DNA of 63,042 nucleotides, filler included, from Reticulomyxa filosa (taxonomy: Eukaryota > Protista > Foraminifera): assembly GCA_000512085.1 (NCBI GenBank). It is 20 parts of 20 records of this genome, joined end to end, with 100 filler letters (N's around TTAATTAATTAA, not from the genome) between each part and the next. Parts side by side here need not be neighbours in the genome. Positions count along the whole stretch, not along the records: positions 2,511 to 4,091 come from ASPP01021911.1; 19 more parts are not named here. One strand, written 5' to 3'. Under the pieces are notes generated by a model. That model was not told the origin of the DNA and made no database searches. It worked only from the letters and a program-made list of their open reading frames with translations. Both the position numbers and the translations under genes were made by a program. Below, piece after piece: positions 1 through 63,042 of the stretch (position 1 is the first letter of the stretch; every line of letters starts with the position of its first letter).

Positions 1-1982
1 CCATTGCATTGGCTCCGTTTCGTCGCTAGTTTGTCATGGGCACCTGAGATGACGTGTTGATGCCATTGTCTAATCTTGGAGTCACAGTTGTGTCAACGTA
101 TCTCCTCTTTCTTCTTCTTCTCTTCTTGCATTTGCTTCTGCCAAAAACTCTTTCGATTGTATCATCATCATCGTCATTACGAGATTCAATCTGTATTGCA
201 AAGCGTGTTGCTGCGCCAGTAGAAGCAAATCAAATACACGTATTATGGACTCGGGATGCAAGCAAACAACCTGGAAATGGAAAAACAGCATTGCCACAAT
301 ATACAAAGTTGTGCAATGTTGTCCGTCCAATATCTTCGATGATGAACTACGATGCAACAAGAACACATTGGTTCTTTCATAGTTTGTTTTTTTCTTTTTA
401 GCCTTATTGTGATTTGTTGTTATTATCATGATGCAAATTGTTGTATTTTAATTGATATTGTCTGTTTTCAATATTATCATATTTTTGAAATCTTTTTTTA
501 ACTGTTCTTTATTTGCATCAATATCTGAGCCAGTTGATTGAAATGAGCAACCCAAATAAGGTTGAATTAATCTTTTCTTGCATTCTTTTCTATTTCTGCA
601 GTTGAAAACATCTCGTTCCCAAGTGTTTCCTTCTTGGAGAAGTTCGTTTGTGCATTCATTTTTCTATCTCACCAAACTTTTTGCGATGAATGTTACTTGA
701 GAAAAAAAAGACAGTCTTTTCTTTTTTAAAAATAACAAAAAAGTGAAAAGATAGCGAAACATGAGCTATTTTTTAATGTGGTCCAACTGATTGAAGAATA
801 TTGTGGAAAAAAAGAATGAACAATAAGTTAACATATTTCAAATAACGTATACAAAATTGTAAAAAGATACACGCATAAAAAAAAAAAAAAAGCATTAATC
901 ACCTGGAACACGTACACACATATATAAGACTACAACTAATTCAAAATTATTAAAGAAAAGTGTCATTAAGGAGCAAACGGCTATACGAGACAATAATATG
1001 CTGTGACGTGGTCTCAGTGCCACCAAAGTAGAACATGAACTAGTAAGACGGTTCATGCAGGTGGTTCTTGTGGGAATGAAATTATGAGCGAGCAGAGTTT
1101 GATGGGTATCATCCTAAATGCGATAAATGCACTGCGTCAGTGCCTTGACAAAGGTCATGAAGGTTATTTGTCCAGATTTTCCAACAGCGGTAAACGATTC
1201 ATATCGGTAGATGGCGATCATATCACTTTGAGATACGTATACTTGCGGATTGGAGGAAACACTGACACCATCCGAAAATGCATGCTCGGAATAAAGCCTT
1301 GCGAAAACTCAAACAACTTGTTTGTGTTCGAACATGCAATGTGTTAATGTCGCAAGGATAAGTTAATGCATTGTTGTGAAATATTACGCTGTATGTGAGT
1401 GTGGTCACATTCGTCAACCCTTTCAATTCACTTTCCACTAACAACTTCTCGTCGCGTGCGTCCATGTTGTGTCCGTTTGCTGGCATCGTCCAGTCCTCTG
1501 TCGAACAGTTCTGCACTTGGTTGCACCCAATGCAAGGATCATTCGACGGCCACCACAATGACACACTTTTTTTCATCATTTTCTTTTTGTTGGATATTCA
1601 ATAGATGTATGCACTTTAAAAGATCATTGATTACAACATCAAAAGAAAACTTTTTTATTATCAGGACTCGTTCCGCTGTGTTTGTTTAACTCATTAGGTC
1701 ATATCAAATCAAAAAAAAAATGATTTTCCAATTTTTATTTCCCAAAATTAATACATTTTTTATTTATTCATATATTACTAATTTATGTTTCTACACATAC
1801 ACGCAATTGTTATTATGACGAACTTTTTCCCCCTTCATGCTCGAGTGTGATAATCTTTCTTATATAATACACATTAGAGAAGTGGAGATATTTGCGCAAC
1901 GCACTAACATTTTACTCAATTGCATGCTTACCCTACTGTCCATCCTGCTGGCGTGGCCTGACAGCCTGTCGGCGTCAGTGCC

Positions 1983-2290
1983 GTGATGCCCGCTCTGGGT
2001 CTTTTTCAGAAGACACTGATGTTGGTGCAAGGATATAATCTCTTCAAAAACGTGGGGTTCAATATGGATACTCATCCCGACAACATCTTGATCACGCCCA
2101 ATGGACGTCTCGGGCCTATCGACCTATGGCCAGTTGAAATACCTTTTCAAGGAGGAACTCACTCACTTGATCATTGTCATGGCCGATCACAACTGGGAAT
2201 GTATTGTCGGAAAGGCCGATGAAATGGGATTTCGATCCTCAAACACATAGGCCATTACTTCAGGATCGTCAAACAATGGAGCCAATTTGT
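1983..2290 (+). pseudogene. ABC1/ADCK (UbiB-family) atypical kinase fragment, frameshifted
   Basis: GFNMDTHPDNILITPNGRLGPID matches the ABC1 catalytic loop (F-x-x-D-P-H-P-G-N-I-L...GRLGLID). Removing one C at about 2124 restores IDYGQLKYL...ADEMGFRS. A stop follows at about 2248 and the N-lobe is absent. Confidence 0.7.
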
Positions 2291-2410
2291 TTTGTGATTG
2301 ATAATGTGTACTTTATTTTTTTGTTATTGTTGTATCCAACTCTTAATTTTTATTATCTTTTTTTGCTTCGGAAGTTTCGTTTGCATTAACTCTTTTTTTT
2401 TTTTTTTTTT

Positions 2411-2510
2411 NNNNNNNNNNNNNNNNNNNNNNNNNNNNNNNNNNNNNNNNNNNNTTAATTAATTAANNNNNNNNNNNNNNNNNNNNNNNNNNNNNNNNNN
2501 NNNNNNNNNN
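2411..2510. other. Artificial contig spacer N44-TTAATTAATTAA-N44 (first of 19; others start at 4092, 5848, 7830, 9034, 12564, 20960, 25846, 37328, 38486, 39586, 40911, 45471, 46755, 50388, 53064, 54392, 57922, 61925)
   Basis: Identical 100-nt block with a six-frame stop linker. Genes and base composition change abruptly at each copy. Confidence 0.99.
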
Positions 2511-3085
2511 ACACAAATATCTACCACTATTAAATGGTGAAAATTCAATTCCACTAACATAATTAGTATGCCCATTGAATATTTGTAGTTGTTGATTATG
2601 TTTGAAATCCCATAAGCAAATGGTTTTGTCATATGATGAAGAACAAATGACATTTTGACGATTGTTATGATAATGATATGATGAAAATTTTACACAGTAT
2701 ACAAAGGATGAATGTCCATTGAATGATTGAATTTGTTTGTTGTTATCAACATCCCATACACGAACTGTTTTATCAGATGATCCAGAACAAATTAATTGAC
2801 AATTACCAAATGTTGAATAATCAATATTATACACCGATTTAGTATGTCCAGTGAATGTGTTAATTAATTTGGATGATGAACGAAATGTGTCAAACATAAA
2901 GAATTTAGTTGCCTATTTAACAGCAAACAAATTTATATTTGTTTATTTTTATTTCAATTAAATGAAAGACAAAAAAACGTAACATAATTAGTAATTAGTT
3001 TATCAAAATCATTTATCCATCCAAATTTAACGTGTAATATTCGAATCCAATGCTGGATAATAATTTGGATCTCGTTTTCCTCTGG
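2511..3085 (-). CDS. WD40-repeat protein, 3'-partial, with an N-terminal WIRIL/GWIxDFDK module exon (2984-3085)
   Basis: GH...CSGSSDKTVRVWD and GH...SSYDKTICLWD repeats. A GT-AG intron joins the module exon in frame to ATKFFMFDTFRSSSK. Further 5' exons are likely up to about 3300. Confidence 0.9.
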
Positions 3086-3719
3086 CTAATTCAATCACAA
3101 GCAACTCACAATAAATACAATAAAAACTTGAAGACAATCAACTTTTTATAATTTGTAATAGAACTTACTACTACTAGTTGAGTTAAAGCTTGTTCATCAT
3201 TGATAAGAGTTGTCATTTTGTAGCCGCTTTTATTTTTTTGCTTGGATCGTCTTCAATGATGTAAAATGTGAACTTTTAACTTTTTTTTTTCAAGTTCATG
3301 AAGGAACTCCAAAAATAGAATTTTGCAATATCTGTATTTTTTTAATGAAGAAAAATTATAATTTAATTATATTAAGAACAATAAATTATCTCTTTTTATT
3401 TGTTCAGAATATCATAATATAATCTTATGGTTAAAATAAAAATGCAAATATTTTTTATGTGATCCAATGAACTACGAAACAAACAAACCAAAGCAAAAAA
3501 AATAAAAATAAAATGAAAACTAGAAAGAAAAATAAAGATTTGTTGAAACTAAAGTAGCTCCAGTTCTTTTGATCAACAATGCTTTGGCAGAAATTGAATG
3601 TTGTAATTGAAGACTCCGGAACAAATTAGTTACTTTATTAATTTGATTTGCAAACAATTCGGTTGACGTTTTCTTTTTTTTTTTCTTAAATGACAAAAAT
3701 TTACTTTACTTTCTTTGCA

Positions 3720-4030
3720 ATGATATAAATTTAAATATCTTATTCCATTGTTTCCTTTGTCACATACAATTCATTCTTATTTGATTGAATATCCCAAAAA
3801 TAAATTGTTTTGATAATGATATGGCGAAAATTTCACGATTCAAATAACTTGAATGTCCATTGAATGATCAAATTTGTTTATTGTTATCAACATCACATAC
3901 ACGAACTTTTCTATCATCTGATCCAGAACAAATGAACTGACAATCATTAGATGCTGGATAGTCAATATTATTCACAATTAGTATATCCAGTGAATGCATT
4001 GATTAATTTGGATGATGAACAATACGATTA
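3720..4030 (-). pseudogene. Decayed paralogue of the adjacent WD40 gene
   Basis: Close nucleotide match to 2620-2885 (e.g. gaatgtccattgaatgat, tctgatccagaacaaat, taatttggatgatgaac) with indels and stops. Confidence 0.85.
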
Positions 4031-4051
4031 AAATTGAAGTTGATAATATAA

Positions 4052-4091
4052 TACAGTAAGATAAAAAAGAAAGTTGACACCTAAAATGCCA
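4052..4091 (+). mobile_element. Putative Tc1/mariner-type terminal inverted repeat with TA target site, at contig end
   Basis: TA-CAGTAAGATAAAAAAGAAAGTTGACAC is identical over 31 nt to 53033-53063. Both copies end a contig and their flanks are unrelated. Confidence 0.6.
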
Positions 4092-4191
4092 NNNNNNNNN
4101 NNNNNNNNNNNNNNNNNNNNNNNNNNNNNNNNNNNTTAATTAATTAANNNNNNNNNNNNNNNNNNNNNNNNNNNNNNNNNNNNNNNNNNNN

Positions 4192-4758
4192 TAACTTTAT
4201 CGTGACCCTGCAAAGTGGTAATACAGATTTGTGCCTCTTTGCGGTTTCGAAATCTTGTGACAAGTTTTACGTTTGTTGTGTCATTGTGTTTGGTTTGTTT
4301 TTATACACAAAAACGCACAAGGATAAAGGGGTAGACAACTAAACGAGACAATAAATGCCGAAGAACCCTTCATTGAGTACATTTTTTCAACATGCCCGTA
4401 CACATTAAATTTTTTTGGAGACCAACTGTGGTGTCACGCGCTCGTCCAACGGAATGACTAACACATGCTCGTTTTGCGCTTTCGGCGGCTTTTGGTCGTC
4501 TGTTGCCTGTTGTGTAGGTGCATCGCTTTGAATAGGCGCCTCTTGCTTTGATTCTGCTGCTGCCTCTTGTGAGCTTTCAGGAGAAACGTTGGGCTTTGGA
4601 ATGTCAAGAGGAGACCCTTGGGATGCCTCGTTGTTGTCCGAATTGCTGACTACGTCACTCGAAACAGATGGGATAACATGAGGGGCTTCAGCAATTGGAC
4701 CTGCATTTAAATTCGACTCCTGAGCAGTAGTTGCTACTTTCTCGTCTATTTCAGCCAT
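4192..4758 (-). CDS. Protein with low-complexity N-terminus followed by a probable RRM (3'-partial, spliced)
   Basis: HVLVIPLDERVTPQL resembles RNP2 plus helix 1. The downstream exon FRNRKEAQICITTLQG resembles RRM helix 2. Confidence 0.5.
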
Positions 4759-5302
4759 TTCACTTTAGATCATACACAAAACAGAGGGGAAAAAAAAAAA
4801 AAAATTTAATTCTTCAAAAAAAACGTACAAGCATATTTTTGACAAAAAAGACAATAATGAACCATTACTCTCAACGAAATGCAAACCATATTTCATTGCC
4901 AATCTTAACTTAAATGTGTTTTGAAATAGAATCAGAAGATTTTTTGCAATATATCAATTGTGTTGTGTGAATGAATTCAGAAATTGTTTTATAATTTATT
5001 CATTTATTTTATTTATTATTATTATCCAGTATTTATTATGTTTTAGCAAGAACAAGAAAAAACCAAATAGGTCGACAAAAAAAAAACAAAACACAGACAA
5101 TTTATTGAATTAAAAAAAAAAAAAAATCCAATGTTCACTCAGCGAGAAAAACAAAGCCCTTTAGTTGAGAGTTGTGCGTTTGTTCAATCGTGAATCGAAC
5201 AAGTCGGAAAGAAGAGATTTAGGAAAAATTGTTTTTTTTGTAGGAAAGCAGAACAAGTAATAATAATAAAAAACAAGCTATTTTCCCCACATGTGATGTT
5301 CG

Positions 5303-5800
5303 TCATAAAGATTGCCGAGTGAAATCAAACTCAACGGGGAATCTAAGTTCACAACGACTGCCCTTCTCTCCAGTCCAGTAGAATGATACACAAGGAAACC
5401 ATTGAAACAAGGTGTTATTTTCATAGGTCCTAACAGGCAGCAGCATAGTGAAGTACTCTTTTTCGTCTTTGCGATTGATAATGTAGAGGTTATTGATTTT
5501 TATGCTATCAACATAAAATGAGAGTCGGTAGTATTCACGCAGCTGTAATTCAGAGTTGGAGAGTTGATATGGCACCTGTTGTGGTGAGGATCCTCCCTCG
5601 TAGCTTTGTTCATGGGCTTCGTCACTCACCCACAATTTTTTTTCGTTTCTTGTGTCACATACAATCCGGACCACTTGTCCCAAGCGAACAGTTCTCTTGC
5701 GTTCACAAGGCACATAATTGCGTGAATTTTTGCTGCGGTTTTTCGAGTTCACACGTAACCAATAGTCATGAACCACCTCGGCGGAATCTCCAATGCCCCA
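5303..5800 (-). CDS. C-terminal exon of a probable SPRY/B30.2-like protein (5'-partial)
   Basis: GQVVRIVCD ... LSFYVD ... WFPCVSFY follows the SPRY end pattern GDVIGxxLD / ISFYxNG / LYPAVS. Confidence 0.45.
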   Translation of the reverse strand, partial: WGIGDSAEVVHDYWLRVNSKNRSKNSRNYVPCERKRTVRLGQVVRIVCDTRNEKKLWVSDEAHEQSYEGGSSPQQVPYQLSNSELQLREYYRLSFYVDSIKINNLYIINRKDEKEYFTMLLPVRTYENNTLFQWFPCVSFYWTGEKGSRCELRFPVEFDFTRQSL

Positions 5801-5807
5801 CGTCTAT

Positions 5808-5847
<40 letters not shown>

Positions 5848-6099
5848 NNNNNNNNNNNNNNNNNNNNNNNNNNNNNNNNNNNNNNNNNNNNTTAATTAAT
5901 TAANNNNNNNNNNNNNNNNNNNNNNNNNNNNNNNNNNNNNNNNNNNNAGGTGGTGGTGCAGGTATGGTGCAGGTGGGTTTATGAAATGATAAATATGGTG
6001 GTGGAGTGGATAGTGTGATTGAAAATTTAGAGTGGTGAATATTAATATAGATATTTTATGGCAAAGTTTTTAAGTTATGGGTATTATTTATTATTGTGG

Positions 6100-6809
6100 A
6101 TATTATGGATGTTATCAATATTGTTATTGTTCCGGCGGGTCCTAAAAATCGCAACCACCAACCCTCTACGTGGGAGGACCTAGAAACGCACTTGCATATT
6201 TTGTAGTGTGGCTAAGGTGAAATTCGCCAGGTGGGCGTCGCCAGGAACTTGTGTGCGAATGTATGTCAAACAGCTTTTTTTTTGGATTAGTTTTTGTTGT
6301 GTGAGCAGTTGTTATATGATGGATTGCTGTGTAGTAGTTTGTTGGATGAGTAGGTGTTGCGTAGTAATCTGTAGAATCAAATGCTGCTGTACAGTTGTAG
6401 TCTGTTGGATCAACTGTTGCGAAGTTGACATCATCATTTGTTGCGTCGTGGTCGAAGTAACTTGTGTAATTGTTTTTTTTTTTTGGCAAAGATGGATGCT
6501 GTTGAACAACACCAAGAACAATTTACGCTTAAACAAAGACAATAGAATTAGGTTATTCACTTATACGCAAATACCTCACACTGGGTAGTCTAATGGTATG
6601 ATTGATATAATAAGGCGTACAACCGGTATCATACACTTTCTGCCGTCCTGGAGGAATGGTGGTTCAGTGCCTCGTTGGAATTGAAAGAATTTGGTTGGTT
6701 TTGTACACAAGCCACCGATTAATATTTCTAAATCAGTCTCACTGACAACAAATTGAAAATCTATGTTTTTCTGAATATTCTTATAGTTATTGATTATTTC
6801 TTTGTTCAT
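6100..6809 (-). pseudogene. Decayed ORF of unknown family with a Q/T-rich repetitive linker
   Basis: ORF pieces 6576-6809 and 6312-6560 lie in one frame separated by stops. Imperfect QQTTT repeats are present. Confidence 0.35.
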
Positions 6810-6819
6810 TTTGTTCAGA

Positions 6820-7450
6820 AAATATCACATTCGATAATGTTACAATCGATGGATGTGTTTATGTTTATTGTATTGTGTCATTGATGGAACTGATTATGTT
6901 CACATTACTAAACATATTTTCCATACTAGCCAATCTGTTATTCGTTATACTTTCCAACCACCTGTTTTCACTATCTTATGGCTCATTAATTTTAACAGCC
7001 TTTTTCAATCAGTAGGCAATTTATGTAAGAAATCAAATTTGATGAGGCATTTCATTGCTTCGTTTTATACTTTGTATTAGATTACAAACACTAGATAAGT
7101 TTGTGATATTTAGTCTTACACTCTTTTCTCTGGTTCGCACAAGTATTTATTGCAAAAAAGATTTTTACAATAAGAAAGCGTTGAGAATAAAATTAGATAA
7201 ATTGCGACTAGATCACATTGATTTTTAGTAATATATAGATTATGGAAAGTCAATGTTTTGGTTGGGGATGATATATTTTGAAATAAGAAGAATATATGAA
7301 ACATCAATAGGATATCTTGAACAGACATTGGATATTCAATTAAGGAAACTTGGTAAAACACATGTACTTGTTGCAATATCATTGAGTGAATTGAAATTGA
7401 TGTGGATAAAAGGAAAAATACAAATAAACAAAGCTAAAGAATATATTTGA
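6820..7450 (+). pseudogene. Decayed beta-rich-domain + TPR gene (same family as the C-terminal half of 33759-35987)
   Basis: NVTIDGCVYV...VHITKHIFHTSQSVI...TILW parallels VNIDGNIYVVNC...VNITTQIFVTANAVV...PIIW. SIGYLEQTLDIQLRKLGKTHVLVAISL is a kinesin-light-chain-type TPR. Stops and frameshifts are present. Confidence 0.65.
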
Positions 7451-8099
7451 TCGATGATAAGAGCAATAACTTTAATTTAGAGATACTCTTTGGAAATAAA
7501 TCTATGAAAAAACAATTTTTGACATAACAACAAATAATAACAGAAAAAAAATAAATGAAATGAAACAAAGTAGAAGTACAATAACTTTAATCATTAATTC
7601 ATTTTTTTGTTCATCTCGTTTTCATGTATATCAAATAATATCCAAATGTTTATTTCTCTCATTGTAATTTAATTTCTTTGAATTTTTAATTTTTTTTAAA
7701 TTTGTTCATTCAATAATATAATATCTTTGATTCTTTTATTTCTTTCTAAATTAATAAATAACAAATTTTGATTGCATTATAATTTTCATTCATTTATATT
7801 ATTATTCAAAACATCTATATCTTTCATCANNNNNNNNNNNNNNNNNNNNNNNNNNNNNNNNNNNNNNNNNNNNTTAATTAATTAANNNNNNNNNNNNNNN
7901 NNNNNNNNNNNNNNNNNNNNNNNNNNNNNATTGACTCTTCACTTTCAAAATTGACTTTGATAACAAAATGTATGAAACAACCTGTTGAGATAAAAATCAT
8001 ATAACTGTGATGTGTTATTTAAATTCAAACGCCTTTCCGAATTGAAAAGTCAAAAAAAAAATGAAATACATTTCCTTATTCTCTCTTGAAGAGAAACAA

Positions 8100-9000
8100 C
8101 AATCTTGAAATGAAGGCATCAGGAGTGCTAATATCGTAAGTCAGCCTTAGACAGGGCAGTTGGGTCGAGTTCTTCACTTAATAACATCTTGACAAAGTTT
8201 TGTTCAAAATTGCATTGTGGTAAGTACTATGTCTTTTTTGTTACAATTTTTAAAGTATATTAGCTGAAAAGGGAGGATGGAAAAATCTGATCTAAACAGA
8301 AACACCTAAATTTAGAATTTTTTTCGAAGACGGTGTTGTAGATATTGAATAATGACAGAGCCGCACCTAACAATGGAATAAAACCTTTTTATTTCCATGG
8401 TATTGTATATCCACATCACCCGAACTAATTCTCTCTTGAAATTGATATAATCATCTTTGTAAAGGGATATTTAGAGTGACGATTAGATGGGAGACATTTG
8501 AATTTGGAAAATACATCACTCATTTGTGGATTTACAAAGATTGGATCGTTTCATTTGTGAAAAGCATTTGTGTCCAACCCATGCCCTTAGCAATATAGAA
8601 TTGCTTCAGGAACCATATATGTAAACTTCGCTGATAATACTTGTTGGATTGGTCAAATGTGTTAACAATTGCGACACTTAATTTATCATCACGTCCAGCC
8701 CTTGATTGTTCTTCATTTTTGACATTTTAAGTGTTTTGGTAATAGATAAAATGGAATCGATACATTGAAACAACTTTGCCTTCACATTTGAAATAATAGC
8801 AATGCCTTGATTTAGTCTCTTGTACTCGAAATTTGGTGTGTCCATATAAATGCGTTCTAATATGCGATTTAATAGAACAATCTCATGTGTATCCAATGCA
8901 AATGTCTCATTGTTCCATTGATTCTCAAGGATTTGCAAGCGAATCTTATACGTTACATTTTGAACCCTGGAGCTAAGTTATGTGCTTTGTGAAATAGATC
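8100..9000 (-). pseudogene. Decayed fragment of a large unknown protein
   Basis: Coding-like pieces (8678-8938; IWFLKQFYIAKGMGWTQMLFTN near 8550-8620) are broken by stops and frameshifts. Confidence 0.35.
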
Positions 9001-9133
9001 AATTATTGCATAGCGATATACTGTCTTTTTATTNNNNNNNNNNNNNNNNNNNNNNNNNNNNNNNNNNNNNNNNNNNNTTAATTAATTAANNNNNNNNNNN
9101 NNNNNNNNNNNNNNNNNNNNNNNNNNNNNNNNN

Positions 9134-12100
9134 AACCTTGGCAAGACATTTGATCAATGCAGTCTTGCCACAGCCTGTTTCTCCCATTAAAATCACTGGC
9201 GTGTCCAATCGGATTTGCTGCGCAATGGCCACCATTTTCAAAATGTTATCAAATGTTAACACATAATGGGCAAATTCCCCTGCGCACAATTCTTTTTCAA
9301 TGCCTTCTCTGAGAGCCAAAGGCACACCGAGCACTCGGAACAGCAGTTCTGCTCTTTCTCTTTTTTTGTTTTGATCACTTTCAATACTTTCTGTCATACG
9401 CTGTTATTTATTCACAAAGTATATCTTGAAAAGAAACAAAGAAAGAAAAAAATATGTATTGTATGAATGAATTTGGATTGAATTGAAGGGTATATTGACC
9501 TCTACTGCATCTTCTCGCTTTTGTATGTCGTCATTCCAATCAAAGAGCAAAAATCCCAATTGCTTAAAAACATCAAGTAACTCCTTGGCAATTATTTCAA
9601 TATCACTGATCAGCAAAGAAAAAGTTGCTGTGTTTTATTCCATTCCCCCCAATCCGAACGTTTCATTGCCACAAATCCTCTTTATTATTATTTTTTTTTA
9701 ATAAACAAAAATATACCTTCACTATTCTTGTCACCCTCGTCGTTATTACATAAAAAAAGTGGATCTTTGGAGTCACGCCATTTCTTACATGGAAAGAATT
9801 CTTCCTCGCCAGCACTTTCGTCGCCCAATTCTTTTGCGTTTGTGTTACCAAACAAACGGGCACTCAAATCTTCCGCAATTTGTAGGACAGATTTTGTTAT
9901 CATATGCTTGAACGGAACATTGCTGCAGGAGCCGTTCCCATCGATCCATACAGAATTCTGAATATATTCGGATTGAGCAATAGGAAGAAATTGTTGGAAA
10001 CAATACCGAAAGAATGATGTTTGATGCAAATATGTCGACGAAGCGATTACAGGTAGTTTATTCTGAATAAACTCGCGTATTTCATTTAATTTCAGGTCTT
10101 GGATATTTTTTGGGTTCGGGTCATATTTTCTAGTTTTCACACACACACACACACACACATACATACATATACATATATACATATATATATAAATCATTCA
10201 GATCAAATTATATGTATTTGAAAATACAAAAATATGTTGTTATTTTTTCTCGAAACTTCAGACAATTGGCATTGAATTCTCGTATCCATTTGAGCGCATA
10301 TTGCGCTTCTTGCCCATAGACGTAAGGATTGTTTTTAGTATTGACATCAAGAATCGGAAAAGCAATGGGACCAAACAAAGTGTAAAGTAATTGTTGAGGG
10401 GTCTGTTTGTCAATGCTCAATTTGGAAGGGATTTCGATGAAAAAGGCCATATTGTGATTCACATGAAAGCATTCCAAGATATTTTGACCAGTATTGACAT
10501 GTTGCAAAAACAGCAATTCGAATAAAAAGTTATTGATTTCCGTGGAAATGGATGAAGATAGATCCAAATGGAATGCGATAATGTCGTGATCACTAATCTG
10601 TCGATTCGGTACAATTGCGAGATCTGATTGAGAAGGATGATATCTCCAGAAATTGTGTACCAGAAATTTCCATTCAATGTCCTCACTATTGAAAGCAATA
10701 CATACACGTTGCGAGGCCTTTTCACAATCCTTTCGAATCTTGTAGCTCTTGCCCATTCCAACACATTTGGACGTATACAATTGTACAAATGGTTTTTTAT
10801 TGACATCTTTTTGGGCCACAAACGAGGTCCAATCGTTGCAATACATTTGCGAAAAAATAGATTGTGCAGTTTGTTCGAACAATGAAATGGGTCGATGAAA
10901 CCGAAAAGGGAGCAGTGTGTGACATAAAGCGTTATTGGGACTGGCAGAAATGATCACAAGTGAATATGGAATTGCTCCTAATTTTTGTAATGCAGTTTCG
11001 CTTAACAATAGCAAATGAAACAGCTTGACAACCTTCTTGGCAGTCTCTTCTTCGGGTAAATTTTCGGGCAACATCAAACAGTACAATGGTGCTTTTTTAT
11101 TAATGGCTGTCTTCGCTGCTATGATAGCCCGAAACAGTAAGCACTCGATTTCTTCTTCCAAAGTGGTCGACTTACAAATTACAATGTGCTCAGCCCGTGG
11201 GACCATTCCAAAGGACTGGAACAGCCCATAGACATAAAATACGTTGATACTCTGTTCGATTATCAAATGTGGCTTTCCTGCATCCAACAGATAGCGTGTA
11301 AAGATATCTGTGAATTGGTTATTCTTTGAGTGTTTCCAAATGACATCCATGATTCTTCCAAGTTCTTCCACATCTGTATATCCATTGTCATCATGTTGAT
11401 CTTTGCTCTCGAGTGCCGTGGATATTGATACCTTTTTCCATTCTTGCAGAAATGTTAATCCATTGGAATACTGATGATCCAATCGTTGCAACAAAGGAAC
11501 AATATGTCGTGATGCATGAAGCTCCCAAAGTGATTGATCTGAAAGCAAGATGTCGTCGAGCTTCTTTATTAATAATCGAAGTTCGCAAAAGCAAAAATAA
11601 TTGAGTGAGGGATACTTTTCTCGTAGACTCATGCGAGTAGTATTCCACTTTTGCAATCTTTGTTGCCATTCCAATTTTTTATTTCGAAACACTTGAGTCT
11701 TTTCTTTCGTTTGCAACTTTGTCACTTCGTGTTCTTTCTTTCCACCCTTTTGCCAAAACTCGATGCGATACGAACTGATCTCTTTGCAAATTTCCAGTCG
11801 CTTCACCAGTTTTTTGGCTTTTTTGAGATGTTCCCTTGAATACCCTAACAGCACTCGATCAATATTTCGCTCCAGTTTCTCGTAATCCATTGTTGTGTTG
11901 TCCACGTGCAACAAAAAATCCTTGGTGTCCAAACTTGTATGTGCTTGGTTCGATTTGTGCGTATAAAATTGTAATACTTGTTCACAAGTGGCAAAGGTCC
12001 AATACCCCCTCTCCATTGCAGCATGTATGAAATCAAAGCTTTGTTGATTTTGCAGGTTCCCAGCTTCTTCGACGTAAAAAGAAATGCGACTCAAATCCTC

Positions 12101-12563
12101 ATTACAATACGCACTGAATTTGACTACAAACTCATTGTGACTGCTTGGCAGAGCGAGAATGGCACAGGCCAAGTCACTCATCGATTGAAAATGCACGTCC
12201 CAAATCTTGGTGTGAAAATTATCGCAGACCATACGCAATGCACTTACCAATCCTTGGAATTTCATATCTCTACAATTGTCCAATGTCTCCATCGTGTTTT
12301 CGAAATACTCGGGGTTGCACAGATTTTCGTTTGTGGCTAATTCATGAATTTTTGACCGGTTATTGATACACAAATCTAGAAATTCGGTACAAGCTAATAC
12401 TTTGTCTGGAAAGCAATTATAACAAATGTCAAAACATTGGGTCACCTCTTCGATCGACACCGAAGTTGTTATCATCAAATCACTTTTCAGTGGTTTACAT
12501 TCGTTAAGAAATAAGTGATAAATTTTATTAAGCTCAGTAACAAAATTGTTCCAATTGTTGTCT
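9134..12563 (-). CDS. RNF213/mysterin-like giant AAA+ ATPase, internal fragment with several exons
   Basis: YVLTFDNILKMVAI...PVILMGETGCGKTALIKCL matches the RNF213 AAA module (YELTTDNMLKILAI...PVIIMGETGCGKT). Upstream GMGKSYKI, FHLDLSSS, FLFELLFLQ and FFIEIP match the preceding RNF213 module. Confidence 0.85.
10138..10191. repeat. Intronic (CA)n/(TA)n microsatellite
   Basis: cacacacacacacacacacatacatacatatatacatatatacatatatatat. Confidence 0.9.
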
Positions 12564-12663
12564 NNNNNNNNNNNNNNNNNNNNNNNNNNNNNNNNNNNNN
12601 NNNNNNNTTAATTAATTAANNNNNNNNNNNNNNNNNNNNNNNNNNNNNNNNNNNNNNNNNNNN

Positions 12664-14783
12664 AAAAAAAAAAAAAAAAAAATTTACTTGCGTAATTAAC
12701 GGCGCAACAATATTCAAGTCACCAATGAGCACACAAATTAGTGAAATTCCACAACACATGACAGCGGACGCAACCGGGTCACCTTTTTTGTTTGTTTTTC
12801 CAAATACTTTGAGAATCGGTAATACATTGTCATTCGCGACAGACATCAAAACTCGAGGAGCACACAATTGAACGCTCAAGGCGCTGCTCAGAGTCGCTGC
12901 ATAAATTCCCATGTACACAAGCACGGGTACTGCTGCTATGTCCACCATACACAAGTAATTGTGCAACAAGCCTTCCGGGCTAATTGCACCAGCGGCTGCT
13001 ATTCCCATTATCAAATATACCAAAGATGTCGTAAATATCGCTGTCAAGGTGCCTGTTATTTTCGTGTTGCAACTTTTTTTTGAATCCTTACAAACAAACA
13101 AAAAAGTACACACCTCTGGGTATGTTGCGTGCAGGATCTTGCAAATCGGCTGCTATGTTAGCACCGGCCAAGATCTCAGTACAGGCGGCTGTTGCAAAAA
13201 TACATTTTTGTATTCAATAAATGAATTTTTTTTTTTTTATTATGTATACGTCTTAATCGACAGCAACGAAAGAAGGGCGGAACAATACGTATACGCTTGA
13301 ATACAAAGCAAATAAGTAAAGAGACAGAATAAAACATAACGGAAAAAAAGGGACAATGCTTGCCAAAAATCATAACGAATTCCCCCATCGGTGTTGTAAT
13401 GTGGTTTCAAGTTGGCCTTGAAATTTCCAGTTTTCCAACCTTTGAGCCCGAGCAATTGTCCTTTCTCATCACTGTGATCCAAAAAGCATCCGATGAGGAA
13501 AGAAGAAATTGCCAGGGTTAATATAATAACTAGCCAGTATTGCAGCTTGATAACCCAACTCACACCCAGCAATGTCCAAACTAACAAAAAGAGGGATAGT
13601 ATGACACCATATAGTCGAATATCTGTATATATATATAATTTTTTTGTTCACGTGTTACACGCAAACTATTGCAGTTCCATTCAGAAAAAAATAAAACAAA
13701 ACAAACCATTAATTGCTGAGTCAGTAACCAGCCCAATACTTGATTGCATTGTCTCTGCAAATCCAATGACATAAGAAGATATGGCCACGCTCATGCCAAC
13801 GCTCAGTAACAGCCCAATAGCCGATCCAACATGCGGGCCAATGGTTCGACTGGTCATATAATATGCCCCTCCACCCCTTTGCAATCCATTACTGCAAATA
13901 GCAGAAAGTGATAGACACGTTAAACTCGTCGCTAGTGTAGATAGAAAAAGGATTACAATGAAATAAGGCAAGCCGGCCTCTCCCACAACAAAGGCCAGTC
14001 GCAAGAACATTATCACACCAAACACACTAAGCAAGACGTTTACAAATACACCGTTCCATGTACCAAATTTTTGTGTACTCGTGGGAGCTGGTTCTGATTC
14101 TGTAATTAACACACCCACAAATCTTCCTTATTATGAAAATCACAATAACTGCGATAAACAAACAAATCCTCTTGCTTTTTTTTTTTTTTTTTGTAGAGCA
14201 CTTGCTTTTGCTTGCCGCACTCTTTGTCGACCTATCCTCAGGATGCTCATTTGTGACTACTGTTTTCAAATCTTGGGGACGTGATACTCCCATTTTGGTA
14301 TTGCCTGCTGCTTCTCTATCTTGTAGGGATACGAATTCCACATTTTTTTCTTCTCTCAATTCCGTCAATCTCCCCGTTTCTTGAAGAATCAAATACGCAG
14401 TTTCACCTTTTCCACCAGTATTTTAAAGTTGTTGGAAAGAAAATATGAAAGCATGGAAATGAGTTCTTGATAAGCCGTTGGATGGACAAAAATTACAAAA
14501 ATAACACACCCGGTTCAATTTCAACTGTTTTGTCACGTGATGAGAAGGAATGTTCTGCATCTAGCTCAACCTGATAGGACGGTCTTTGTGAGTGATCGGA
14601 TAAATAGTAGGTTGCTTGTGGAAACGATTCGTTTGGATCGACATAACATACACGTCCGTGCTCTTTTCGTTCGATCGCCAGTCTGTGAGTCTTGTTTTTG
14701 TCCCAGTCATCAATATGTGTAGTGGTGGTATCATGCTGTAAGTTTTCTTGGGCTTCTACTGAAGTTTGCTGATTGTGTGCCAT
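12664..14783 (-). CDS. SLC12 cation-chloride cotransporter (APC superfamily), 3'-partial, multi-exon
   Basis: KFGTWNGVFVNVLLSVFGVIMFLRL, LSLSAICSNG...GGAYYMTSRTIGPHVGSAIG, GIYAATLSSAL...APRVL, IGDLNIVAPLIT. Confidence 0.93.
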
Positions 14784-15046
14784 GCTACAAAAAGAATTTT
14801 AATTGTGTTTTTTTTGACAAAATCCTTTGCAAGCAAAAAAGTTTCAGGCCGTACACTTTACCTGTTTAAATTTTAATGCTTTCAAGTGATTGGTTAAAAT
14901 TCACTAATGTGATCTGTATGATCCAGCAAAATAGATTCCAAGCTCAATTTTTTCCGATCGGTAAAATTCAGAAAATCAAATATCAAACTTTACAAACATG
15001 AAAATTAAGACAAATAAAAAATGAAAAATAACAATGAATGTTTAAA

Positions 15047-17507
15047 TTATTCAGCGCCCATCTTTACTTTAGCCACTCGAAAGGCGTGTTCTAATTCCAC
15101 GAGTGATGAATTTAGTGACTTCATTTTATCCAGATGTGCAATCTGTGTTTGCTCGCTTTGTTTTGCAATTGTCTTTTTTCTTTTTTGCCTATTTTCGTGC
15201 AAGCTTTCCACTATTTCCAAATTCTTTTCTTCTTCTTTTGTAATGGCAGCCAGTGCATCGTTCATTTCTTGAGATATTTGTTGCAGTTTTGTATCACTTT
15301 CTACTAATTCCTCTTGCATCTTGATATTTTTGGATTTTAATTCCTCCGTTTTTTGTCGAACAGTATTCCACTCTTCTTCGAATTGTTTCCATTGCCGCTC
15401 ACATTTTTCAAGATGCCTTTCATGTTCTTTTTTTTCTTTCAATTTAATCGTGATGTCCTCCTTTTGTATATGTTGTGTTTTGTAGTAAAGATTTGTGATG
15501 CTTGTTTGTGTGAAAATAACTTGTAATGGTTTACAGTCCGCTGTCACTTTGTCGATGGACTCTCTTGTGGATTGTAGCCACTTCAAATGATCTTGAATTT
15601 CATCATTTAGTGCTTGTAATTTGTCGTTTTCGAAATCAATATCGGTGGCGTTGTTGACTCTGCAGATTTGATATAGTGAAGGTCTATAGTAAGAAGATTG
15701 CTTTTTTTTTAACACCTAACTGGAATTCGATTGCCATGTTGCCAGGATTCACATGATAACCGCTAAATTCTGTACAATAGTCAAAGCACAAAATAAGTGT
15801 GAAATAAACACAAACAAATAAATGTATACGCTAGTGACAGACCTTCATTCTTTTTTTTAAGTTTCATTTTTTTGTTCTTTATTTTTTGCCGAATAGATTT
15901 CAAATCATTTCTTTTCAATTTTAATTGTCGCAAGAGTTGGACTACTTCAATGTTCTTTTGTGTGCACATGTCATTTTTATCTTTCAACTCTTTTCCCATC
16001 GCTGCTTTTGCTCTTTCAACATTTCACATTTTTTTGTTTCGATCATGGTCTTTAGGCTTGTGATTCTTTGATCTTTATTATTACTCTCGTTTTCAATAGT
16101 CTTGTATTCATTTTCTTTCATCTTCAAATTCCACTGGGCCATTTGCAGTTCACCGCTTTTTTCATTCTTCACTTCGTTCATTTTCATGCATTTATTCCAC
16201 CATTCTGTGCCTTGGCTCTCCACAGATTGAATTTCTGTTCTCAATGTCTCACATTTTGCTTCTGTGAATTTAGTCAATAGTTTTATCATAAACACGTTTT
16301 GTCTCTAATGCATACTTGACTCAAAGAAATAGAAAACATATTATTAGATTGGTTGGACTTATTAACACTACCTTCAGATTTTAATCTTTTGCTTAATTCT
16401 CGATATTTGTTATCCTAGAATTAAAAAAAACCAACTCAACGCCAGCACGAAACTACACAAATAAAAACAAAGTGAAAAATAAGTTTAAATTTAATGAAAC
16501 CTCTGGTTTTGCATTTGAGAGTTCTGTCACTCTAATCTTCAGTTCATCGCGATCTTTTTTTTTACTTTCATTTTCTGTTGATAATTTTTCAATTTCCTCC
16601 ACCAATTTACAAATATCAGTTTCTGTGGCTGTGCACTTTTCCTGTTGTGTATAATATTTCATTTTGTCTGCGTACAAAAAAACATCAAAAAGGACTCAAC
16701 TTTTTTTTCATGTGTATTTTTCTCATACTCGACACGCTCTTCTTGCATCTTCGCTATTTTCTTGATGAGATCTTGTTTTTCAACTGCCAGTTTTGCTATC
16801 ATTTCTTTTTGCTAAGTTAAAATTTTTTTTTCGTTTTACACTTTTGACTTTCTTTTTTTTTAAGCGTTTCTCAAACCAATCAAAATCTCAACTTTTGTGA
16901 TATCATTACGGGTATCAAATATTTTTTTGAGATTTCTCTCTTGCGCTTCTTTCAGAGAGTTGAACAGTTTTTTTTTTTCATTCAACAAATTTGACCAGGC
17001 ATTGCTTGCAATTTTTTCATCAATGGCTATCTTTGTTTCATCCATTGACTCCACGTCCTTGACTCCTATAAGAACAAAGAAAGAAAAAAAAAATTAAAAT
17101 TATTGATACATAAAAACGACAACTAAACTGCTAATAAGCTTGAGTTGAAATTCCTTTTCAATCATCTTTTGGGTTTGATTTTTTTCGTTGATGCGCTGAT
17201 ATAACGCTACCATTTCTGCATAAGCACTAAACAGTTTTTCCGAGACCATAGATTCTTCTGAGCACTGTCGTGACAACTCTTTGCTCTCATTGGTTAGCTC
17301 TTTTTCTCTGGTCTAACATGTATTTGCTTGGTTTTTCTGCACAACTACGCTTTTTTTTCTCAACAAAAAGCTATGTGTATAAAATAAGTGTTAAACTGTG
17401 TCCTTGTCAATTTTGCTGATATTTGCTTGAATTGCCTGCTCAATTGCAATCACTGTTTTGTTGTGTTCGTGTAAATCGTTCAGTGTTACAGCACTGGTAA
17501 ATTCCAT
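15047..17507 (-). CDS. Multi-exon coiled-coil protein of unknown function
   Basis: A chain of K/E/Q-rich heptad exons separated by short GT-AG introns. ATG at 17507 (MEFTSAVTLNDLHEH); TAA at 15047. Confidence 0.7.
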
Positions 17508-17886
17508 CCTTTATTGTAATTGTTAAGGAGATTTAATCCAAAACGTTCTTCGTTGTTCCTGCAACACAGCAAAAATGTTCAAAATATTTTTTAAACATCA
17601 AGATTGACAATGAAGATAGATACGCAATTGTTCACAGCCTACACTATAACCAATTTTTGTATTTATTTCGACAAAGCTGTGCTATAACTCTTATCTTCTA
17701 TCTTTTCAGTATTTGAAAATAAGTGGTAATACAGTTACAAAAGAGTTCGCTTGCGAATTTCAGTTTAAATAGTTCTATCAAATACTACATTTTGCATCTA
17801 AAAGTAAGATTAGATGAAATTTCTAAGGTTAGTAAAGTTTTTGTTTTACAAAAGGCCTATTTTGAGTTTTCTTGTCGGTCTAAAAG

Positions 17887-18553
17887 ATGCAATTCAATTC
17901 AATCATGAGAGGGGTGCGAGGAATAAAACCTCGTCGTGTATGTCCCTATTCCCGTGAATTTGCTTCACTCAAACAACTAGTAAAAGGAAGTAAAGGACCG
18001 GAGGAGTCTTTCCACCCAATGCGCTCTGTACGCGATGCACTAAGTCCGTTTGACCACCCTTTTTTCCGGCAATTCGGTCTTCCTTTTTTTAGACATGAAT
18101 TTTTTGACCAGTTGCCAGATACCTTTAGTGCATTGCCAGCGATGAAAACCGACATCATTGAAGAAGAGAAGCAATACCAAGTATCATGCGATTTACCTGG
18201 TGTTGACAAAAAAGACATCAAAATTTTACTAAAGGGTACGTAGAGATACGTTCCTCACTTTGATTTTTGAGTCCCTCTTGCTGCTCCCTCATAAACACTT
18301 TTTGTTGTACCAAGGCAACATGCTGGAAATAAGTGGGGAGCGAAAAGAAGAAAAAGAAGAAAAAGGCAACGACCAAACGGTTCACCGTAAAGAAAGATAC
18401 TATGGCAGCTTTTTGAGGCAATTGGCTTTGCCTGAGGACATAAATAAAGATATGTCTGGTGTTACTGCCAAATTTGATAACGGTGTGTTGCATGTGACTA
18501 TCCCAAAAACGTCTTCTAGTTCCAAGGAACATGTTACCATCAATGTTCAGTGA
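17887..18553 (+). CDS. Small heat-shock protein (HSP20/alpha-crystallin), one intron at 18236-18314, probably mitochondrial
   Basis: TDIIEEEKQYQVSCDLPGVDKKDIKI/GNMLEISGERK...ERYYGSFLRQLALP...AKFDNGVLHVTIPK. The N-terminus is Arg-rich. Confidence 0.93.
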
Positions 18554-19334
18554 GGCCCAAAATCTTTTTTTTACGATTCTTTTTTGTGTGTTTGAGTGGA
18601 AATTGTGCCACTAGTCTGAATATAATTTTATGATTTTCTGTTTTTAGTTTTATTGTACGGGTTTTAAAATGTGTTTTTGATTACACTAGTTGTTTTCATT
18701 AGGATTGTTAAAAGATATTAACCAGTGCTAATTACATTACCTTTGTTAAAATCAAGTCAGTTAGATGCGCACATCAACAATCGAATCTTAATTTTTCGGC
18801 AAAAAAAATTGCACAAGGTTTATCTTGTCTTAAATCAAGGAAATGACATTTTTTTTTCGATGTGACTGCGGAGAAATTAAACTAACACAAAAATACTACC
18901 TCCAAAAAAAATACAAATGTGTGTGACCTGAAGTGCAAGCAGAATAAAGATCAGTAAGATCACAGTTATTTACTTGGTGTCACAATGAACAAGAAAAAAC
19001 ACACCCAAAAAAATACCTAAACAAAAGAAAGGTAAAAATAAAGTTCATTGAACTTCAAAAGAAGGCTGTTTACTTTGTCGGAAGCAAACAAAACAAGTCA
19101 CACACGCATTTGGTAGGTCTGAAACGGCTCATGTTCATCTAAAATATAAGGAAAGACAAATGGAATAAATAGTTAGAAACAAAATAAAAACAAATAAAGA
19201 CACAAGATAAAATAATAAAAAAGAAAAAACAAACGACAAAAAAAAAGAAAAGAAAAATAAAAACAAATAAAGGCAAATAAATTTGTCGCAAAAATATTAT
19301 CACACTTTTGATGACTTTCTTCCGAATTTGATTT

Positions 19335-20895
19335 TTATTCATGTTCAACAGTCGCTGGAAGTGAATCCCATGCCACAGACAAGTCATTACTGACATTGGG
19401 CGTGTTGTATAAACTTAACAATATTTGCATTTTCTCCTCTTGTCCTAATTTTTCCCACTTTTCATCGACTCCTGGATTTTTTGTTTTGTCGGAATGGTTC
19501 TGTTTTCGATTGGTCGGGGAAGAAGTGGCTTGGCTTCTGAGATTGCTGCTATTGCTAAAGCTATGTACCTGAAGGGTCTCTTTTGCCATCTGTTCATTGC
19601 CAGAATAGGTATCAACCAAACGTATCGTATTATCTTTTTTGAGTGAGTTAGGTTGATCGTATTGATTGTGAAACGCAGTTTTCGTTTCTTCTTCGTCATC
19701 ATTTTCCGTTTCATGACGCAGTACAGTTGCCGAATAGGTGGCCGAGCGCGATGGAGAGCACGATCTTAGCAGCCGTGGATGTGCATTGGATTGTTGTTTT
19801 GGAGTGGGTTCATTGTGCATCGTGTTATTTCTGAAACGTCTTGCTTTGGCCTTTTTTGTTTTCGACCAATGTGGGTGTCTTTGTTTCGTCGCTTCGCCTC
19901 TCTGTTTCGTTTCTTCGATATAATCGATCGATGAAAACTGCTTGGCTTTATTCGGTGCGATACTACGCTTATGCATATGAATCTGTCGCTGTTGATGAAT
20001 GTTCGTCGGATTATAATTGGCTGCGGAAGAACGTAATGTGCTGTTTTTTTGGGAATTGTTCTTTGTGGATCGTTGGCAGTCACTTTCACTGTCGCTACTT
20101 CTATCGTCACAGTCGACATTATCGTTGTTGTTATTGTTATTGTTATTGTTATCGTCGTCGCCATTCTCTAATTCGATTTGTGAATAATCAATACTCACGC
20201 TAAGCAAATGGTCCTTCTGAGCAGGGTCATCGTTCTTGTTTTCTTCTTCATCACAACTGTCTTCTATATCGCTTCCATAGCTTGTTGCATGACTTTCTTC
20301 GTCTTGTTCTTGTTCAAGTTCTAGCTCTTCGCCTTCATTTTCGTTCTCTTCGTTGCTGCTTTCTCTTGCTTTGTCATTAACTCTCACTCTTTTTTCCAAC
20401 AGTTCAAAGTGCACCGTTGCTTTGTTGTTGGTTGACGATTCGCTATCCAATCGCACCGTACTGCTAAATTCAATTTGAGACCTATGCACACTTGGATGCG
20501 CACTTTGGACACCAACGGGGTTGGCCAACTTCCGGTAGGATATACTTTTGCTTTGATGTTTGGCCCGTTTCACATGACCGCTTTCCGTTGACTTGTGTTC
20601 GTGTTCACCTCTTTGTCTTTCGACATTGCTTTCCTGGAGCTGCCAATGCAATCTCCCCGATTCGTTCTTTTCGTCTTCCATTTCAAATGGGGGTGGAGGT
20701 GTCGCATCTTGCAAGTATGTCCACTCGGTGCAACTTAATTGCGATTTTGTCGTACGTAAAGCAATTGATTCGATTTTCTCATGCTTTGCAATGTTCTTGG
20801 CAGATTGGTTGCGTTTTAAATGAAGATGATTGCCGGACTTTCTCCCACCATCGTTTGGCTGTGCCATTGTCTTTTCGTCATTTACCGACACTTGC
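19335..20895 (-). CDS. Low-complexity, largely disordered protein (5'-partial)
   Basis: More than 500 open codons in AT-rich DNA, with acidic, poly-N and S-rich tracts and no recognisable domain. Confidence 0.7.
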
Positions 20896-21669
20896 AAATG
20901 CACACACAAACAAAAATTTATTATTTCGCACCCAATCAAAAAAAAAAAAAACACACACANNNNNNNNNNNNNNNNNNNNNNNNNNNNNNNNNNNNNNNNN
21001 NNNTTAATTAATTAANNNNNNNNNNNNNNNNNNNNNNNNNNNNNNNNNNNNNNNNNNNNGCAATACTACTTGGTTTTAATTCATTTGAAGGTATGTCAAT
21101 TTGGGTATCTTGTTCAGATTCGCTTGCATTCAAATCTACTTTTGTTTAATTAAAATGAACTCAATTTCATTTTTTTCTATCAATTTACTTTCTCCTCCAC
21201 ATCTGAATTGGATCTGATACATAAACATTTTTTAAATCTACAAATCATCAAGATTTGAAGAAATTACGATTATTTTTTGAAAATAAGATCATTCAATCGT
21301 TTCTAACGGATTGATCTAAATATTTGTTCTACTTCAAAAAAAAAGTTTTCCTATCTTAATAATTATTTATTATTATCCATTTACTCTATTTATTTTGAAA
21401 TTATTGGAATTTACTAAATTATGAGTAAAATGAAAATATTCTATTTTATAACATACATTAGATTAGATGAAAATATATCACTTTATAATAAATTTCAAAA
21501 TAAATCAAATATGTTAAAATAAAGATAATTAATAATTTTATTGTTGAAAAATTACTGTTGCATTGAAAGAATAGACAATTCTGAAGCATTACTTTATGTT
21601 TCTAGTCATTTCATGTCTTTCCACCTTTTTTAAAAGTTAAACTACTTCATCGTTCCTCAACATTACAAT

Positions 21670-22790
21670 ATGAGTAACCAAATCTTTCAAACTTTGAAGG
21701 AGTTGCCAACTCTACTTTCTCACTTCCAGTGTGCTACGCAAACACAAACTCCTCATTTGTGGAGGCTGGAACAAAAGGGCTTGTTGTTCTTATCATATAC
21801 TTAAAAACGAGGACAAGCTTATCTGTGAGTATCCAAGAGATGTTAGATTACATTGTCACTGTGTAATGAAATTGGTAGATAACAACAACAATGACATCAC
21901 TCAAATCACTTTGTTGTCTTTTAGATCTTCTCAAATAAATATATATTAATGATGAAATATGTAAGTGTTTGGAGTAATATATCAAACAAATGAATTTAAC
22001 AATCATCCAATTATCATTGGAAGGTAATACGGTTAAATTATGATGGAGTGCGTGCAATGATTGGTGGAAGAAACAATCATTTTGTTATTTATCACTTATT
22101 ATCCAAACAGTATTAATGTATTTAATTTAAATATATATCAATTTATAAAACATGATACTTTACCAATTAATAATTGGATACAACATTATTGCTTTGTATC
22201 AAATTCAAAAAATTGAAAAGGACAAGAAATGATGAAAACAAATGAAGAAAAAAATTAACAAAATTATCAAATGTTATTATTTCGTCAAAATACGTATTAT
22301 CAATTGAATATGATGAAGATAACAGCGATTTTCCATTTCATCAACTATCTGTTTGTGATTATATTGAATCATACGTAGTATGTATCAATGATATCATCTT
22401 GTTCTTTGGGGATTTCACTATCCTAATGCTTCAAGTATTCAATTCGAGAAAACAAATGGACAAAACTTCAAACACTTTACACAATTCATTGTTTGATTGC
22501 GTTGCAATATTGAATGAAGAAGATAATGTAATATACATATCATTGGAGGAAGAGATGATAAAAGAAGAACAGTATCAATTCATGAAAACTAAAGTGTATA
22601 TGTGATGTAATAATTTGTTTATTTATTCTGATGAAACGCAAATAAATATGGACGTATGAAACTGATTAATAAATAGTCAAAAAATGAAATAAAATTGATT
22701 ATTGAATATTGAATTTTACAAATAAAATTTGAATGGATTGATGATTTTGATGAAATTATTATGAAATACAGCATATCAAATAAATTTTGA
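21670..22790 (+). pseudogene. Kelch-type beta-propeller gene, heavily decayed, ending in the WIRIL/GWIDDFD module exon
   Basis: MSNQIFQTLKELPT...LLICGGWNKRACCSYHILKNEDKLICEYP...AMIGGRNNH shows Kelch GG motifs with many stops and frameshifts. The last exon 22677-22790 reads SKNEIKLIIEY*ILQIKFEWIDDFDEIIMKY. Confidence 0.8.
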
Positions 22791-23799
22791 AAAACACAAT
22801 TAAAATATCTGTTAATCATGCTATCTTTATATATAGCTTTATTTTGTCTTATTCATAATTGTGAATACGAGCTTTGAATTTATAAACAGGTACAAATATC
22901 AGATTGTAGATTATTGGATATTTTTTTAGATAAAACAAAGATTAATTTCAAGTTTTGTTTTCGAAATTTTTTGTGTAATATAATTTTATTAAAAATAGAT
23001 TGATCTTTTGAACTTGTTTTATTTTTTTCAAGTATTGACATAACTGCTAGAAAAAATAGGAAAATTATCTAATGTTATTTGTTTTGACAATAATAATTTA
23101 AAATATTTTGGTTAAAATACAAAAAGTATTGCTTCTTGAATTTAGGAAAACTAGACATTTAGTTCATTTTAAGATTGAAGAAATTATTGTTTTCATTCTA
23201 TCATTTCTTACACAAAGGGTCTGTTCTTTGCTCTGCTGCTCTTGAAATAAGGACCAGTTACACACAGTACGTTGAAAATGTGCTTTTTTTAAAAAACGTC
23301 AAACTTGAATGAACTGAGTAAGTAGCAAAAGTTATCGTGTTGCACGTGTTCATGCAGAGAAAATCAATTGACTCATTGCTTCGATCAAATAAGGACGAAC
23401 TGTGATCAAAGAAAATGATAAAGAAGTTGATGGAGCAAATAATATGTCTTAAATTCATACAATTAAAAAGAACAGAAAATGTAATGGAAAATGTGATTGT
23501 TGTGTTTATTTGTGTTATGGTTTAATCGGGATCAAATTCATATTTGAATATAGTATTATTTTTTCAATAACAAACGAATTTTGTAGATCAATTAAAGAAG
23601 TAAATTTTTACTACTAATAAATATAAATCTTTTTATCATGTAAAATTTTTTGATTTTAAAAGTGTTTTTGCCCAAAATTTCTTATAAAGGGTTATTTCAA
23701 AGAGATTTGACTGATTAGGTGCAATTTTTTTGTTTTTTTAAAAGGGTGTATGGGATTCTTTACAGTTTGTTTATTTATTTTAATGAAACACAAATAATT

Positions 23800-24030
23800 G
23801 TATTATATGAAACTGATTGATAAATAATAAACAATGAATAGTCAAAGAATGAAATAATATATTATTGAATATTGGATTCGAATTTTACAAATAAAATTTG
23901 GACGGATTGATGATTTGATAAAATTATTATCAGCTATAGTAGAATGAAATAAATTTTGAATAACCACAATTAGGATATATGTTAGTCATGCTGTCTTTAA
24001 ACATTGCTTTGTCTTTTGTTTTATTTATAA
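23800..24030 (+). pseudogene. Second decayed copy of the Kelch-family last intron, module exon and 3' UTR
   Basis: Aligns with 22650-22860 and encodes SKNEII..IIEYWIRILQIKFGRIDD.DKIIISY with two 1-nt indels. Confidence 0.8.
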
Positions 24031-24975
24031 TAATGAAATTTACCAATTTTTTTCTTAAGTGTTTTAAAATTCATAAAGAATAATAAATATTCTATGAATA
24101 TTTTCTTATGATTTGCAAAATTTTTTGTATTGAATGCCTGCTTTTCCGACAATGTGGTATACAAAATATTCGCATGATTTGGTACAAAATGGAATTAAAT
24201 TGCTTTTTTATGTCAATCTTTGGCTTCTTTTCTTCGCTGCGAATGACGGAGTTGCAGGAATTTAATATCATAGACAGTGGAAATAAGATAAAAAAGATGT
24301 TAACTTTATTAATCAAAGATCCACAAAAAGATTGCCAGAATTTGAATTGTTCATGAAATAAAAATAATTACATAATCTAAAGTGTACAAAGCAGCAAAAT
24401 GAAACGAATTAGGTTGGTAACTTTAAAACATAAATGAATTTTTAGTTTTGCTAAGTTTATAATGTTATTTGAAAATATCCACCATAGTCATCCAAATTGA
24501 ATCATGTAATATCCAAATCAATTGCAAAAAGGCTGCTGCAATACAACGACGGTACAATAACAAAATAAAGCTAATTCTTGTCCAAGAGTGCATTTTTTTA
24601 TCTTTCTAAAGAAGGGCAAAGTGTCAATGTTGTAATGATGTTTCAAATATAAAAATTTTGCGATATTGTAGTACTCTTAGAGGTAAAAACTTCATCTTTA
24701 ACAAAAATCAAAAAATTTTCTTTTTTTGTCAAAAACCAAGTTGAGTTCGAACCGGATTATTTCAAGGATGTTACTGTTTTGTCTGCCAATTATTTCTATA
24801 TCACACTTTTGGCTTGGTTTTAAAAATTTTTTAAACAAATTTTTAAATATGAAATACTTTCGCAGCTTCGGGATGGCAGAGCAAAAATTGTGTCATTGAA
24901 ACAATAACAAGGAAACTTATCGAGCAAAAAAAGGACATATTACGGCAAAAAAAAATAAAAATTTTCAATAAAAGT

Positions 24976-25845
24976 TCAAAAAGTTCCACCATATTTTTCA
25001 ACAACAGATATCTGCAACAAAGTTAAACCTTTTGCATCTTTCCAAGTGCTATCCCTTAATGATAAACCAGTTCTTTGAATACCGCCTTGCCAAATACATT
25101 TCTGCAAAGAGACTCTTTCATTCTGCGAGTTAAGCAGAGATTCGTTATCGTCCAACGCAAAATGAAACAAACTTGAACTACTCGAAACATCTCCATGCAA
25201 TTGAATGACTTTATCATGTGAATCAGATACAATTTTTTTACCATCAGCTGAAAATTGAACTGGGCTTGAATAATCTTCCAAAAATTGAGCCTTTCCTAAT
25301 GATGAATTCCACAATCTAATGGTATTATCATATGAACCAGAAACAATTTTGCTGCCATCTGGCGAAAACTGAACCGAGGTAACAGCACTTAAATGACCTT
25401 CTAGAGATTTAATTTGTTTTCTTGATGCAATGTCCCACAATCGAACAGTACCATCATGTGAGCAAGATAAAATCATGTTTCCATCAGATGAAAATTGAAC
25501 ACAAGTAACAGCGCTTGAATGACCTTCTAAACATATAATTTCTTCTCCTGATGATACTTTCCACAATCGAATTGTTTTATCATGTGAACCAGATACAATT
25601 GTGTTTCCATCAGGTGAAAATTGAACAGATTTGATAATATCTGAATGACCTTTTAAAGATTTAATTTGTGTACCAGATGATGCATTCCACAACCGAATAG
25701 TTTTATCATATGAGCCAGATACAATTATGTTCCCATCAGGTGAAAATTGGATACAAGTAACAGCATTTGAATGACCTTTTAAAGATTTAATTTGTCTGCC
25801 AGATGATGCATCCCAAAACCAAATAGTGTTATCATATGAACAAGA
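24976..25845 (-). CDS. C-terminus of a WD40 protein with near-identical 42-aa repeats, probably NACHT/STAND-WD40 type (5'-partial)
   Basis: Repeats LxGHSxAVTxVQFSxDGxxIVSGSxDxTIRLW at a 126-nt period. The tail is GLSLRDSTWKDAKGLTLLQISVVEKYGG. Confidence 0.85.
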   Translation of the reverse strand, partial: SCSYDNTIWFWDASSGRQIKSLKGHSNAVTCIQFSPDGNIIVSGSYDKTIRLWNASSGTQIKSLKGHSDIIKSVQFSPDGNTIVSGSHDKTIRLWKVSSGEEIICLEGHSSAVTCVQFSSDGNMILSCSHDGTVRLWDIASRKQIKSLEGHLSAVTSVQFSPDGSKIVSGSYDNTIRLWNSSLGKAQFLEDYSSPVQFSADGKKIVSDSHDKVIQLHGDVSSSSSLFHFALDDNESLLNSQNERVSLQKCIWQGGIQRTGLSLRDSTWKDAKGLTLLQISVVEKYGGTF

Positions 25846-25945
25846 NNNNNNNNNNNNNNNNNNNNNNNNNNNNNNNNNNNNNNNNNNNNTTAATTAATTA
25901 ANNNNNNNNNNNNNNNNNNNNNNNNNNNNNNNNNNNNNNNNNNNN

Positions 25946-25982
<37 letters not shown>

Positions 25983-27024
25983 AAATATACAATTGAGGCC
26001 AAAACATTGAAAGAAGAAAAAAAAAAAAGTGAATTTAAAAAAAAAAAAAAAACAACTTTTTGGTCATCCAATCAACTTTCGTAAATGGAGCGCAGCTTGA
26101 TCGACTGACGTTTATCGGTGGTTGTTATTGTTGTTTCTGTCGTTGCTGACATTACGTTGGCGTTTTTAGCTTTTTCAACCTCTTTTTTTTGTTCATGATC
26201 CTCGCTTTCTGGTATCTTTGGATACTTCTTTTCTCTTCTTCTTTTCTTTTTCGGTGCTTCTTCTTCCTTCTCTTCTGTTGTTGTTTTTTTTTTTGTGTTG
26301 ATATGAATACTGACTTTTCTTTCTCTCGTCTTCCCCTCCCCCCCCCTTTGCAGCTCAAAAATGATCATTTTTGCTTCGTTGGCATTTTTAAAAAAACGAT
26401 ATTTGCAGTTCAACATCACCAAGTTTAGTTTCGAGCAGAAAACCATTTCTTTTGACAAAAGTGACAAAAAACCAAAAAAAAAAAATGTATGCCCTTTTTT
26501 TTATATTCTTGTGTTGTCATAGTGACAACAAGAACAAAGAAGTAAACGAGAACAACAAAAATATTGTAATGTACAACAGCTAAGAAATAAGAAAAATGAA
26601 TAAAATATAAACAAAGATCCAACCTTCATCATCTGTTGCCAAGTCAATCATAACCGCTGGTATATCTTTGCATGCCTTATGATTGGTCAACAGTGCATCG
26701 TTTTCTTTTGAAGCATGTTTTTGCTGTCGGCGGGATTTTTTATGGTTAGATTTTTTTTTTTTTTTTGGGCCCATCTCGGTTTCATCGTCGTTTACATCGG
26801 GTATATTACCCGTTGCACTGCTTGTTGCACCTCGACTACGTTTTAATGGAGGTATCCTGCTCTTCTCTGTCTGTAAATTTTGCATACACTTGTAAAGACA
26901 GAAAACAGTCTTGCAAAGTTGTTGCGATACATACATCAAGGTCGTCTTTATTCAAATCTTCATGCTTTCGTTTCAAACTTTTTTTTTGGATGATATCGGA
27001 CGTATTATTCAAATCTGAGCTCAT
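25946..27024 (-). CDS. Basic/low-complexity hypothetical protein (spliced, 3'-partial)
   Basis: Exons MSSDLNN...LKRKHEDL, TEKSRIPPLKRSR...KKKKKSNHKKSRR and EEAPKKKRRREKK, with NLS-like clusters. Confidence 0.55.
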
Positions 27025-28129
27025 TTCTCTAACTCCTTGTCAGAAGGGGTGCGCTGGGCATGTTAGTGCTTTTCCTAGTTTAACTATTCTTTACTGTTTC
27101 ATCAACCTTATCCCAATTGCGAACTAAAATGATTTAAGTTATTAAGTTGCTATTTTGCTAGTTATTAAACTAAAAACTTTGCTTATACAATGTTTTGAAC
27201 ACTAATAACGACTTTAAAAGCTAAAATCATCAATGAAATAAATATACAATAATTAAAAAAATTACGTAAAGTAAAAGTAACAGTGGGTAAAGCTGTGTCT
27301 GCTTGCAACTAGGATCTTTTTACATACGGATACGGCCACACTGTCGTGTATTTCAGAAGCTCAAAAGGAACAAAATTGGTGTTTAATATCACCAACAGGA
27401 TTTCATTTCAAAAACTACGTCCTGGATAACACGATTACAGAAAAAGCAATGTAAATTTTTCAATTACATTAGTTTCAAATAAACAAGATTAAGTGTCAAC
27501 AACAAGTTTTACTGAGACTAAAATTTTTTACAGTTGAAAAACAGTGCAAAAATTCTAAATTAAACAAAATATCGGAACTCAGGTGAGTAGTGAAGACGCT
27601 GCAAAATATGTAACATGAACGCGCAACTCATTGAAACATCAGCAAAAACATAGTTGGAGTGTTTTCCGGGCTTACAAAACAGTCACTTAAAGAAGCAGAA
27701 ACAAAAAAGCAATTACGACCTGAGCGGTTTCATATTGTTTGTGTCTTTAACGATCCTTTATTTTTGTAAAATGCAAAATATCTTCTAAATGTTGAAGGTC
27801 ATAACAATTACTTTTGAAAAGATGTAAAAAACTCACTGACTTGGGTTTAAAAAGTTTTAGTACAAAGTTATTTTGTTCTTGTTTAGTGCAGAAAAATATC
27901 GTTTTAATTGAAACTATGTCCTATAACTTCATATTCCTGTAAATCTAAGTATGTAGAAGACGTTTCTAAAAAACTAGTCGTAAAATTGTTTCTTGAAGTT
28001 ACTCTTAATAGTCAAAATAATTTTCTATTTTCAAAAAAGTTAAATTTCTTTTGCAAGAATTCTGAGGAAAGCACAGCTCAATGTTCTCAGGAGTTTGTAT
28101 TCTAAGTAGAAGTTAGATAAAATAAAGCC

Positions 28130-29804
28130 ATGCAAGTCAAATTAGCCAATTTTCTCCGTATTTGGGATCAAGTCAAGTTACTTTCTCCCTTTTGAAAGAA
28201 ACAAAAAAAAGCAAAACAAAAAAAAACAGAGCAATTCAGCTCAGCGAGACGATATATTGCGACATTTTGTCCACCATTACGAAAAAAAAACCCAACAAAG
28301 CTCTAGTCTTTCTTTAGATGCAGAATTGGGAGATGTCGCACCATTGTTTTTTACTCGTATTCTTTCTTGGTTTCAACTCACGTAGAGTTCCCAACATATC
28401 TTATACAAATCGCATTAGCATTAATAGTTCTTTTTTTTGTGCAATACTGTTCACAGGCCCAATATAACAAAATATTTTCCTCCTTTGGTGCAAAGTATCT
28501 CTATCTATGTGGAATGCAAAGAGAATAATGAATACATAAAGCAGTTCGTAAGCTCAGGAGGGATGCAGACATTGGTTGCTGTAACAAAATATGATATTTC
28601 AAGAGTACGATCAAAGCAAATAACTGCATTTCTATTTTACTTTAATTTTATATTTATTAATAATTTCTTTTTTCAAAAAATAGGAGGACCAAATTGAAAT
28701 AATGAAAATACTGAAGTCATTGATCCGTTACAAAAGTGAATGCAAACAAATCATTTGTGAAACTGAGACAATAGATTCTCTTCTTCATAACTGCAAGAGC
28801 GAAGATGCAGATGTCTTATATGCTTTGTACGACATATTAAAGCAATTGTGCATTGTTAAACAACAAATGAAATATAAAATTTATTTGTTCTTCGTTTTCA
28901 ATATCTTTTCCTACCATTATTTTAAAACACTTTTGCTGACATAGAGAAATGATGAATATCAACACAAAATACACTGCAAGATTGTGAATAAATTGTTGAA
29001 TAAAAGTACTAATGTTGAGTTGAAAAAAACATTGGTGAAAGTGTTGCAATCTACTTTGGTTCAAGCCAACAACCACCTGATTGCTTTTTGTCAAGGCAAA
29101 GGAGAAAATAAATTAAACAACAAACAAAAAAAATTATCGCGGGATTATATCAACAAAAAATTGCCAAATGAACAAATTGAAGCGATAATAGAGTTAATGG
29201 CTACATCCAATCATCAACTTCAATATGAACGTTATGTTTATGATAATATTGCCTTAATACTTTGCTTTTATTTTCGAGTTACAAGAACACAAATAAAAAA
29301 CAAATTCTTGAAATGTTTGTCTACGGACTCAGTTAACGTACTGGTTATCACCATGATCAAATCACATAAATATCATTCTCAAATGGTAACATGTCTTTGT
29401 GATGTTATGGATCAGTCAAGTAAAAACAGGTTTTGTTATATATCTTTTTGTAGTTGCAGTTAGTTTTTCTGTCTTCAATTTTGTAGGCAAGAAAGAACGA
29501 ACCCCGGATGAACGTAATACTTTACAAGTTAAGTAGTATCCATTTGTACGAATTTTTCATTTGTATGCTGTGTACTCTTTAACTTTTTTTCAATAAAAAC
29601 AACAATAAGATGCGATGTATTAGCATTATTCATAAAACAATTAAATCGAACCAGCGTCTTTTTAAGACTGAGGAAGATGAATATATGCTCTTTTCTACTG
29701 AAAATATTGCACGTTTGAAAAAAGCACTTTTAGATTTGAACGAAACCACCACAAGTTTATCTGTTTGTGAAAATTGCAAAAGGGCTCTTGCCTTAATAAC
29801 CTAA
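28130..29804 (+). CDS. ARMH1: ARMH1 (C1orf228)-like armadillo-like helical protein, multi-exon
   Basis: Spliced N-terminus MQVKLANFLRIWDQ/SNSAQRDDILRHFV...ELGDVAPLFFTRILSWFQLT and SISIYV...EYIKQFVSSGGMQTL parallel ARMH1 (FLQEWD...ILDKFI...ASLFLVRL; YLIEFLEVGGVLTL). Confidence 0.7.
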
Positions 29805-30056
29805 TAATATATGCTATTGTAACTAATACAAAGTAAGTTGTGAGTGAACATTGTAAAACGTTGAGTCTTTGGTTATACACCACTAATTTCTTATAAAAAG
29901 GTTTTTATGACATCCTAAAAATAATATTGTTAAATTTGACAACGTTAACATTTCAAGTCTAAGTTGGGCTACGCAATTCGCACTCATCATTTATTTATCT
30001 TATCCTTTTTGAATATAACCCTAAACGTATTTAAATCTTTTAGCATATTATTTGAA

Positions 30057-33000
30057 ATGCAGTACCAAAACATTCCCAATAATAACGGAAAAATTTCTGT
30101 CGCTTCCTCTGCTGCTGCCCAACTTCTGGGAATTAACTTGTTAACAACAAAACCAGAAAAAGCTAACGGGATCTCAGATTTAAATTCAAGTTCGACAACA
30201 TCAACAGTAGTTCCTCTTGATCAGTTTCGTTAGCATTTAAAAAAATAAATGACATTACATTGAGAACTTTCTCCTTTTTTTGTCAACAGAGTTAAACTTG
30301 AGAAACGTCAAACTCAGCCCTCAGTTAACTACGGTAAGATTTTATATGAAATATATTAATCAAAACGCTCCATTATTTTCTTCTATTTTTTTGTTTACTT
30401 GACATTTTTTAGTTTGCATATTGTAAATAAAAGTGACTCTTTAATTTTTCATAAAAGGTGATAATATGTGGAAAGGAGCATAACTCACATATATATCAAA
30501 AAGGTTCAATCGACACTTCTGGTAACGACCATATTGAAAACTATGTACCAAAGCATCAACAATCGGCTCCAATCACTCCAGAAGAGGGTCGATATTCGCA
30601 CAATATACAAAATTTTAATTTCAGCTCACAGAATGGACTTGATAATGTCCTAAACTACAATCGAGGGCCAAGTGATACCTCAGCATATGACACAAATTAT
30701 ACAAGTAATAGAAGCGATAAAACAGAATTTAATTTGGCAACAAATCAATATTTTTCAGAGACTCCAAATTTAGTACCAAATGGTCAAGTGAAAAAAACAG
30801 AGCCGAGTGATTTTGGAAGCCACAGCTTGCCACAAAATATTAACTTTTCCGAGCCGGCGCCACCAAGGCCACCACCATATTTTGATATAAAAGAGATCCC
30901 ACATATCGCTTTTCACACCTCCATTGATGGTTTGTCTGAAGAAAAAACAATTGATAACAATGTATCGAATATACGAGTGGTAGTAAGAATTCGCCCAAAA
31001 TTAAATGAGGTAATGTTCCTCCCTCCAAAAAAAAGAAGTGAAAAAAATCCCAAAACAACAAAGACTATTGCAAATAGGAACTTAATTCTCAAGAAATTTT
31101 AATGTTAGATGCCAATGACACAAATTCATTGCATGTGACACATCCAAAAAAATCCAAACAATTTACATATGACTACGTAGCCACTCCGCAAACCACACAA
31201 GAATTATTATTTCAAAACTGTGGCGTAACACAGCTGATCGATGCAAGTATTAACGGCTTTGCGACAACCATATTTGCCTATGGACCAACGGGAAGTGGGA
31301 AAACATATTCCATCAGTGGTGACGAAACTACATTAATGCAACAGTTGGAGTCGGGACATACTGACCACAACCAGTTCGGACTAATTCCAAGATCGATACA
31401 ATTTTTTTGGCAAAAGCTTGAAAATTATCGAGAGCAACAGAAAAATGTTTTTACAATCAAGGCCGGCTATCTTGAAATTTACAATGAAAAGGTCTCAGAC
31501 ATATCTTCATTACAAAAAATTCTATCTACAACCCTTAAAAAAAAACCATTTTCTCCTCAAAAAAAAGCCAAAAGATTTGTTAGATCCGAATTCCTCAAAT
31601 TTGGTGGTCCGATGGAATTCAGACGTTGGATTTTTTGTTGAAGGTCAATTACTTGTCCGAGTTTAGTGATTTCTGTAGCTTTGAGATAGAGATAAAGTAG
31701 AGTTAATAATAATTTTTTCTTTCCATAGTGCAATTCTATGAATGATTTATTTGAAGTATTCAAAGAAGGCGAAAAAAATAGAACGGTATATAACTAAATG
31801 CCTCAAAATTTTGTCTGCAAATGAAAAAAATAAACACATGTTGTTTGAAATGGATCACAATGCTCAGTTTGGAGCGCATAAGCTAAATATCAATTCATCA
31901 CGAAGTCATTGCTTGTTTACCATTTACATCGAGTCCAAGTCTTTAACATCTGAAGAAGAGAATATACATATAGATATGGCTTATCGATCAGTTATTCGCT
32001 GTGGTAAAATCACATTTGTCGACTTGGCAGGATCTGAGAAACTGAAAGATTCACAACAACAGACTGTGAAAGGTTTGCGTGAAACTGCCAACATCAATCG
32101 CAGCTTATTTACATTAGGCAACGTTATGCCATAAAATCCGTAAATATTTACTCTATTTTTTTTCACTTATTTAATTTTTTGTTAGGATGGTAAACTGTTC
32201 AACAGTTTAAGCTCCTTCTCGAAAGCAGCCCCTGCGTTTTTTAATTCACAGGTGATCGGGACGTTGGACGCAATACACCGAGGCCAACTTCATCCTTCCA
32301 CACATGTCCCCTATCGTGATTCTGTTTTGACTAAATTGTTGATGGACAGCCTTGGAGGCAATGGGTTGGCGGTGATGTTGACGTGCGTGTCACCAGCCGA
32401 AAGATTTTTAGAAGAAACACTGGCCGCTCTGCAATATGCCTCAAGAGCTAGAAACATTCGAAACACGCCAGCACTTCAAATTAACCCAAAAGACAGAGTT
32501 TATTACCACAATAATAATTCAACAATCAAATTAAAATTTTTTTGCTTGCTGTTGTCTCACTTAGCAAACTGTTTTTTTAAAGCGTTAGCCGCATTTGGAA
32601 CTATAGAATGTTGTTTGTTTTTGTCTCAGATTATTCATCAATTGCTTATGGAAGTCAACAGACTGAGAGCTCAAAATATTCAGTTGAAACAACTTCTGTT
32701 GCCTTCACAGAAAGCAGAACAGTTGAACAGAGACAACGAGCGTCAAAAAATTCCCAAAATAGAAAACTCACACTTCGTATCAAAAGATGATATGTTCTCA
32801 AACTTATCTCACCATGAAACTGAAATGTTCAAAGAACTGGTATCGGTCTTTATTTTTATTTTCTGACACAACAATAAAAACTTTGTGTTGAAAAAAAAAA
32901 ACAAAGGAAGCAACCCGTGTCGAAAAACGGCAAGCTGAAGTAGAAATCAAAGAGGTAATGGAAGAAAACAACAGGCTGTTGGAAAAAATTGGGCAATTAG

Positions 33001-33124
33001 AAAAAGTATTTGCCAATAATACCGAGACAAATAGGATTGTATATAAAGAAAGAAAGAGTTTGTGAATAACTTATGTTAATTTACTTTATATTTTTAAGAG
33101 TGGCAAAATACAACTGTATTGTAA
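30057..33124 (+). CDS. KIF12: Kinesin motor protein, KIF12/kinesin-16-like, multi-exon (ends approximate)
   Basis: [92 protein letters not shown]...GFxVE is typical of KIF12. Confidence 0.88.
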
Positions 33125-33758
33125 CTTTTTTTGATCTTGCCATGCTTTATTGCCACGGTTAATTAATTTTATATACATTTTATTTCTATTTAGCTAATGA
33201 GTACTCTTAAATACAATGAAAACTGTCAGTCTATTCTATCTTCATTTTTTCTAAACATGGAAAGTATTTCACAGTATCATGACTCATTGCTAAGACCTTA
33301 TTGTAAAACTGGATATCACTAACTTGTAAAGAATAAAAATAATTTTAAAAATTTTCAAAAAAAGAATTGTTTTGAACAAACGATTAAAATTGTATTATAT
33401 TTACTTCATTTAAATATATTATCGTTAGACTAAATTTGAAAAAAAATATATATATTTAATATTTATTTGACATATGCAACAATTTTTTTTTCAAATCAAC
33501 AACAAAATCAATTTGAAACATAAATGTAATATGTGTTTATAAAAATCAGTACATGAATAACACTTTTTAAAATTTTTTTAAAAGATATAATTTGCCACAT
33601 TTGCAGTTCGAAAATCTATTGGTTACAGTTGCAAAATTTAGTTTAAAATTGATTTTATCTTATTTGGATAGAATTACATTCTTAAAAAAAACAGTGTAAC
33701 TATTAAAAAAAAGGGTGATAAAACAAAATCGATAATTTGTTGAAAGCCAAACCGAAAT

Positions 33759-35987
33759 ATGTCTGCCTTTGAGACCTTTGTGACAATCGAAAAAAAGATA
33801 TATCGACTTGAATTACCAGCCTTGACACTTGAAGCGCTAAAACAGCAGATTATCGAAGTGAGCAAAACTGACCAAGAAGGAAAAGTTTTAAACATAATTA
33901 CAAATGAGAATGACAGTGATGTCGAGACAGATCAGCAGATTCAACAAGCTGCCAAAATTGGTCGAATGCGTTTTCATGCTACCTTCCAAACAAGTTGTAT
34001 ACATATATATATATTTTTAAGATAATTCTCAGTTCACATGAACAAGAATAAAACATAAGAAATAAAGGATTTTCCAAAGAAAGTAAGACTCAATAAAAAA
34101 AAGGAACAAGAGCCATTGCCATCAGTGTTTGAGTTAAAGAATCCATTGGTGTTACTGACAGGAGTAATTCACTATATAGATGGACCTTACATAGAAGAAG
34201 CAAAACAAGATCTTCTTTTGTTGCAAAGTCTGTTTCAAACCAAATTGGGTTATCAAGTATTTAACAGTTACAATTCGCAAAATCCAGCCACTGAAATACT
34301 CACAGTGAAGCAACTGAATAAATTTCTTTTTAAATACTGTGCATATTCATCAGAAAAGTCCAAATCTAAAAAAAACAAAGAGGCTCATGATGGAGTGATA
34401 TTTGTATGGTGTGGACATGGAGGACTTGAAAGCTATGATGAAACAGTGATTACAGGTGAGAACATATCCAAAGAATTCAAAGAGATTAAATACAAGATGG
34501 ATCTAACTGATAGTTTTATAAGAAAGCCAAAGATATATATCAAAATTGTATATATTGATCCAAAAGAATCTGATTTAACTGAAATTAAGGAAGAAAATGA
34601 AAATAACCAATTGAAGATTTCATTTAAGCAAAATGCAGATGTATTTACAATTTTTGCAAATGTTCCAAGGAAACAAAAAATTATTGATGATTCAGGAATT
34701 GAAAAAACTGCAATGCATTTCACTGATGTCCTTTGTCAAGCCATTGAAAATAGTAGCAATAAAAATTTGACATCTATTGTCCAGACTACGATAACAACAC
34801 TTGGCCAAGTATTTGAAAAGGAAATTCGATCAACTAATTCTGCTATATGTCCTGAAGTATATTTGATTCCAAAATCATTCAATATTGACACAACTGTACA
34901 AACAGCAAAGGAAAAGGAGGTAACAGATGCTTTAGATCTTAGAAAACATTGGAATACTTATTGGAGGAAAGCAAATTTGAGCGCAGCACAAAAAGTTCAA
35001 CAAATGCTACAAGACGATGAACAAGGATTAGTTATTGTTGCCACTTATCACGATGAACGCACATATGCAGACAAAGACTTTTGTTCATCCTTTGCATTGA
35101 TGGGCTACGGAATTATTAAAAAAGAAAGATTTAGCTCCTACTGGTTGTATGCCATCAAAAGCAAATTGATACTTTTAGATCGAGTAAATATTGATGGAAA
35201 TATATATGTTGTCAATTGTGAAATTCGATGCAAAGACAATGTAAATATCACAACACAGATATTTGTTACGGCGAATGCTGTGGTGGATCCAAGACTGAAT
35301 ACATGTCTTTCTCCAATTATATGGAATTCGAAAATACATCATGATGTTCCGTTACAACTTCAAACAATAGAAGATAATATAGATTTTTATGACACTATTA
35401 AAGAGATTGCTCATGCACGAAAATATTTGCAACTTTCTATTACCACTTTTGGACGTAACCATCCTTATATTGCCATTGCTTACCATTTTTTTGCACTCAT
35501 TTATGATCACAATCAAAGGCCTGAACAAGCAATTGAATATTACGAAAAAGCATTACAAACTTTTTTTGATAGTTCGAATATTACTTGCCCATTTGTCGCT
35601 GATTTGTATAAAAATTTAGCAAACACTTATGTCGAAATCGATCAAAAAATTAAGTGTTATGAAAAGGCACTGGAACTACAATTGAAAATTTTTGGAAGCA
35701 ATAGCGCTGAAGTTGCTAGCACATATAATGACATAGGTAATACTTACAGTAAAGTTAACAAAGCAATTGAATATTATGAAATGGCATTAAAAATTACAAG
35801 GAAACTATTTGGAAACATGTCTACATTTGTTGGTAATACATGTTGGAGTTTGGGAGACGAGTTTGAGAAAAGAAAAGAAATGAATATAGCAAAGCAATAT
35901 TTCACAGAAGCGTGGAAAGCATACAGTGCGTCGTTGGGAGAGTGGGATAATGAAACACAACAAGCAAAATCACGATTGGGAAAATAA
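33759..35987 (+). CDS. Small N-terminal domain + caspase-fold (peptidase C14-like, catalytic Cys missing) + beta-rich domain + TPR array
   Basis: KNPLVLLTG, HDGVIFVWCGHGG and KPKIYIKIVY (where caspases have KPKxFIIQACRG). TPRs include AIEYYEKALQ and KIFGSNSAEVASTYNDIG. One intron lies at about 33995-34059. Confidence 0.8.
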
Positions 35988-36365
35988 CTCAACTAAGTGT
36001 GGTTTAATGATAAAAAGAAGGAAAATGAATTGCCTTGGTTTTTTTATGTAAATATAAAAAGAAGAACAATTCACAAAATGTTTCGTTCAACTTTAGACCT
36101 GTATTTTTGTCATCAGGTTGAAGAATGCCAAAAAAGAAGCACTATAATTGCAATTGATCGTAGGTTTATCCTACATTTCTTATTTGAAAAATGTAATTAA
36201 TTCCACGTCCAAAGAAAAAAAGCCAAAACAAATGAATCAACTAAACGGTTGAAACAAAGCCTTTTTGGTTTCCCTTCTTGGTGCGAATTAGAAATCACAA
36301 TGTCAGATACAATGAAATGTGTGTGGTCCTTAGATTTACTGACACCACTGGGTACAGACACGGCC

Positions 36366-36920
36366 ATGGACCCTACTTTAAGTTTGTTACGTCCTTTCCA
36401 TTTAAGTTCAGTACTATACGATGGAACTCTACAAGGATCGATCATGGCTCTATTGACATTATCACCACTTTTTATGATATTAGTTGGATGGATACTTTCT
36501 GTGATTACACGCAATCTTTGTATTTGTATAATTTAGCTATTATTTATTGTAAATTTCATATGTAATTTTACCTTAAAACACATAATTCAACATCCAAGGC
36601 CAACTGGTATTTTACCAGGTTATGGAATGCCAAGTGATCATTCTCAAATGACGGCATGTTATGCAACATATATGTTTTATTTATACAGTGATATTTATCG
36701 ATTCAATATTAGCCCATTGACATTTCAAAATAAACATTTACAAATAATAATTATTCATGTATTGTGGGCAATATTAGTAATGTATTCAAGATATTATTTA
36801 ATGGTTCACACTTTTTTTCAAATATTGATCGGAGCATTTGTTGGAGTTGTGTTAGGAAGAAGTTGGTATCTTTACATTGATAAGACTTTTTTAACAAATT
36901 TTGCATATTTACCTTTTTGA
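36366..36920 (+). CDS. DOLPP1: Dolichyldiphosphatase (PAP2 family) interrupted by one in-frame TAG at 36534-36536
   Basis: LLTLSP, KHIIQHPRP, GYGMPSDHSQ and YSRYYLMVHTFFQILIG: all three PAP2 motifs are intact and both ORF halves share one frame. Confidence 0.8.
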
Positions 36921-37427
36921 AATTATTTTTATGACCTGAAAAGTTTTTTCGTTTGCCATTATTTTCGGACAATGAGGACATAAAAAGTGTCTTCACACTG
37001 CCAAAATCAATTTTCTTCAGCTTTTTTAAAATTACCAATTTGTACACTTTTTTTACTCTAATTTTTTATTAAAAAAGTGCGAAACTTCCGAAATTTTTTT
37101 GCACATCAAAAAAAAATTTTCAATTCATTTAAATCAATTCTAGAAAAAAAAAAATGTTAACATTGTAAAAAAAATTTTATTTCTGATCCCGTTTCAGTTT
37201 TTCGGGTTTGCTATCTATTAAAAAACAAGCAAAATGTTTAAAAAAAATAATGACAAAAAAAAATGACAAAAAAGAAAAAAACGATCAGAAAAAAATTTGA
37301 TATCCCCACATTGACTACAAGCTCCAGNNNNNNNNNNNNNNNNNNNNNNNNNNNNNNNNNNNNNNNNNNNNTTAATTAATTAANNNNNNNNNNNNNNNNN
37401 NNNNNNNNNNNNNNNNNNNNNNNNNNN

Positions 37428-37723
37428 TCACCCTGGGCGCGCCGCCGTGGAAGGTGTTCTGGAAAGTCACCGTCCCGCAGATCGTGCCCGGTATCGCAGC
37501 AGGCTGCCTGTTCGCCTTCATGATTTCGTTCGACGACTTCCCGATCTCGTTCTGGCTGGCCAACGTCGAAACGATGCCGCTGCCGATCTACCTGCACAAC
37601 AGCATGAGCAAGGTCTTCGACCCGTCGATCGCGGCGATGTCGAGCCTGATGATTCTCACCGGGATCCTGGCCGTGATCGGCCTGGAAAAGCTCGTGGGGC
37701 TGCGCAAGGCCATGAGCATCTGA
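37428..37723 (+). CDS. Bacterial ABC transporter permease (PotC-like), 5'-partial
   Basis: TLGAPPWKVFWKVTVPQIVPGIAAGCLFAFMISFDDF...TMPLPIYL; GC-rich bacterial codon usage. Confidence 0.92.
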
Positions 37724-37768
37724 CGGCGCGTAGACGACCAACGAGAGTCAAACAGAGGGGTAACCGAC

Positions 37769-38485
37769 ATGTCTGATCAGACTGGGAAGAAGAGGGCGCT
37801 CATCACCGGCCGCCGCTCCTTGATCGCCGCAGCGGGTCTCGCCGCTCCGATGTTCTTTGTCCGCAATGGCTGGGCCGCCGGCAAGTCCATGTACGTCGGC
37901 ACCTATACCGGGGTGCAGGGCGAATACATACGCCGGCACGTGATCCCGAAGTTCCAGTCCGACCTCGACTGCAAGGTCCTGCAGACCGAGAACGTGACCC
38001 TGGGCAATATCGGCATTCTTCGCACCCAGAAGGCCAATCCGAACTACTCGGCCATGATGATGGACGATGTCGGCGTGCCGATTGCCAAGCAGGAAGGGCT
38101 GATCGCGCCGCTGCCCAAGGACAAGATCCCGAACCTCGCCAAGGTTTTTCCGAACTTCGTGTACAACGACTCGCACGGGGCGGCCTTCGCCATCTCGACC
38201 GTGTCGCTCTGGTACAACAAGAGCATCAAGCCGCTCGAGAGCTTCGCCGACCTGTGGAGCGAACGCTTCCGCGGCCGCTACATGATGGTGACGCCCAAAC
38301 AGACCAGACGGTGCAGCTCCTGACGGTTGCCGCCTCCCTGGCCACGGGCAAGCCGATCCTCGAGGCGCAGTACGAACTCGACAAGGGCTGGGCCAAGATG
38401 GCGGAGCTGAAGCCAACGTGCAGACGATCTACGAGACGTTCGGCAATGCCGTGCTGCAGGTCTCGCAGGGCCAGGCCGATGTCGG
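37769..38485 (+). CDS. Bacterial ABC substrate-binding protein (PotD/PotF-like) with Tat signal, 3'-partial, apparent frameshift errors near 38305 and 38418
   Basis: RBS AGAGGGG upstream. GRRSLIAAAGL...GWAA is a twin-arginine signal. EGLIAPLPKDKIPNL and LWYN...SFADLW follow, and the frame continues as QLLTVAASLATGK. Confidence 0.88.
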
Positions 38486-38607
38486 NNNNNNNNNNNNNNN
38501 NNNNNNNNNNNNNNNNNNNNNNNNNNNNNTTAATTAATTAANNNNNNNNNNNNNNNNNNNNNNNNNNNNNNNNNNNNNNNNNNNNTGCATCCCTTTATAT
38601 TTTACAT

Positions 38608-39585
38608 TTACATATGATTTGTTAAAAAAATCAATTTATAAACAAGTTCCACAAAACGAAAGAAAGTTAACCCAATGGTTTCAATCTTTTCAACATTGAA
38701 TTGGGCAGCAAATTGATCATATTTTGAATAGAAATGATGCAACAAGGACACAACGAATGAGGGATCTAATATGGAAGACAATTGGGTAAAACCCATGAGA
38801 TCGGACTGAAAGACAGTCGCGGATTGAAACTGCTGTTTTAAAAATTGCTTGCTTTGTTCGGGTATAGATTTGCATAGCAATTGTTGTGCAACAAACAATG
38901 GTAACAACACTGATGTTGATTGCTCTCTCTCTTTTTTCGACTTTTCAATCGCTTCTTCATACACAATATTCCTTCTCCATTCCTTTTCCTGCTTATACCC
39001 AATTATCATACTTACCAATAGTACCGATGTGTCAATAGCAAACGTAGGAACATTTACTACACATCCACAAATGGGAAAAAGCACACAAACACAAAATTTA
39101 TATATGTACGTATACATATAACATGTGTGTAAACATATATAAGTATATATGTACATAAAAAAGTATGTATGTTGTAATATAAAAAAGTAACTGGAATTAT
39201 GAGAGAGGAAACCATTGTCAACAAAAAAAACCATGACAAAGGAGGATATGCCGATTTCAAAAAAGCGGAATGGAAATACGCTAAAGGACAAGATATAAAA
39301 GACATTGGCAATAAACCTGGCAAATAAGCGATTAGTTTCGGCAGTGACGTAGGTGACACCCAGCACGTGCAGCCAAAAAAAGACATACACGACAATCATG
39401 CAACGATAAAACTGCTTGCGTTGTTGTCTGCCATGGGACAATATATGCGAAATGCAAATTAGCAAAAGAAAGATAAATGCCACGATAGCTTCCACAAGCA
39501 GTGGAATTAGTAAGTTCGATTGAATGTAAAAATTTGGAGGTGGTGTTACGTTTGAATTGAAATCTTCACTCACACTGCTGTCGTG
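38608..39585 (-). CDS. Membrane class III nucleotidyl cyclase (probably guanylyl), internal fragment
   Basis: TM helices, then LLPLFVAQQL...ATVFQSDLMGFTQLSS...VVSLLHHFYSKYD...VEKIETIG. Confidence 0.88.
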   Translation of the reverse strand, partial: HDSSVSEDFNSNVTPPPNFYIQSNLLIPLLVEAIVAFIFLLLICISHILSHGRQQRKQFYRCMIVVYVFFWLHVLGVTYVTAETNRLFARFIANVFYILSFSVFPFRFFEIGISSFVMVFFVDNGFLSHNSSYFFILQHTYFFMYIYTYICLHTCYMYTYIYKFCVCVLFPICGCVVNVPTFAIDTSVLLVSMIIGYKQEKEWRRNIVYEEAIEKSKKEREQSTSVLLPLFVAQQLLCKSIPEQSKQFLKQQFQSATVFQSDLMGFTQLSSILDPSFVVSLLHHFYSKYDQFAAQFNVEKIETIGLTFFRFVELVYKLIFLTNHM

Positions 39586-39685
39586 NNNNNNNNNNNNNNN
39601 NNNNNNNNNNNNNNNNNNNNNNNNNNNNNTTAATTAATTAANNNNNNNNNNNNNNNNNNNNNNNNNNNNNNNNNNNNNNNNNNNN

Positions 39686-40910
39686 ACAAGTCCTTTGATA
39701 AGAATGCAGTTACTTATGCAGTGTTATTGTATATTTCCGCTGCATATGACAGTGTTTGGAGAGATGGATTAGATCAAAACTTCAAAATGAATTCTACTTG
39801 AAAGGAAGATTGTATTGGTGGATCGATAGTTTTCTCTCTAACAGATTTGGGAGAGTGGTGTTGAATGGAGTGAATTCAGAGTGGAAGCAATTTCACACTG
39901 GAGTCCCACAGGGATCATGTCTATCACCATTGTTATTCCTCATGTACATCAACGACTTGGACACAACAGTTCCAGAACCAATCCAATGTGGAATGTTTGC
40001 AGATGATGTTGCATTGTGGAGTTCAATATTTACAAGTAATGTCCATGAAATGCAAAATCAAATGGACTTGATACAACGAGCTTTGAAGAATATTTGTTTA
40101 TGGGCAAATATGTGGAAAATGGTTCTTGCTCCAGAAAAGACGCAATGCATTACTTTCAAAAACAAGAACAAGAAGAAATTCCTCCACTCCAACTCAATTT
40201 GGATGGAATTCCAATTACAGAAACAGACAATGTCAAGTATTTGGGGTTGATTATGGATTCACAATTAACGTACCAACAACACATCAACTACATCTATGGA
40301 AAAGCATCACGTAAATTGGAATATTTGACATGCTTGTGTTCCTACAAAGGAATTCGACCATCATTATCAGTGTACACATTACTATTCAAAACGATTATTC
40401 GTCCTTCTCTTGAATATGCATGTGCCTTTTGGAATGGCGCTTCAGAAGTTCACAAGAAGAAATTGGAACGAATTCAAAGAATTGCAATATGTAGAATTTT
40501 GGGAGTGATGCATGCAACTGCATATGACACAGTCAATGTCATTTCTCAAATTCCTCCACTTGAATTAAGACGACAACAAGAAGAAGTAAAAATATTCCAG
40601 CGATGTATTAAATGGTCTGGAAGATTCTATAATCACAATTTGGTGAAATCTTATTGGATGTGGGAGGAACACAAAACTACAACTAACATGGACAGGTAAA
40701 TTGTCAACATTGTCTCGAGGTTGTATTCTTGCATCTGAATTGAATGTCCCAGAAGTAGAGCCTGATTTACAAAGACATGTTGCAACTCCACCAATGAAAG
40801 TAACAACATTTCCGCACTCAGAAAAGTCACCATTCGCAAAGTCCAGCGAACCAACAACTGATCAAATATTGGTTTCCATTACTGATGATTGTGTGGTAAT
40901 ATTTTGTGAT
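39686..40910 (+). mobile_element. Non-LTR retrotransposon (LINE) pol fragment: RT plus start of RNase H, decayed
   Basis: AYDSVW, GVPQGSCLSPLLFLMYINDL, FADDVALW, VKYLGLIMD, IIRPSLEYAC, LELRR, and VVIFCD at the end. Three frameshifts. Confidence 0.93.
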
Positions 40911-41010
40911 NNNNNNNNNNNNNNNNNNNNNNNNNNNNNNNNNNNNNNNNNNNNTTAATTAATTAANNNNNNNNNNNNNNNNNNNNNNNNNNNNNNNNNN
41001 NNNNNNNNNN

Positions 41011-41644
41011 TGTTCTGGATCACATGATAATACTGTTTGTGTATGGAATACAGACACAAAGCAATACTAATAGTAATAAAAGTAATAATATTGATGTGAT
41101 TGGTGGAAATGGATATACAATTTGTTCTGGATCATGGGATAAAAGGATTTGTATCTGGGATATTGAAACAACCAAACAGATTATTGTATTTAAAGGACAT
41201 AAAAATTATGTGAATAGTATAAAATATGGATCAAACAAATTAGTAAATATTGGTGGTTCAAACACAACATTATCTGGATCAGATGATAAAAGTGTTCGTT
41301 TATGGGATATTCGATATGGTAAACAAATTCAAATATTCAATGGACACAAACATATTGTATGGGCTGTTGAATATTCACCATTTGTGTTAAAAAACAAAGT
41401 CAGTGGTAGTTCAAATGTGATATGCTCTGGATCAAAGGATAACACAATTCGTTTTTGGGATATTCGATCAAATAAGAAGGAGCTATATTTGATCAATGGA
41501 GATAAAAACGAAGATAATGGAATACATTGTCTTAAATTTATATCATTGAAAAAGAAAATAAAGGATAATAAACAAAAATCAGATGATTGTATTGTTAGCT
41601 TATGTTATGGCTCAGAGAAAGGTTTAATTCGTGTCTGGAAATAA
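41011..41644 (+). CDS. WD40-repeat protein C-terminus (same expanded family as 2511-3085)
   Basis: GYTICSGSWDKRICIWD, LSGSDDKSVRLWDIR, ICSGSKDNTIRFWDIR, LCYGSEKGLIRVW. Confidence 0.88.
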
Positions 41645-41853
41645 ATACATGCAAATGAAGTTCTTTTTTTTGAGTTTGCTATAATTTCTGCAACTGTCAA
41701 ATTCAAATATTAAAATATTTCTAAAGTAGTATTTGAAAACTATTTACTTAATTATCTAGTGACAGTCTTGGATGTTATAATTTCAATAACTGTTTTGTTA
41801 TAGATACATATATTTCAAAAAACATGTTGAATAAGGCAGATTTACAAATTGTA

Positions 41854-42940
41854 TTATTTTTTTGTTATTTTCCATTTTTCATTCTCTTTTTCAACAAATG
41901 GTAAGCCATTATGGATAGTATATATTGCGGCAAGTTCAATACTAGTATATTCTTGAGGTGCTATTTCTGCAGTAAACATTAAAAATAAATTGATATTGCA
42001 ATTGCAACAACGCCTTTCCATAAATTCTTTTTTTTTTTCTTCATATTTTTTTTTATTATTTGATTGCTTTCTCCATGATTCAAAGAAAGATAAGTAATAA
42101 TTGATCAGAGTTATTCCTCCTTCAAGTAAAATTTTATAGATAATGTTAGGGTCAATTGTATGGTTCCACATTTCACTTATTTGCATAGTTTGTTGTACAT
42201 ACTGATCATATCTTGTCCATGTCAATAATATCATTTGCGTACATTCATCTTCACTCTCTATTTTTGCGCTCCATGCAGCTTGTTCTTTATATACTGTCTC
42301 TTTATTATAACCACTGACAAAAGACCTTGCAAACAAAATTTCACGTTCATATTTGAATGGAGATATTCACGATACAAAATGTTGCATGGTCTTCTCATAG
42401 AAGGATGAAAATGCAAAATACATCCTTGATTACTTCTGTATATTTTTGCGACTTCTATATCATCAGAAGTACTTACATGACTTATGAAAAATCCTTGTTT
42501 GATTTCTTTAATATTCTCCAATCTCACTCCTTTTAATCCACAATATAATTCCATTTCACTTTCTTCTACTCTTTCATGTTTATTCAAAATATATATAGCT
42601 TCTTGCAAAAATATATCCAAATAAGGCCATAAATAATGTCTAAATTTATTTGATCATAACTGAATGGAACATTACATGATTTACCACAATACAATACAAT
42701 TACACAAATATGCCATAATTGAAGTGGATACCCCATACGTTTATGAATACAATATCTTCAAGTCATCTAATATCGTTAATATTTTATCATTTAATATCAA
42801 TTCACCATTTTCATCCTTTTCATTAGAATTAATTTGTTTCTTGATTCTTTGTTCACTTTTTGATAATAGGTTTTTAGGAATTAAATCAATCAAACAATTA
42901 TTTTCTATCACTTCATTTAGCAGTTTCTGTAATTGTTATT
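41854..42940 (-). pseudogene. Mono-ADP-ribosyltransferase (ARTC/R-S-E-like) family pseudogene
   Basis: ELYCGL ... SHVSTSDDIEVA ... VS*ISPFKYEREILF gives the strand-1, STS and ExE motifs. There are frameshifts near 42740, 42645 and 42375 and a TGA where Trp is expected. Confidence 0.75.
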
Positions 42941-44514
42941 TTAGCCTTTTATGCAAAACACCTTTTTAATGGAATGTTACTGCTTTTTTCTTTCCTCTGG
43001 AAGTACACAATTGCGAGACACTATCTTTGAAACGTTACAAACATCAACATTTTGCTCTCTTTTGAAGGAGTAAACGCACTTTGACAAAAGATTTGGCTTT
43101 GTCTATCGAAAACAAAGAATAATCCAGATTTTAACATTTATATATTTCTGAAATTAGGAAATGCAATACAAAGGCGGAAACTTCTTATTGTGTCAAACTG
43201 TTGTACAATTGTTCATGTCCTTATGATAAACAATTCATATTTAGGTATGAACATAGATTATTTTAAGTTTCTACCTCTCAAATAAGAATAACGCAGTGCA
43301 AAAATCCTAAATTCTTCCTAAAAAGAAGTAATATATCCATTGCTTTCAAGCAAGCTAATTTTGTGGATGACATAAACATATTTCCAACGATATGCTTGTC
43401 ATTCAAGAAGTGTTTTCGCAATATTGTCCCAAATAAAGCACAAACTTCACATAGTGAAAAACACGTCCACAACGACTTCTAGTGTTGCCAAGGCGACAAT
43501 AAAACATAAACATCAAATTTGTTACTGATTTACTGCGAGCTGTTCGTGTCTTTGCTCAAGAAACTGATTTTGTTCCCAAAACTGGCAAAAAGAGGCATAT
43601 GGTTTTCACTTATATTCATACTTTGGTTTTTTGTACTGTTTTTGATGAGCCAACATTTCATTGGCCAATTAAAACCAAAATTTTTTTTGTTATCTTTTGC
43701 AAGAAATGAAATAAATGTGAAAGTTTTGCTGTTTCTGATCTCTTGAAGTGGTTGGATATCGTTTGTGGATTCTGCAGACAAATTTGTGATACGCACAAAA
43801 AAAATATATACTTATGATTTTGGCAAAAAATGTATGCAATGGCAGAATTTCATCAAAAAGAAGCAATTTTAGAGAACAATACCATTTACTCCCTTCAATA
43901 CTTTGTATAATTTTTCTGTACAGTTTTTGAATAATACCTCTGTTTTACTTTGGAGAATTTTTTTTTGGGCATTTTTTTTATACCGGTCGGTTCTATTGTA
44001 TTGAGCATGCATATGATCGGTGCCGTATCTATTGAATAAGGGCCGTATCAAGTGTTGGAAATTGACATGACTGGCAGACACAGCAGTCGTTTGCGGCCAG
44101 ACGCTGTCCTGTGATAATACAACATGGGATTTCATTCTTACACGATATACGATCCAATCGACACAACAAGACATCATAATTGCAATAAGGGCATTGTGAA
44201 TGTTCTTGGCTTTCGTCTTTGTCTCCAGTTGGTGGACTTCTACGACAAAAGCAACGTTTAGATTTATATTGCTGAAATTTTTGTTATTTTCCTGCGCTTT
44301 TTTTTGTATATTGAAAAAACCAAATAATTGTATCAATTGTTTTTTGATACGACAGATGGATCATTTCTCGATATTCTTTGATCATTTAGCACTTGTGCAT
44401 ATTCATAAGCGCTATGTATCATCTGCTCTCTCTGACATTGAACAACTGAAGTCAAAATTGGGACAATATGAGCTGGAAATTTGCGGAAATTTTGGGCAAC
44501 TCGAAGCAATAAAC

Positions 44515-45067
44515 AAGCAGTTTTTGACAGATTTAATGACATATCACAAACTTTACAAAAATAAAAAACAATATGACGCATTAATAATGATAATATCGGG
44601 ACATGGAAAAGCTGGTGACGTATTGGTAACAAGTGAGAGATATATAATTTCAATTGATGAAATTCGAACATCGTCTGATTGCAATCAAATGAAATCGTTT
44701 CAAGATTTTCCCAAAATCTTTATCATTGATATTTTTGTCGTGGCAATAATACCCCCCCCCCAAACAGCAAGCAATTGTTGGAAAGAAAGGAGGAAAAGGA
44801 TAAGAAAAAAATAATATATATAATGATAATGGATTTTTAACAATATGGCCAACAACAAAAGGATATCAAGTGAGTGATTTATCATTATTCAATGAAAACA
44901 TGAAAGACACAATTTTCAAAATACAAAATTGGGTATTCTTTAAATCAAATGTTAAAAGAAATTCGAGAAGATCTTTATAAAAAAGGTAGTGGTGAATGGT
45001 ATTGTGTGCAAAGTGAAGACACTATACTTATTACGAAATCTTTTTTCAACAAAGAAAATTTGTGTAA
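44515..45067 (+). pseudogene. Caspase-like (peptidase C14) pseudogene
   Basis: YDALIMIISGHG, then FPKIFIIDI+CRG after correcting the T run at 44732-44736. The small-subunit-like NGFLTIWPTTKGYQV...LNQMLKEIR...WYCVQSEDT follows. Several indels. Confidence 0.78.
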
Positions 45068-45570
45068 ATCTTTGTTTTTTTCTTACAAGAAATAAGAAAA
45101 TTGTTCATTTGACTTTAATGTGATTAAATTAATTGTTTTTGTTTTGTTGTGATCCAAGTTGAAACATGTCTGACAAGAGAGTGATTTATAATAGTGTGGA
45201 TTTTTTTCCATGAAGACAAGCAAAATCAACAATGTAGTATAAGTTGCTCTGGCAGCAGCGAAACTTAGAGAAGTAGAGCCCCTTTTTTTCTACCTTACTT
45301 CTTTTCATCCTCACTCTCACTCGTTTTCTTGTTGTTTCATTTCTTTGAACTAACTATTCGTTTTTACTTTTTTTGAATTACTCAAAAGCAATCTTTTCTT
45401 ATTACACTTTGTGCAAGTCTTCAGTTGGGTAATCTTTCAAAACAGGAATCAATAAATGAAAAATTAGTAANNNNNNNNNNNNNNNNNNNNNNNNNNNNNN
45501 NNNNNNNNNNNNNNTTAATTAATTAANNNNNNNNNNNNNNNNNNNNNNNNNNNNNNNNNNNNNNNNNNNN

Positions 45571-46560
45571 CCCATTCCATCCGTCCTTCCAAAAAAAAAA
45601 AAAAAATGTATATTTATATATATATATATATATGTAACCTGGCATTCCAATCTCGTGATACATTTGTCGATACAAGGCGGAACTCGGGTCAAAGATCTGC
45701 AACAACGGTCGAATATCGAGCGCGTCATCATCACCATTGAGGCTTGAGACCAAGTCGATGTTATTGTAACCTTGAGGACGAGGAGACACGACTTGGAGAT
45801 CCTCATCCATTTTGGTGGCTCGGAAGCTCTCCTGGTAACTCAAGTCGATCGTCAGACTTTTCAATTGCCTATGCTTGAAGATGAGGATTATCAAGGCCTT
45901 TTGGGCGGCGGCGATGTGTTCTTTGGCGGGCTGTCGCAGTTGTTGTGAAGGGGGCCGAATGGAAAAGTTGAACTTTTTTAAGCTTTTGTTGCGAGTCAAG
46001 TGATGGAACAGCTGTTCCAAGAACGATAACGATAGCATTGCCATTTCGTCTTGTTCTTCTTTTCTCATCGTTGATGTGAATACTGTTGCTTCTTTGCTAT
46101 CGTCTCCTTGTTGTATCGATTGTTGCTGTGATTGTTGCGCACTTCCACTGAAGTTCTGAAATGAAGACGTCGCCGACGAAGCGGACGGAGCGAATCCAAT
46201 GGTCAGATTCAAGCGATGCAACATGGGATGTTCTTCGAGCAATTGACACAGCCATTGCCAAGACTCAATCCGAAATGGAGGTTCGATTGTGATTTCCAAT
46301 TGCCGCATTTGCGGGAATGGGAAAGATGATGGTATTGCAGGAATCCGTTTCACTCTACCACTGCTACTGCTATTGCTATTACTATTATTATTGCTATTGT
46401 TGTTGTCATAGTAATGATGCAACATCAAATACAAGTACTCGCTTAGCATATTGTCCTTGCTCGTCGACACATTCGACGGCAAATAAAACACGTATTCCAC
46501 GCACTGTGGCAATGTGGTTATCACGTAGCATAACTCGTCCAAGCACTTCAATATGGTTTC
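45571..46560 (-). CDS. Hypothetical protein, internal exon, possibly LRR-like
   Basis: About 300 open codons, with LHRLNLTI, SLKKFNFSI and QLKSLTIDL spaced LxxLxL strands. Confidence 0.55.
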
Positions 46561-46587
46561 ACACCACTCGTCTTTTTGTTCATTTTT

Positions 46588-46664
46588 GTTGTTATTGTTA
46601 TTGTTATTGTTATGTTATTGTTATTGTTATTGTTATTGTTATTGTTATTGTTATTGTTATTGTT
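46588..46664. repeat. (GTTATT)n hexamer microsatellite
   Basis: About 12 tandem copies. Confidence 0.9.
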
Positions 46665-46854
46665 GCCATTGCGTTGTGCATCTATACGTCATTGTTATCA
46701 AATAATTTTGGGACATGTTTTTGTTGTTTTTTGAGTTTTTTTTTTTTTTTTTTTNNNNNNNNNNNNNNNNNNNNNNNNNNNNNNNNNNNNNNNNNNNNTT
46801 AATTAATTAANNNNNNNNNNNNNNNNNNNNNNNNNNNNNNNNNNNNNNNNNNNN

Positions 46855-49800
46855 TGATGTCTAAGTCAAGTAATGTGGATATTGTGTTATTTTTTTGGCC
46901 AGACATTGACTCATTCACAGATATTAAACGAGGCAATTCTTCTTCCCTTTTTTTGAGAGTGTTATTGGAAGTCTGTTCGACTGTTTGCATAAAGGTGTCG
47001 CAAAGTGAATTGGACAATTTTTACGTGGACAAACAAACTGTGCAAGACAAGATGGAAGAAGAAGAGCAGAGTATGGGAGGTGGCATTCAAGTCGGAATGA
47101 AAGAAGAGCAAAAAAACGACGTGTCCTGCAATGTCGAAAAAATGCAATCATTTCTAATTGAGAAGGAAAGAAAGCAAGGTAGTTCAAATGTAAGTGTGGC
47201 CTCAAAATATGCATTTGTAATCGAAGGAGCACAGTCCACCATTCTATGTCATTGCTCCATTCAAGAACACGTAATCGAACCAAAGCCACTTCAATTTACA
47301 TTTTCAAGCAAAGAAGAATTAATGAATTACATTAAACAAACCGCACAAACATATCGATTAAAACTTTGGGACGAGGCTTTTGATACGTGGGGAAAAGCAC
47401 TTATTTTTGCGGAATCCATTTGTCCTGAGTTGATTGAGGTTCCAAAATTTATTTATTTATGTGATATTATACACGCATATGCATGAATTTTTTGTTGATA
47501 AATGGACTAGGAATTTGATCGGCAATCACGTTTGATTGATAAAGAGCATAAAACACAGATTAGCACAGCGCAGTCAACAGCACAAGAACTATGGAATTCT
47601 GAAATGTTGGGACTTGAATTTGAGTATGGCGAAATATTTGCCTACAAATGCAAGGATAGAAATCTCGCAGAGATGAGAGAAATGGCAAAGGGGTTGTCAA
47701 ACGAAAAAACTAATAACTTTTTTTCTGTCGGCTGTAACAACTCGAGTGCATCTCCTTCGAAAAAGGATTTTGACAATGGTATCGTGGCCTTAACAAAATT
47801 TATTCCAAACAATCCGTCATATCATGCATTTTCAAATAACACCTTTAGAGAGTTGGATAGTGATGTTAAGAAATTGTATAAATGGTACGAAGACGACCTA
47901 AGTAAGGTTGAAGAATCGGTTAGGAAACAATTCGAACAGGAAAAAAGAGAAGCAGAAGAAAGAAAAGAAAAAGAAAAAGAAAAAAATAAGAATAAAGACA
48001 ATAATGAAAATAATAACAACGATAAAAATACAGATAAAGATAAAGATAACAAAAAAAAAGAAGGAACAAAAGAAGGAGAAGAAAATAAAGATAAAAATAA
48101 AGAAGAAACAAAAGAAGAAGAAAATAAAGATAAAGACAAAGATAAAGATAAAGAAAATGAAAAAAACAAAGAAAAAAAAGAAGTGGAGCAAAGGGAGGAA
48201 GCAACAAAAGAAAAACAAGAAAAAATAAAAAATGAAAACAATAACCCAAAATCAGACGACGAAAGGGGACAAACAAAGAATGAAAATAAAAATAATCAAC
48301 AGTCTATTGGAGACAAAACAACTCCCAAGGATTCGCGCACTGAATCTGGATCGTGGTGGATTCCAAAGATCGAGATCCCAAAAAAAATAATCTCATGGTT
48401 AAGTGGTAACACGCAGCTGACGGAAGAAGACAAACAAGTAATCAAAGACAGACTTGCATGCTATGACTATACACAATTGCAAATAAGATGCATAGCAGGA
48501 TTGGGCAAGATTTATGAAAAGTACAAGCAGATATTCATTAACAACAATAAAATCAAACCGGTCTCTTTTCGAGAAGGAGACTTGAAGAAAGAGTATAGCA
48601 ACAATCGATCAAAGCGAGAGTCGGAATTGAACAAAACATTTTTGAAAAAATTGAATGAAAGAATGAACAATGGCAATTCATTGTCTTGTGATATAAACAA
48701 GTATTATAACAACGAATTGAGAGGAAATATCGAAACAAGACTAAAGCCAATTCGACACTTGACATTTTCATTTGGTGATTTCACCACACAAGACTCGAGA
48801 CCTGACCACTTGGAATTAAAACAAGCAGTCCAAAAAAAAATGAATTTGACATTCGTGGAAATGAAGAATTGGTATTCGCATATGGATTGGCTAACAATGA
48901 AATGGTGTTAGTGCTTTCCATTGACAGGAATGTGTCTGATGCCCTGACAGTGGAGGAAAAATATAGTGATGACGACAAAAATGCAGGCAAACAAGATGTG
49001 TGGAGTAAACAATACAATCAGAATTGCATCACCAAAATTTTCTTGTCCTCAAAACAGGTATTAAATAAACAGAAAGCAAAAGAAGAACTGAGAGGTAAAA
49101 TAACATTGGCCGCTTTGAGTGAGCAAAAGCATTCAATGGTGTTGTACGAACGTGCAAAACAACTCATTCACGTATATAAATGGAATGAACGAATTACAGA
49201 CTCTTTGCAACAATTAAAAAACAAAACGATTGATTTAAGCCAACGTGTATCATCTGATGACTTTTATGTCGCAAGCATGTGTTTTGACAACAAAGATGAC
49301 AATTTATACATTTTGGATAACAAAATACAATCTATTGCATTGTATTGGATACTGGTTTGTTCAATAATGAGCGCGAAATTGTTTGTGAAAAGCAATACTC
49401 CAAAGTAATGGTGACATTGGAAGGAGGATACATCGTTGGAATCAAGCCTCAAGAACAAGAAGAAGAAAAAGAACAAGAACAAGTTCCAACAGTACAAGCA
49501 CAGATGCAATCTGATCATAACAATGATGTAGTTACCGAAGGAAATGTGCAAACATCTAGTGAAACACTTGGTGAAACACCTGGCGAAACATCTGGCGAAA
49601 CATCTGGTAAAAACAATGAACCTGGAAGTATGAAGGTAGACATGAAAGAAAAGGAAACGCAACCTCTTGGATCTGAATCGAACACCACCATTACTACTGT
49701 TAATACTGTAATTATTCCCCCAGTGAAACGTGTACCAACCGGTTTGGTAGAATGTGATTTTTATGTACTTGATGACTCCAAAGAACTTGTGCGTAGCTTA

Positions 49801-50387
49801 GTGTTGCCAAAGGAATTCATGTCAAATGGAATAAGTGACATTCGATTCAAGTTAATTCTTCAAAAGCAAGCTTATATCGTCTCTTTGGATAATCAGTTTA
49901 TTCTCCATTGTTTACCATTGCAAGTGTCGCTGAAAAAATCACAATTGCACGTCGAATTAACATCTATGTATGGAGATTTAACAAATAATGAAGGAGCAAC
50001 TCAAATAAAACCAAGTAAATTGGATTATATTGAATATAGTTTGGATAAATTTGGATCCAAACCAGAGTTTTATTCACAATCTAAGTTGACCCTTCATTTG
50101 TCCGTTCTTTTAAATGCAAATGAAAGCAAGTCATTGTCATGGGTTTCGAAGGAAAAACTTACACAAGCATCTGAATTGGTGCTACATGCATGCGACAAGG
50201 TTAACCGAGACACCAAAAAAATATTTACTTATTTGGATTGGCAATGTTTACCCATTGCAATTGATGCCACAAAAAAGCAAATATATCTGAAAGATGTTTT
50301 GAAATTGGTGAAAAATCACAGTTCTTCCAGAAGTGGAGATGACTTCATAAGACAAGTGATTGTGCAATTTCCAATGCAAATTGCTAG
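46855..50387 (+). CDS. Internal part of a giant protein, probably VLIG/GVIN-type very large GTPase family (G domain beyond contig end)
   Basis: About 1100 codons once one intron and two A-run frameshifts are allowed. It ends LDYIEYSLDKFG...GDDFIRQVIVQFPMQIA, resembling the segment just before the G domain in fungal/oomycete VLIG proteins (recall-based). Confidence 0.45.
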
Positions 50388-50580
50388 NNNNNNNNNNNNN
50401 NNNNNNNNNNNNNNNNNNNNNNNNNNNNNNNTTAATTAATTAANNNNNNNNNNNNNNNNNNNNNNNNNNNNNNNNNNNNNNNNNNNNATGTATATACTGT
50501 ATTCCCTTTTTTTTTTTTTTTTGTATAGTTTATATGTTCATATATTGTAACATTATATATACATACATATATGCGTGTAT

Positions 50581-52100
50581 ATGCTAGATCCTACTCATTA
50601 CGTATTCACAACCATTTTTGAAAAGTGGCAGCACATGGCAATTCAAATCATGCAGCAACACGAGTGCATTGAAGTCATTCCACGCTCAGGCAAAGTTGTC
50701 GTGTTTGACAGTCATTTGCCTGTCAAGCATGCTCTGAGAGCACTTGCTGAACATGGTTTGTGAACTTTTTTGAAACGTCTACTGTCCCCTCTCTCTCCTT
50801 TCGAAAAAGAAGGAGAAAGGGCGGGCAAGAGCCTTCTATGTGTATAGGATAGATAAAGACGTGGTATAACCTTGAATAGATATCAAAGGTGCTCCGGTGT
50901 GGAGCTCACGGAAAAAAGCATTCATTGGGGTCATGACTGTCACCGACTTTGCTGGTTTCAAAAAAAAAATAATTTATTTTTTTGTTTTTTTTTTTCTATT
51001 TTGACTATTTCACTGGAATTTTTTTATTATTATTGTTTATTTGTTTGTTTAAAAAAAAAAAAAAAAAAGTTAGTGAAATTGCAACAAAATAATAAACTCG
51101 CTTGTGAATTTTCCCCCAAAAAAACGTATATGAAACACAAAACAAAACAAAAACAATAAACCAATGAGTTGTGCAGATATATTGAACCATTATGCGCAAA
51201 ATGAGCAAACATTCACACAAAAAATCAGCGAGCTAGAAAATTTATACGTCGGCTCATGGGCAAAATTCCGGAAGAAACGTGGCGATCTTAAAAAGAAATC
51301 TACTTTTATTGCCTGTTGTTATAACGAAAAAGTGTTCGATGCGGTTAAGAAATTAAATCAGTTCTTCATTCATCGAATGCCCATTACCAAATCCGAAGAA
51401 AAGAAATCAATCATTGGAATCTTGAATTATTCCAAAATACTGAGATTTATCATACAACAGGTTCGTTTTTTTATTGTTATTTATTTATTAAAAAAAAAAA
51501 CAAAAACGAAAGACAAATGTCACACATAACAAATGAACGATTAGATGGATGAAACATATCGAACATCAATCAACGTATCGATCAAAGATATGAAATTCAA
51601 ATTCACTGAATCGGTTCCCACGCTGACCATAAATGACACACTACTGCAAGCAGTCCAGATCTTGTCCAGAGATAAAACAATCTCGGCTATTCCCATTGTG
51701 AACAAAGATGGAGAAGTCGAAGATGCTTTTATTCGCAGTGATATTCGAGTTAGCTCATTCAAAAAAAAAAAAAATGATATATACACATAGGTGTACACTT
51801 TTTTTTTCTTTTTTTTAAAGAAAAAAAAGTTTAAATATCTGTTTTGTGTGTTTTGCAAAGTTTTTTGTGATAGACCGCATTTACATGAAATTGGAAACCA
51901 AAATATGTGACTTCTTATCTCGCCATAAAAACTCACGACTTTTGCCACAGGCAACTATGGACTCAAACGTATTCGATGTCGTGTTTCGGATGCTTTCCAA
52001 ACGTCAACATTTGTGCTTTGTTTTAACACCAGAAAAGAAGTTAGTTGGAATCATTACGCTCAGACACATTTTTGATTTGTTATTGGCTGGTAAAACATAA
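50581..52100 (+). CDS. AMPK gamma/SNF4-like CBS-domain protein, multi-exon
   Basis: EVIPRSGKVVVFDSHLPVKHALRALAEH/DIKGAPVWS...FIGVMTVTDF, IHRMPI, ISAIPIVNKDG, KLVGIITLRHIF. Confidence 0.88.
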
Positions 52101-53034
52101 CTTATGTTAAAAAAAGAATAACAAAACCCATAAAAGTTATACAAAGTTTGATTTTTCCTTTTTTATTGTTTGCGTTGAATGTTTTTTGAGAAATTACTCC
52201 GCTACTTTGAAAGGGTGTGGGCAGGAAACAAACAAATAAAACTGTATTTGGTTGTCTTGGTTGCGCGGGTTATCATTGCTGTCCTACTTTTAGTTTGGAA
52301 TTTGTTTGTTTTGAAGTTTGGCTTGTTGCAACAAATATGACATATAATGTCATGCCATTTTTGTGAGTGTTTACATCCTTTCATGTTATATGTTGAAGAT
52401 GGCTTCTTCAAATCAGCTAGCAAAACTTAGTTGCGGATTGCTTGAGAGTTTATTCTGTCATTTCATCAAACAAAAAAGTACATTATCAATTGAATATACC
52501 TCCAAAATAGTTTTCAGATAATACATGTACCAAAAAAAAGATACGTAAACAGTTTTATTTATTCAGTCCTTTTTTTAAACAAATAAAACTATATTTATAT
52601 TCTTTAGTAAAACTAGTGAGCTAGCAAGAGCAGTTATTTCGCTCATTTATATTGTTACTACACTTTATAAAAATAATCCACTTACTGTATTTTTTTGTAA
52701 AGCATAAAACATAGTCTAGATTGACGAGAAATGATTGATAACTCGATATGAAATCAAAAAATGTAGTAACTTTGTTTCTTCAAAATTTTCCTTCAAAGAT
52801 ACACGAGTGCTAAAGAGGTATATATTCCGATGTTATTGAATGGACACTTGTGATGTGACTAACGCTGGTGAAGACGCGCCAACAACAAATGCAATACCAA
52901 CATCTTTTCGTCTCTGCGTTGCATCCCCAACCTGAAACATTTGCGATTGCTTGAAGATCGAATGTTCATATTGCATCACCACAGACAAACCAATTGTGCG
53001 AAGTTTTTAAAAAAACGTACAAAAATATATAAAA

Positions 53035-53063
53035 TACAGTAAGATAAAAAAGAAAGTTGACAC
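53035..53063 (+). mobile_element. Second copy of the putative Tc1/mariner TIR at contig end
   Basis: Identical to 4052-4080. Confidence 0.6.
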
Positions 53064-54109
53064 NNNNNNNNNNNNNNNNNNNNNNNNNNNNNNNNNNNNN
53101 NNNNNNNTTAATTAATTAANNNNNNNNNNNNNNNNNNNNNNNNNNNNNNNNNNNNNNNNNNNNACAATTTTAATTTTCAATTTTCTGTAATTAATCCGTT
53201 TTTTTGATCATAATTGCAGAAATACAATACAAAAAATTTTAACCATTTTTTTAATAATTTTTTTGTCAAAATATTCAAAAAAATTTGTAAATTTACATCT
53301 TTTTTTGTAAATATTTATAAGTTATGAATTTACGTTATAATGAAAAAAAAGGTCTTTTTTTTTTTTGTCGTCTCTGTCTATCGATCTCTAGTACCAGCTC
53401 GTAATAGAGTGATTGCACTCTCTTTCACAGGTATGTCTTTTTTCTTTTGTTTTTTTAAATAATTGTTCAACTTAAAAAACAGAAGTGGTTTGATTTTCAA
53501 CAGCCTTCCACTTTTTTTTAAAAAAATGGCACTTTTTTTTGGATGTTGTGCATCCTTCAACAAAAGAAAGAGAAAATGGGGTAAGGCCCCCCGTCTCCAC
53601 AAGGAGAAAATAAGGTTTGTTATATATACTTTTTTTTTATTTTATTTTTTTTGGCATAATTAATTTGTGTGTTTTACAATAACAGCCGCAGCCCTATAGT
53701 CAAAAAAATAAAAAATAAAAAATTGTACGTACCCTCACTCCAAAGAAAAACTTCGGGGTCGAAGCCAACCCCGTGTCCAAATAAAAATTAAAAGGTTTAT
53801 TTTTTTATTTGATTTTTTTTTATTTTCATAAAAGTATACGTTTGTTTGTGAATAGGCATGCCCCCATCAATAAAAAGTAAATGTTTGTCCTCCCCATCCC
53901 CGTGCAAAAGAAAAAAAAATTTATAGGAAGAATGGAATTTGAGCTTTTAGCTCGGAAGTCAAGTTTTGTTTTGTTTTTTATTCTTTAAAAAAATGAAAAA
54001 ATTCTTTACTTTTTGTGAATGTTGATAGGAGCCAAGATCAAACAATTTAAAAAGTTTTTTTATTGTATTTTTTTATTTTTTATTTTTATTTTTTTTTAGA
54101 CATTGTAGT

Positions 54110-54272
54110 GAAAATATGTTGGGGGAAAATAGTTTGAAAATAGTTTGGGTGGAAAATAGTTTGGGGGGGAAAATAATTTGGGGGGGGAAATAGTTTGGGG
54201 GGGAAAATAGTTTGTGGGGGAAAATAGTTTGTGGGGGAAAATAGTTTGGGGGGGAAAAAATAAGGTGGGGAA
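54110..54272 (+). repeat. G-rich minisatellite, unit about AAAATAGTTTG(G/T)GGGGG, about 9-10 copies
   Basis: Directly visible tandem units of 11-18 nt with variable G-run length. Confidence 0.85.
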
Positions 54273-54491
54273 AAAAATTTTGAAAAAATTTTATTTGAGG
54301 AAAAGAAAAAAAATGAAAAAAATGACAAAATTTTAAAAAAAAGATTAGAAAATTAAAAAATGAAAAAAAAGTTTGAAAAAAAAAAAAAAAANNNNNNNNN
54401 NNNNNNNNNNNNNNNNNNNNNNNNNNNNNNNNNNNTTAATTAATTAANNNNNNNNNNNNNNNNNNNNNNNNNNNNNNNNNNNNNNNNNNNN

Positions 54492-56452
54492 ACAATAACA
54501 ATAACAATAACAATGACAATGATAATAATGATAACATTGACAACGAGACCAATGGCTACATATTGAAAATGAAACAAATAGCAGAAGAATCACTCTTAAA
54601 AGGGGAGTTTGAAAAGTCATTGCAAACCTGGCAAACGCTTTTGCCCTTGGCCGATGCCATGCCTCATTTGTATGCAGCTTATGCAGTATTGCTTTGCTTC
54701 GGATTCAAAAAGTATGAAGAGGCGGAAATGTACTTACTCAAGGCTTTGGAGCTGGATCCCCAAAACATTGCCATGAGAAGACACTTGGGGAATGTGTATA
54801 TGGAATGGAATAGATACGACCAGGCCGTCAAAGAGTTTCAGCAGATTATCCATATTTACAACGATTATACCATCGATCAATACGAAGGTATCCCTCTCAC
54901 CAATCGCGATGAAATCAATTACAATTACGCCTATGCCTTGGAACAATGCGAAGCATATGATCAAGCCGTTCAACACTATCACTACGCCGTCGAGTTTCGA
55001 GAAAAAGAATACATTGATTTTTTGGCCAAAAGACAAGTTCAATTGCAAGACAAACACACGGACAGCAAGAGTAGTGGCAGCGGTGATATACCTACTTATG
55101 CAAACATGCAAGCAGTGTTCAGTCGAAGCAACCCCCAAGGATTGAGTATTGTCACCAATGGCGTGCCCATCCATAATCACAGCAGCGGCAACCCTGCAAC
55201 GACAACGGACTTGTTGACGATTACCACGACAACGACGACGACAACGACAACAGCAACAGCAACAGCAACAACTACCGCGATGACCACCACCACTACGGCC
55301 ACGGGCGCCACGACCACGGCGAGTGTTGAAGAGCAAACAGATGAGACAGTAAACAGCGCAAATACGATCAGTCTACATGTGCATCCTAGCAATAAGCCTT
55401 CCAGCACACCAATGAGTGGACTTGTCATGACAGAAACGGCCACTGTCACTAGTGGTGTTCCCTCCAAGGTAAACACCACCACTACTGACACTACTGGCAC
55501 CACGAGTACCACGGATACCACCACTACCTCCAATGGTGGCAATGTGGACACTTTGAACTCCGATAGTCGTAATCGCACTGTAAGCTCTACGGTTGAAACA
55601 ATGAGCGAAATCCAAAAACGCTATTTCATTTGTCTGTTTTGCTATGCTCGATGTTTGCGAAAGAATAACCAGTTGGCGATCAGCGAAGTTCAGTTCTTTA
55701 AGCTGTTGCAAATGTGGCCTACCCATTATGGCGTTCACGTGGAATACGGATTGTGTCTGGTCGAAATGAAACGCTTCGAGGAAGCTCAAGATCATTACAT
55801 CACCGCCATTCGCATCAATGACCAAGATCCAACCGCATATCGCCATTATGGCACTCTCTGCTTCATTATCAAAGAATACGCCATTGCTTTATCACTTTGG
55901 AAACATTGCTTTGGATTGACGTCAAACATTCGAGGTTTGTGTTTATATATATGTATATATATATATATATACATATATATGTACATATATATATTACAAC
56001 ATACAGAAATATATGTTGAATACATTTGGGAACAGGAACAACAAAAGATCTGTCCCTTCTCCTGGCGAGGTACGGATGGTGCATTTATCACTTGCAAAAA
56101 GATATTGAATTGGCACGACAATATTATGAGACTGCTCTTGGATACGATCCAACCAATTCATTGGCTTTGAAATGCCTAGGCATACTCTTGCACAAAGAGT
56201 ACAAAGAGTCGGATAAAGCATTGCAGTACTTAGAAACAGTAATCAAATTAGAGCCCAATTCCGCGATTTCCATTGCGTGGTACGCCGACTGCTTGCGCTG
56301 TGCGAAGAATATTTCCATTGTCAATCGACTGGAGCAAGTGGAACTTTATTGGAATAACGCTTTGACTATTCGGCCTGACCTACTTAAACCAAGACTTTTC
56401 AAAAAGCGTTTGACGCCTTTCAAACAGAGTATGCAGTCCATCAAGCATCAAG
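54492..56452 (+). CDS. TPR-repeat protein with a long Thr-rich linker (5'-partial)
   Basis: YEEAEMYLLKALELDPQN, FEEAQDHYITAIRINDQD, LARQYYETALGYDPTN, ALQYLETVIKLEPNS. Confidence 0.88.
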
Positions 56453-56543
56453 GTCTGTTTTTTTTGTTTTTGTTTTTTATAGTGCTTTAATGATACAAAT
56501 AAGAAATAAAATAAAAAAAAATAAAAAAAAAAGCAATCAAATA

Positions 56544-57329
56544 ATGTCCAATTCTTTTCATTCATCTACAAACGTTCCTATTGCTGACTTCGACACAAAA
56601 TCACCTGAATTACTCGTTCACAGACCTGAAGTAATGCCACAAATAGATGCTTGCGTCCTTAAAGTTTGTATACCTGGTTGTCTATGTTTATTTGTATCTC
56701 TTTGCAATTTAAGAACATTCTGCCAATGTAGATATTTTGATGGGAAACAAAAAAAGTTTGAGGAGTGGTTGCGCGACACGGTGAAATTACCAGAATACTT
56801 GTCTCAGTTTCGGAATTGCTCTTATAATGATATTCGCATGATCAATTACATCGATGAGAAAATTCTACTTCAGGATGTCGGAATTTTGAAGAAGCCTCAT
56901 CGTATGATTTTTTTGAAAAAAGCTGCCGATTTATGGAATGAAATGACTGCAGTATAACTATCTTTCTTTTTTTTTTTTGTTCGAACGAAGTCCATTTGAA
57001 ATAAAATTTAAAAAGAAAAAAAAACAACAAACGAAACTTTGTATTATTATATGTGCATATTTTTTGTTGTTGCTGCTAACTGCGGAAAGTTTGAAGGATG
57101 GCTGAAAAAATTGCACTGCGAACGATATCTGACGAAATTTGAAAATATTGGCGTGTTCACATTTTTAGATGTGTTGCACCTGATCCATTCTAAGGAAGAC
57201 TTGAAACAAGTTTGCGGCAACGATGCTCAGTCGCAATTCATTTTATGGTCTGCAATTGTAAAATTAGGTGCTCCTCCAAACTCTGTTGCGTCTGTTCCTT
57301 CGTCCACCAACACCGAAATGGAGGATTGA
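56544..57329 (+). CDS. Tandem SAM domains, probably the C-terminus of the TPR gene
   Basis: FEEWLRDTVKLPEYLSQF...DVGILKKPHRMIFL and FEGWLKKLHCERYLTKFENIG. Confidence 0.75.
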
Positions 57330-58099
57330 TGTTCAACATGTAACTTCACTATTTTTCTTTTTTTTTTTTCTGATACGAATTTTTCTATTTGGCCTTTGAT
57401 CTTGGGCAATTTGAGCTTTTTTTGGAGCTCGTTAGTTACAATTCATTATTTTATTTTTTATTTTTTTTTTTTTCATTTTCTTTTATGTTTTAACTTTGTA
57501 TCTTCAACTCAAAATATATTCAAGGTAATATGGCATTGGATTGTTCGAATTATTGTGTGTCTGGTTTATTGTAAATCCTATTTGGTTTGCCAATAATTAC
57601 GTTTTTTTTTTGTTTTGTTGTTTTCTTTCCTTCTAAACGTGCAACCCTTCCCGCTTTTTACAAATCCGTAGAAAAAAAGCAAATATACATTGCATGGCCG
57701 AAGGGTTGTGCCGATAAAGTTTTGTTGTTGGTGAGTTTGCACAAATTGTGCAGCTGTCCTTCCTCTTTTATTTCCTGTTTGATTCTTTTTTTCGTTGCGT
57801 TGAGTTTTTCTCTCTTTTTAAAAAGGACGTTTTGTGATTTAAAACCCTTTAGAAAGAAAGATCATGGTAAAAAATTTAGAACTTTTTGAACGTGTAATTT
57901 CGGATTAACACAACAAATTTTNNNNNNNNNNNNNNNNNNNNNNNNNNNNNNNNNNNNNNNNNNNNTTAATTAATTAANNNNNNNNNNNNNNNNNNNNNNN
58001 NNNNNNNNNNNNNNNNNNNNNTTCTTCAAATTCATCACCTTTATCATCACCTTTATCATCACCTTCTTCACACTTGTCGTAGTATTTATTGGCATTGAG

Positions 58100-59160
58100 T
58101 TATTGTTTCAATGACCCAATTTCATTTCGAAGATCGTCATTTTCTTTGACCCAGTTCTTTCTATCTTGTGTATACTTTTTACTTTCGGTTTGGGCGTTGC
58201 CTTTCTCCATTTCAATCTCCAACTTGGTGGCTTTTAACTCCTTTTCCAAAAAAGAGATTTTGTTTCTCAGCTGGTCTTCCAGCGAGTGAGACACATCTTT
58301 CATTTTCGTCCGCTTCTGCTCGTGGTTGTCCACGGCCGTTCGAATCAATGATACATACGTCATCATTGTCTGCTTGTCTGTGTTCTCCAATATGTGACAC
58401 ACGTCCAACAGCTGCGGTATCTTCAGTTGCTCCCCGCGTAGACCAATACATGCTTTAACAAGTCGTCCGATTTCATGTTCTCAATGTCGTCCTGCGACAT
58501 TCTATCCTCCTCTCGCAACACCGCATTCAGCAAGTACATTAGCATCATGCCGCTTTGAAAATCTGTAGTAAAATTCGATATTTTCACATTTTCGGGCAAA
58601 TGCTTATTGCACCAATGCAACAATCGTTCTTCGGGTGAATTCACTATATTTACATTTTTTTTTTATGTGTACATATGGACTATTATATATGTATATGTAT
58701 ACATACGTATAATATTGTATTTCATGTTGTGATATATACCAAAAAAAATTTATTATTATTATTTTTTTTTTTTTGGACTGTCTAATCACAAAATTTTTTT
58801 AATAAAAGGTTTATACATGCTTGTTGATTGAATAGTTCACGATTATATGCCATGTCAATTCCAAACATAATTTTAAATATGTCCAGTGATTAATTCTTTT
58901 TTTTTTTATATAGTTGAAAAATACAATTCAATTTATTGATGACCCCCTTTATCTTCCTTTCTTCTTATGCAATACATGATTATCTTCTTCGTCATATGTA
59001 ATAGTCATATTTCGACTATCTCTACCACTTATAATACGTGTAAATATTTGTAATGCATCCAAACATTCAAATTTATATATTGATTTTTGATAATTGTATT
59101 TATTGTCGTGAATTGATTGTTTCTCCAAAATATCTAACATATGGATTATTGGTGCCACTT
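58100..59160 (-). pseudogene. Tandem calponin-homology (CH1-CH2) actin-binding + coiled-coil gene, 5'-truncated and decayed
   Basis: CH2 reads SPEERLLHWCNKHLP...ISNFTTDFQSGMMLMYLLNAV. CH1 remnants are IIHMLDILEKQSI and LKLCLELTWHIIVNYSI. Frameshifts are present. Confidence 0.7.
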
Positions 59161-59164
59161 GTGA

Positions 59165-60640
59165 CTATGCATCTGTGGTACCACTAATAGTTCCACTTCC
59201 ACACAAATCTCCTGGTCGCATTGGACAGCCTGTTATCGTGTGATGAGCTAATTGTTGTTGAAAGCTCCAATACAAATTATTAGAATTTACACTACTGACA
59301 AGTTGATGTATTTTCATTTTGCTCGATTGCAAAAAGGATTGGGAAATTGTTTTGGCATCTCCGAGCGAAAAGGTTCCAATGCTTCCATTGTGACAATCCA
59401 TGGCGATATGCTTGTGGCAAAGTTTTTGTCATTGAAAGGCCCCAAAGGAACATACTCCCAGGTTTGAATATCTCGGGCACTCCAATCATTCATTAAAACC
59501 TAAAAATGAAAATAATGAACAAAAAAATTAATAACCAAAAGAAAGAATAGTAATATGTAATAATATGTAATAATAGTACATCTCATACCACTCCGAACAA
59601 GTAATCATATGCATCAGCAATTTTGATTGGCGGACCCATTGGCGGACATTTTCCTCCAACAAAGAAAGCTAATTCCAATTCGATATCCAAGAGCTTGCAA
59701 GCTGTGAAAGTCGGCAAATCGCCTTCTTGTGCTGGCGAAACCTATTGCCATTGCACCCACACATTTGCTGATTCAGCATTGCAGAAGAACATGCGACATT
59801 GCGCAGAATGCTGAAGACAGAGTTTTGTGGTTGATGATAAAAAGGAGTATAAAGAGAGGAAAAAAAAAAAATGGAGTAGGAAGGAACAAAAAATTATTAC
59901 AAACACAAAACATAAAAAGTGGCAAATAACTTGGCCAACAGGTCTTCGAATTGGTGTACCGCTGACAACTACACTTGAAGCTATGCCATGATATCCAACG
60001 GGCAAGTGCTTCCAATTAGGCTTCAAAGGTTCTTCATTTGGACGGATAATCTTGCCGACATTTGACGCGTGGTTTTCAGACGAATAAAAGTCAGTATAGT
60101 CGTGAATTTTACATGGCAATTGCATTTTTACTTGCGATTGTGCTACTAAGCATTCCTTTTCAAGGAAAAGGCGATCTTTGTCTTTGCTTTCCGTCGACAA
60201 CAAATCTTGAATGATCTTGCGTGCTTCTTTCCACGCGGGACGACCTAATCCCATAAATTCATTTAATTCACGCTATTCATTTTTTACACACATACACATT
60301 GTATGCATGTATGTATACGTAATGCTTGTTCAAATTACGAAAATCCACACACTAAGAGGAATCACTCTGACAACATAGGGAGACATTACATTGTGACTCT
60401 CTCTCTCGAGTCGCTTGTACAAACCTGCAAAAATGAACGGCCACCCGCTAAATGTGTTGATTTCTCAAAATATCCTGCTTTTGCTACCTCATACAAATCC
60501 AAAATATGGTCACCGATCGCTACCCCAATGTGTCTGTCACCGTTTGCTTTCTCAAATACTCCATATGGTAAATTTTGAATAGAGAAATGAGAATCAGACG
60601 ACACTTTAACCCAAGAAGAGGGATTTGGAGATTGAGCCAT
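59165..60640 (-). pseudogene. FAH: Fumarylacetoacetase, internally deleted and 3'-truncated
   Basis: [79 protein letters not shown]...PGDLCGSGTISG. There is a deletion/frameshift near 59335, R>I in GYHGRASS, and the last about 60 aa are missing. Confidence 0.88.
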
Positions 60641-60981
60641 TGTTTGTTACAAAATACAAATGAGATTAAGATTTACTAAAAAAAAATTAATTGAGCAGGA
60701 AGCAGAGACGAAACAGTGAAAATTTTTCTGCGTGTTATAAACACTTACAATTTTCATTGATTGGGCCGTAATCACCACAAATCCAAAAGACAAAGATAGC
60801 ACAACCAAACAGTTGACACTACAAAATATGCCAAAAATATCGATTATTCTCAGGGAATATGGTTTGATGAAAAGATTTAAAAGAAAGGATACTTTTCAGC
60901 AGTTTTTACGTTCTAGACAAGTTGTAATTATCATCCTTCCAAGCCCCTTTTACATTAACTAAACGATATTGATCCTAAAAG

Positions 60982-61713
60982 ATGGCGACAGATCCTCGAA
61001 CTCAGAACCGAACCGGCTCAAAATGGCGTATATTCTTTCCAAGGGGTTCGGCACAAGAATCAAGTACAAATGTACCGGTCGAAAACGGGGTAGCAGCGAG
61101 TGGGAGCAAGAAAAGCGAAAGCATGTACAACGAACGCGACCACTCGAATCACGTGCCAAAGAATTCCAATAGTACCGACCAAGGAAATATAGGAAAAACT
61201 CAAGCCGTATTTCCATCGCAATCCACGGCACCATCACGGCCAGTAACAGTGAGTAACGAGGAGAAAGAGACACCAGCCATCAAAATCACGCAAGACTACA
61301 TTGTTCAAAAATGGGGATTGGAAAAAACTCCTCAATGTACTTATGTGTGTCACTTATTTTTTTCAATTTCTTTGCAAAGAAAAAAAAAAAAGAGAGAGAG
61401 AGAAGAAAGGATGTAACTTTTTTTTTACAAATCAAAAACATAATTACATTTTGTTTTGTGTAATTGTCGTTTATTGATGTCCAGACCAAACGGACGACAA
61501 AGGATACATTCATTTCGACAAAGGCTTACTTGTGAATGACCGATGTCAGTTTGTTTTTTCTGGCCCATATCTGTGTTACCCTTTTTTTTTTTTTTTTTGT
61601 TATTTATGTTTGTCCCAACAAGTTGAACCAAACTAAACTAAATCAAAACACATCATCATTATCATGACAACACCAACAAAACATAGACGTGTTGAAAGAC
61701 ACCCTTGGAAGAG
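60982..61713 (+). CDS. CMGC protein kinase (CLK/LAMMER-DYRK-PRP4 group), N-terminal exons only
   Basis: Splicing three exons gives ...PQYQTDDKGYIHFDKGLLVNDRYVLKDTLGRG, i.e. the DD-x-G-Y box plus the start of the Gly-rich loop. Confidence 0.72.
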
Positions 61714-62024
61714 GTGAGTACAATACAAAAAAAAAAAAAAAAAGATACAAATATATATATGCATATGTATGTAAACATATACATATATAATATACTTTAT
61801 ACAACATTTTTGAAATAAAAAAAAAGGAACGTTTTCAAAAGTCTTTGAATCAATAGACATCGTTGATGGAAGGTATTTTTTTTTTTTTAAAACTTTTCAA
61901 CTTCTTATATATGTATATGTACATNNNNNNNNNNNNNNNNNNNNNNNNNNNNNNNNNNNNNNNNNNNNTTAATTAATTAANNNNNNNNNNNNNNNNNNNN
62001 NNNNNNNNNNNNNNNNNNNNNNNN

Positions 62025-62320
62025 ATAATAATGCATTATACTCCAATCCCGTGTATTATGAGGATGAACTTGCACTTTTGAAAGAACGTAATATCCCAGT
62101 TCATGCTTTCTATATCGATCAGAAGGCACAGAAGAATTTTATGCAGATTGCTAATATTTCAGGTGGTCGATGCGAAAAACTGGATATTAATTCAAAGAAG
62201 GGCTCAGATCAATTAATAGATTTGGTTTCTGAAGAAGTTTTCAAAAATGCAGGTGTGTCAAAAGGGGCTGCACTTGTGGAAGCTTACAGAGCTAAATTTT
62301 CCAAATCTTACACCCATTGA
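62025..62320 (+). CDS. C-terminus of a probable VWA-domain protein (5'-partial)
   Basis: LKERNIPVHAFYI...NFMQIANISGGRCEKL is the typical end of a VWA fold. Confidence 0.6.
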
Positions 62321-62877
62321 GTTGTTCTGTTTCCAACTTATTGAACAGTTACTTTTCTCTGAAAATTTTTTGCTTGGGTCCAAATTCAATGCAAACAGGA
62401 TACTAAACAACAAATTCTAATCGGCCAACAAAGATACCGATCTTTTGTATTTTTTACCATTGATTTACAATCGACAAATCCGTTTGTTTTCGGAGAAGAA
62501 AAACATGAAGTGAAAACTATTGATAATTTTTCATTGTTGGAAGAGGTAACACGTTTTAGAGTGTATAATTTTTGATTCAAAATGGATTCTACCAACAACG
62601 AAAATTGTTGAGTAAAAATGTGTCACGTTTCAAATGCTAGTAGCTGAGACATGAGGAAATCAAGGCAGACATTTTATAAGATTCAAACTTGACTTCTTTT
62701 TTTTGCAAACAAAAAAGAGTGAAAGTTACCATCAAAAAACCGTGATTTGCTGCGGTCAATGTCACCTGTCAAACAATAAACAACGAGAAAACATGAAATA
62801 GTCATTCAAATCCGTCCCTCTCATTCACTGATAACAACAGAAAAGATAAGCAAATAGACACATAAGTGTACACATAC

Positions 62878-62995
62878 CCCAACCGCTCCTGTACGTATAG
62901 TAAGGACAAAAACGGTAGTGGGATCGTCATATTGAAATTTTTCCAGTGCTCTTTGTCGCTGTTTCATTGTCATTCCACTGCGATAATTAAACTCG
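62878..62995 (-). pseudogene. SNF2/RAD5-like helicase-C fragment
   Basis: GMTMKQRQRALEKFQYDDPTTVFVLTIRTGAVG, followed by a GT donor. Confidence 0.7.
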
Positions 62996-63042
62996 TTTCC
63001 GCACATCCCAAATCCCAATTGTTTTGTCATTTGAAGATGACA
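62996..63042 (-). pseudogene. WD40 repeat fragment abutting the SNF2 fragment
   Basis: SSSNDKTIGIWDVR, in a different frame from the helicase piece. Confidence 0.6.

Follow-up and report, generated by a model that had tools for sequence, protein, structure and literature searches.

In SOCS-box proteins (WSB, SPSB) and poxviral PRANC proteins, a short terminal module joins unrelated repeat domains to a shared machine, and the LisH motif is found N-terminal to WD40 repeats and together with Kelch repeats in muskelin. The bc and da loops of Kelch propellers form their ligand face. In KLHDC2, KLHDC3 and KLHDC10, Kelch receptors of CRL2 with a C-terminal BC box/Cul2 box, the substrate is bound in a pocket at the top of the propeller (PMC12035522). 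The BC box follows the consensus (S/T/P)LxxxC/S/Axxx-hydrophobic (PMC4878042). The LisH of DCAF1 has 33 residues (PMC3847654). In the F-box genes of C. elegans, a conserved box is combined with a variable binding domain (PMC8120010), and in WD40 propellers interaction hotspots have been assigned to the positions R1, R1-2 and D-1 (PMC3419727).

This report focuses on a 34-residue module, hereafter the box, encoded by one exon of a WD40 gene of the foraminifer Reticulomyxa filosa and shared by the WD40 and Kelch propellers of this organism. The box is real, under selection and undescribed in the searched literature, where no description of the motif was found; our verdict is that of a lineage-specific, unnamed docking module of hypervariable receptors. 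As in KLHDC2, KLHDC3 and KLHDC10, a six-bladed Kelch propeller is followed directly by a short, predicted helical tail, but the R. filosa box is also placed N-terminally on WD40 propellers and belongs to hundreds of hypervariable paralogs rather than to a few conserved genes. As in FBXW and C. elegans F-box proteins, a short N-terminal helical module stands ahead of WD40 repeats, and the massive tandem expansion with pseudogenes, in which a conserved module accompanies a variable binding domain, recalls the expanded C. elegans families; the box, however, has 34 residues against 42-48 for the F-box, a motif of three helices. SOCS boxes and PRANC are terminal modules, whereas the box also occurs N-terminally and internally. 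The LisH motif (LIS1, TBL1, WDR26, muskelin, DCAF1) is similar in its length of about 33 residues, its helical nature and its association with WD40 and Kelch propellers.

Gene structure at the locus

The window is a stretch of 63,042 nucleotides in which 20 parts of the R. filosa genome are joined end to end. The gene described here lies in the part from 2,511 to 4,091, which is the 1,581-nt contig ASPP01021911.1, and its exons were searched one by one rather than as a joined spliced product (Table 1). The translation of the box exon gave the same 34 residues as in the initial annotation, and the phase-0 start after an AG acceptor claimed there holds, with the WD40 exon next downstream. In contigs L001, L007 and L010, leaders resembling exon 1 precede the acceptor of the box exon by 115-131 nt, and the placement of the second donor matches that of paralogs followed by WD40 repeats. 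Judged from these conserved boundaries, the box exon is probably spliced into the transcript. The relatives named for exon 3 are all R. filosa proteins. Gene models often drop the box exon; the database model of this gene (P0006) begins within exon 3 and misses it.

Table 1. Features of the WD40 gene and its surroundings, with positions counted along the window
Feature	Positions	Strand	Remarks
Exon 1, ATG at 3216, 16 codons	3169..3216	-	Short leader, as usual in WD40 type-A genes
Intron 1, 83 nt, GT..AG, phase 0	3086..3168	-	Acceptor position shared by paralogs; splicing predicted
Exon 2, 34-aa box, 102 nt, symmetric phase 0-0, AG/GT-bounded	2984..3085	-	Translation, paralog alignment
Intron 2, 71 nt, GT..AG, phase 0	2913..2983	-	Donor right after the Tyr34 codon
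Exon 3, start of WD40 propeller, three Pfam WD40 repeats	2511..2912	-	Open for 134 codons, ends at contig edge
Broken tandem paralog of the WD40 exon	3804..4020	-	82.5% identical to 2661-2881; frameshifts and stops

A box exon belonging to the broken tandem paralog, if any, would fall past the contig edge. A stretch of ~50-110 nt at 3693-3800 is repeated in contigs L007, L009, L010 and L011 at 72-94% identity and probably represents a 3' end region that WD40/Kelch family genes have in common.

A portable exon under purifying selection

Exon anatomy was compared for 27 box copies in twelve R. filosa contigs and the window. Phase-0 starts after AG were found in 23 of the 27. Of the other four, two are broken, one adjoins Kelch with no intervening intron and one is merged partway through the exon with a NACHT frame. 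GT directly follows the Tyr34 codon in 18 copies. In seven Kelch-only copies the frame continues for a few codons before a stop, and six of these seven exons (in L001, L006, L008, L009 and L011) bear a GT one base past the Tyr34 codon, which is either a used phase-1 donor or a relic of a lost WD40 junction. At L011 6486 this offset GT is a near-perfect donor. The two further copies of the initial annotation (22677-22790 and 23842-23952) lie outside contig ASPP01021911.1; equivalent Kelch-terminal exons were recovered independently in the same five contigs. Three-part genes, in which a Kelch exon, an intron, a 99-nt box exon, an intron and a WD40 exon follow each other, are present in L002, L003 and L010.

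Among the 23 intact exons, pS is 0.535 and pN 0.222, giving a dN/dS of 0.28 (column bootstrap 0.17-0.47), and identity by codon position is 0.68/0.88/0.61. The codon-position pattern and the dN/dS indicate that the box is coding and constrained and rule out a non-coding DNA repeat; purifying selection on the module is thereby confirmed. Its conservation equals that of the Kelch core (0.78 vs. 0.76).

Distribution and architectures

A box profile built from 35 copies matched 174 cluster representatives at E<=0.001, 82 of them at E<=1e-10, among 1.84 billion proteins, so the likeness of the window exon to other boxes is not due to chance. With the C-terminal box of the Kelch protein P0269 this exon shares 61% identity (20/33; pairwise E 2e-13). 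When the best 150 of the 174 matches were classified locally, 82 boxes lay before WD40 repeats, 19 after Kelch repeats and 6 between Kelch and WD40, and 39 were without a recognised neighbour, mostly because their gene models read into introns. The box is present in the gene model of 48 of 120 WD40 relatives. A Kelch profile search returned 464 proteins, and 75 of the 116 newly listed ones contain the box; most of the other 41 models run into the intron ahead of it. Most long N-terminal extensions on box proteins likewise look like gene-model artefacts. The module is therefore portable, N-terminal on WD40 and C-terminal on Kelch propellers as originally proposed, and additionally internal in Kelch-box-WD40 genes.

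The profile scan proposed in the initial annotation found many copies in R. filosa and none that could be assigned to another organism, and the partners that occur as families are limited to WD40 and Kelch propellers. All ten divergent matches that were looked up belong to R. filosa. A search of viral, metagenomic and prokaryotic contigs, which is weak for a 34-residue motif, returned no relatives outside this species; a region search among long proteins listed two R. filosa proteins only, and the ESM Atlas gave no usable match by features and only long helices by structure. Pfam found nothing meaningful in exon 2 by itself.

W13, R15, G22, W23, I24, F27 and Y34 are near-invariant. Gly22 occurs in 265 of 270 copies, three copies have proline at position 25, and a divergent copy in L012 is interrupted midway by an insertion that contains proline.

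Several further arrangements were observed. A fourth architecture, Kelch-coiled coil-box-WD40, is represented at L007 4939-5040 (+) and by P0242 and P0265. At L003 2417-3550 (+) an unrecognised domain without Pfam match (residues 60-325 of P0227) lies in frame ahead of Kelch-box-WD40. At L004 1-927 (+), a RING-like/TRAF zinc-finger frame continues in frame into the first exon of a box-WD40 gene whose WD40 exon looks damaged, and at L005 110-1295 (+) an intronless NACHT open frame enters the box exon midway, apparently at a recombination point inside the exon; each of these two fusions is a single case. Conversely, P0361, P0366, P0368, P0370 and P0372 belong to the same Kelch family, with a charged coiled-coil tail in place of the box; the tail of P0361 includes a domain named caspase p20 by UniRef, which Pfam did not confirm. 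Such exchangeable tails suggest that the Kelch propeller may act as a sensor with swappable outputs.

Head-to-head pairs of a Kelch-box (or Kelch-box-WD40) gene and a box-WD40 gene lie at L001 3136-5970, L009 492-3803 and L010 1236-5415, ~500-800 nt apart, with intergenic stretches that are not conserved. L001 and L009 are duplicates with Kelch regions 92% identical.

A possible history of fusion and truncation

The three-part Kelch-box-WD40 genes, absent from the initial annotation, may hold the history of the module. In a midpoint-rooted WD40 tree that included 25 type-A rows drawn at random, the WD40 tails of seven three-part genes formed a single branch (SH-aLRT 95) nested within the type-B group of box-WD40 genes (nesting support 83). 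The boxes of three-part genes are of Kelch type; their identity is 0.61 with Kelch-only boxes and 0.50 with those of type B. By the simplest path, a box-WD40 gene would have gained a Kelch exon at its front and would later have lost its WD40 part, by a donor shift and a stop, leaving the box C-terminal. The reverse order of events is possible. The Kelch tree is star-like, with the three-part genes scattered; event order is not readable from it, and repeated loss or recombination is likely. The proposal of exon shuffling stands as far as a portable exon is concerned, but probably not as hopping alone, since the three-part genes suggest fusion followed by truncation.

Variable binding faces

Hypervariable Kelch columns were defined as those in which the commonest residue accounts for <30%, and loop classes were taken from the secondary structure of the model. 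All 21 such columns fall in the bc/da (top-face) loops; the bottom loops, the strands and the box contain none (Fisher p 5e-12; 5e-6 against bottom loops). pN is 0.32 in the top loops and 0.12 in the strands. In the hypervariable columns pN exceeds pS (0.57 vs. 0.44), but these columns were chosen for their variability, so the excess does not prove positive selection. Among 138 paralogs of the window WD40 exon, the eight R1, R1-2 and D-1 positions have a mean entropy of 3.2 vs. 0.9 (p 2e-6), and all eight are among the 12 most variable columns. Both families thus vary on their binding face, in agreement with the rapidly turning-over receptor families of the initial annotation. By analogy, a constant box on propellers that vary at their top face is the pattern of the C. 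elegans F-box receptors.

Predicted structure of the box

The AlphaFold model of P0269 (80 sequences, mean pLDDT 88) comprises a six-bladed Kelch propeller at residues 6-331 and, beyond it, the box as a helix at 342-374, along which pLDDT drops from about 77 to 58. The box is therefore predicted to be helical and to lie outside a closed propeller, contrary to what an integral propeller strand would require; a strand or blade identity was likewise rejected on the WD40 side, where the Pfam match begins 15 residues into the exon after the box. A long helix with falling pLDDT is not a box fold. Modelled alone, the box is again one helix, and a fold search with it lists generic helices with Z<=4.6, which is uninformative. 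Both halves of the box are amphipathic with the same facing, and positions 19-24 are not amphipathic. A helix, a short loop at G22-W23 and a second helix are plausible, given the Gly22 frequency, the three prolines at position 25 and the Pro-containing insertion in one copy.

A Foldseek search of the PDB with the Kelch and box model placed KLHDC10-EloB/C first (9d8p_A, E 1.2e-14) and also listed KLHDC3 and KLHDC2-EloB/C. The VIA structural alignment reaches model residues 355-375, into the EloB/C-binding C-terminal tails of KLHDC10, KLHDC3 and KLHDC2 (Z 24-27, rmsd 5-10 A with the tail included), and muskelin, too, aligns into the helix that comes after its Kelch domain. Scores about level with those of KLHDC are reached by NS1-BP, LZTR1 and plant specifier proteins, and plain Kelch domains do equally well. 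In the model, a helical tail thus follows the Kelch propeller at the position of the EloB/C-binding tails; the match is driven by the propeller and is a positional analogy, not box homology.

Comparison with known adaptor boxes

The initial annotation viewed the module as an F-box/SOCS-box-like adaptor, and membership in these families was not upheld. In 237 box copies with flanks, the BC-box consensus was never found (0/237), position 10 being never C/S/A, and the (S/T/P)LxxxC signature of the KLHDC tails is accordingly missing. Hydrophobic residues at W23/F27/V31 agree with the spacing of the Cul2 box (hydrophobic-P-xx-hydrophobic-xxx-hydrophobic) in 236/237 copies, a spacing generic for helices, but its proline is absent from position 24 (0/237), and the regular expression matched elsewhere in 4/237. 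The LPxE start of the F-box is found in 0/237 copies, and the LPxP of the SOCS Cul5 box in 1/237. Pfam searches with 87 diverse boxes and with both halves found no F-box, SOCS (SOCS_box), PRANC or LisH, and PDB profile searches with the whole box and the halves retrieved no chain of these four families. The PDB sequence matches that were returned (P2X3, YPEL5, guanylate kinase) are due to chance (E>0.2). Some paralogs are named 'F-box and wd40 domain protein' by NCBI, yet their box gives no F-box match. In its second half the box is spaced like helix 1 of the F-box, isoleucine standing where the F-box has proline. Transcriptomes of the foraminifers Ammonia, Elphidium and Globobulimina may contain a motif of similar spacing with G-Y-I-R and I-P-x-D-I; if related to the box, it would provide the proline that is lacking here and make the family wider. 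As far as its sequence tells, the box would work like an adaptor box, conserved beside a diversifying substrate domain in an expanded family as F-boxes are, while matching no family tested.

Discussion

The exon is best explained as encoding a docking box that stays the same across two large, variable families of substrate receptors. The diversifying top face of the WD40 or Kelch propeller would bind targets, while the amphipathic box would bury its hydrophobic face on one conserved host protein. This partner would most likely be a Skp1/Elongin-C-type adaptor of a cullin-RING ubiquitin ligase, a reading to which a probability of about one half is given, and the bound targets, possibly foreign proteins, would be ubiquitylated. 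Docking on a ligase is favoured by the positions of the box, which works at the N-terminus, at the C-terminus and internally, as cullin boxes do; the link to cullins is one of analogy.

A LisH-like dimeriser is rather unlikely, although several properties of the box point to it. By this explanation the box would pair with itself, and the resulting homo- or heterodimers of WD40 and Kelch receptors would serve avidity, combined recognition or entry into a CTLH/GID-type ligase. The box equals the DCAF1 LisH in length and has the same typical partners; its halves are amphipathic on the same side, Kelch and WD40 genes stand head to head in three contigs, and fused Kelch-box-WD40 genes exist. Helix 1 and the Gly-aromatic pair seem, by eye, to fit the LisH consensus, but this likeness needs a four-residue insertion before G22. 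LisH is a two-helix hairpin that forms an antiparallel dimer; the monomer models of the box show one long helix, with low confidence in its second half. Neither 87 whole boxes nor 40 first halves matched Pfam LisH, and no LisH chain was retrieved from the PDB, in searches where weak matches are lost to the HMMER filters, the profile is narrow and the fit requires an insertion. Between box classes the identity is 0.50, against 0.62-0.64 within a class, a modest but real divergence.

It is improbable that the box serves in targeting or signalling without a tie to ubiquitin, either as a helix lying on a membrane surface or as a homotypic effector handle like those of NLR-like immune receptors. 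AlphaFold does give one continuous amphipathic helix, the same Kelch family also bears another tail, a coiled coil, together with the putative caspase domain of P0361, and in L005 a NACHT ORF continues in frame into the box exon. Against this, the near-invariance of W13, R15, G22, W23, F27 and Y34 suggests that a specific protein interface, and not amphipathicity in bulk, is conserved, Gly22 and the proline insertion of L012 argue that the helix breaks, NACHT is fused to the box in one chimera only and the caspase assignment lacks Pfam confirmation. Finally, a structural cap, or a hitch-hiking piece spread by unchecked duplication and recombination in a genome rich in pseudogenes, in either case without a common partner, would agree with the many broken or chimeric copies (window 3804-4020; L003, L004, L005, L012) and the confinement of all copies found to R. 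filosa, but is very unlikely in view of the purifying selection on the box, its conservation at the level of the Kelch core, its retention as the last exon of Kelch-only genes, and its place before WD40 and after Kelch, unrelated folds that it could not cap in the same way.

Beyond the docking box itself, a wider picture can be offered as a tentative and somewhat doubtful one, namely that R. filosa possesses an undescribed intracellular receptor system, in which hundreds of WD40, Kelch and Kelch-WD40 propellers, hypervariable at their binding faces, would dock, via a new class of adaptor box unrelated to the F-box, BC box, BTB or LisH, on one ubiquitin ligase or effector complex, for innate defence in a giant syncytial cell. 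Such a system would perhaps also exist in other foraminifera.

The many WD40 and Kelch genes of R. filosa are annotated as plain repeat proteins, and the box unites them as one candidate receptor repertoire. Its 34 residues provide a bait for finding the shared machine. Should the partner be Skp1, Elongin C or a cullin, the box would be a new adaptor motif and the repertoire a rhizarian parallel to the nematode and plant F-box expansions; should it be another protein, the box would represent a new way of organising intracellular recognition in protists.
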